Below are positions 1 through 40,662 of a DNA stretch of 40,662 nucleotides, piece after piece. Position 1 is the first letter of the stretch. Each line of letters starts with the position of its first letter. The notes below the pieces were generated by a model. The model ran no database searches. It was not told where the DNA came from and saw only the letters and a list, made by a program, of their open reading frames with translations. The stretch is taken from NCBI GenBank assembly GCA_004524445.1, contig SDNP01000028.1, forward strand, positions 1 to 40,662, in the 5' to 3' direction. A program made the translations under genes and the position numbers. This DNA is from Candidatus Thorarchaeota archaeon (GTDB lineage Archaea > Asgardarchaeota > Thorarchaeia > Thorarchaeales > Thorarchaeaceae).

Positions 1-261
1 GGCGGCCGTACAAAAGGCAAATCCGGAAGGTCAAAGTCAGTACAGTGCTCTAAATGTGGGAGATTGGTTCCGGTTGATAAGACTAAGAAACAGACAAAAC
101 GGGTTTCTCTGGTCGATTATCAGCTTGCCAAAGACCTCCGCAAACAAGGTGCATATGTGCCAACTAAGAAAATCACTCGGTACTATTGCATCAGTTGCGC
201 GGTGCATACCGGTAAGGTTCAGATACGCGAAGAGTCAGAACGCAAATCTCACCTGGGATAG
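1..261 (+). CDS. rps26e: 30S ribosomal protein eS26 (S26e), 5'-truncated by the window edge
   Basis: Frame 1 is open from base 1: GGRTKGKSGRSKSVQCSKCGRLVPVDK...YYCISCAVH..VQIR. The CxxC...CxSCAxH zinc motif is typical of eS26. Confidence 0.95.
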   Translation, partial: GGRTKGKSGRSKSVQCSKCGRLVPVDKTKKQTKRVSLVDYQLAKDLRKQGAYVPTKKITRYYCISCAVHTGKVQIREESERKSHLG

Positions 262-350
262 CATTTGAAACATATTATCTCACAATGATCTCACGAGCAA
301 AAAGATTAGTGCGAATGTTCTGAAGTTTGCAATATTAGATGGTATGCCAA

Positions 351-944
351 ATGGCTAGTTCCACTGCGAGTTTTAGCTTCATTCATGTATTTCCTAGAAT
401 ACCCGCCAAACCAAAATTCCATCTCAAAGATTTACCAGGTTCAGGGAAACGGATTGACATCCTCTGTAGGGGATTAGCAGCTTGTTTTGATTGGGCTCCT
501 GAACTGATTTCAAGAACAAACATTGAGTACTATGCCGTACTGTCAGATAAAATAACGATGAAATTCACATATAGCCCAGAATGCATTGGAAAGGGAGAAA
601 CTTGGTGGGCATCGGTTATTCAGCGTGTGCTTTCGGGCGTGAATGTAGATTTTTGCGGCAAGATGGATTGGAACCTGGAAACAACCATGAAGAGCACAAC
701 TCAAGACAATTTTGACCTATATGTTCTTGATGAGAAAGGAACCCCCATTGATACTGTTCTCCAACATAGCAATTTATCACAGAACAGTTTTATGGTCGGA
801 GACCATAGAGGCTTTGAACTCGACACACGAGAATTGCTTAGAGATATGAATGTGCAACAAGTGTCACTTGGAGAAACAAGCTACCTTGGGAGTCATTGCA
901 TAGCACAAGTCATATCCAATTATGAGAGGATATCTAAATCATGA
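351..944 (+). CDS. trmY: tRNA (pseudouridine54-N1)-methyltransferase TrmY-like SPOUT methyltransferase
   Basis: LKDLPGSGKRIDILCR N-terminal motif. LDEKG, FMVGDHRGF and VSLGETSYLGSHCI are SPOUT knot motifs. Start is 339 or 351. Confidence 0.8.
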   Translation: MASSTASFSFIHVFPRIPAKPKFHLKDLPGSGKRIDILCRGLAACFDWAPELISRTNIEYYAVLSDKITMKFTYSPECIGKGETWWASVIQRVLSGVNVDFCGKMDWNLETTMKSTTQDNFDLYVLDEKGTPIDTVLQHSNLSQNSFMVGDHRGFELDTRELLRDMNVQQVSLGETSYLGSHCIAQVISNYERISKS

Positions 945-1297
945 CCGAAGACAAAATTGTCAGCGATGACTACGAATCCAAAGCTATGTCACGCCTAGAA
1001 AATAAGATGACAAAGGAGATGCTTTGGATATACATTCTTAGACTACTGCAGGAACGTCCTCACTATGGATATGAAATTAAGGAGCTCGTAAAGAAGAGAT
1101 TCGGGTTTCAACCTGCCACAGTCAGTGGCTATGCAATTATATATCGCCTTATCAAAGATGGTCTAATAGAAGAGCAGGCGAGGGGAGATTCAAAGCGCAA
1201 ATACTACGACATTACCGAAGAAGGTCTTCGTGCTATGCAGAGAGCAAAGGACTTCATTAATCAAGTCCAAGAGAGTGTCTTTGACTTGACTGAATAG
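941..1297 (+). CDS. PadR-family transcriptional regulator
   Basis: ILRLLQERPHYGYEI...Y.IIYRL..DGLI...RKYYDITEEG motif. ATGA overlap with trmY. Confidence 0.9.
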   Translation: MTEDKIVSDDYESKAMSRLENKMTKEMLWIYILRLLQERPHYGYEIKELVKKRFGFQPATVSGYAIIYRLIKDGLIEEQARGDSKRKYYDITEEGLRAMQRAKDFINQVQESVFDLTE

Positions 1298-1309
1298 AAC
1301 AGAGAACCT

Positions 1310-2047
1310 TCACTGCAATTCTGTTTCATCTTCCTCGCTGTTTTTCTCCCGGATTATTTTATTAGCGTATGCTAGCCGTTGATATACTGTGAAATGAGAT
1401 AGGATTGCCACCAGCGCAATACAGAATGTGAGAATGTTCGTGATTCCAATCGAGAGGAAGAATTCTGTGAAGATAGGTGGAAAAACTGCGAGTAAATCCA
1501 TCCAAATGTTGGTGGGCGGCAAAGCTAATAGCAGGATGCCTGCAAATGTCAATAGAAGCTTTTCTTGTCGCTCGGCGATGCCTACTGCGCAATCATTCAT
1601 CCCTCCAACTGATTCGGCTTTTGCTCTAGAGAAGCTTGCCATAATCATTCCAAATAGCGCTAAGAAACCCCATTGCCATGGTACGAATGTAATGTTGCTT
1701 GACAGAGACCACCATGTAATAGAAGGCTGAATTGCTGGGCCAGCCATTAGGCCGAACATAAAGAAGAATTCAGCATACCTGTCTAATGTATGATCGAATG
1801 TAGCACCGAAGGGCGATGCCAAATTGGCGGCTCTTGCGACTGCTCCATCAAACATGTCCATCACAACGGTTAGAAGCATGAAAGCAAATCCTAGGAGAAG
1901 GTCACCTAGGTAAAACAAGTAGGCTGTGAATATTGAAACGAGCACGGTTAACCCTGTTATCATATTGGGAGTGAGTCCTGTTCTTGCCAATGCTCGTCCA
2001 ATTGGCATCATGGCTTTCTTGTATCGTTCTCTAAGAGATCCTAACAT
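1310..2047 (-). CDS. CDP-alcohol phosphatidyltransferase (archaetidylinositol-phosphate synthase-like)
   Basis: TPNMIT plus signature DMFDGAVAR...GATFDHTLDRYAE (DxxDGxxAR...GxxxDxxxD), and several hydrophobic helices. Confidence 0.92.
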   Translation of the reverse strand: MLGSLRERYKKAMMPIGRALARTGLTPNMITGLTVLVSIFTAYLFYLGDLLLGFAFMLLTVVMDMFDGAVARAANLASPFGATFDHTLDRYAEFFFMFGLMAGPAIQPSITWWSLSSNITFVPWQWGFLALFGMIMASFSRAKAESVGGMNDCAVGIAERQEKLLLTFAGILLLALPPTNIWMDLLAVFPPIFTEFFLSIGITNILTFCIALVAILSHFTVYQRLAYANKIIREKNSEEDETELQ

Positions 2048-2121
2048 GTCAGTTCACTCGTCCACCACGTAGACTGACCGAAGCCAAACAAGGAGGGTAA
2101 TAAACGTGTTGTGCAAGATGT

Positions 2122-3795
2122 CTATTTGCTTCTCAGGGCCTTCTGTATTCGCTCTATAACCCACTCTCGACCTAGCATATTAATGAACGGACCAAGGCGC
2201 GGACCAGATTTTCTTGATATCAGAACTCGGTAGAGTACAGTAAATGCTCTTCTGACCTTGAAATCTAACTCATTTGCAGTTTCGAAAACACCAGTCTGAA
2301 TTTCTTCATCCTGTAGCGGGCCTTCCTGCAACAGATTCAGTATTTCATGCAAATAGGTCGCATCTTCAGGAGTCAGAGTATCTAGAACCTGTTTTGGTAT
2401 CTCTTCAGGTACTTGGATGAGATCTCCTTTCGAACCGAACATCTCAACCCACTTTCGTGCACGCCTCAGCCTAACAGGTATTCGTTTCTTTGCGACATTA
2501 GGAACTGTTTGCAGGGCATATTGCTGTTTCAATGCTTCTTCGCTACGTTCAACGATGGTATCCATTCCCAGAAGGTCTTCGAGCTGCGACATCACGACCG
2601 CAAATTTGAATGGGAGTTTGGGAATGTATTCTTCCGAAACCGGACCTGTCATGGCCAAGGGATAAACTATTTGTGCCAAAGCTTGTGTTTCGTCATCGGC
2701 ATCGTCCAGGCCGTAGTACACTCGTTCGAAGCGTTCGAATTCATCAATCATATCAGGAATGGCTTCCGGTCTAATATTCACAGCTCGTGCTAGGTCTGTC
2801 TTCAGCATAATAAAACGGTAAAGCTCAGGAGGTGCAATCTGCAGCCAAGTTTTGGGAGTGAAAACAATACCTTCAGAGGTACTCATATCCCTGCCGCTTA
2901 TCCTCACCCACTCGTAAGGAACCTTGACTGGTCCCTCCCAGTCAAACACTCGTCGAGAAACCTCTAATCCTGTATCATAAGAACCGCCTTTCACCGAGTG
3001 ATCCTTTCCAGCAGGTTCACAGCTTACATTCAAAACATACCATTTGGCAGGCCAATCAACACGCCAAGTCAATTTGATTCGTACATCAGAGAGAGGCAAT
3101 CTGGCCTGATGTCCACATTCAGGACACTCAAACGATATTGTATCACTGTCTGCATCGTAGTCTTTGACTCTGTTGGGCACTATTTCGCCCTTAGCTCCCG
3201 ATTGAAACTTTCCACATTCTGGGCAGATGACTGAAGCTGGATACCAAGATTCCATGCCCTTGAGATATTGCTTCTTTTGTTCAGCATTGAAGTCCTTGGC
3301 AACATACTCCTTCATTATTTCTCGAATAGTTTCTGTTTTCTTCAAGCATACACGGACTGCATCAAGCATTTTGTCGGTTTCATACAGCTTGCTTGTCCAT
3401 ACTATATCGGGATCGATGCCAAACTCAGGGAAAGTTTCAATGAGCTCATTCGCCCAATGGGCTCCAAAGCTCTCGCAGCAACCAAATTCATCCGGTACAT
3501 CGGAGTATGGGACACCAGCCCATTCTGAGAGTGACAGAGTAACAGATTGAGGTAGCGAGCGTAAGGGGTCATAGTCATCGACCACGAACATTGAACGGGT
3601 ATCTTTCTTCAGGCGAAGGAGTTCTCGTTTTATCACGTCTGCGACTATCAATTCTCTCATTATACCAATATGGATGCTTCCGCTTGGGCTTTTGCCGGTG
3701 GAAATAAGGTAATCGTCAAATTCCCGTTCCAGTATCTCTTGTACAACGTCTTCTATCCAATGAATGGAGAATTCTTCATCTACTCCTTCAGACAA
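2122..3795 (-). CDS. lysS: Class I lysyl-tRNA synthetase
   Basis: TGKSPSGSIHIG (HIGH-like), two CPECG zinc knuckles, WRVDWPAKW, EPAGKDH, MSTSEG (KMSKS variant) and C-terminal GPRLG. Likely TTG start at 3795 behind a GAGGT SD. The ORF extends to 3819. Confidence 0.96.
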   Translation of the reverse strand: MSEGVDEEFSIHWIEDVVQEILEREFDDYLISTGKSPSGSIHIGIMRELIVADVIKRELLRLKKDTRSMFVVDDYDPLRSLPQSVTLSLSEWAGVPYSDVPDEFGCCESFGAHWANELIETFPEFGIDPDIVWTSKLYETDKMLDAVRVCLKKTETIREIMKEYVAKDFNAEQKKQYLKGMESWYPASVICPECGKFQSGAKGEIVPNRVKDYDADSDTISFECPECGHQARLPLSDVRIKLTWRVDWPAKWYVLNVSCEPAGKDHSVKGGSYDTGLEVSRRVFDWEGPVKVPYEWVRISGRDMSTSEGIVFTPKTWLQIAPPELYRFIMLKTDLARAVNIRPEAIPDMIDEFERFERVYYGLDDADDETQALAQIVYPLAMTGPVSEEYIPKLPFKFAVVMSQLEDLLGMDTIVERSEEALKQQYALQTVPNVAKKRIPVRLRRARKWVEMFGSKGDLIQVPEEIPKQVLDTLTPEDATYLHEILNLLQEGPLQDEEIQTGVFETANELDFKVRRAFTVLYRVLISRKSGPRLGPFINMLGREWVIERIQKALRSK

Positions 3796-3845
3796 ATGTC
3801 TTACCTCAACACTCCACAAGCTGAATTTCTAAAGAACGTTTCCAA

Positions 3846-5696
3846 TTACACTGCGAATTCGGAAACGCGTAGGTCAGTTCTACTCATGAAAATCAAGTAG
3901 ACGGGGATTGCAGCAATAACGATTACTGCCAGAAGTGCCAATAGCAGGATGCCAGCAGTGAGCGGGAGGTAGATCAGAGAGGGGACAGAAGCCTCAGGAA
4001 CTAGGAAAAACACACTGAAAATTATCGAAACAAAGAGTGCAGGTACTCCGCTTTTCATCCCCATGCCAAGACCTTCAGCGATTATTGTTTTTGCAATGAA
4101 AGTGGGGGAGGCACCTACAGAACGCATAACTACGTAGTCCCGGAATCTACTGAATACGGAGATAAGCAGATAGTACATCAATCCGAGAAAAGCACTAACT
4201 AGAGCCATGATAGGAATGGGTTGCATAAGACCCCAGTACGAAATAATAACAGCCTGATTTGCTTCAAGTATCTCTTGTTGTTCATATAGTGATAGTCCAT
4301 ATTCTTCAGCCAATAGACGAATTTGAGATATTGCAGATTCAGTGTACCTATTTAACTGAATAAGCATCAAGTTTACACCATTCATATGGAAGATATCCTG
4401 CATGGGAGCAAGCGGTATAAGGGCCACGCGTCCACCATTTAGAATCTCGAAGGCAATGCCATTGATTTCAAATGAACTGCCACCTATTCCTACAGACTGT
4501 ATTAGCGGGTCCTCAAATGATTTCGCTGCCATTTCACCGCCAATCCAGGCGGATGTGGAGGTGTTTACTTCAGCACCTTCAAAATACCACTCGGAGATTG
4601 TGTTTTCCCAGTCAATCCCGATAACAAGTGCATCAACTACCCTGTCTCCGCCTATCCGTTCGTATCTTTCCAAGGTTGGATTCCATATGATAGCAGGATT
4701 CTCAGCCACCTCTGTGAATTGGACTAGCCGCCCTTCTACTTTGCTCACAACGCTCAATTCAGACGCTTCTAGCATGAGTTCCTCCGGTATCATTTGCTGA
4801 CTGCCAGTATAATTGAAGGGAGCACTAAGTCGATTGCCGGTTAGCCGGTAAGAGTCATAGTATTCATTGAGAAGACCAGGATCACCAATTGCAACAACAT
4901 TTTCGCCCATGGACCTCGTAACATAGGAGTCCATGGTTGTTTGAACGATGCCTCCACCTATTAGCAATACAGAAGCCAGAGAGAAGGACAAGAACAGTGA
5001 CAAGATAGTCCGTCGAGTGCCTCGGATTCTTCTTCCCCTCCCTTTTGTGGCGATTTTGAAGGGAAGACCGAAACTATCCATTAAGCCATAGTGTTTGACT
5101 TTCATTCCTACATCCGGATTGAGAGCCCCAATAGGGGATTCGTGAACCGCGTCATAGATTGGCTTTTGTGCTGCGAAATAACCAACAAATAGCAAAAGAC
5201 CAGCAATAAGCAAAATCTGGACCCACGGGAATACAAAGACAAATTCCAAACCAGGAACTGCGAAGGCTAGCCAAATTAATCCCAATATGTAGAGGAGAGT
5301 TCCTAAGGCGATGCCTAAAATGGTTCCAATGCCTAGTATGATTACAGATTGTGCCATAAAATGGTCAAAAATGGTATCTATGAGTGTGCCAATGGATTTC
5401 ATTAATCCAATATCCTTGCGACGACTGACAATTTCAAGGGAGATATTACTGGAAACGACAGTGACACCTAGGGAAATTATTAGGATTAATGCAGACCAGA
5501 TGAAAGTTTCAAAGAAGACTCCAAGTGCAGAGGCAAGGCCGATAGATGTTAGTGTTGATGTCACATCTAACATTACATTCGAGAAGAGAAACAGGAAAGT
5601 CGTTGCGCCAACTATCGTTGTAATAGATAGTAATACTACTGAGGTTCTAAACGGTCGCCGTTTAAGATCCTTTGAAGCATAGTCTTGCTCAGACAT
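3846..5696 (-). CDS. MacB/FtsX/LolC-E type ABC transporter permease with two FtsX-like TM units
   Basis: RRKDIGLMKSIG and RFRDYVVMRSVG motifs, two TM clusters and one large extracytoplasmic domain. Overlaps the upstream ATPase stop. Confidence 0.85.
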   Translation of the reverse strand: MSEQDYASKDLKRRPFRTSVVLLSITTIVGATTFLFLFSNVMLDVTSTLTSIGLASALGVFFETFIWSALILIISLGVTVVSSNISLEIVSRRKDIGLMKSIGTLIDTIFDHFMAQSVIILGIGTILGIALGTLLYILGLIWLAFAVPGLEFVFVFPWVQILLIAGLLLFVGYFAAQKPIYDAVHESPIGALNPDVGMKVKHYGLMDSFGLPFKIATKGRGRRIRGTRRTILSLFLSFSLASVLLIGGGIVQTTMDSYVTRSMGENVVAIGDPGLLNEYYDSYRLTGNRLSAPFNYTGSQQMIPEELMLEASELSVVSKVEGRLVQFTEVAENPAIIWNPTLERYERIGGDRVVDALVIGIDWENTISEWYFEGAEVNTSTSAWIGGEMAAKSFEDPLIQSVGIGGSSFEINGIAFEILNGGRVALIPLAPMQDIFHMNGVNLMLIQLNRYTESAISQIRLLAEEYGLSLYEQQEILEANQAVIISYWGLMQPIPIMALVSAFLGLMYYLLISVFSRFRDYVVMRSVGASPTFIAKTIIAEGLGMGMKSGVPALFVSIIFSVFFLVPEASVPSLIYLPLTAGILLLALLAVIVIAAIPVYLIFMSRTDLRVSEFAV

Positions 5697-6480
5697 TTTC
5701 ACCAATAACCCCATTTTTCATCGTAAGAACTCGAACTCGGTCTTGCTCGATAATATTGATGTCATGCGTCATGCAGAGTACAGTTTTTCCTGAATCATTT
5801 AGCCAGCGCAGTATTTCGCGGATCATCTGAGCTGAATCAACATCGAGATTAGCGGTGGGTTCGTCAGCCAAAATGAGAGGGGGGTCATTTGACATAGCCC
5901 GCGCAATTGCCACTCTTTGTTGCTCGCCCGAACTCAGCTGCCAAGGGAGATGATCGGTTCTTTCAGCCAGCCCAACTCTGTCTAGCAACCTGTGTGCTTC
6001 TTCCTCAGGCTTTAGATCCGCATCCTCGAAAAGTTGCATAGGAAACATGACATTTTCCAATGCAGTGAGTGTTGAGATTAGATTATAGCTCTGAAAAATG
6101 AAGCCGGTGTTTGTTAATCGGAATAGAGCACGAAAGTGTTCATCATAATCCCCAATGGGTACATCCATGACCAATACTCTACCGGATGTTGGATAATCAA
6201 TTGCTCCAATCATATTAAGAAGGGTTGTTTTACCCGATCCAGATGGCCCTTCAACAACGACAAATTCACCGGGTTCTACTTGGAGATTTATTTCATCGAC
6301 TGCAACAATTTCTCTATCTCCCAACGAATATGTTCGAGTCACATCGACCAGTTTGATTGCATTCTTGACTTCTTCCGAACCAAGAGCATCCATGAGGTCA
6401 AATTCATCATCGGCTGTTGCTATATCAATTGAGGCGTCCTCGTCCAATTTTCTTTCACCTATCTTCGCATTGATCTCCAA
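5689..6480 (-). CDS. ABC transporter ATP-binding protein (LolD/MacB-like)
   Basis: GPSGSGKTT Walker [11 protein letters not shown]-loop, [14 protein letters not shown] signature, [12 protein letters not shown] Walker B, THD H-loop. Confidence 0.96.
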
Positions 6481-6575
6481 GTTGGGAATTTCATCGACGC
6501 GCCATTGCGTGGCTTGCTACTAGACATACGACGGCATTATCATTCGAAGATAAATGTGGGGTTTAGGGAGACAAT

Positions 6576-7328
6576 CTAAATGAGGTCAAAGCTCGTAAGT
6601 GCCTGTTCAGCCCATTTAGTCAGCGCTAGGGGACGTTCACGGCCAAATACTCTGATAGTGCGAAGAACCTCTGATTCAACAAGACTGTTGGCATAGTAGG
6701 AAACTAGACTCTTATCGAGGTCTAGGGTTCTACTTAGAACAGCTTGCGTGATACGGCCTTCGTTTTTGACTTCGGACAATATTGAACGAATTGTAGGATT
6801 TCGCGTTATGGCGGCAAGCATTAGGGTATTTTCATCATCGGAATAATTTCGCATGAAGAAATGCCGTGAGTTTCCATTCCGGATGGATATGACTTCCCCA
6901 TCGGCCTCTAAATTGTCGATATGATACTGAAGAGCACCCATAGCACAATCTACTGAGCGCTGTAGCTCTCTAAGATGAATTCCCGGATTGGTGTCTATTT
7001 CCATAAGAACCCGGTCGCGAAGGGATAGTTGTTCGTCCTCACTTCTTCGTTCAGAGGCGACGGTGCCAATAGCAAATGCAACAGTAGTACTCACTGTGAG
7101 AGACCTAGTCAAAAAACTAGGAAAGAGAACGGAGGTACCACTAGTCATGGGGATAGACAACATCTGAACATCGATTGTGCCCACATCAGAATCACAAGAG
7201 AGAGAAATATCCTGAATGGCAGCGTCGCCTATTACTGCATTAGAACTGAGCAAAAAGATACTGACTAAACCTGTCATCATTAAGGACAGAGCTAATGCCA
7301 TTAGTATTTTCTGACTGCGATCGCCCAT
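6576..7328 (-). CDS. Membrane-anchored double winged-helix transcriptional regulator (COG3398-like)
   Basis: N-terminal hydrophobic segments, then I..NPGIHLREL...GALQYHIDNL and a second HTH (ITQAVLSRTLDLDKSLVSYY). Confidence 0.75.
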   Translation of the reverse strand: MGDRSQKILMALALSLMMTGLVSIFLLSSNAVIGDAAIQDISLSCDSDVGTIDVQMLSIPMTSGTSVLFPSFLTRSLTVSTTVAFAIGTVASERRSEDEQLSLRDRVLMEIDTNPGIHLRELQRSVDCAMGALQYHIDNLEADGEVISIRNGNSRHFFMRNYSDDENTLMLAAITRNPTIRSILSEVKNEGRITQAVLSRTLDLDKSLVSYYANSLVESEVLRTIRVFGRERPLALTKWAEQALTSFDLI

Positions 7329-7390
7329 CTTATGCCCACTCTAACATGCTTCAATATATATTTAGGGCATTGGTATGTGCAATGTTCGTA

Positions 7391-7942
7391 CTACTCTCCT
7401 CTCGGCGGATAACTCATCTTAATGTGGAACGAACATAATTCGTCCCCAGTTGCCATACAGCTATCTTCGACCACGGTAAGAGACTCGTATTCAATTCTGT
7501 TATAGTCGGTCAGATATTCTAGCACAGACTCGATAAAGCCTCGCAAGAAGTAACAAGAGGGATCTTCGCTTTCATATCCTGCTGCATATGGATTATCACG
7601 AATCTCGATTATAGCTTCTTCATCCAGCCAAAGCTTGTATAGCTTGGCAATTTTGATATCCCCAAACGGTACTATGAGAGTTTCCAAAGCCATTCTTATG
7701 AATTCGACGATACCTTTGAAATCTCCAGGAGGTTTTTGGTCCCCAATCTTGAAGTATTCGCGCTGCGCCTCAAGTCCTGCGAGGCGACCTGCAGAATAGT
7801 ATAGGTCTCGCACTCTGTCTGGAAACATAACTCCGATACGATTTCCGATTTTGGTCCATGTCTTTCCAAAAAAGGCACGCATTAGCTCCTGCTCTTTTAG
7901 TCGACCTTTCCACCATTCAATGACTTCATCCTGATTAGACAT
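7391..7942 (-). CDS. V4R-domain protein (canonical Zn-binding type)
   Basis: YSAGRLAG helix, IEIRDNPYA, PSCYFLRGFIE and VVEDSCMATGDELCSF (C...ExxCxxxGxxxC V4R motif). Confidence 0.88.
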   Translation of the reverse strand: MSNQDEVIEWWKGRLKEQELMRAFFGKTWTKIGNRIGVMFPDRVRDLYYSAGRLAGLEAQREYFKIGDQKPPGDFKGIVEFIRMALETLIVPFGDIKIAKLYKLWLDEEAIIEIRDNPYAAGYESEDPSCYFLRGFIESVLEYLTDYNRIEYESLTVVEDSCMATGDELCSFHIKMSYPPRGE

Positions 7943-8013
7943 CTTGGTCTCTCCAGTCTAGCTATCAAAGGCGTGGTAAGTTAAGTGCTTTATGTTGACA
8001 GATTCAAATCGGG

Positions 8014-8487
8014 TTAACCAAGTCGCACATTCCAAACACAGGCATCTGCGCCGGTAGCACGGCTCATTTCTTGAAAGACCTTCACGTCGACTCCCTTAAA
8101 GTCCAGAATAGACTCCAATATACCACTAAAAATCTCACAGTATCCAAATCCGCGCATTCCTTCAAGGTTTACTTCTTGACACCATACGCACTCTTCATCC
8201 GTTACTCGGATAGATCCTCGTGCTGAGTCCATATCCAAATCATCAGGCTTCTTGTCATATAGGACTTTGAAAACGGTTTCAATAAGTTTGGATACATCCT
8301 CTCGTGTGGTTATCGTATCTTTTGTTTTGTCAGCAATTTCGGTATTGAGGTAAATATTCGTACCCAGTCCACGGCCGATGTCACGAAGCCTTTCATTTGC
8401 CGCCTCGATATTTCCAGTTTCCTCCATCACACCGTCAACTATCCAGCCATATATACTAAGCAACAACGGATTCTCGATATCGCCCAT
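8014..8487 (-). CDS. Bet3/TRAPP-like (V4R-fold) protein, copy B
   Basis: LLLSIYGWIV...ANERLRDIGRGLG and GYCEIFSGILESIL align by eye with recalled Bet3 motifs LFTLTYGxxV...VNxxLxxMGxxIG and YSNxLCGVLxGxL. Confidence 0.8.
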   Translation of the reverse strand: MGDIENPLLLSIYGWIVDGVMEETGNIEAANERLRDIGRGLGTNIYLNTEIADKTKDTITTREDVSKLIETVFKVLYDKKPDDLDMDSARGSIRVTDEECVWCQEVNLEGMRGFGYCEIFSGILESILDFKGVDVKVFQEMSRATGADACVWNVRLG

Positions 8488-8512
8488 TAGGATAAAACCT
8501 CACATATTCCAA

Positions 8513-9502
8513 TCATAAAGTCTTGCCAATCATACTAACATTCTTTCGGTATTTTGCAAGAATCTTGATAACCATCTGCTTCTGGACCCCAGCAGCTTCT
8601 GCTACTTCTTCAGTAGTACGTTTGCCATCACAGAATCTTAGAATATCCTTGTCTGCATCCTTTGCTTTCGAAAGATCACCCTCAAATTTTGGACACTTCA
8701 CGAATTGGCCCATGGTGCCTGCCCTCCCACCCTCTCCACCTTCGGCTTCAATGACTGGTACATCAACAATATTCTTTGAGGCAGCCCATTTTATGCACTC
8801 AATAACGCGCTCTGTGGACTGAAACATCGAGTCAGCAACTTGAGATATACTCAAATTACCGTCAACAAGCATCAAGACATCAAAGCCAAAATTCCGATAT
8901 GTCTTCTTCATCTCGCTGGACAGCTCAGAGTCCAACGACAATGACTTGGCATATGCAGATCCGCGTTTTGGGACCGTACTAGGCGTAACTCTGAAGTCCT
9001 CAGGGGATCTCTCTTCCGCCTCGGCTTCATGTATTTCCTCTACAGGTTCTGCTTCAGGAGTAGCCGATACTTCAGCAGCTTCCGGTTCTTCTGCTGTTGT
9101 AGAGGCGGCTTGAATTCCTATGCTCTCTAGTACCTGCAGATTACCTTCAGCAGACTCCTCGAATTCATCCGGAGGCGGGGGAAGCTCTATTCCCTCCAGC
9201 ATTCTAAGTACATTCTTGGTTTTCGCAATAGCCAATCCAAGCTGCAATTCAGGTACATATAGAACAGTGAGAATCCAGTGTTCATCCACGGGGGATAATA
9301 CAACTAGACCTTTTTCAGTATCAATAGTCATGAGTCTCAAGTCAGATTTGTATAAAGAGATGCTATCTTTAACTCGTGGAAAGAGCTCATCTGGGAATGA
9401 AAAACTAACAAAGGGGCGTCCCCCGTTTGTCATTAATGAGTATCCCAGCACTTGATCATCAAATCTTAGTTTTGAAAGGGCTCTCTCTAAATCGCTGGAC
9501 AT
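8513..9502 (-). CDS. Roadblock/LC7-like N-terminal domain + acidic linker + two winged-helix domains, copy B
   Basis: Start MSSDLE at 9502 behind a GAGGAG SD (ORF extends to 9565). N-terminal helix, VLGYSLMTNGGRP, LMTIDTEKGLVVL, LGLAIAKT pattern. C-terminal LMLVDGNLSISQVA and RFCDGKRTTEEVA HTH-like motifs. Confidence 0.7.
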   Translation of the reverse strand: MSSDLERALSKLRFDDQVLGYSLMTNGGRPFVSFSFPDELFPRVKDSISLYKSDLRLMTIDTEKGLVVLSPVDEHWILTVLYVPELQLGLAIAKTKNVLRMLEGIELPPPPDEFEESAEGNLQVLESIGIQAASTTAEEPEAAEVSATPEAEPVEEIHEAEAEERSPEDFRVTPSTVPKRGSAYAKSLSLDSELSSEMKKTYRNFGFDVLMLVDGNLSISQVADSMFQSTERVIECIKWAASKNIVDVPVIEAEGGEGGRAGTMGQFVKCPKFEGDLSKAKDADKDILRFCDGKRTTEEVAEAAGVQKQMVIKILAKYRKNVSMIGKTL

Positions 9503-9715
9503 GATTATGCTCCTCGAATACTCTGGCTGTGGTCTAAAACTGCACTCACAATTCTTCCTTCCCAAGTATAGTGAAAAGGGTTGCGGTAATGAATCACAGC
9601 AACTGCATGATTATTGTGAGAGTGTGGTAGGAGAAACATATCCACGATTTTAGCAGTGATGTCAACAACATTAAGAGGCATTTTCATAACTAACAGTTGC
9701 TGGAGGATAGAAAAA

Positions 9716-10291
9716 ATGCGGAATTTTCTTGGAGGCCTCGTTGGTTCGATCTTGGCAATGACCTTAGCTTATATCATAATAGGGAACCAATCTATTGTCT
9801 ATCCTGAAAATGTACAGATGATTGAATTCCTGCTCACGGGTTCTCTTATCCTCTCCGATTCACTAGAGAGTATTTTTTCGCTCAATTTCATGGGAAAACT
9901 TTTGCTTATCTGGGGCGTAGTAGGAGCGATTATCGCACCATTCGCAGTTAGCGAATGGAATATATTTAGGACAACGTTCTGGCTTGGGGGCATAATAGCA
10001 ACATTCGCACTATCATCTACGTTATTGGTGAATCCTGATTTTTGGTTCCAAAATGATAGAAATCTGCTCCTAGCTTTTCTGTATGCAAAGACCATCATGG
10101 CTTCTCTAATCTCTGTTCCTTTCTCATTACTGGCATTTAAGGCAAAGAAACGATGGTTGAGAAAAAAACCAGAACCGATACCGGAGAGAATTGAAACAGT
10201 CTGTGAGTGCGGAGCGGTCTACAAGTCGAATCCTCTTGTCTGTGTAGAGTGTGGTAGACAACTTCGAGACATTGTCGATGAACCCCAATAA
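9716..10291 (+). CDS. Multi-pass membrane protein with C-terminal zinc ribbon
   Basis: ATG at 9716 behind GGAGG. About four hydrophobic helices, a basic stretch, then CECGAVYKSNPLVCVECG. Confidence 0.8.
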   Translation: MRNFLGGLVGSILAMTLAYIIIGNQSIVYPENVQMIEFLLTGSLILSDSLESIFSLNFMGKLLLIWGVVGAIIAPFAVSEWNIFRTTFWLGGIIATFALSSTLLVNPDFWFQNDRNLLLAFLYAKTIMASLISVPFSLLAFKAKKRWLRKKPEPIPERIETVCECGAVYKSNPLVCVECGRQLRDIVDEPQ

Positions 10292-10292
10292 A

Positions 10293-10808
10293 TTATCTGG
10301 GCCGTGAGATTCCGCCGCCCAAAAGACCACCTACAATGCTGGCAATTGCAGGATAAAGCGCACCCTCCAATACAACCTGCAATATGAGCATGGATTCTCC
10401 ACCGATTATTGCGGCGTAGTCAGTGGTTTGAACAAAGAAGATTAGCAACCAACTCAGAAAAGCACCAATAATCACTGCGAATAGAGCGGCAAATATACCC
10501 TGAATAATATCACGTGAAAGAAGACCGGCAATAAGGCCACCAGTCCCCCAGACTAAGAACATGAGAACCTCGCTGCCCGTTGCTCCATATCCGATGTAGA
10601 TTCCGATGTTTACCCCACTCAGTGTTGTTGGATAGAGAACTGTGGATATAATAACCAGTTTGAGTTCGAGATCACTTCTTGACAAGAAGTCACCTATGAT
10701 AGCAGGATCAATTACCTCCGGTGGGATAGCAGCTCCAAATGTCAAGATGAGGAAAGTCAACGCAAAAGCAACCAACAATCCTGCCAGTGTGCCGATACCT
10801 TGACCCAA
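10293..10808 (-). CDS. Gly-rich multi-pass membrane protein
   Basis: About four TM helices with GxxxG motifs (VWGTGGLIAG, IVGGLLGGG). TTG start behind GGAGG. Downstream of and co-oriented with Bet3-like copy A. Confidence 0.8.
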   Translation of the reverse strand: MGQGIGTLAGLLVAFALTFLILTFGAAIPPEVIDPAIIGDFLSRSDLELKLVIISTVLYPTTLSGVNIGIYIGYGATGSEVLMFLVWGTGGLIAGLLSRDIIQGIFAALFAVIIGAFLSWLLIFFVQTTDYAAIIGGESMLILQVVLEGALYPAIASIVGGLLGGGISRPR

Positions 10809-10891
10809 TCTATGGCCTCCAAATCAAACTGATACTATCATCCAAATGTAATGTTTTAAGCATATTCAAGAGGGTGTTCCGTCTGCTTAAT

Positions 10892-11398
10892 TCAGTCTAA
10901 TTCTCTGAGAGTCCATGTGCAGACATCGTCACCCAATGCCTTACAGGATTCCTGAAATGACTCGGCATTGAAGCCACGTAATTTCATGACCGCATCGAAT
11001 ACGCCACTTACTAAGTTGCAGTATTGTAGTCCAGGCATATCAGTGATTTGAACCCCTTCGCATATCGGGCAATTGGCATCAGTATATTTGATGGTCTTCC
11101 CGTCACCGCTGATCCATACATCTGTGAAGTCTTGACCAGAATTGACTTTATACGCGAGCTTAAGCGTGTCCGAAAATTCCACAAAATCGGCAGCATGTTC
11201 TTTTATTCTGTCGGCGTAATCCATCAGGAGAGTTTCTCCCACCTTGAATCCAACATCTTTCATTTTCTTGTTTATATCATCAACACTGTCACTTGTCGCC
11301 ATCAACATGTTCTGCAGCTCTCTATATGTAGCCTGAAATAGTGTTTTTGAAACCTTGTCGATTTTTAGAGCCCAAGCGAGTTTTCCTTTGATACCCAT
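10892..11398 (-). CDS. Bet3/TRAPP-like (V4R-fold) protein, copy A
   Basis: KVSKTLFQATY...INKKMKDVGFKVGETLLMDY and LQYCNLVSGVFDAVM resemble recalled Bet3/Trs31 motifs. C-terminal ESCKALGDDVCTW is V4R-like. Confidence 0.8.
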   Translation of the reverse strand: MGIKGKLAWALKIDKVSKTLFQATYRELQNMLMATSDSVDDINKKMKDVGFKVGETLLMDYADRIKEHAADFVEFSDTLKLAYKVNSGQDFTDVWISGDGKTIKYTDANCPICEGVQITDMPGLQYCNLVSGVFDAVMKLRGFNAESFQESCKALGDDVCTWTLRELD

Positions 11399-11413
11399 AT
11401 CTTTACCTCCAAT

Positions 11414-12340
11414 TCATATTCTTGATTTACGTACGAACTTGACGGTCTTCCCTCTATATGGAACTACACTCTGAAGAGCCTGAAAGTATGGTATACCCAG
11501 CATTTGTGCTATCTCTTGTAGAGTGTGAGTGCCATCGCATTTTTCGACTACGTTGCGATGCTCCTTCTTTATCTTGCTTAATTCGCCCTCAAAAATAGGA
11601 ACTTCTACAAGTTCCTTCTTTTCTAAAGCTTGTTCCTCAGGGCACTCGGCCGAAACAATTTTTCGTGAAACACACCAACGGAGAGTATCCATGACTTTCT
11701 CAACCTGTCGAGCCACTGCCTCAGCAATTTTGAAGGCAGTTCGACGCTCATCGACCATCATGAGGATGTCAAGAGCAGTGTTTCCAAACTTGGCAATGAG
11801 TTCGGCATTTATAGGTGTGTTTGTGGTCATTGATTGACTGTAGTTTTCGTCTCGGTGAATTATGCAGCCATGTCTCATCTCCACTTCATCAGGGAGAGGA
11901 TGCTCATCAAAAGAGTCGACAGAGGGGGCTTCTTCAACGGTTGTTGCTTCTACTTGGATTGTTTCTTCAGCTTCTTCTAAAGATGTTTCAGGCTCAGCTT
12001 CTGTCACTGGACTGGGCGGAGAAGGCAGGTCAACTTCACCTAGCAACTCCATTACGCTCCGAGTCTTTTGCAGTGCCATGCCTAAGGACTCTTCCGGTTT
12101 GAAGAGGACGCCCAAAACCCAACTACTATCAACCCGTGCTAGAACGACCGTTCCTGCACCACTCATTATGTTCATCAGTTTCAGAGATTCGGCATGAATT
12201 CCTAGAGTCTCCTTGATTGTGGGGAGAATTTCATCAGGTAGAGAAAAAGAGAGGAAGGGGTTTCCATCGTTGGTGAAAAGAGCATAACCACTGACGGACT
12301 CATCAAATCTGAGTTTCGTTAGTACTCGCTCTAATTCCAT
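11414..12340 (-). CDS. Roadblock/LC7-like N-terminal domain + acidic linker + two winged-helix domains, copy A
   Basis: Clear paralog of 8513-9502 (LERVLTKLRFD.SV.GY.L.TN.G.PF.SFS.PDE; FEGELSK; CDG..T..EIA). Confidence 0.72.
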   Translation of the reverse strand: MELERVLTKLRFDESVSGYALFTNDGNPFLSFSLPDEILPTIKETLGIHAESLKLMNIMSGAGTVVLARVDSSWVLGVLFKPEESLGMALQKTRSVMELLGEVDLPSPPSPVTEAEPETSLEEAEETIQVEATTVEEAPSVDSFDEHPLPDEVEMRHGCIIHRDENYSQSMTTNTPINAELIAKFGNTALDILMMVDERRTAFKIAEAVARQVEKVMDTLRWCVSRKIVSAECPEEQALEKKELVEVPIFEGELSKIKKEHRNVVEKCDGTHTLQEIAQMLGIPYFQALQSVVPYRGKTVKFVRKSRI

Positions 12341-12377
12341 TAATGCTTCCCGGACCTGTAAGTTCTGACGCTTCTAG

Positions 12378-13484
12378 TTATGCTCTGCCAGATTTAAGTA
12401 ACTTTGTACCATGAACTGAAATATCTGGATCTGATTCGAAAAAGGAAATTACGTCGTTCATCGAAGGGTGTACTGCCTTATCAGATGAAACATATAGTGC
12501 TGCAACTGCATTTGCTAGAGCTAGCCGGTTAACAGAATCAAGATTTTTCAACATTCCATAGATATTGCCTGCATTCCAAGCATCGCCTGCCCCACATAAT
12601 GTTCTCTCTGTTATTTTGAAGCTGGGGACAGAGATAACCTTCGAGTTTCGAATAGAAGAAGAAAAGAAAGGAGTATGAAGATCAATTTGACAGTTCATTC
12701 TCTTCGACATCATTTGAGCGGATTGAAGCCATTTTTCGGGTGCTTCGACGAGGTCATGCCAGTCATTTAAGCCTCCCCTCATACCACGAATGAGCCATGC
12801 GACTTCATTCTCATTCACCCCTAATACGTCAACCAATCTCGAAGGGAGAATTCTATCAACAAGCTCCGTAACCATATCAGGACGACCTGAGGGGTCACCA
12901 ATATCGAGGTATGTCTTGGCATCGCTTTCAGACCTAACAAATTCAAAAAGGCGCTCCGTCAATTCAATAGCCGCAGAATTGTGATTTAGGTTCACCAGAA
13001 CGACCATTTTTGATTCTCTAATTGCTTCCAGGTCCCGTTCAGTTAAATCATCAAATCTGAATTGCTTCGCGGAGCCACTGTCGCTAATCATGACATTAGC
13101 CTTCCGCCCTTTATAGTGGCCTTCCAATGAAACTGTCGCTGATAGAGAACCGTCCGTGTGAATATGAGATAGATCCATAGATGATTCAGTAAGGCTCTCA
13201 AGTAGACGATGTCCATATTCATCTGTTGTGATTATGGGGATAGCTGGGACATCCAGCTTAAGAAGAGCAGATGAGGTATTAATAGCATTGCCGCCTTTTC
13301 TCACAAACTGAGAATTCTCGAGTATATTGCCCCCGCCCTGCTTTGCTACCCTCCGGATCCTGCTGAGAAGCCTTTCCAAATCATCTACAATTACAAAGTG
13401 ATCAAGAAAGAAGTCAGGCAGAATGGTAACTTGCGGTAAGCTTGTGTCTTCCTTCAGAATTGAAATGAGGCCTGTATATTCCAA
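12378..13484 (-). CDS. PfkB/ribokinase-family carbohydrate kinase
   Basis: GGNAIN N-terminal motif, VNENE, and GAGDAWNAG anion-hole motif. Confidence 0.9.
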   Translation of the reverse strand: MEYTGLISILKEDTSLPQVTILPDFFLDHFVIVDDLERLLSRIRRVAKQGGGNILENSQFVRKGGNAINTSSALLKLDVPAIPIITTDEYGHRLLESLTESSMDLSHIHTDGSLSATVSLEGHYKGRKANVMISDSGSAKQFRFDDLTERDLEAIRESKMVVLVNLNHNSAAIELTERLFEFVRSESDAKTYLDIGDPSGRPDMVTELVDRILPSRLVDVLGVNENEVAWLIRGMRGGLNDWHDLVEAPEKWLQSAQMMSKRMNCQIDLHTPFFSSSIRNSKVISVPSFKITERTLCGAGDAWNAGNIYGMLKNLDSVNRLALANAVAALYVSSDKAVHPSMNDVISFFESDPDISVHGTKLLKSGRA

Positions 13485-13521
13485 GAGAATCGCCCCTACT
13501 GGGACGCATTCAGCAATAAGT

Positions 13522-13965
13522 TTAGACCTTCTTAAGAGCTGCTTTCACCATTGAGGTGATTTTGTCCTCATCAATTCCAGTCTTATTGGAGGTCTTCTCG
13601 ATATCGCAATATGCCAAATCAGAGATGGTCAGTATTCCTGCACCAGCAAGAGCTTCGGCATTTGCTTTGCTAACACCACGAATCGATGAGAGTTCGTCAA
13701 TCGCTGTAGCGACATCAGTCGCAGGCTCTTCAAGAGACATTGCCTCAATGATATCATCAATCTCTGCAACATAATTCTTCAGAGCTTCAACGTTCTCTTC
13801 GTGGAGTGTTCTCCGTCTGAGGTCAACGATAAGCCCCATATCTCTGGTTTCAGGGATAGTGAGCTCAGCTGCTTCAATCTCCTTCTTACTAAATCCACGT
13901 CCGATGCGGGGCCGTTTGTCCTTGGGGGCTCGTACAACAGGTTCCGGGGTCATGTCGAAGCTCAT
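13522..13965 (-). CDS. rpl13e: 50S ribosomal protein eL13 (L13e) fused to a C-terminal helix-hairpin-helix domain
   Basis: PVVRAP...RIGRGFSKKEI...GLIVDLRRRTLHEENV matches eL13. Tail LSSIRGVSKANAEALAGAGILTISDLA...TGIDEDK is HhH-like. Likely start 13965 behind a GGAG SD. Confidence 0.9.
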   Translation of the reverse strand: MSFDMTPEPVVRAPKDKRPRIGRGFSKKEIEAAELTIPETRDMGLIVDLRRRTLHEENVEALKNYVAEIDDIIEAMSLEEPATDVATAIDELSSIRGVSKANAEALAGAGILTISDLAYCDIEKTSNKTGIDEDKITSMVKAALKKV

Positions 13966-14039
13966 TTTATCGTTTGCTCCTATCCAGAAGCACCGTCTTG
14001 GTGAAGCGCTTATTAGGGTTTCGAGATGGCAAGAACTCA

Positions 14040-14870
14040 TTAGAACTGGTCTAAAGAAGTCTGCTCAATAGAAAACTTCGCTTCCATTGATTCGAGTTTC
14101 TTCATCTGACGAGGCTTAATCATGTCCATTAACTCGAGCATCTGAAGAGCATTGTATGGCGCGTATCCAAAGAAGTGATTATTGAAATACCCTACAACTG
14201 CATCGGTATTACTACTCAGTTCTAGAAGCCGAGGTTTCCATTCTCTCAGTTCTTCCTCGGTGTACTTGTACTTGTACCATGGATTGGAACCGTGACCATG
14301 CCATCGAACATAGGCAAAATCAGTCGTTATCCGCATGTTCACTGGCAGGCGGGGTTCATCAACAATGACATGGGCAATATCATATTGTTCCAGAAGAGTC
14401 CAGGTTTCAGGGCCCAGCCAACTCTTATGCCTGAACTCAATCGCATATCTGAAAGATTGGTCTAAATTTGTGAAGAATGCTTCCAAGTCAGCCATTTTAT
14501 CAATGTGCCACGGGGGTAATTGAATTAGAAGTGCGGCTAGTCGATCCGATATAGGCTGGAGAAGTGTGAAGTACTCATTGAGGTCTTGTCCTGCATCCCC
14601 AGACAAATCAAGTCGATTGTCGTGTGTGACTTTCTTTGGCAACTTTGCAGTGAAGAACTTCTTTTCATCCACATTCTTCTTTAGGTATTGAATAAAGCCT
14701 TTCTTTGGGAGGGCATAGAAGGTGGAGTTAATCTCCGCAGTATCAAAGTAGGTCAAGTACTGATGGAGCAAAGAGGACATCGAATGGTAAAATATCTCTT
14801 TCCACCCAGTTGAGTCTTTGTAAGACCAACCACTTGTGCCTATATGCAGACCCGGAATCATCAGTTTCAC
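14040..14870 (-). CDS. DUF72 (YecE-like) TIM-barrel protein
   Basis: IGTSGWSY, EINSTFYALP, LLIQLPP, AIEFRHKSW, YVRWHG and YFNNH motifs. Confidence 0.92.
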   Translation of the reverse strand: MKLMIPGLHIGTSGWSYKDSTGWKEIFYHSMSSLLHQYLTYFDTAEINSTFYALPKKGFIQYLKKNVDEKKFFTAKLPKKVTHDNRLDLSGDAGQDLNEYFTLLQPISDRLAALLIQLPPWHIDKMADLEAFFTNLDQSFRYAIEFRHKSWLGPETWTLLEQYDIAHVIVDEPRLPVNMRITTDFAYVRWHGHGSNPWYKYKYTEEELREWKPRLLELSSNTDAVVGYFNNHFFGYAPYNALQMLELMDMIKPRQMKKLESMEAKFSIEQTSLDQF

Positions 14871-14982
14871 AAATACTCGAAGGAATTTGGCTCTTTGCGT
14901 GGACGAGTCTTATCAAAACTGGTTTCCTACGTCTAAGATGAGATTCAAAAGGGATGGAGACATCATATTTTCGTGATTCAAG

Positions 14983-15300
14983 ATGAAGGCAGAAAACGTC
15001 AAAGCCGAGTTTTCTAATTTGAGCATACATATGGGTGATTTTGGTCACTCCAAATTCAAAATGAAATGTGATATCACATACGAGGACATGATGTTAATGA
15101 TGGATGGGGGCAAACGGGTAGCACGGCTCCATGCTCGTAATATCAACAACGTGCATCTCGAAAAGAAAGCAATACGAATATCAGCCGTGAATTTCGAAAT
15201 TAAAGAGAATGAAGAGGTCAGTGTAGCCACTGGATCAATTAGGTTAGAACTAGGTGATGATGCCAAAAAATGGTATGAGGAACTCTGGGGCTATTCTTGA
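14983..15300 (+). CDS. Hypothetical protein, possible PH-like fold
   Basis: 105 aa with a run of beta-strand patterns and a C-terminal amphipathic helix AKKWYEELW. Fills the intergenic space. Confidence 0.6.
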   Translation: MKAENVKAEFSNLSIHMGDFGHSKFKMKCDITYEDMMLMMDGGKRVARLHARNINNVHLEKKAIRISAVNFEIKENEEVSVATGSIRLELGDDAKKWYEELWGYS

Positions 15301-15363
15301 GCTTAGAACAGCTTTTTTATTGCATATTTGTTTGGATGACGATGCCTTTGACGCAGGGGTTAA

Positions 15364-16674
15364 GTGGAAATGCCTAGAAAAATCGAGTACATTGAGTATC
15401 GACTACCGGATATACTTGGTCAACTGAAGGGAATGACCGTTCCCTGCAAACCTACAAACACCATTGAGGAGCTAAAGGAGAACCCAGAGATTCTAGAAGG
15501 AACAAGTGTTGATGGTAGTTCTATTCTAGGTCTATCGAGAGTAGAATCGTCTGACCTCAGATTGGATCCGGACCTCGATTCGTTGGTTGAATTACCATAC
15601 TCGCAGCACCGAACTGCAGCAGTGATGTGTTTTGTTCGTGTCAAGGCATCTGTTGATAAGAAGGAGTTTTATCCCAAGGATACAAGAGGCGTTCTCCATA
15701 GTGTTTGTGAGAAATACCTTGGTCCAGACATGATGTTGAAGACAAAAGTCGAACCTGAATTCTACTTCACCTCCATGGATGGAGAACCATTTGACTTTGC
15801 CCAGTATGCCGAAACATTTCCAAAGAATCCTAGCCAGAATCTCCTGTTAGATATTGCCAGTGCCATTCAATTGATGGGTGTAGCCGTTCGCGTCGTTCAC
15901 CATGAAGTTGGAATTGCACAGCAGGAAGTAGAATTGGCATTTGAAGAAGTTCTGCGCGCATCAGACAATATTCTGCTGTTCAAGAATGTCGCTAGAGCAT
16001 TAGCTGCACAGAATGGAATAGATATTACCTTCATGCCTAAGCCATTTACCGACCAAGCAGGAACAGGTCTTCATTGCCATCTCCAGCTCTGGGAGGAAGG
16101 TGTGAATCTCTTTGGCGACAAGAATAATGACTCCCTTTCAGATACCGCAAAAAACTTCCTAGCAGGATTGATGAATCATGCACCGGCAATAACGGCAATT
16201 GCCAACCCGACTATTAATTCCTATAAGCGATTAGAGCCCCATCAGGAAGCGCCTGTGTACATTTCTTGGGGCATGCAGAATAGAACAACCCTCATACGAG
16301 TGCCTCTCTTTCAGAAGGCGAATAAAGCCGCCATTGAGTTCAGGTCCCCCGATCCAACATCAAATCCCTATTTGGTTTTCGCGGCCATCATTGCTGCAGG
16401 GATGGAGGGAGTGAGAGAGGAAATGGAGCCGATCCAACCGGTTCAAGGCGATGTATTCAATATGAGCGATTCTGAACGTGATAAGAATGGAATCAAATCG
16501 CTTCCTGTTACGCTTAAGGAAGCTCTTGACCATCTGAAGCAAGATACTCTCATCTGCGAAGCGCTCGGAAAAGAAATCACCGATACCTATATCGACATCA
16601 AGCTGCGTGAGTGGAATGACTATGTTTCTCATGCTGTAACTGATTGGGAATGGAATACATACTTCGATATGTAG
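15364..16674 (+). CDS. glnA: Glutamine synthetase family protein (GSI-like)
   Basis: DGSSI, EPEFY, HHEVG..QQE, FMPKP, GTGLHCH, YKRL...EAP, NRT..IRVP and IEFRSPD motifs. Substrate specificity is not certain. Confidence 0.85.
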   Translation: MEMPRKIEYIEYRLPDILGQLKGMTVPCKPTNTIEELKENPEILEGTSVDGSSILGLSRVESSDLRLDPDLDSLVELPYSQHRTAAVMCFVRVKASVDKKEFYPKDTRGVLHSVCEKYLGPDMMLKTKVEPEFYFTSMDGEPFDFAQYAETFPKNPSQNLLLDIASAIQLMGVAVRVVHHEVGIAQQEVELAFEEVLRASDNILLFKNVARALAAQNGIDITFMPKPFTDQAGTGLHCHLQLWEEGVNLFGDKNNDSLSDTAKNFLAGLMNHAPAITAIANPTINSYKRLEPHQEAPVYISWGMQNRTTLIRVPLFQKANKAAIEFRSPDPTSNPYLVFAAIIAAGMEGVREEMEPIQPVQGDVFNMSDSERDKNGIKSLPVTLKEALDHLKQDTLICEALGKEITDTYIDIKLREWNDYVSHAVTDWEWNTYFDM

Positions 16675-16675
16675 C

Positions 16676-17827
16676 TCATGAAAAATACCTGGCCATCCTA
16701 TCAAAGGCTTCGTCTACAGCTTCAGGAGTTAAGGGACCAACCGAGATTCGAATATGTCCTTCCCCATTAGGACCGAAGACCCTTCCTGGTAACGTAAGTA
16801 CCTTAATTTCATCAAGCATGTCGATCACTAGATTTCGTGAATCGTTGCAACTCTTTACACGTGGAAATAGATAAAAAGTGCCTTTTGTTCGGATGATTTC
16901 GAATCTATCAATCTCCTGAGCCCGAATATAGGCTAGTTCTCTCAATTTTTCTAGTCGCATTAATTCGTCATCTACAAACTCTGCCCCCTCTTTTAGAATC
17001 TCTAATGCAAGCAATTGACTTGCTGTTGGTGCACAGATGGTCACAGTATCTTGGACTTTCAGAAATTCCTTCATGAAGGGCGGAGAACCAACAATATAGC
17101 CAACGCGCCATCCACTAATTCCAAAGTCTTTCGAAAAACTTCCCAACACGATAACATGGTCTTCTGCATCCCGTCTTGTTCTTGGACTATAATGATTGCT
17201 TCCTTCAAATACCAATCGAGCGTATGCCTCGTCGGATAATAGAAACAGCTCATTCTCCAGGCATATATCAACTATTTCGTCTACCAGTTTCTGTTGATAG
17301 ACTGCGCCGGTTGGATTGTTTGGTGAAACCAGCAAGACCGCCTTTGTTTTGTCGTCAATTGCATTGCGGATTGAATCCGTACGGGGTTGAAAGTGCTCAT
17401 CAACTTCAACTGGTTTTGCGGTCCCGCCAGCTAGCTGTATTGCCATTATTTGATTGAAGTAAAAGGGCTCAGGGACCAGTATGTTCTCCCCGGGCCCAAG
17501 CAGAGTAAGAACCGCACCGGAAAAAGCGTTATTCCCACCTGCGGTGACTGTTACCTCTGCCTGTGGGTCAACATCATAATTAGAATGCCTTCGTAGATAC
17601 AGGGACAATTCCTCCCGCAGTTCCAGGTGCCCCTGGTCAGGTGTATACTGATGGGTTACCGGGTGCAGAAGCTTCTCGCCAAGAGAGGATAAAATTGGTT
17701 TGGGCGGGATATGTCCAGGTAGGCCCTGCCCCAAGTCAATGAAATCTTGTGATCCTGCATACTTCTTTGCAGCCTCAGCCAGCTTGACAATCGGAGGCGG
17801 TGTGATGTTTTCTGTTCGAAATTTCAT
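16676..17827 (-). CDS. PLP-dependent aminotransferase class I/II
   Basis: SPNNPTG, SDEAY and SFSKDFGISGWRVGY (PLP lysine). Confidence 0.93.
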   Translation of the reverse strand: MKFRTENITPPPIVKLAEAAKKYAGSQDFIDLGQGLPGHIPPKPILSSLGEKLLHPVTHQYTPDQGHLELREELSLYLRRHSNYDVDPQAEVTVTAGGNNAFSGAVLTLLGPGENILVPEPFYFNQIMAIQLAGGTAKPVEVDEHFQPRTDSIRNAIDDKTKAVLLVSPNNPTGAVYQQKLVDEIVDICLENELFLLSDEAYARLVFEGSNHYSPRTRRDAEDHVIVLGSFSKDFGISGWRVGYIVGSPPFMKEFLKVQDTVTICAPTASQLLALEILKEGAEFVDDELMRLEKLRELAYIRAQEIDRFEIIRTKGTFYLFPRVKSCNDSRNLVIDMLDEIKVLTLPGRVFGPNGEGHIRISVGPLTPEAVDEAFDRMARYFS

Positions 17828-18039
17828 ATCTGTGCAAACCTTGGGAGTAGCCCCTAAGAAATTATGCGTCTTGGAGAAGAAAAAGGAATCGTAATGTCAC
17901 CCGAGTTCATACTATTGGAGCATGCAGTATTGATAAAACAGACTACTCGGACGTAAGAAGAAACATTTGTTAATACAAAACACCCCTAAATGACATTTAA
18001 TAACGCAACTGCCCATACAACGAAAAGGAGATACACCAT

Positions 18040-18828
18040 ATGAACGATGAAATAAAAGGATGTGCTACCAAAATTCTAGGTTCTCCAGACGCACAAGTAG
18101 TTCAAACGAGAGAGATCGAAATGGATGAGCCCCTGCTCATTTGCGGTTTCCCCTCAGCGGGAGTTGTTGGTACGATTGCCGCCAATACGATAATAGAACA
18201 GTCAGATATGGAGGAGATTGCCCACGTTCGATCCAAATACATGCCCTCAGCGGCAGTATTCATGGACGGAAGACTTAGGCACCCGTTTCGCGTGTATGCA
18301 AGCAAGAATAGGAAACTCCTTTTGGTGACAACAGAATTGCCTGTAGCAGAACAGGGTATGTATCATGTCAGTTCAGCATTACTAGATTGGGCAGCAGAAC
18401 TTGGAGTGAAAGAAACAGTCATTCTTGATGGCATTCCCGTACAAGGTATGCCTTCTGATAGAAAAGTCCTGTATGCTGCAGAAGAAGAGAAAATCGCTGA
18501 TCTCGCGGAAGACAAGGAAATGGAAATCTTACGCAAGGGGATTATTACCGGAATTGCGGGCTCTATTCTATCTGAAACTCTGTGCAGGGATATGGTTGGA
18601 TTCGCCCTCCTCACGCCTGCTCTCACCATGATCCCGGATCCAGAGGGAGCAGCGAAACTTCTTCAAGCGCTAACGCGACTATATGATGTAGAAGTTGATG
18701 TATCAGAGCTACAGGAAAGTGCAGATAAAATCCGAGAAAAGATGCGGGAGATGGCAAAACAGGTTGATGGAATGCGTCAGGGTCAACAACCAGGCGCGCC
18801 CACAGAATATCAAAGAATATACGCATAG
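18040..18828 (+). CDS. PAC2-family proteasome assembly chaperone/activator (PbaA/PbaB-like)
   Basis: GFPSAGVVGTIAA, RHPFRVY, ILDG, GIITGIAG and PDPEGAA motifs. C-terminal IYA is an HbYX motif. Confidence 0.9.
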   Translation: MNDEIKGCATKILGSPDAQVVQTREIEMDEPLLICGFPSAGVVGTIAANTIIEQSDMEEIAHVRSKYMPSAAVFMDGRLRHPFRVYASKNRKLLLVTTELPVAEQGMYHVSSALLDWAAELGVKETVILDGIPVQGMPSDRKVLYAAEEEKIADLAEDKEMEILRKGIITGIAGSILSETLCRDMVGFALLTPALTMIPDPEGAAKLLQALTRLYDVEVDVSELQESADKIREKMREMAKQVDGMRQGQQPGAPTEYQRIYA

Positions 18829-18883
18829 ATTCTCAGCAAAATGCAGTGGACTAGGTACTGAAGCCGGTTTCTGTGGTTTCACT

Positions 18884-19441
18884 CTAGTCGCTGCATGACT
18901 TGTAGGCTTCTTCTGCTCCAGTGGCATTCTTTTCGCCCACTTTTCCAGGCCAGTTTTCCTTGATGACTTCTTTTACTGTTTCCAATTTTACCAAGCCGGT
19001 GGCTTTTGCGAAAGCGCCCAGCATGGTAGTATTGACGACAGGCAGACCTGAAACTAAGAGACCGTGTTTCAATGCGATTCCAGTGCCATCGTATGTGTAG
19101 ACATGTCCCACTTCAAAATCAAATTCTGCTGCCTCTTTTGGACTATTAATGATGATTTTACCATCTTCTTTCAGTCCGTCAGTGACATCCGCAAGTTCGA
19201 TGATAGTGGGGTCAAGAACTGCAACTACGTCAGGTTCGTATATCTGACTTCGAACGTTAATCTCACTATCAGCAATTCGTGTGAAGGCTTTGACAGGCGC
19301 TCCACGGCGTTCAGCTCCAAAATACGGAAAAGCTTGTACGCCCTTATAGCCGTCACTATATGCAGCCTTTGCCAGCAGTTCGGCAAAGGTGACACCGCCC
19401 TGACCTCCACGGCCGTGAATTCTAATCTCAATCATTTTCAT
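18884..19441 (-). CDS. porG: 2-oxoacid:ferredoxin oxidoreductase gamma subunit
   Basis: EIRIHGRGGQGGVT, FPYFGAERRGAPV and VNTTMLGA motifs. Confidence 0.92.
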   Translation of the reverse strand: MKMIEIRIHGRGGQGGVTFAELLAKAAYSDGYKGVQAFPYFGAERRGAPVKAFTRIADSEINVRSQIYEPDVVAVLDPTIIELADVTDGLKEDGKIIINSPKEAAEFDFEVGHVYTYDGTGIALKHGLLVSGLPVVNTTMLGAFAKATGLVKLETVKEVIKENWPGKVGEKNATGAEEAYKSCSD

Positions 19442-19650
19442 TTCAGAAGACTCCTCTATGAGGGCTGCCTAATTGACAAGGACAGTCGGACCACGGTATA
19501 ACAAAACTGTTTCGTTACCGTCACCATCTTTGATATCTGAAAAAGACTACATTTGCTAACCTATACCTCGTTGTCAAAGACCGAAATCTGCAGTTTCTGA
19601 TTAGGGCGAGCATCCCCGATTATTGAGAAACGTATCCAAGTATGTAGTTA

Positions 19651-21045
19651 CTATGCGATATTATCTTCGCGAAGTGCTTCAATTACGTTTCGAGCAGAAT
19701 TCGCGGCTTGTTGAAGACCTACTCCAGAACCAGCAGTATCAGTACCCACAATATAGAGTCCCCTCAAGGGGGTTCTGGGACCTGGACGATCCAAATCGGT
19801 CTGACCGGGAATGAGAGCTGCTCTGGTCGCATATGAGGTTTGAAGATGCTCCATTTCTATATTCTCAAGGATTTCCGGGTAATATTCTTCCATTCCATTG
19901 CCTTTCATTTGTTCGACCTGTTCTTCCAAGGAGATGGATTCATCACGCATCATCGCCAAGGCAATTAGCTCCTTGCCCTCAGGAGCGCAGGTAGGATCAA
20001 AACTCGATAGGGAAATTAACCAACGATTCGGCTCTGGACGTACTAACACACGAGACTTTCTATCACCGATGACCACCTTTTCAATTCCAAGCCAAAGCGT
20101 GACCCCCTTTGTAATTTGCATTGAGTCCCATCTATTGAAGAGTTCATTGGCTTCATAATTATCGGATTCAACTATGCTTGACATAGACCACAGAGGGATA
20201 TTGCTGATGACTCGTGGATGTATTATTTCCTGATTATCAATGGTAAGAGCTAAGGCCCCATCGGATGTTTCTGAAATTCTGTCTACTCTGGAATTCAGCA
20301 TGTAGTCACCATTGATGGCATCTTTAACTCGGTCAACCAGCCCCTTCATGCCCCCGATAACGTATCCCTCGTCATATTCGTCAGAACCAAAGACGAGTCG
20401 CTTTGCCGACTCCAACTTGGAATATTCCTTGTCAGTATCTTTCAGCGTGCGTAAGGCTTCATATGCTGATGCCTCAGTGATTGGAACGCCAGCGGCCATA
20501 TAGATAGCGCTCTGCATAACATCTAACATGACTTGATTTGTAGCATCTTGACATTCCATGAATTCCTGAAATGTGAAATCTTTGTATTCCTTCATCTCAG
20601 CTAGCTTCATGGTCTTAATCTTTGCGCCAATCCGTGCAAGACCAAGTCTGCCCCTCAGGCCAGTCAGGGGCCAACAAAGGGTTTCAGCAATGCTAGTAGG
20701 TATTGTGCCTACCTTATCATTCACCCGAAAATACCATCCATCATGCAGGACGAACTCTGGAGGAGGATCAAGGTTTTCTCTCATGAACTCTGCAAATGCA
20801 CCGCGTTTGACACGTGTGATCATGTGGAGACCATTGTCTACTCGATATTCATCGACTTCATATCCATACCATACTCCACCAAGATGGTTAGATTCTTCTA
20901 TAACGAGGACTCGTTTGTCTAAAGCTGATAGACCCAAAGCAGTTAGAAGGCCACCTGCACCGGCACCCGCTATGATGAAATCATATGAAGACACATCAAT
21001 CGCATTAGATGAAATCTCTTGCATTTGAAAATCGAGATTCATCAA
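19651..21045 (-). CDS. FAD-dependent oxidoreductase (phytoene desaturase/COG1233-like)
   Basis: IIAGAGAGGL dinucleotide motif, LGG...DNGLH, GGM..L, and C-terminal TPLRGLYIVG...GVG..AA.SA. Confidence 0.85.
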   Translation of the reverse strand: MMNLDFQMQEISSNAIDVSSYDFIIAGAGAGGLLTALGLSALDKRVLVIEESNHLGGVWYGYEVDEYRVDNGLHMITRVKRGAFAEFMRENLDPPPEFVLHDGWYFRVNDKVGTIPTSIAETLCWPLTGLRGRLGLARIGAKIKTMKLAEMKEYKDFTFQEFMECQDATNQVMLDVMQSAIYMAAGVPITEASAYEALRTLKDTDKEYSKLESAKRLVFGSDEYDEGYVIGGMKGLVDRVKDAINGDYMLNSRVDRISETSDGALALTIDNQEIIHPRVISNIPLWSMSSIVESDNYEANELFNRWDSMQITKGVTLWLGIEKVVIGDRKSRVLVRPEPNRWLISLSSFDPTCAPEGKELIALAMMRDESISLEEQVEQMKGNGMEEYYPEILENIEMEHLQTSYATRAALIPGQTDLDRPGPRTPLRGLYIVGTDTAGSGVGLQQAANSARNVIEALREDNIA

Positions 21046-21083
21046 TCACGTGACTACTTAAGCATGTTCCAAGATAGAATAGA

Positions 21084-22190
21084 TTAAAGAAGAGCAATGC
21101 ATCGACCCTTATCAGTTGACTCATAGGCTGCATCTACAATATTGTGTGCAGCAACTGCATCACCAAAGTCTGGTCTGGGAGATATCTTTTCCTTTACTGC
21201 CTTCAGAAATGCATAATTCAATGCAGTATATCTTTCTGCTCCAACACAAGTCAGTGCTTCTATGGCCGCAGGGCTGATACTCTTAGATTCAAGACCAAGT
21301 TCGTCGAGAAGAGCCGCATTGGCAGTTTCATCCCATACCTTCACCGGCGCATCTCCTTGTAAGTGGTATTCCAAGTAGCGTTTATCAGACTCCAAACTTA
21401 TGCCAATATAACCCTTCTCGAAGAAGAACTCTAGATAGCGTTCGTTTGGCCTTTCCACCCAATGCCAAACGGAGTCCAGAGTACTAGTTGCGCCACTTGT
21501 ATGATTCATTATAACGGATGCATGATCTTCAACATCGCGGCCAGCGAAGTGACTGGTCCGTGCATAGACGCTCTCAATATCTCCAAGAAACCATCTCAGG
21601 ATATCGATATCATGGATGCTATGTTCAATGAGAGTTCCTCCACCCGCGATAGTTTTGTTCCCACGCCAATGGCTGTAATAGATATAGTCGACAGGGAAGC
21701 GCTGGTCGTCTCTAATATGCGCAAGCATGGGAGTTCCAAAATCATGCTCATCAAGTAGCCGCTTCGCAAAAAGGAGGAATTGGTCATACCGTAGTACAAG
21801 ACCCACGCCTGCAGGAACTCCTGCATCTCTTGTCATAGCCATCATGACCTGTGCTTGAGGAGAAGATCTAGCCAGCGGCTTCTCACAAAAGACTGCCTTG
21901 TGATTCTTCACCGCGACTTTGACCATGTCACTATGAAGATTAGTGGGTGTGCAAACATAGATGATATCCACATCAGGATTTTCAACCAGCTTATTGTAGT
22001 CTAGGTATGTTGTCTTTATGTCAAATAGATCGGCTGCACGAGCAAGTGAGTCCTGATCAGTATCGCATACTGCTGCAATATCTATATCCAAAAGCCCTGT
22101 TTCCTGTAATGATGAGAAGCTTATCAGATGCGTTTTTCCGATGTTTCCAGTTCCAATTAGACCCACATGCAAGGTATTCTTGTTGCTCAA
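21084..22190 (-). CDS. Gfo/Idh/MocA family NAD(P)-dependent oxidoreductase
   Basis: VGLIGTGNIG, VCTPTNLH, CEKP and GGGTLIEHSIHDID motifs. Confidence 0.93.
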   Translation of the reverse strand: MSNKNTLHVGLIGTGNIGKTHLISFSSLQETGLLDIDIAAVCDTDQDSLARAADLFDIKTTYLDYNKLVENPDVDIIYVCTPTNLHSDMVKVAVKNHKAVFCEKPLARSSPQAQVMMAMTRDAGVPAGVGLVLRYDQFLLFAKRLLDEHDFGTPMLAHIRDDQRFPVDYIYYSHWRGNKTIAGGGTLIEHSIHDIDILRWFLGDIESVYARTSHFAGRDVEDHASVIMNHTSGATSTLDSVWHWVERPNERYLEFFFEKGYIGISLESDKRYLEYHLQGDAPVKVWDETANAALLDELGLESKSISPAAIEALTCVGAERYTALNYAFLKAVKEKISPRPDFGDAVAAHNIVDAAYESTDKGRCIALL

Positions 22191-22333
22191 TGCAACTCCC
22201 TTACGTTACCTCCTCCTTCCCAGCATATTATCCTTTTGTTACTACAGCATAAATGCATCACAAATCACTTTATGACAAGCAATATGTAGTTGAATATCAG
22301 AGGAAATTGTAACATCCTAAAGAATTCTTCAGT

Positions 22334-24187
22334 ATGGTGACAAAAGTGGCGTCTGATAAGGAAAAATTGGAGAAAGCAATGGAGGCTCTAAAGAAAGGGA
22401 AGAATGACGCCGCTCAGATCCTCCTATCACAAGTTGCAGATAGTTTTGCTTCACGAGGATTGCATTCCAAGGCTGCAAATTTGTATGAGAAGGTCGCTAT
22501 CTTAGGATCACAACTCAACAAGAACGAAGCTGCTCTGAAGGCAATTGAGAATGCTACTCTAATGTACGTCCGAATGTCTGATGAGGAAGTATACAAAGAT
22601 ATTGTCCGTCTTAATGAGATGGGCTCCAAGATAGCAGAAAAAGCAGAAATGTACGACAGAGCAGCAGATGGTTATTTCAGGGCCCTTGATTTCGCGGCGT
22701 CGGAAGAAGAAAGAGATCGTTTAACTTGTAAAGCCGCTGATGCCCTTGAGAATTTGGCAGACATATGTGAAGAGAGAGGCGAACTAGAGAGAGCGGTTGA
22801 CACACTCAAAAAAGTTGGACGCCTGTACTATTCCGCGGGAGATCCTGAACTAGGGTTAAGAATCCACGAAAGAGCAACAAAAGTTGCAGTTCGCTGGGCA
22901 AATGAGGCAAAGGACTCGAAAGACTACTTAGCTGCAGGAAATGCCTTGGCCGAGGCAGCCCAAATCATCCAGAACCAGGGTGACAATGTTGAGGCGGCAC
23001 GTTTGATGATGGAAGCAGGCGAGTATTATGAGAAGGGCGAATTGTTTGAGAAGGCGGGAAATATCTATGATGCAGCACAGGAAGCCTATGATTTTGAGCG
23101 ATTGACCAGCGCCACAAAACAAGCCATGGTTCAAGCGGCTGAAGCGTATATGAAGATGGAGGGGAAGCCGCAAGTTCTCGCTCCACTTCTGGTCAAGGCG
23201 GGAGATATGTTTTCTGAACTAGGTCGTGTTATGAAGGCGAAATGGGCGTACAAGCGAGCCAGTGAGCTCTTTGCCGACTTGGCTGTAAAGGCAGCTGAAG
23301 AGGTAGATATCGATTCAGAAAAAACGAATCTCAGATATCGAGCTATGGGTCTGAGGAAATGGGGAAGAGAGAGAGAGGCAGATGAGATTTACACTGAGGT
23401 GGCTCAATATTATCTTAATCAAGCAGAAGAAGAGAAAGAACGGGGTAATGTGGAAAGACAAGCTCTTTCGTTGGAAGAGGCATCAAAGGTCCTTTATGAG
23501 CACGGGGATGAAGAGAAAGCCCAACAGAGTCTGAACCAAGCAATTGAGATATATCGGCACTTAGCTGACACTGCAACCAATTCAGAAGAACCAGAGGATG
23601 CTTCCAGGTATTTCGGACGGGCTGCACATTGTGCCGGACGTCTTGAGGATAAGAAGAGAAAGAGGGAATTCCATATTCTTGCTAGCAAACGAGCTGAAGA
23701 TGCTGCGAAATACTTTGCAGATATTGGTTTGAGAGAATTATCAACAATTTGGAAGAGAACTGCAGCAGAAGAAGCCCTGAAGACCCAGGATCCAGAAATG
23801 GTTGACAGAGCAATTGAGCTGCTAACAGAATCAGCAAAGGGATTTCAGGAAACAGGAGAACTCAAGGAAGCGTTTGAGGACTTGTATACGATATTTTCTA
23901 CGGTCTACATTCATAAGCCCGAGGAGAGGTCGAATCTAGATAACATTGTCGAACAGATGAATGAGATTGCCATAGATGAACGAGACCTCTATTACTCGTC
24001 CATGGTCAACGTCATTCGAGCAGTGAATAAGTCAGACAAAATTGGTGCATTGCTTGCATTCCAAGAACAAGAAGATGAACTTATTGGGAAAAGAGAGTCA
24101 TTGAGGTCGCTTATGGATGCCGTTGAACCACCGGAAGAATCCGATGAAGAAGCTCCTAAGGACTCAACTCATTGGCTCTATAAGTAG
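22334..24187 (+). CDS. Alpha-solenoid TPR/alpha-SNAP-like repeat protein
   Basis: 617 aa, almost entirely helical, with repeated AAxxYxxAA / AGxxYxxA units (KAANLYEKVA, RAADGYFRA, AAGNALAEAA, KAGNIYDAA, DASRYFGRAA). Confidence 0.75.
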   Translation: MVTKVASDKEKLEKAMEALKKGKNDAAQILLSQVADSFASRGLHSKAANLYEKVAILGSQLNKNEAALKAIENATLMYVRMSDEEVYKDIVRLNEMGSKIAEKAEMYDRAADGYFRALDFAASEEERDRLTCKAADALENLADICEERGELERAVDTLKKVGRLYYSAGDPELGLRIHERATKVAVRWANEAKDSKDYLAAGNALAEAAQIIQNQGDNVEAARLMMEAGEYYEKGELFEKAGNIYDAAQEAYDFERLTSATKQAMVQAAEAYMKMEGKPQVLAPLLVKAGDMFSELGRVMKAKWAYKRASELFADLAVKAAEEVDIDSEKTNLRYRAMGLRKWGREREADEIYTEVAQYYLNQAEEEKERGNVERQALSLEEASKVLYEHGDEEKAQQSLNQAIEIYRHLADTATNSEEPEDASRYFGRAAHCAGRLEDKKRKREFHILASKRAEDAAKYFADIGLRELSTIWKRTAAEEALKTQDPEMVDRAIELLTESAKGFQETGELKEAFEDLYTIFSTVYIHKPEERSNLDNIVEQMNEIAIDERDLYYSSMVNVIRAVNKSDKIGALLAFQEQEDELIGKRESLRSLMDAVEPPEESDEEAPKDSTHWLYK

Positions 24188-24248
24188 GAAAAGCAAGTAT
24201 ATTCCAACTAGAGATGTTTCAAGTAAGAAGAGTATGGATTAGAACGAG

Positions 24249-24677
24249 ATGATGTCATTGGGTACTTTCACGGATACTTTAGAATTCGAAACAAATGGTC
24301 ATTGTGATATGATAGATATCACTGAGAGAGTTCAGAATGTTGTGACGCAGAGCAAAATGAACACAGGTATTTGTACTGTATTTGTGCCAGGGTCGACGGC
24401 GTCAATTATCACCATTGAGTATGAGAAAGGACTCCTGAAGGATTTCCCCGATGCAATGGAGAGGATTGGTCCAGAAGATGCAGTATATGAGCACCATTTG
24501 AGGTGGAGAGACGGGAATGGACATTCTCATGTCAGGGCCTCTGTAGTTGGACCCAGTCTTACAATCCCCTTCGTAGATGGTGCTCTAACTCTAGGAACCT
24601 GGCAACAAGTCACTCTTGTGGATTTTGACAATAAAGCCCGTGCCAGAACACTTCAGCTTGTGCTTATAGGCGAGTGA
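24249..24677 (+). CDS. yjbQ: YjbQ/UPF0047 family protein
   Basis: DITE.V, GSTA.I...E, Y.HH...GNGHSH and LGTWQ.V.L.DFD motifs. Confidence 0.92.
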   Translation: MMSLGTFTDTLEFETNGHCDMIDITERVQNVVTQSKMNTGICTVFVPGSTASIITIEYEKGLLKDFPDAMERIGPEDAVYEHHLRWRDGNGHSHVRASVVGPSLTIPFVDGALTLGTWQQVTLVDFDNKARARTLQLVLIGE

Positions 24678-24947
24678 TTAGTAAAATTCTGCATTTGGGT
24701 CGAGATCCCATGAGAGTTCGCGAATTGAATCGGGAACAGGGGTGGACTCTCTTATTTTCAGAGCGAGATAGTGGATTCTTAGTGCGCGTCTAAGGCGGTG
24801 CAAATGATAGGGCATTGCCCAACCAGTAGGGCTATTACGATATTGGTTAGTGTCCATAAGATCTCTGACTGTGTCAAGTTCTCGCTGAATATGCGCCTTG
24901 ATGTCATCAATCTCGCGGTTTATCGTTGGTTCGCCTCTATATGTCAT
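24678..24947 (-). CDS. Small hypothetical helical protein
   Basis: 89 aa ORF with a GAGGAG SD. Its stop abuts the yjbQ stop. No family recognised. Confidence 0.6.
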   Translation of the reverse strand: MTYRGEPTINREIDDIKAHIQRELDTVRDLMDTNQYRNSPTGWAMPYHLHRLRRALRIHYLALKIRESTPVPDSIRELSWDLDPNAEFY

Positions 24948-24996
24948 GAAATCTCCTCGTCATGATGCAGACTAATAAGCTTTCAAATAATCTAGT

Positions 24997-25014
24997 GTAT
25001 TACTGAAGTAATAC
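24997..25014. promoter_or_regulatory. Perfect inverted repeat GTATTAC-TGAA-GTAATAC (operator or hairpin)
   Basis: Read directly from the sequence. It lies 50-67 bp upstream of the 24947 start and downstream of the nob1 stop. Confidence 0.4.
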
Positions 25015-25040
25015 GCGCCAAATAGTAAAAAATCAGTCAA

Positions 25041-25565
25041 TTAGGCCATATGTTCTTTTTTAGCGGCTCGTCGGCGCATTTCTGTGCCACAAACGGGGCA
25101 TTTCTTGTCCTCATCTACTGTCTTGCTCGTATGTCCACATGCAGGACATTGGTATATCCATTTGATACGTTGTTTCATTCGCCCAGTTGGATCTAAGATC
25201 TCTAGCCCTAGATGACTAGCAGTATTCAGCACCGCCAAATCAGTGGAAACCAAGACTACGTCATCATTCTGAGATGCTTTCTCAAGAGCAAGAGCAATGA
25301 TTCCTATATCAGCTGCTGAGAGAGTACGGGCGTCACCATATTGCGTAGCAGCTCTCTCCGTCTTCTTTCTTTGGCCCTCAGAGGGCTCTTGGACAAATAG
25401 GCGACCAACAGAAATCAATGTGTCAACTCTAATCTGGCTGGGTCTGTTTTCAACTTCATCAATGACAGCAGGTGTTGTGAAGAGATTGATCTCACGTATT
25501 TTTTGGGTCCAAGTAGATAATAGTGCACCAGTATCTAAAACATACTCCAGCATTACTTCAGCCAC
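25041..25565 (-). CDS. nob1: Nob1 endoribonuclease (PIN domain + zinc ribbon)
   Basis: YVLDTGAL, TTPAVIDEV, GD...LSAADIGIIALA, STDLAVLN.A..LG, then W.YQCPACG...CPVCG. True start may be ATG 25553. Confidence 0.9.
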   Translation of the reverse strand: MAEVMLEYVLDTGALLSTWTQKIREINLFTTPAVIDEVENRPSQIRVDTLISVGRLFVQEPSEGQRKKTERAATQYGDARTLSAADIGIIALALEKASQNDDVVLVSTDLAVLNTASHLGLEILDPTGRMKQRIKWIYQCPACGHTSKTVDEDKKCPVCGTEMRRRAAKKEHMA

Positions 25566-26498
25566 CTACTGTGTTCGCGGCACGAGCCTAGTGTTCAAGC
25601 GGTCATAGTAATTATCCTCTGACCTGATGAATCGCGTGACGGTATCTGATTTGCGAATCCACACCTTCTCGAACTCATCGACTTCATAGCGAATTTGACC
25701 GTCAATCACAGCAAGACCAGGCGCACCCTTCTTTACCAGTTCCAGCTCTAGAGTACTAGTATCTGGAATAACTAGGGACTTCAGTTCAAATCTTGGTGGG
25801 CAAACTGGTACAAATAGGAGGCCATGAACGTTGGGTGTAAGAATAGACCCACCTGCAGCCAATGCGTATGCTGTGGACCCAGTGGGAGTGGCAAGCATTG
25901 CACCATCAGCCCGACCATAGTCAACTCGTGTGCCATCTAATGTGACCTGAAAAGTCAGAAGACGTCCTGGGATGCGTGATACAACATAAACTTCATTGAG
26001 TGATTCCTCAAATGTTCTATCCCCAACACCCGAGGTAAGATTGACGTTATTCTCTATAATTGCCTTGTTGTCTAATACCTGTTCAAGAGCATTGACGGCA
26101 TTAGTGGTGCTTGCTTCAGTCATAAAACCAACAGTTCCTCTGTTTACGCAAAAGAGGGGTGTTTCTCTATCAGGGAGCCGTGATAGGGTATAGAGGATTG
26201 TACCATCTCCACCAATGGTAATTACAAAATCCACGTCCATCTCTGATATCTTCACTGGATTTAGCTTGCCATGAGTTGCATCACAGGATCCTTCGTCTAC
26301 TTGGACATTGATATCTCGCGAGAGAAGCATATCTGCCAATACCGAGGCGGTCTTCTCAATTTCAGGGCGTCCTGGCTTGCAGACGAGCCCCACTGATCTT
26401 CTCTCTGAAAGAATCTGTGGATTCTCTTCGATCATCTTTCGCCACATCCGGTATTGATGTCTAATTCTAAATAGCCTTTTATTCTTGTGGAGGGACAT
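25566..26498 (-). CDS. nadK: NAD(+) kinase
   Basis: IGGDGTIL, VNRGTVGFM, LNE and ADG...TPTGSTAYALAAGG motifs. Confidence 0.95.
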   Translation of the reverse strand: MSLHKNKRLFRIRHQYRMWRKMIEENPQILSERRSVGLVCKPGRPEIEKTASVLADMLLSRDINVQVDEGSCDATHGKLNPVKISEMDVDFVITIGGDGTILYTLSRLPDRETPLFCVNRGTVGFMTEASTTNAVNALEQVLDNKAIIENNVNLTSGVGDRTFEESLNEVYVVSRIPGRLLTFQVTLDGTRVDYGRADGAMLATPTGSTAYALAAGGSILTPNVHGLLFVPVCPPRFELKSLVIPDTSTLELELVKKGAPGLAVIDGQIRYEVDEFEKVWIRKSDTVTRFIRSEDNYYDRLNTRLVPRTQ

Positions 26499-26699
26499 AA
26501 ATGGACTCAGACTCTACATCACAGACCTCCAATTAAAAAACCACTTGCAGACCGTGATTATTCACAAGAAACGTGTATTCAAAGATTGACGATTCTCCAG
26601 AAATTCAGGAATACTGAGGAAAGAAAAAGTATAATTGGGAGGTTCAAGACGTTGGCTCTGAATGGGTCTGCAATAAGACAGATATTAGGGTGACCAACA

Positions 26700-27098
26700 T
26701 TGAGCATTAAGAAAACATCTGCAAAATCTTTGAAACCCGGAAGTTATTTCGTGATTGATGGCGAACCATGCAAAGTGACAAATATTGAGAAATCTAAGCC
26801 GGGCAAGCATGGATCCGCCAAGGCAAATATTACTGCAATTGGATTCTTTGATAACCGAAAACGGAATGTGATAATGCCGGCAGACCGCATGGTTGACGTT
26901 CCAATTATTGACAAGCGTTCCGCAACGGTTATTGCGGAGATGGGAGAACGATTTACTCTAATGGATACTGAAACTTACGAAACCTATGATATCAAGAAGC
27001 CAACAGACCCGGAAATTGCGAGCAAGATGGAGCTCAATAAGGAAGTTGAAGTCTGGGAACTCATGGGCGAGCGAGTCATTACCAGAGTAAAGAGTTAG
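26700..27098 (+). CDS. eif5a: Translation factor aIF5A (eIF5A)
   Basis: Hypusination motif SKPGKHGSAK, plus IDGEPC and MD.ETYET. Confidence 0.97.
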   Translation: MSIKKTSAKSLKPGSYFVIDGEPCKVTNIEKSKPGKHGSAKANITAIGFFDNRKRNVIMPADRMVDVPIIDKRSATVIAEMGERFTLMDTETYETYDIKKPTDPEIASKMELNKEVEVWELMGERVITRVKS

Positions 27099-27181
27099 CG
27101 CCAATCACTGCAGAGATATCCGAAGGACCCCGTCAACTTATCATGGACAGGGGCAATCCATACCAATAGGGGCTAGACCAG

Positions 27182-27619
27182 ATGAACCATTCTAATGTGG
27201 ATGAAAAGGATAGAAAGATTATAGATCTCCTGGGCGACAACTCCCGGAGTTCATTGAGGGACATAGGAACCGTGGTGAAGCTTAGTCCCAGCTCAGTCCG
27301 AAATAGGATGAGCTCACTCATAGAAGACGGCGTGATTCACCGTTACACCGTGGACGTAGACTATAGAAAACTGGGATATGAGGTTCAAGTCATTGTCTTA
27401 ATCACATCGAAACCTGGTTTTTCAGAGGAGCTCTATTGGAAACTTAAATCCTATGAGCAAATCTCGCAAGTATATTGGACATCGGGTCCGGCTAATTTTG
27501 TTTCGATACTCCGTTTTAGAAATATGCAGCAACTTTCGAAGTTTATGACTGAGAAACTTGAGAAACTTGATGGCATAGAACGTGTAGAGAGCATGTTTGT
27601 TATGCCTCCACCAGAATAG
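27182..27619 (+). CDS. Lrp/AsnC family transcriptional regulator
   Basis: DEKDRKIIDLL..NSR.SL..I...V.LS...V.NR...L...GVI..Y HTH with a C-terminal RAM domain (TSG). Confidence 0.92.
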   Translation: MNHSNVDEKDRKIIDLLGDNSRSSLRDIGTVVKLSPSSVRNRMSSLIEDGVIHRYTVDVDYRKLGYEVQVIVLITSKPGFSEELYWKLKSYEQISQVYWTSGPANFVSILRFRNMQQLSKFMTEKLEKLDGIERVESMFVMPPPE

Positions 27620-27715
27620 AGAGGTAACGAATCCTAATCACCAAAAGATATGGTGACTTTCTCGCAGGCAACCTTCATATTAGATTGATGTATTCTGAAA
27701 CCTACCAACTCGTGG

Positions 27716-29641
27716 ATGGGTTATAGATTGAGTGAGGATGGTTCACCGATTGGGAAGCGTCTAAAACGAACCGGAAAGATGCTACTAGATGGTGCAGAGA
27801 ATCAGGTGAATGACTATAGAAGAAGATTCGATAGTCTCTCTGGCGCTTTTGATGACCTCCTCTGTGATTTTATGAAGCCATATCCTCAAGAGAAGCTTGA
27901 CACCGACTTCGTAGATGAATTTTTTGGAAATAATCGCCTCACGTTTCGAGGAATCGATGGTACAGTCTGCAAACATTCAGTGTTCGATTTGCTCATCTTT
28001 TTTGCCGGTGCATATTCATCAGGAGGATGTATTGATGTCGAAAGCGATGGGGCATTCGAAATAGTATATGATGAAAATCATTTGGAGTCAGGCATTGGGA
28101 TTTCAAGCGTGTTGCCTGTTTACATAAGCGAGGTCCCCGATATCGACAAGAAGGTGGCACCACGTGATGAAGAAGGGGATGTAGATCCTGCAATATCATA
28201 TTCTGATGCTTGGATTATTGACAACTCTGCAGTTGCAGACTATATGATGGGATTCGCGGAGTTTTATCTCGGGTACAAAGTAGTTTCAACAGAGAATCCT
28301 GTGGATATACTATTTCTAGATAGAATTCTTTCATCCGAGGTATCATCATTCTATGCTGAAACCTCACCATCAAGGGTTAGGCTTAACAAGGAGTCAGCAA
28401 TAATTGGCAATTCTTTTGACGGAGAAGTCTACACTCCAGCAGACTGGATTTATGCTCGGAAACTGTTTGGCAATCCCGAACTTGGAACGCCTCCGCCACG
28501 CGGCGAATACGTTCTTCCTCGTGTGATGAATGAGCTGATACAAGACAATGGTCTCACGGAAAATCAGCTTGCGAAGCGACTGAACATCGACTCAGCAGCT
28601 CGAAGAAAAAGGCTACAAAATGAACTCAAGAAGGGAACAAAGGCATGGGCCGGGGCGAAGCCGGTTTTGGAGCTCTCGGGAAAGAAATTCAGCGTTCGTT
28701 CTGGAGTTCTGAGCCTACATGAACGAACTGAATCTATGCTAAAAGAGATCGGTGAGAAGATATTCTCAGAGCGCATTGATGTTTCGGTGCAAGACCGGTT
28801 CAAAATCAACTCACATTGGCTAACCACGGTAGATTTTTCATTTCTCAGTCTCATGTCAATCTATTTTACGATTCGGAATTGTCACAAGAACAATATACTT
28901 CTCCTTGGTATTGCAAAGGACACGTCAGCAAGAGATCTGAAACGGCAAGTAATCCCAACTCTTAATCATACGAAAATCTATGAAGGAGGATTTGGACAGG
29001 CGGCCTCTCAGATACCTGATACTGATCGGATGATTTTGCAGTGGACATCCTTGAAAGCCAGAGACGAAATTTCGGTGCCATGGGCTACAATCGAATATGA
29101 TACTGCATTCAAAACAATCATTCCACACTTTGATGGGAAGCAAGGTTTGGTTTCAGGAGCTAGAAGAAATCAGATATCTCTTGAGAAAACCTTTGCAAAG
29201 TCCTATTTTCAATTGTCAGAAGCAAAATCGGACCCAAAGTTGAGAAGCAATGTATTGCTCTATGATAGACTCGTATATCCTTCATTTGATACAGATGAGA
29301 ATCAGGTAACTCGGTTGCAGCATGATTATACTGGAAACCCAGCAGAACCAGAGCCAATTGATCTCATTCTCTACCTTGAAACCCAAAACAGAGTACAGCA
29401 GTTTATTGTCACTCTTATTAGAGCAATGACTAGTTCAAGCATTCCAGAACTATTCGGGCATCTAAAGCCACTATATATAGCGGATAAGGTTGCAAAATAC
29501 TATTACCAACAATTCGACTCGATTGTTCAAAGCACAGCAAACTGGCTGGTTAATCGTCCAAGTCTTAGAGAGTTCTTATTCTATTTGAGCAGTTTTAGAG
29601 AAAGGAGGACAGAATATGAAGAAACAAGAAGAATTTCCTGA
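27716..29641 (+). CDS. NurA-family nuclease, enlarged, with internal winged-helix-like insertion
   Basis: GIDGT (DGS-like), E in FAEFYL, LFLDR, GIAKDTS and LYIADKVAK motifs of the NurA RNase H fold. Directly upstream of a HerA gene. Confidence 0.78.
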   Translation: MGYRLSEDGSPIGKRLKRTGKMLLDGAENQVNDYRRRFDSLSGAFDDLLCDFMKPYPQEKLDTDFVDEFFGNNRLTFRGIDGTVCKHSVFDLLIFFAGAYSSGGCIDVESDGAFEIVYDENHLESGIGISSVLPVYISEVPDIDKKVAPRDEEGDVDPAISYSDAWIIDNSAVADYMMGFAEFYLGYKVVSTENPVDILFLDRILSSEVSSFYAETSPSRVRLNKESAIIGNSFDGEVYTPADWIYARKLFGNPELGTPPPRGEYVLPRVMNELIQDNGLTENQLAKRLNIDSAARRKRLQNELKKGTKAWAGAKPVLELSGKKFSVRSGVLSLHERTESMLKEIGEKIFSERIDVSVQDRFKINSHWLTTVDFSFLSLMSIYFTIRNCHKNNILLLGIAKDTSARDLKRQVIPTLNHTKIYEGGFGQAASQIPDTDRMILQWTSLKARDEISVPWATIEYDTAFKTIIPHFDGKQGLVSGARRNQISLEKTFAKSYFQLSEAKSDPKLRSNVLLYDRLVYPSFDTDENQVTRLQHDYTGNPAEPEPIDLILYLETQNRVQQFIVTLIRAMTSSSIPELFGHLKPLYIADKVAKYYYQQFDSIVQSTANWLVNRPSLREFLFYLSSFRERRTEYEETRRIS

Positions 29642-31481
29642 AGAGTTATTTACAAATTTCGATGGCATTTTTGATGGTGTCTTAGCGAGAGTTGCGTCGA
29701 TACCTGCGAATTACACCTCTGAGTGGGCTGGGTCAGCGGCACGCTATGAGTGCAAAATAAAGATACGCTACAATAAGGAACTGATGGCACAACTAGAAGA
29801 GGGTATGATGCTGGCAATACGCAATTTCAGAGGCCAATCTGAACGCGCAAAAAGAGAGGGGATCCAAAGATATACAGTGATGGTAGTCAGCAAAGTTTGG
29901 CCTTTGCACTATGGCCTAGGAGGAATACGCGACAGCCACTATTACCCGCTGCAAATGGAGATTATCGAGCAAACGGTTCCTGATTGGGATACTGATGATC
30001 AGTCCACGATGATGATTCATATGACTGCCATCCCAATCAACTACGATTTAGTAATTGACGCGGATGGGAAGGTTGATTTCAAGAAGGGCTTCTCATATCC
30101 GCTGATAGGAGATAAGGTTCATGTTATTAATTTGGAAACAGTTGACATGATATACAACTCCAGAGTGAAGAAGGCGATAGGCTTCGATGGGGACCCGCTA
30201 GCGCAAGACCCGAAGGATAATCCTCGGGTGGGCGTCTTGAGGATGTTCATGGAATCCGAGAAGGAAGTTCCCATCTATGTTGATTTGCACAAACTGGTAA
30301 GATATCACTTTGGCGTCTTCTCCTTTACAGGTGGAGGTAAGAGCAATCTTCTATCCAACCTCTTCAGGAGATTGACCTATCATGCAGAAGACACGAAGAT
30401 TGTCATTTTCGACATAAGCTGTGAATACCCATTCCTTCTAAGCGATGTTTTTTCGGACTCCAGTATTCGCACGAAAATCATTTTGGACGAGGAACCTAAG
30501 AATGCCGATAACTTCGCTCGAGCAATTGTCAAACCGCGCGATTTTGAAGATGATCCCAAGGCAAATGACGCATTGAGAAATCTGTACGACCAGGGGATTG
30601 TCACATTCTACAATAAACCACTCACTCGTGTTCCTACCTATGGCGGTCTTCTTGAAGAGATGAGCTCACTCAGGGGGGACAACTCGGCGAAACCAACCTA
30701 TGTCCAGGCAATTGATGAAGCGATGAGTGCGGTGCATGGCTGGATGGAAGAATATGATAAGGAAAGCCACGAAGAAATTGATCCTACATTTGTAGACATG
30801 TTTCACGATGCAGCTGCGAAGGCAATGAACAAGTATTCTGTTCATGAAAAATCGACACTTTTTGCATGGGGAACCACAAGGGATTCACTCAAGGATGCGA
30901 TTTCCAGAGCAAAGAAAGCAACAAGCAAGGGCGTCACGGTTAAGGATATCCTTCGAATGCTGAGCGGACCGGAGAGGATTATCTGTATATCAATCGCAGA
31001 TCCAGAAACTATCAGGGAACTTGTAATTCGTATCACCAATGCGGCGTTGAGATACCGAAAGAAGAGTTTCGAAATTAAACCACATCTTCTCTTTGTATTT
31101 GACGAGGCACAGGAGTTCATTCCCTCAGGTGCGAGCGGGCAAACTGCGCAATGCAGCGCTGCCGTGGAACGGTTGCTCCGCCAAGGACGAAAATATGGTC
31201 TCGGTGGGACTATTGCCACACAAAGAATCGCCTATCTCAACACGAACATAATGCAGCAGCTGCACACATTCTTTGTTGGCACGCTCCCCCGGCCCTATGA
31301 TCGAACAGTCGTTAGCAGCTCATTTCAAATAGACCTGAGTATTCTAGACAAGACCTTGGAGTTTCCACCAGGTTCCTGGCTCTTGTCCAGTTATATTGCC
31401 ACAGGACTTGATAATGTGCCAGTATTCATTTCAGCTGACAACTCAGAAGACATCTTGAAGAAACATCTTGCCTCGATATAG
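29616..31481 (+). CDS. HerA/FtsK-superfamily ATPase (HerA-like DNA translocase)
   Basis: N-terminal HAS-barrel-like region, HFGVFSFTGGGKSN Walker A, IFD, FVFDEAQEF Walker B, RQGRKYGLG arginine finger and ATQR. Overlaps the nurA-like gene by 26 bp. Confidence 0.9.
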   Translation: MKKQEEFPEELFTNFDGIFDGVLARVASIPANYTSEWAGSAARYECKIKIRYNKELMAQLEEGMMLAIRNFRGQSERAKREGIQRYTVMVVSKVWPLHYGLGGIRDSHYYPLQMEIIEQTVPDWDTDDQSTMMIHMTAIPINYDLVIDADGKVDFKKGFSYPLIGDKVHVINLETVDMIYNSRVKKAIGFDGDPLAQDPKDNPRVGVLRMFMESEKEVPIYVDLHKLVRYHFGVFSFTGGGKSNLLSNLFRRLTYHAEDTKIVIFDISCEYPFLLSDVFSDSSIRTKIILDEEPKNADNFARAIVKPRDFEDDPKANDALRNLYDQGIVTFYNKPLTRVPTYGGLLEEMSSLRGDNSAKPTYVQAIDEAMSAVHGWMEEYDKESHEEIDPTFVDMFHDAAAKAMNKYSVHEKSTLFAWGTTRDSLKDAISRAKKATSKGVTVKDILRMLSGPERIICISIADPETIRELVIRITNAALRYRKKSFEIKPHLLFVFDEAQEFIPSGASGQTAQCSAAVERLLRQGRKYGLGGTIATQRIAYLNTNIMQQLHTFFVGTLPRPYDRTVVSSSFQIDLSILDKTLEFPPGSWLLSSYIATGLDNVPVFISADNSEDILKKHLASI

Positions 31482-31560
31482 AACCTGGCAATTGTCGGCT
31501 AGCGAGGAGAGCGACTATATTGGGAGCCTTATAATGGCAACCTCCAGATAGGATTCAATC

Positions 31561-33363
31561 ATGGAAGAACGCAACCTGCCCAGTTGGAATCGAGATACCC
31601 TCATCAAGCATACTACTCCCGAGCATATCATAGCGACGTATGATGATATTATCCAAAGAGCTATGATGCTTGAACGAGGATACAGAGACTCGGTCGATAG
31701 ACTGGATGCAATAGGGCTCTACAGTATGATTAAGAAGATCGAGGCAATGAAATCCAGTTTTGAGGGGGCATACCTCTATGCATATCTCGGATACATGTCG
31801 AACTCTAGCGATTCCGATTGTCAAACTCTCTATCAAATTGCCGAGAAGAGAAGACACGAGCTTGATTGGATTCTCGGAGCACTGGATTCGGAACTCATCA
31901 AACGGATGAAGCAAGAGCCTTTACTCTTGGAGATGCTGGCTTTGACGCAATACAAACATGCACTGAAAAAGCAGCTATCCTTCGATGACTTTTCGTTTGA
32001 AAGAAGCAATGACAGAATCGTGGAGCAAAAAGACAGACACGGAGTGGACGCATGGTATAGGCTACATCAAGAGCTTCTTTCTTCCTTGGTTTTCAAAATC
32101 GACGCACATGGACAGCAGGAGTTTCTATCCTTTCAAGAGTCAGCAGGAATGAGATATTTTCACCCCGATAGAGAAATCAGAAAAGTAGCAACCAAGCAAG
32201 TCTTTTCTCAACTGGCGGAATACTCACAAGTATGGTCTACAGCCTTTAGATCCGTTGCGGCGGACTATCTCTCTGAGAGCAAAATAAGAGGATACTCCAA
32301 CCACATTCAGCCCGTTCTCTTGAATAATGGCATCGAACGACAAACATTGGATTCTCTCATTAGCACGGTCAAACAACGAGCTGGTCTCTACAAGAAGTAT
32401 GTAGAAATTAGAAGGCGTATGCTGGAAGTGGACAAAATTGGCAGTTGGGACTTGACTGGGACCCTCTATGAAGTAAACAGGTATATCGAATGGGAGGAAG
32501 CAGTGTCGATAGTATCAGAAGCATATTCATCATTTGATGCTAGCTTTGGACGCATTGTGCAAAAAATAATAGAAAAAAAGCAAGTAGATGCCAAGCCTCG
32601 CAAGGGAAAGGTTTCCTTTGCTTTTGGCTATCCATGGTATTCTGCTGCATCTTCATGGATTTCTCTCGTTTATACAGGAAATGTTGGAGACCTCTTCACA
32701 ATGGCACATGAGTTTGGCCATGCAATCCATAATACAATTCTAGCCCAAGCACAACCGTGGACCGTTTTCTGGAATACTGGGAGAGTTTTGCAGGAGTCAG
32801 TTAGTGTCTTTGGCGAACAACTTCTTGCAGACTACTTGTTCAGTGAAGATGAAACATCAAAATCTGCTGCACTTCTGTCAGTATTAGATCAGGGGTTCAC
32901 ACTCACCTTGGGTGGTGCTACAGCATTTCTATTTGAGAAAGAAATCTATGATTCGATTGAGGCGGGAGAATTCTTAGATGGAGAAACAATTTCGCAAAAA
33001 TGGGTAGAACAGCGGAATGCGATATTTTCAGATGCCATTGAATGGTTACCGGAGAACAGATGGGCGTGGGTGGCGTCAAGTCACTATTTCAGACCAAGAG
33101 CTAGATTCTACAATTTTCAATATGCCTTCGGCCAGCTACTGGCTTATGCCATTTATGAGTCATACCAACATAACAAAGCTGCATTCATTCAAGACTACAA
33201 GGAATATCTTCGCGCATGTGGGACGGCATCACCACGTTCTCTTCTGCTGCAGTTGGGTCTGGATATCAATGACAGAGAGTTCTGGAATCTCGGGTTTGAC
33301 TACCTCGAAAGACAATTGGAGAAACTTTCTGAGAATATCAGGCACTACAATGCAACACTATGA
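31561..33363 (+). CDS. pepF: Oligoendopeptidase F (peptidase M3B)
   Basis: D..PRKGK...AF, TMAHEFGHAIH zinc motif, E..S.F.E, and HY....FYNFQYAFG. Confidence 0.9.
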   Translation: MEERNLPSWNRDTLIKHTTPEHIIATYDDIIQRAMMLERGYRDSVDRLDAIGLYSMIKKIEAMKSSFEGAYLYAYLGYMSNSSDSDCQTLYQIAEKRRHELDWILGALDSELIKRMKQEPLLLEMLALTQYKHALKKQLSFDDFSFERSNDRIVEQKDRHGVDAWYRLHQELLSSLVFKIDAHGQQEFLSFQESAGMRYFHPDREIRKVATKQVFSQLAEYSQVWSTAFRSVAADYLSESKIRGYSNHIQPVLLNNGIERQTLDSLISTVKQRAGLYKKYVEIRRRMLEVDKIGSWDLTGTLYEVNRYIEWEEAVSIVSEAYSSFDASFGRIVQKIIEKKQVDAKPRKGKVSFAFGYPWYSAASSWISLVYTGNVGDLFTMAHEFGHAIHNTILAQAQPWTVFWNTGRVLQESVSVFGEQLLADYLFSEDETSKSAALLSVLDQGFTLTLGGATAFLFEKEIYDSIEAGEFLDGETISQKWVEQRNAIFSDAIEWLPENRWAWVASSHYFRPRARFYNFQYAFGQLLAYAIYESYQHNKAAFIQDYKEYLRACGTASPRSLLLQLGLDINDREFWNLGFDYLERQLEKLSENIRHYNATL

Positions 33364-33456
33364 AGGAAGTGGAGGGCGGATAGAGATATGAGTATCCGAA
33401 AAGGTAAAAAGAATTTAGCCGGGGCTAATATCTATACTGGCCAAGCTCAAGAGACT

Positions 33457-33544
33457 GCGGAGGTTGCCAAGCCAGGTTAAAGGCGCTAGACTCAGACTCT
33501 AGTCCTGTAGAGGTTCGTGAGTTCAAATCTCACCCTCCGCACCA
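33457..33544 (+). tRNA. tRNA-Leu(CAG)
   Basis: Acceptor GCGGAGG/CCTCCGC, discriminator A and encoded CCA. D-stem GCC/GGC. Anticodon stem CTAGA/TCTAG with loop CT-CAG-AC. Long variable arm CCT-GTAG-AGG. T-arm GTGAG-TTCAAAT-CTCAC. No intron. Confidence 0.96.
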
Positions 33545-33584
33545 TTTAGTTTTGACATTAGGTCATCTGACTTTATCAGAATAG

Positions 33585-33633
33585 TAAGAAAAAAAGAAGG
33601 CTTCAGACTGCAGTCCAAAAAAAGGCAGTCTGA
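33585..33633 (-). terminator. Hairpin TCAGACTGC-N13-GCAGTCTGA followed on the minus strand by a T-rich tract
   Basis: 9-bp inverted repeat at 33603-33611 / 33625-33633 between the convergent tRNA and peroxiredoxin genes. The A-run at about 33589-33595 reads as a U-tract on the minus strand. Confidence 0.5.
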
Positions 33634-33670
33634 GATTCAGTTATGTGGTGTGTTCTCGTACCAGACTGAT

Positions 33671-34168
33671 TCATTCCTCTAGAGCTTCAAGTCGCTCAAG
33701 AAACCTGCTCAAATTGGGACAGGCACCTTTGTCGGGTTTTACTACATCTATCATCTCAATGAAGCCTTTTTTGTCTATTAGGAAGACAATTCTCTTCCCA
33801 TATCCTTCATCGGGAACAAAACAATCGTCTTCGAGAGTCACATCTCCAGGTGGATTGAAGTCCGAGAGAATAGGAAAGCCAAGGTCTCCAACTTCTTCCA
33901 TCCATTCTTCATTTGCCTCGAAGGAATCCATGTTGACCCCAACAACTATAGTGTCTAGCTCGTCCAGTTCTTCGATATGTTCTCTGAAAAACTCAAAATA
34001 TTCCTTGCAGAGCTCGTTCACCTTTCCTGGGTGAAATGCCAGTAAGACATTCTTTTCACCACGGAAACCCGATAATTGAACATCATCACCGTTTTGATCT
34101 TCTAGTTCAAAGTCAGGAGCTTCCTCGCCAACCGTTAGACATACACCGCGTTCTCTAAGAAGTACCAT
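33671..34168 (-). CDS. Peroxiredoxin-like (AhpC/BCP/AhpE) thioredoxin-fold protein
   Basis: VGEEAPDFEL.DQNG..V.LS.FRG, LAFHP....C, FPILSD and R.VFLIDKKG motifs. Confidence 0.88.
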   Translation of the reverse strand: MVLLRERGVCLTVGEEAPDFELEDQNGDDVQLSGFRGEKNVLLAFHPGKVNELCKEYFEFFREHIEELDELDTIVVGVNMDSFEANEEWMEEVGDLGFPILSDFNPPGDVTLEDDCFVPDEGYGKRIVFLIDKKGFIEMIDVVKPDKGACPNLSRFLERLEALEE

Positions 34169-34311
34169 TTTCTTTCATCTCTTTTCTTGTATAGCTAAAA
34201 TCGTATTGTTTCCTAGTGTTTCTAACTATTGTTAATATTTTTGGTTTGGAGCTTTTGGGTGCCGTATGTTTCTTCTATTCTCATTAGTTTCTAGCCGGCC
34301 CTTCATTAATC

Positions 34312-34361
34312 GTGTTACTCGTTTGAGATTCGTGTCACTTATATGGGAGTTCTGTGTCACT
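34312..34361. promoter_or_regulatory. Putative NikR operator array: GTGTTAC-N13-GTGTCAC-N15-GTGTCAC around a TTATAT box
   Basis: Heptamers at 34312-34318, 34332-34338 and 34354-34360, just upstream of nikR. Confidence 0.55.
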
Positions 34362-34379
34362 CAATCGTAAGCGGAGCGA

Positions 34380-34808
34380 GTGACTATCATGAAACGATTT
34401 GGTGTTTCCATTCCAGAGGATTTGTTACAGAGATTCGATGAGGCTGTTATGAAGAGAAATTATTCAGGACGGTCGGAGGCAATCCGCGATGCCATCAGAC
34501 TATTTCTGACACAAGCCGAATGGGAAGAAAACCAAGAGGGTAATTATGCATCTCTTAACATTGTATATCAGCACAAACCTAAGCTAATGGAGGAGCTGAT
34601 AGAGAAGCAACATAACGCCAAGGTGAACGTCTTGTCGTCCGTTCATATACACTTGACGCATTCTCATTGTTTTGAACTTTTAACAATCAAAGGTACAAAC
34701 GAAGGCATTTCTGAGTTAGCTGACGAGATTGCAGGAATTCCAGGCATAGAGTATTCCCAGTTATTCACATTTATGCTGCCAGAAGGTGATGCAAATCATG
34801 CACATTAA
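34380..34808 (+). CDS. nikR: Nickel-responsive regulator NikR
   Basis: RHH domain MKRFGVSIPEDLL..FD......Y..RSEAIRDAIR. Nickel ligands QH...HIHLTHSHC (H76/H87/H89/C95 equivalents). Confidence 0.94.
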   Translation: MTIMKRFGVSIPEDLLQRFDEAVMKRNYSGRSEAIRDAIRLFLTQAEWEENQEGNYASLNIVYQHKPKLMEELIEKQHNAKVNVLSSVHIHLTHSHCFELLTIKGTNEGISELADEIAGIPGIEYSQLFTFMLPEGDANHAH

Positions 34809-34838
34809 ACTCCGGGAAGAATAATGGTCATCTTCTTT

Positions 34839-35669
34839 CTAAGGTGCCGCGACAAGTTCAATATCCTGAGGGCCGGTTGCCCCGAAACCCAGTTTGGCAG
34901 CATGTGTCAATTGGGGTAGTTCCCATGTTGGAGCATCCAATTTGTTGTCTTCATTGTAGCTCTTCAATATGTCAACGCCCACTGCATCAATAGCGACTGA
35001 ATCGGTTCCAGCAAGTATCACATTTGGATTTTCGACTTTCCCTTCAACGGGGCCGCCTGTAACGAATGCTTTCCTTGCGTCCATGAGAATAAGGCGTGGT
35101 TTGAAGTAAGATGCCAAATCGGCAATCTTCTCTTCTAGATGTCTTAGATGCATCCGAAGCCGATCTCTACCCCGCACATACCCCATATACAGCTTCATTG
35201 CTCCAGTGAATTTCGCAAATTTATGCGTCTTCAAACATGGAACAGTGATTAATGGGTCAGAGGTCAGAACAGCTTGGCCGAGTTGCGCATTTCTCAAATA
35301 TCGTCCGAGAGGAATTTCAGTGTCAATCCACCGGCCACCATCTAGAAACTCGACCTTTGCGTCAATATCATCAACGACTTTCAGAAGCCCATTCTTCTCA
35401 GCTTCTTCCGTTGTATCACGCATGAACATAGATGATTCTACTATTCGAATTTCATCTACTCCATAATCAAGGAGTACTTTGCCTAATGCCCGAATGAAGA
35501 GCGGATCACTGGAAGCTGGAAGCGGATCACCAGAGTTGAGATTCGGCTTGATAACCACCTTGGAATTCTTTTCCAACAGCCGTTCAAACCCTCCAAGGAT
35601 ACCAACTGCAGATCGGATGTCATTTTCCAATGAATGCGTGGATTTTACCTTAGCAACCACTTGACTCAT
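34839..35669 (-). CDS. DUF362 family protein
   Basis: VVIKPNL, P.LKTH....TGAMK and D.VAIDAV motifs. No fused ferredoxin domain. Confidence 0.88.
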   Translation of the reverse strand: MSQVVAKVKSTHSLENDIRSAVGILGGFERLLEKNSKVVIKPNLNSGDPLPASSDPLFIRALGKVLLDYGVDEIRIVESSMFMRDTTEEAEKNGLLKVVDDIDAKVEFLDGGRWIDTEIPLGRYLRNAQLGQAVLTSDPLITVPCLKTHKFAKFTGAMKLYMGYVRGRDRLRMHLRHLEEKIADLASYFKPRLILMDARKAFVTGGPVEGKVENPNVILAGTDSVAIDAVGVDILKSYNEDNKLDAPTWELPQLTHAAKLGFGATGPQDIELVAAP

Positions 35670-35681
35670 AGTGATACAGCC

Positions 35682-36452
35682 TCAGATAGAGTGCGGCCTC
35701 AAATAAGCGTTTGATTCTGGCAATTTGCCTTTTTCCCTTTCAGACTCTTTGTTTCTAAACAGAAAGAAACCAAGAGGAAAGGCAACAATCGATGCCAGTA
35801 CAACTACGATTATGGGAGTGTAGTCAATACACGACTGACATGGGATATCAGATGATTCAACTTTTAGAATAGAACCATCCACTCCAAGATACAATGACCA
35901 TCTTTCGGTTTCTGCAACGAGATAGAAACTGACCTTCCAGACTACTCCCACCTCAAGTTCGGCTGTGCTTCCGGGTATGAGCACTATCTTTTCGCAAAGC
36001 CCCCAATATCTGCTGTCGTTGATGAAGAACTCGGTCGCCTCCAATATCGCCACAGAAAAATTCGCCTGCAGCTCGGAGGGTACGGATTCGACCCATTGAA
36101 GTGACCCGTCTTCTGGGGAGAGGCCCACAATTTGCTGACTAAAGCCAGAAGCATTCACTTGGCAAATTGCATAACTTCTGACAGACAGGTTCTCTGTAAG
36201 TTCATATCCAGTCTGGCCCAGAGACGTCCAAAACATTGTGGAGTTGGAATCTAGTATGCCCCTTAATGTGGGATCAGTAGAAAATGCAGGCTCGAACGAC
36301 TGAAGGCTGTCAAAGTCATCTGGCACAAGCTGAACTTCTCTATAGTCGATAATGATAGAGGATGTTTCTTGGCCAGCAACATAGAAAGGAATGACTAGGA
36401 GGATCAATGAAACCACTAGAGTTGTTTTTCTAAGAGTCGCCTTCAAACACAC
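35682..36452 (-). CDS. Secreted, C-terminally membrane-anchored protein with juxtamembrane CxxC
   Basis: N-terminal signal-like hydrophobic segment, then PCQSC followed by a TM helix and a charged tail. Confidence 0.65.
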   Translation of the reverse strand: MCLKATLRKTTLVVSLILLVIPFYVAGQETSSIIIDYREVQLVPDDFDSLQSFEPAFSTDPTLRGILDSNSTMFWTSLGQTGYELTENLSVRSYAICQVNASGFSQQIVGLSPEDGSLQWVESVPSELQANFSVAILEATEFFINDSRYWGLCEKIVLIPGSTAELEVGVVWKVSFYLVAETERWSLYLGVDGSILKVESSDIPCQSCIDYTPIIVVVLASIVAFPLGFFLFRNKESEREKGKLPESNAYLRPHSI

Positions 36453-36505
36453 TCACAAAGCATGTGAAATATCAGTTGCGTATAAAGGATACTCTAGTAG
36501 CAGAT

Positions 36506-36799
36506 TCATTCCTCAGTGGCAATTTCGAAAGTCACTGTACCTCCAGGGGTGAGCGGTGGGCCCGGGTCCAGACATTGAACGTAATACGGCGCATCCACAT
36601 GAGATAACCCCACCTCTCGTCCCGAAATACCAGTCCGTGCTGCAATCAGGTAAGGTGTAAATGACATTGCGGCCCATACACAGTAGGCATCGGACTCTTC
36701 CTTCACCAATGACGCGCCATCAATGACTATTTTATCGCCTTGTTTGAAGACAGGGCAGGTTCCCTTGATTTCACGCACTCGAATCACTATCTTTGTCAT
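36506..36799 (-). CDS. TIGR04076-family small Cys protein
   Basis: V.EIKG.CP.FK.GD...C.WA...QC.DPG....G.V.F pattern. Confidence 0.8.
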   Translation of the reverse strand: MTKIVIRVREIKGTCPVFKQGDKIVIDGASLVKEESDAYCVWAAMSFTPYLIAARTGISGREVGLSHVDAPYYVQCLDPGPPLTPGGTVTFEIATEE

Positions 36800-36907
36800 A
36801 GTAATGCAATAAACTGTTTTCAGAGATGGAGTAATAACATCATCGCCTATGCGGAATCGAAAAGAATAGGAGCTGACATTCTGAATAGAATATTAGAAGG
36901 GTTTGAT

Positions 36908-37444
36908 TTGGCAAATACTAAAGAGATTCTACTGATCGGCTTTGGCGATTTGGCAAAAGAAGTACTATGCCAGTTGTCGCATGATATACAGGAGAATCTA
37001 CCTATTAGAAGGTCAAGAGTAAATGTTAAACAGGAGAATCTCGAAATCCCCAGTTCCGCATTTGATTCATCAAGACAACAATACAGCACGAATGCTTTTC
37101 TCAGTATGCTTCATGATCAATCATATAAAAAGAAGCATGCCCTTGGCGTCGTAGCCAAAGACCTCTTCGTGCCAAGTCTAAATTTTGTCTTTGGAGTCGC
37201 TCAGAGAGGAGGAAGCGCTGTCATTAGTACCGTTCGTTTGGAGCCACAGTTTTACGGGAAATCACCTGATAAAGAGCCGTTTCGCGTTCGACTGTTGAAA
37301 GAAGCAATCCATGAGCTGGGACATGTCTTTGGACTTAGCCACTGCGATAACTTCTGCGTAATGAGGTTTTCAAATAGTCTGCCAGAAACTGATGCGAAAC
37401 CTCCAACATTCTGTCAAGACTGTCAATCAAAGATTATTGACTAA
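36908..37444 (+). CDS. amzA: Archaemetzincin (peptidase M54)
   Basis: LNFVFG.A, STVRL and KEAIHELGHVFGLSHC...CVM.FSNS...D.K...FC..C. Likely TTG start at 36908. The listed ORF from 36740 overlaps the neighbouring gene. Confidence 0.92.
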   Translation: MANTKEILLIGFGDLAKEVLCQLSHDIQENLPIRRSRVNVKQENLEIPSSAFDSSRQQYSTNAFLSMLHDQSYKKKHALGVVAKDLFVPSLNFVFGVAQRGGSAVISTVRLEPQFYGKSPDKEPFRVRLLKEAIHELGHVFGLSHCDNFCVMRFSNSLPETDAKPPTFCQDCQSKIID

Positions 37445-37475
37445 GAGGTCCGTGATTGTCAAATCTACTCCTGGA

Positions 37476-38039
37476 TTAAGACTGCCCTGGTGATTCATTT
37501 GCAGAGAAAATACTGGCTTTCCAATCCAAAGCGGTCTCTAAGATTTCTTGGATGAACTCAGCCTTTGCCTCCGTGTACGCCGGCCGATCATCTCCATACT
37601 TGGCTGCAAGCCGCATCTTCAGTTCTTCGTATTCCTCGGCACTTCCAGGATGGGCGATAAGATAGTCCCTGAAATCAATATACTTTCGTACTGAGTCGTT
37701 GGTCACGTCATAGAAATGGAGATGGAATCCCACTGGATGGGTGTGTTTTCGAAAGAATCTTCGCCCTTCGATGCCTGCTTCTCCCCTGAGCGTATACCCC
37801 ATAGCTTCGAACTCCTCATTGAATCTCTCTATTCTATCAATGTCCCTAACTAGGGCCAAAATGTCCACAATTGGCTTTGCTTTGATGTCCGGCACTGATG
37901 TGCTCCCAACATGATAGGTGGTTATCAAAAGAGGCCCCAAAAGATCTCTGATCTTTGACTTCTCCCGCTGATACTCCTCAGACCAAGCCGGATCATGGGG
38001 AACTAGAACTACAGGTTCCATCGCCTGATACACCGACAC
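37476..38039 (-). CDS. GrpB/UPF0157 nucleotidyltransferase-fold protein
   Basis: HVGSTSVP...AKPIVDI, HLH, FRDYL..HP...Y..LK..LA and YT..K..FI motifs. Confidence 0.92.
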   Translation of the reverse strand: MSVYQAMEPVVLVPHDPAWSEEYQREKSKIRDLLGPLLITTYHVGSTSVPDIKAKPIVDILALVRDIDRIERFNEEFEAMGYTLRGEAGIEGRRFFRKHTHPVGFHLHFYDVTNDSVRKYIDFRDYLIAHPGSAEEYEELKMRLAAKYGDDRPAYTEAKAEFIQEILETALDWKASIFSANESPGQS

Positions 38040-38115
38040 CTATAGAAACACAAGTTGCCTTTTGAATTTCGTGAGCTAAGCAATATGATCCGGTAGTCAC
38101 CTATCCGGCGGGTAC

Positions 38116-38700
38116 CTAAACTTCATCTGGAGGTTTCTCGTTGTTTCGCGAAACCCGTCGCCAGACACCCCAGATTAGTATGAAGAAAACCAGTACGAAT
38201 GATAGATACAAAAACAACCATTTGATGGATGTGAAAAAGCTTCCCATCGAGATAATACTAGCTGAAAGGTTTGGATAGGCGAGTGCTTGTTGTGCGATAA
38301 TGATGTTTTCGAAGCAATCAAAGACTCCAGCAAAGATAGGTATTAAGGACATCAATTTTGCAGATTGATTCTCTAGATCCAATTTGTTGATGCCCGTTAT
38401 GATACCAATAGCGAGAGCCAATGAATACGCAGCAGGAAAGATGTAGTCAAGCAGATGAACCGTCAGCCAGACATCTAGACCCTCTGAACCCAATATTCCA
38501 AATGCCTCTGAAACATCATCGATATCGTATCTAAACATCAAGTCAGGCATATCTGCCTCACCATAAACATCGTACACCAATGACTGTGTTCCAATGCTCA
38601 TGATTGAGATGACAATCATGCTGGTTATGATAGTGATTGCCAGATTCCGTGATGTTGCCATTTTGTCAAGACGATTAACCAACCTTTGCATCGATTCCAC
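38116..38700 (-). CDS. Four-helix integral membrane protein
   Basis: PDL...Y, LDYIFP..Y, FD..EN and KW motifs with four hydrophobic segments. Confidence 0.75.
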   Translation of the reverse strand: MESMQRLVNRLDKMATSRNLAITIITSMIVISIMSIGTQSLVYDVYGEADMPDLMFRYDIDDVSEAFGILGSEGLDVWLTVHLLDYIFPAAYSLALAIGIITGINKLDLENQSAKLMSLIPIFAGVFDCFENIIIAQQALAYPNLSASIISMGSFFTSIKWLFLYLSFVLVFFILIWGVWRRVSRNNEKPPDEV

Positions 38701-38840
38701 TTCCGTATTCTAACCCCGTTCGCTATTAGACCTTTTTTTATTTTCAGCAAAGGCAGTCTTTTGTACCTCATATGAAGAAGTTATTATGCTGAGAATCAGT
38801 TTTCTAAGAAACCGAGTGTGTATACCATCTACTGTGTGAT

Positions 38841-39212
38841 GTGGGAACTATGATTAAAGGAATTGACGTTGTATTTTTCTATTCGAGAGATTTGGGTCAG
38901 CTGATAAAATGGTATCAAGAGATGTTCGATATGGATTTTTCAAGAGATTCACAAGAGTCGGACTGGGCTGAATTTGCATTTTCAGAAGATTCAGTATCCA
39001 CTAGACTTGCCTTTCATGCTTGGCATGAGAATGTTCAGCAAAAATTCATGATCTCCTTTCTGGTGGACGATATTCATACCTTGGTCAAAAGACTTCAAGA
39101 AAAAGGAGCAGAATTACTAGGTACTCCCCTCATCACTGAGATTGAAGATTCATTCTTTGCAACTATCAGAGACCCGGAGGGGAACATCATTCAGGTCTCA
39201 GAGAGGAAGTAA
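38841..39212 (+). CDS. VOC/glyoxalase family protein
   Basis: F.VDDI......L..KG and F.TIRDPEGN.I motifs. Confidence 0.88.
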   Translation: MGTMIKGIDVVFFYSRDLGQLIKWYQEMFDMDFSRDSQESDWAEFAFSEDSVSTRLAFHAWHENVQQKFMISFLVDDIHTLVKRLQEKGAELLGTPLITEIEDSFFATIRDPEGNIIQVSERK

Positions 39213-39240
39213 TCGAAGCATCAGAAACCTCTTTCTTCTT

Positions 39241-40371
39241 TTATATGAGGTTACTTATCATTTCGTCTATGATTGACAATCCTCCAATGAGGTGTTCCTC
39301 ACTATAACCGAAGCCAATACGCAGATGCTTCTCCATGCCGAAATATTCACCTGGAGCGATTAGGAGGCTCTTTTCTTTTCGGAGGCGCTCGACGAGCTCG
39401 AGGGAGCTGAGTGGAAGGTTGTGTTTTGGAAAACAAATACTTGCGGCCATTGGGGCCACATAGTCGAAAATATCATCGTGGTCATTCAGCCAACCCTCCA
39501 TCAGACTCCAGCTCGCCCTCACAATTGTAGTTGCCCTAGCGAGTAGTTCTTTTCTCTTTTCTGGCTGTAGGGCAATTGTTGCCAATCTGTCGCTGATGAT
39601 TGACGGGCAAATAGTCGTATAGTCAGAATAGGACCAGAGGGATTCCGCATGATCCTTTTCAGGTGTCACTATCCATCCTAGCCTTAGGCCGGGCAGCCCA
39701 TACGCCTTCGACAGGCTGTTAGTCACAATCGCCTTTTCGTACTGTCCAAACATGGATGGAGTGAGAACGCCGTTCATTTCTGCCCCTTGATAGACCTCAT
39801 CTGATAGTATCCAGGCACCATAATCTCCTGCTATTTCGGCTACCGCCTGGAGATAATCAGATCCGATTATCGTTCCCGTCGGATTATTCGGGTTGCATAT
39901 AGTGATGACTAGCGTTTCTTTAGAGACTTGTTCCTTAAGGGATTCTATATCAGGAACCCACTTGTCGTGGTGCATTTCTAGATAATATGGTCTGACAACC
40001 CCACCGAAGGCAGTTGTTATTCCGTTTATCTGATTATAATTCGGTTGCATCATAATGACTTGATTTTGCCTATCAGACTCGCTCAAGAGATTCCAAATCG
40101 TTAGGAAATTGGCCTCGGCCCCACCATTTGTCACGAGGATGTTTTCTGCAGTGGCACCAGGATACATGTCTGCAATGGCTTCACGGAGAAGCATCGTTCC
40201 GTTGGTTTGAGAGTACCCGAGTGGAGTGCGTAGCATCTCAGTTAGTTCATTTTCATCAGGTACTAACTCACGGATTGAAAGGGGAAGAACGCCGCTCTCT
40301 GTGAGATTGATATCCACAATGTGTTCCCACTTCGATTGGATTCTTTCCAATAGGAAGGGCTCTAAAGTCAT
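39241..40371 (-). CDS. PLP-dependent aminotransferase class I/II (VioD-like subgroup)
   Basis: F.LER, NLTESG, NPNNPTG, SDEVY and SLSKAYGLPGLRLGW motifs. Confidence 0.92.
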   Translation of the reverse strand: MTLEPFLLERIQSKWEHIVDINLTESGVLPLSIRELVPDENELTEMLRTPLGYSQTNGTMLLREAIADMYPGATAENILVTNGGAEANFLTIWNLLSESDRQNQVIMMQPNYNQINGITTAFGGVVRPYYLEMHHDKWVPDIESLKEQVSKETLVITICNPNNPTGTIIGSDYLQAVAEIAGDYGAWILSDEVYQGAEMNGVLTPSMFGQYEKAIVTNSLSKAYGLPGLRLGWIVTPEKDHAESLWSYSDYTTICPSIISDRLATIALQPEKRKELLARATTIVRASWSLMEGWLNDHDDIFDYVAPMAASICFPKHNLPLSSLELVERLRKEKSLLIAPGEYFGMEKHLRIGFGYSEEHLIGGLSIIDEMISNLI

Positions 40372-40565
40372 GTCACTCGCCTTTGCCGTGTTAGAGGATG
40401 CGTTGAGTGCTTAAGAATCACACCACATTGAGATTCATCCTCCTAGTTGAAGAAGCATATAATCAATGCCACCAGCACGTATCTTAAATATAGTTAAATT
40501 ACATAGTGTTCTAACATTTTCATTATGAACATCATTGACAAGATATTCATACTTAGAAGGAGGTG

Positions 40566-40662
40566 TTGACAATCTCAGACATATTCAAGACAGTTGAAGA
40601 AAGTTATGATAAGATGGGAGAAACGTATCATGATTTCAGGGATAACGAGAAATTCATACGAC
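40566..40662 (+). CDS. 5' fragment of a CDS, possibly a class I SAM-dependent methyltransferase
   Basis: GGAGGTG SD, then TTG and MTISDIFKTVEESYDKMGETYHDFR..., open to the window end. The V..SYD.M...Y N-terminus is common in class I methyltransferases. Confidence 0.5.
   Translation, partial: MTISDIFKTVEESYDKMGETYHDFRDNEKFIR

Follow-up and report, generated by a model that had tools for sequence, protein, structure and literature searches.

A winged-helix domain paired with TRAPPC3-like proteins at a Thorarchaeota locus and in other Asgard archaea

Related systems and the locus

Several described systems share parts with the locus considered here. The TRAPP core (TRAPPC3/C5/C6 with the longins C1/C4/C2) likewise joins TRAPPC3-family dimers with roadblock/longin-fold domains and sets several Bet3-fold paralogues side by side. 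However, its domains are longins without a winged helix, whereas the locus has roadblocks and a predicted winged-helix tether, and the Bet3 C-terminal tail, which opens the Rab nucleotide pocket in TRAPP (PMC10152722), and the palmitoylated cysteine are both absent at the locus. Given the missing longin core and catalytic tail, the locus is not TRAPP. Asgard TRAPPC3, roadblock and Rab proteins were solved by Tran et al. 2024, who noted that the arrangement of genes in the genomes does not assign partners to them (PMC10933270). The Thor-TRAPPC3 of that work (7YH2, 7YH3) is like our Bet3B in type and is a zinc-braced homodimer with conserved Zn-binding cysteines and an internal cavity; the paper names no partner for it and makes no mention of the upstream roadblock-wHTH gene. 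Bet3A is of the type common to other Asgard classes, 24% identical to the solved type and itself without a structure.

NPRL2/NPRL3 of GATOR1/SEACIT and an Asgard NPRL2-like family (bioRxiv 10.1101/2020.10.19.343400) have the same succession of a roadblock/longin fold and tandem winged helices. NPRL2/NPRL3 pair with DEPDC5, whereas the proteins of the locus (RBH) have roadblock topology and a long acidic linker, do not match Pfam NPR2 and are paired with Bet3. MglB/MglC and the actinobacterial conservon (roadblock, DUF742 wHTH and GTPase) have the same roadblock fold (Z 11-13), and in the conservon roadblock and wHTH are likewise used together around GTPases, but in RBH the domains are fused, the central helix is shortened, the partner is Bet3 and the cassette holds no kinase or GTPase. 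MsvR (PMC3729527) likewise brings together an HTH-type domain and a Cys-containing V4R-fold domain, in one chain where the locus has separate chains and genes; the locus also differs in its hydrophobic helix 3, its roadblock and a Bet3 nearer TRAPPC3 than V4R.

The window is the whole stretch of 40,662 nucleotides that was analysed, and all seven clustered open reading frames that the earlier note placed at 7391-12340 are real. RBHA (11414..12340, minus strand, 308 aa; roadblock, acidic disordered linker, WH1 and WH2) is followed after 15 bp (11414 to 11398) by Bet3A (10892..11398, minus, 168 aa), a TRAPPC3-like protein. Its paralogue RBHB (8513..9502, minus, 329 aa), whose start is most likely the ATG at 9502, is followed after 25 bp (8513 to 8487) by Bet3B (8014..8487, minus, 157 aa), so that the close spacing of 15-25 bp claimed earlier is exact; in relatives the medians of these gaps are 14.5 bp (A) and 28 bp (B). 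The V4R-domain protein (7391..7942, minus, 183 aa) does carry the canonical domain (Pfam V4R, E 9.8e-12), and its gene comes after Bet3 in both Thorarchaeia families, including G001; at the locus it is followed by a membrane-anchored double-HTH gene. MemA (10293..10808, minus, 171 aa, TTG start, no known family) and MemB (9716..10291, plus, about 191 aa, C-terminal Zn ribbon) each have four predicted TM segments in a TM scan, in agreement with their description as small multi-pass membrane proteins. Because MemB lies on the plus strand, convergent with MemA and divergent from RBHB, the seven genes do not make up a single operon. As had also been noted, the window encodes no small GTPase, and 24 Ras-family matches are found elsewhere in the same genome.

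The low identity of the paralogues (32% for RBHA/RBHB, 24% for Bet3A/Bet3B) points to an ancient duplication, the order of which cannot be read from the unstable roadblock tree. Shine-Dalgarno motifs precede all genes and are uninformative on coupling, and a sigma-70 promoter scan was dropped as not applicable to archaea. In one metatranscriptome a relative (90-99% alike) is represented by four short contigs, including one across the RBHB-Bet3B junction; this shows neither transcription nor co-transcription.

Domain composition of the RBH and Bet3-like proteins

The AF2 model of RBHA (pLDDT 86.6) is divided into a roadblock domain (residues 1-104), WH1 (155-236) and WH2 (240-308; 11417..11629, minus). 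The N-terminal domain has an N-terminal helix followed by bbabbba, which is the topology of a roadblock and not of a longin, and its closest folds are MglC (VIA Z 12.9) and LAMTOR2 (12.8), with roadblocks at Z 11-13 versus 8.7 for synbindin. The Roadblock-like fold proposed earlier is therefore upheld, as are the acidic linkers (D/E 15/48 and 20/66 residues), while the single wHTH was correct as to fold but not number, each protein having two winged helices. The central roadblock helix has 14 residues at pLDDT over 90; compared with canonical roadblocks it lacks about 13 residues, as judged from a 13-residue gap in a weak profile alignment. Since in canonical roadblocks this helix builds the surface for dimerisation and for the GTPase (PMC10933270, PMC3747258), RBH may be unable to form a platform of the standard MglB type. 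Weak matches to DUF742 occur in 20 of 78 family members.

In the C-terminal half the best folds are NPRL3 (VIA Z 10.5; 8fw5_C, 138 aligned, rmsd 12.2) and Npr2 (Z 9.7; 8adl_S, 73 aligned, rmsd 2.5). The top five Foldseek rows for this half are all GATOR1/SEA chains (E 0.002-0.04). PDB sequence searches with RBH gave no match, and Pfam NPR2 (PF06218) has none anywhere in the genome. WH2 weakly matches HTH families and, with a mean charge of +3 to +4, is basic, whereas WH1 is net acidic. The third helix of the RBHA WH2 (WH2-A) is hydrophobic and opens with an exposed pair, Tyr285-Phe286 (11483-11488, minus), which is invariant across 34 Thor A rows and retained as an aromatic pair in the Hermod, Atabeya, Borrarchaeum and f33 partners; the WH2 of RBHB is without it. 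The roadblock is the more constrained part in B, with 89% within-family identity versus 64% for A.

The Bet3-like identity of both downstream proteins, also claimed earlier, is confirmed. Bet3B matches Pfam TRAPP above the cut-off (38.9 bits, E 9e-10) and Bet3A just below it (26.8 bits); Bet3A finds 7YH3 (E 1.5e-23) and TRAPPC3 (E 3e-9) with phmmer, and its profile matches TRAPPC3 in the PDB at E 3.7e-21 to 4e-10, with C5/C6 weaker. Bet3B matches the 7YH3 chain in sequence and carries invariant Cys, and Bet3A has the Zn-type cysteines and an N-terminal MG[IV]KG motif common to several Asgard classes. In both proteins the chain stops no more than about five residues after the last strand, without the Rab-pocket-opening tail, and at the aligned position of the palmitoylated cysteine there is no Cys, the Zn-type set being present instead. 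A Bet3 tree without eukaryotic rows groups Bet3A with Hermod, Atabeya, Borrarchaeum and Jord sequences, with support of only 88/92. Membrane binding by Bet3A through an amphipathic N-terminal helix was considered and rejected (mean hydrophobic moment about 0.2).

The WH2-Bet3 pairing across Asgard archaea

The cassette is near-universal in Thorarchaeia. Unrelated flanks (PfkB, L13e, ABC transporter) are equally syntenic in Thorarchaeaceae, however, and we therefore rejected synteny in this family as proof of one seven-gene system. Outside Thorarchaeia a Thor-only HMM for WH2 finds a gene no more than 500 bp from a Bet3-like one in 30 of 59 genomes and 9 of the 16 other families examined, which bears out the expectation that the pairing is conserved in other Asgard genomes; for comparison, this genome holds about 3,500 ORFs, of which six are WH2-like. 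The pairing is found in unrelated contexts and in both gene orders, and WH2 stays constant while the N-terminal domain of the Bet3 partner varies between roadblock, longin and a CxxC domain (in f4, f6 and f16 the roadblock was called from its pattern together with a weak profile hit, E 0.015). In Hermodarchaeia a roadblock-WH1 orthologue without WH2 is not beside Bet3, and a different WH2 protein is. In two lineages a longin is fused to Bet3 without WH2, and this longin is 36% and 32% identical to the longins of split longin-WH2 plus Bet3 pairs. The conserved unit is thus a WH2-ending gene and a Bet3-like gene, which is narrower than the whole cassette.

The components have been published before, and Zaremba-Niedzwiedzka and colleagues are said to have shown TRAPP-V4R gene clusters in Thorarchaeota in 2017. 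Our searches, with little coverage of subscription papers, found no published account of the Roadblock-wHTH/Bet3 pairing.

A predicted WH2-Bet3A contact and its possible role

For one pair (A) a single model of WH2 with the Bet3A dimer reached a score of 0.66, compared to 0.00 for the best of three controls, with runs agreeing in at least 86% of contacts and a partner pLDDT of at least 85. Of 80 solved pairs 58 attain the score mark, and of 110 mismatched pairs 2 do, a calibration that carries over only roughly to our own alignments. In the model the third helix of WH2-A is buried in the interface, where Bet3 Leu58 and Leu140-Arg141-Gly142 contact the YF helix; these residues are near-invariant with YF partners and position 58 is Tyr where YF is absent, in few independent events. 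The modelled Bet3A patches align with the eukaryotic RLI(E/D), FVELP and ALEMV segments. Against docking, the predicted Bet3A interface is no more conserved than average (0.65 vs 0.67), two genomes of genus g16 retain RBHA with YF but no Bet3A at the locus, and the Bet3-like genes of Jordarchaeales, Baldrarchaeia f5 and most Loki-type lineages have no adjacent WH2 gene. Taken together, the model indicates that WH2 probably docks on the Bet3A dimer.

The earlier note had proposed a proto-TRAPP-like system. Spelled out, the roadblocks would dimerise and contact Bet3A, Bet3B and V4R as longins do, MemA and MemB would serve as the anchor, and the whole would act as a Rab GEF. Bet3A and Bet3B are indeed nearer TRAPPC3 than V4R proteins, longin-Bet3 fusions occur (also PMC10933270), a Borrarchaeum longin weakly matches Sybindin (E 0.028), and in Thorarchaeaceae and Hermodarchaeia MemB adjoins a gene of the roadblock-wHTH type. 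But the domain is a roadblock with a shortened central helix, Hermodarchaeia partners have neither roadblock nor longin, and WH2 is the sole part common to all partners, so that an architecture with the roadblock on Bet3 is left unsupported. The Bet3 tail that serves nucleotide exchange in TRAPP is missing, and MemA and MemB usually occur without the pair, with MemB never co-oriented with its adjacent roadblock gene. This makes a proto-TRAPP very unlikely; of the multi-subunit membrane-associated complex suggested earlier, a link between the paired proteins is supported by the model and the membership of the membrane proteins is not supported. We consider it still less probable that there is no physical complex and the genes are only co-regulated or held together by slow genome rearrangement. 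The equally syntenic flanks fit such an account, and slow rearrangement does explain MemA and MemB, but not the WH2-Bet3 adjacency in unrelated contexts, both orders and nine other families, with fusions, nor a WH2-Bet3A model that passes its controls.

The winged helices raise two further possibilities. They could bind DNA as part of a split, MsvR-like one-component transcription regulator in which the cysteines of the Bet3/V4R dimer allow it to sense redox state or a ligand, HTH plus V4R being a known archaeal regulator design (PMC3729527). The basic WH2 with its HTH matches and the membrane-anchored double-HTH gene after V4R agree with this, and a sensor docked on the recognition helix could work as an anti-regulator switch. 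However, the model buries the hydrophobic third helix of WH2-A, with its exposed YF, against Bet3, WH1 is net acidic, and NPRL3 and Npr2 beat the DNA-binding winged helices (Z 7.6 or less), which leaves a regulator improbable. Alternatively RBHA and RBHB could form a heterodimer like NPRL2/NPRL3, acting as a GAP with Bet3 as an accessory. Both paralogues are retained in nearly all Thorarchaeaceae and whole-chain Foldseek finds NPRL2/Npr2 at E about 1e-5, but there is a roadblock instead of a longin, Pfam NPR2 finds nothing in the genome, each Bet3 goes with a single copy in G001 and other classes, and a separate tandem longin-wHTH pair on C48 of the same genome fits the NPRL2/3 design better; we regard this heterodimer as highly unlikely. 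The longin-containing Thor NPRL2-like family of Liu et al. is presumably these C48 genes.

The explanation that we prefer as a whole, with about even confidence, is a soluble WH2-Bet3 adaptor-receptor module, encoded twice at the locus and linked to small-GTPase control. The Bet3-like protein would be a dimer braced by zinc and enclosing a cavity, and WH2 of the upstream protein would clamp across both protomers (as modelled for A, and by extension for B), with strand one and the YF...LQ helix of WH2 making the contact. The clamp would hold an interchangeable N-terminal platform, a roadblock here and a longin or CxxC domain in other Asgard archaea, near Bet3 by way of the flexible acidic linker. 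After the duplication in Thorarchaeia, A may have retained the ancestral WH2-Bet3 contact and B the more constrained roadblock. Most likely the module would govern a small-GTPase switch, Bet3/V4R serving either as a scaffold or to sense a hydrophobic ligand. Given docking, we lean toward a GTPase-linked output, which we infer from some neighbourhoods only: Borrarchaeum has three Rab-like genes directly upstream of the pair, Jordarchaeales two GTPase genes near Bet3, and G001 one GTPase gene divergent from the pair, whereas none is near the cassette in Thorarchaeaceae.

The adaptor-receptor reading gives archaeal TRAPPC3 a predicted partner, domain (WH2) and residues (Y285/F286 against L58, L140 and R141), and the Borrarchaeum operons with Rab-like GTPases provide a setting for activity tests. 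Parts of TRAPP and GATOR1 are linked here within one prokaryotic unit, and whether a TRAPP-like complex predates eukaryotes, and how it was built, becomes a question open to test with small soluble proteins. That a longin/roadblock-winged helix on a TRAPPC3 dimer was a Rab regulator and the precursor of both the TRAPP core and GATOR1 NPRL2/3 seems unlikely. If true, the longin-Bet3 core of TRAPP would have arisen by loss of the winged-helix tether, and the longin-winged-helix subunits NPRL2/3 of GATOR1 would come from the same module.

On this reading the two membrane genes would be inherited neighbours. They are found without the pair in G001, f6, f22, f28 and f29, where their neighbours are L13e, DUF72 and GluRS, and we conclude that they are probably neighbours from an older L13e/DUF72 neighbourhood and not subunits. 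MemA falls in the Atlas into hypothetical archaeal clusters only, and the Zn-ribbon pattern of MemB is present in 38 of 39 orthologues.

Gene content and folds of the cassette

The pair formed by a roadblock-winged-helix (RBH) gene and a Bet3-like gene is real, with known parts (Thor TRAPPC3, roadblocks and a longin-TRAPPC3 fusion are published, PMC10933270) and a pairing apparently without published description, as none was found in the literature searched. The cassette (7391-12340, on contig C10 of the 2.79 Mb genome) contains the seven ORFs claimed by the earlier note: RBHA (11414..12340), Bet3A (10892..11398) and MemA (10293..10808) on the minus strand, MemB (9716..10291) on the plus strand, then RBHB (8513..9502), Bet3B (8014..8487) and V4R (7391..7942) on the minus strand. 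The proposed 15-25 bp spacing was measured as 15 bp for RBHA-Bet3A and 25 bp for RBHB-Bet3B. RBHA and RBHB are 32% identical, Bet3A and Bet3B 24%, and the genome has no additional close copies of either. As also claimed, no small GTPase is encoded in the window, and 24 Ras-family matches lie elsewhere in the genome. Directly 3' of V4R is a membrane-anchored, HVO_0163-like double winged-helix protein (6576-7328), syntenic across Thorarchaeaceae. On contig C19 (53658-55273), two small hydrophobic proteins precede a 330-aa ORF whose C-terminal domain is V4R.

For RBHA, AF2 (mean pLDDT 86.6) places a roadblock at residues 1-104, then an acidic, disordered linker, then a pair of winged helices (WH1, WH2), and roadblocks top its fold searches (MglC Z 12.9, LAMTOR2 Z 12.8, MK-D1 roadblock Z 12.4), which bears out the roadblock-like N-terminus proposed earlier. 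The central roadblock helix, which forms the dimer and GTPase platform (PMC10933270, PMC3747258), has only 14 residues in RBHA, ~13 fewer than that of canonical roadblocks. NPRL2/Npr2 are among the Foldseek matches to the complete chain, and the separately folded C-terminal half resembles NPRL3 (Z 10.5) and Npr2 (Z 9.7) rather than DNA-binding winged helices (at most 7.6). Bet3A and Bet3B match Thor-TRAPPC3 (7YH2/7YH3) and eukaryotic TRAPPC3, as their Bet3-like label implied; both retain the Zn-type cysteines and lack the eukaryotic C-terminal tail. The RBHB (8513-9502) roadblock domain is far more conserved than that of RBHA (mean identity 89% vs 64%), and this suggests that it may be under constraint from a partner.

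Pairing of WH2 with Bet3

RBH genes were found in 84 of 87 Thorarchaeia genomes, usually in two copies, and the seven-gene order is kept in most of 39 Thorarchaeaceae loci. This synteny proves nothing alone, because the order of the flanking PfkB, L13e, DUF72 and ABC transporter genes is equally conserved. The other Thorarchaeia family (G001) has RBH-Bet3-V4R only, with no nearby membrane genes, a small GTPase divergent from this lone unit (L053:8003-8713) and a plain roadblock gene ~5 kb off. G009 has lost both RBHA and Bet3A (loci L040 and L071-L073 cover G009 and genus g16).

Among 59 genomes from outside Thorarchaeia, 30 have a WH2-bearing gene (scored by a Thor-only HMM) no more than 500 bp from a Bet3-like gene, and these 30 represent 9 of the 16 families covered. 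The genomes had been picked for carrying a Bet3 match, and related ones are not independent; the background frequency of WH2-like ORFs is ~6 in 3,500. The adjacency is seen in Hermodarchaeia (9/9), Atabeyarchaeia (3/3), family f16 (6/6), the Borrarchaeum family (5/5) and others, and not in Jordarchaeales f15, Baldrarchaeia f5 and most Loki-type families examined. The N-terminal domain of the partner can be roadblock-like, longin or a CxxC domain; the pairing kept across these lineages is that of WH2 with Bet3. The nearest RBH orthologue of Hermodarchaeia consists of roadblock and WH1 alone and adjoins MemB/MemA, away from Bet3, and a WH2 protein precedes Bet3. Two lineages have longin-Bet3 fusions without a winged helix, the longin of one being 36% and 32% identical to longins of split pairs. 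The adjacency, the varying N-terminal domains, the Hermodarchaeia arrangement and these fusions point to WH2 as a tether to Bet3. The CxxC domain, which replaces roadblock/longin in L083:6428-6970 and its Hermodarchaeia orthologues, has no Pfam match. In family f22 (L133-L150) a distant Bet3-like gene is coupled to a ~487-aa gene with an N-terminal V4R-like domain, with no winged-helix neighbour.

Docking was modelled for the A pair, using two Bet3A and WH2 (RBHA 238-308) with a paired alignment for each. The model scored 0.66 (best of three controls 0.00), with at least 86% of contacts in agreement between runs and partner pLDDT of at least 85; the score mark was met by 58 of 80 solved pairs and 2 of 110 mismatched pairs, counts that are only roughly valid for this model. 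WH2 is predicted to bridge the two Bet3A protomers, making contact by its first strand and by the P284-Y285-F286...L289-Q290 helix. All Thor A copies have the YF pair, which four further families also retain; it is missing from RBHB and the f6, f16, f26 and f27 partners. Bet3 position 58, which would contact this helix, is Leu where partners have YF and Tyr where YF is absent, a weak sign, from sequence, of possible compensation. Counting against docking, the predicted Bet3A interface is no more conserved than average, and in g16, where RBHA is retained and Bet3A is truncated or absent at the locus, two genomes keep RBHA without Bet3A there. No solved winged-helix/Bet3 complex is known to us, and searching with the WH2 profile gave none. 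The model supports WH2 as a probable binder of Bet3A.

Membrane genes and related systems

MemA and MemB are each predicted to have four TM segments, and no known family was found for either. The earlier proposal that they belong to the complex was not supported: MemA homologues are present in several Asgard families, and those in G001, f6, f22, f28 and f29 occur without RBH or Bet3 alongside, often next to L13e, DUF72 or GluRS, two of which also flank the cassette. In the window these are DUF72 and an L13e extended at its C-terminus by a helix-hairpin-helix (13522-14870), both of which flank MemA/MemB in f6. In both Thorarchaeaceae and Hermodarchaeia, MemB adjoins a roadblock-wHTH gene, on opposite strands and in differing orientations; this adjacency is old. 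MemA and MemB are best read as neighbours of the pair.

From the Rab-like/GTPase gene neighbourhoods, the G001 GTPase included, and from what roadblock/longin and Bet3 proteins are known to do, we infer that the tethered platform would act on small GTPases. Jordarchaeales Bet3 has Rab-like and roadblock genes nearby. In Borrarchaeum (L088:2844-6464) three tandem Rab-like GTPase genes are followed by longin-WH2 and Bet3, all co-oriented. The cassette is like a TRAPP/GATOR-type scaffold in its parts list, but it is not a TRAPP member, because it has no longin core and no Bet3 tail. Likewise, the RBH proteins are not NPRL2/3 members, because they carry a roadblock domain and have no NPR2 match. 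NPRL2-like Asgard proteins have been described (Liu et al., bioRxiv 10.1101/2020.10.19.343400). Better NPRL2/NPRL3 look-alikes than RBHA/B, with the C-terminal module common to both, are tandem longin-(roadblock)-wHTH-wHTH paralogues of 427 and 303 aa on contig C48 of the same genome (4095-6360; L074, L076), upstream of a MinD-like ATPase.
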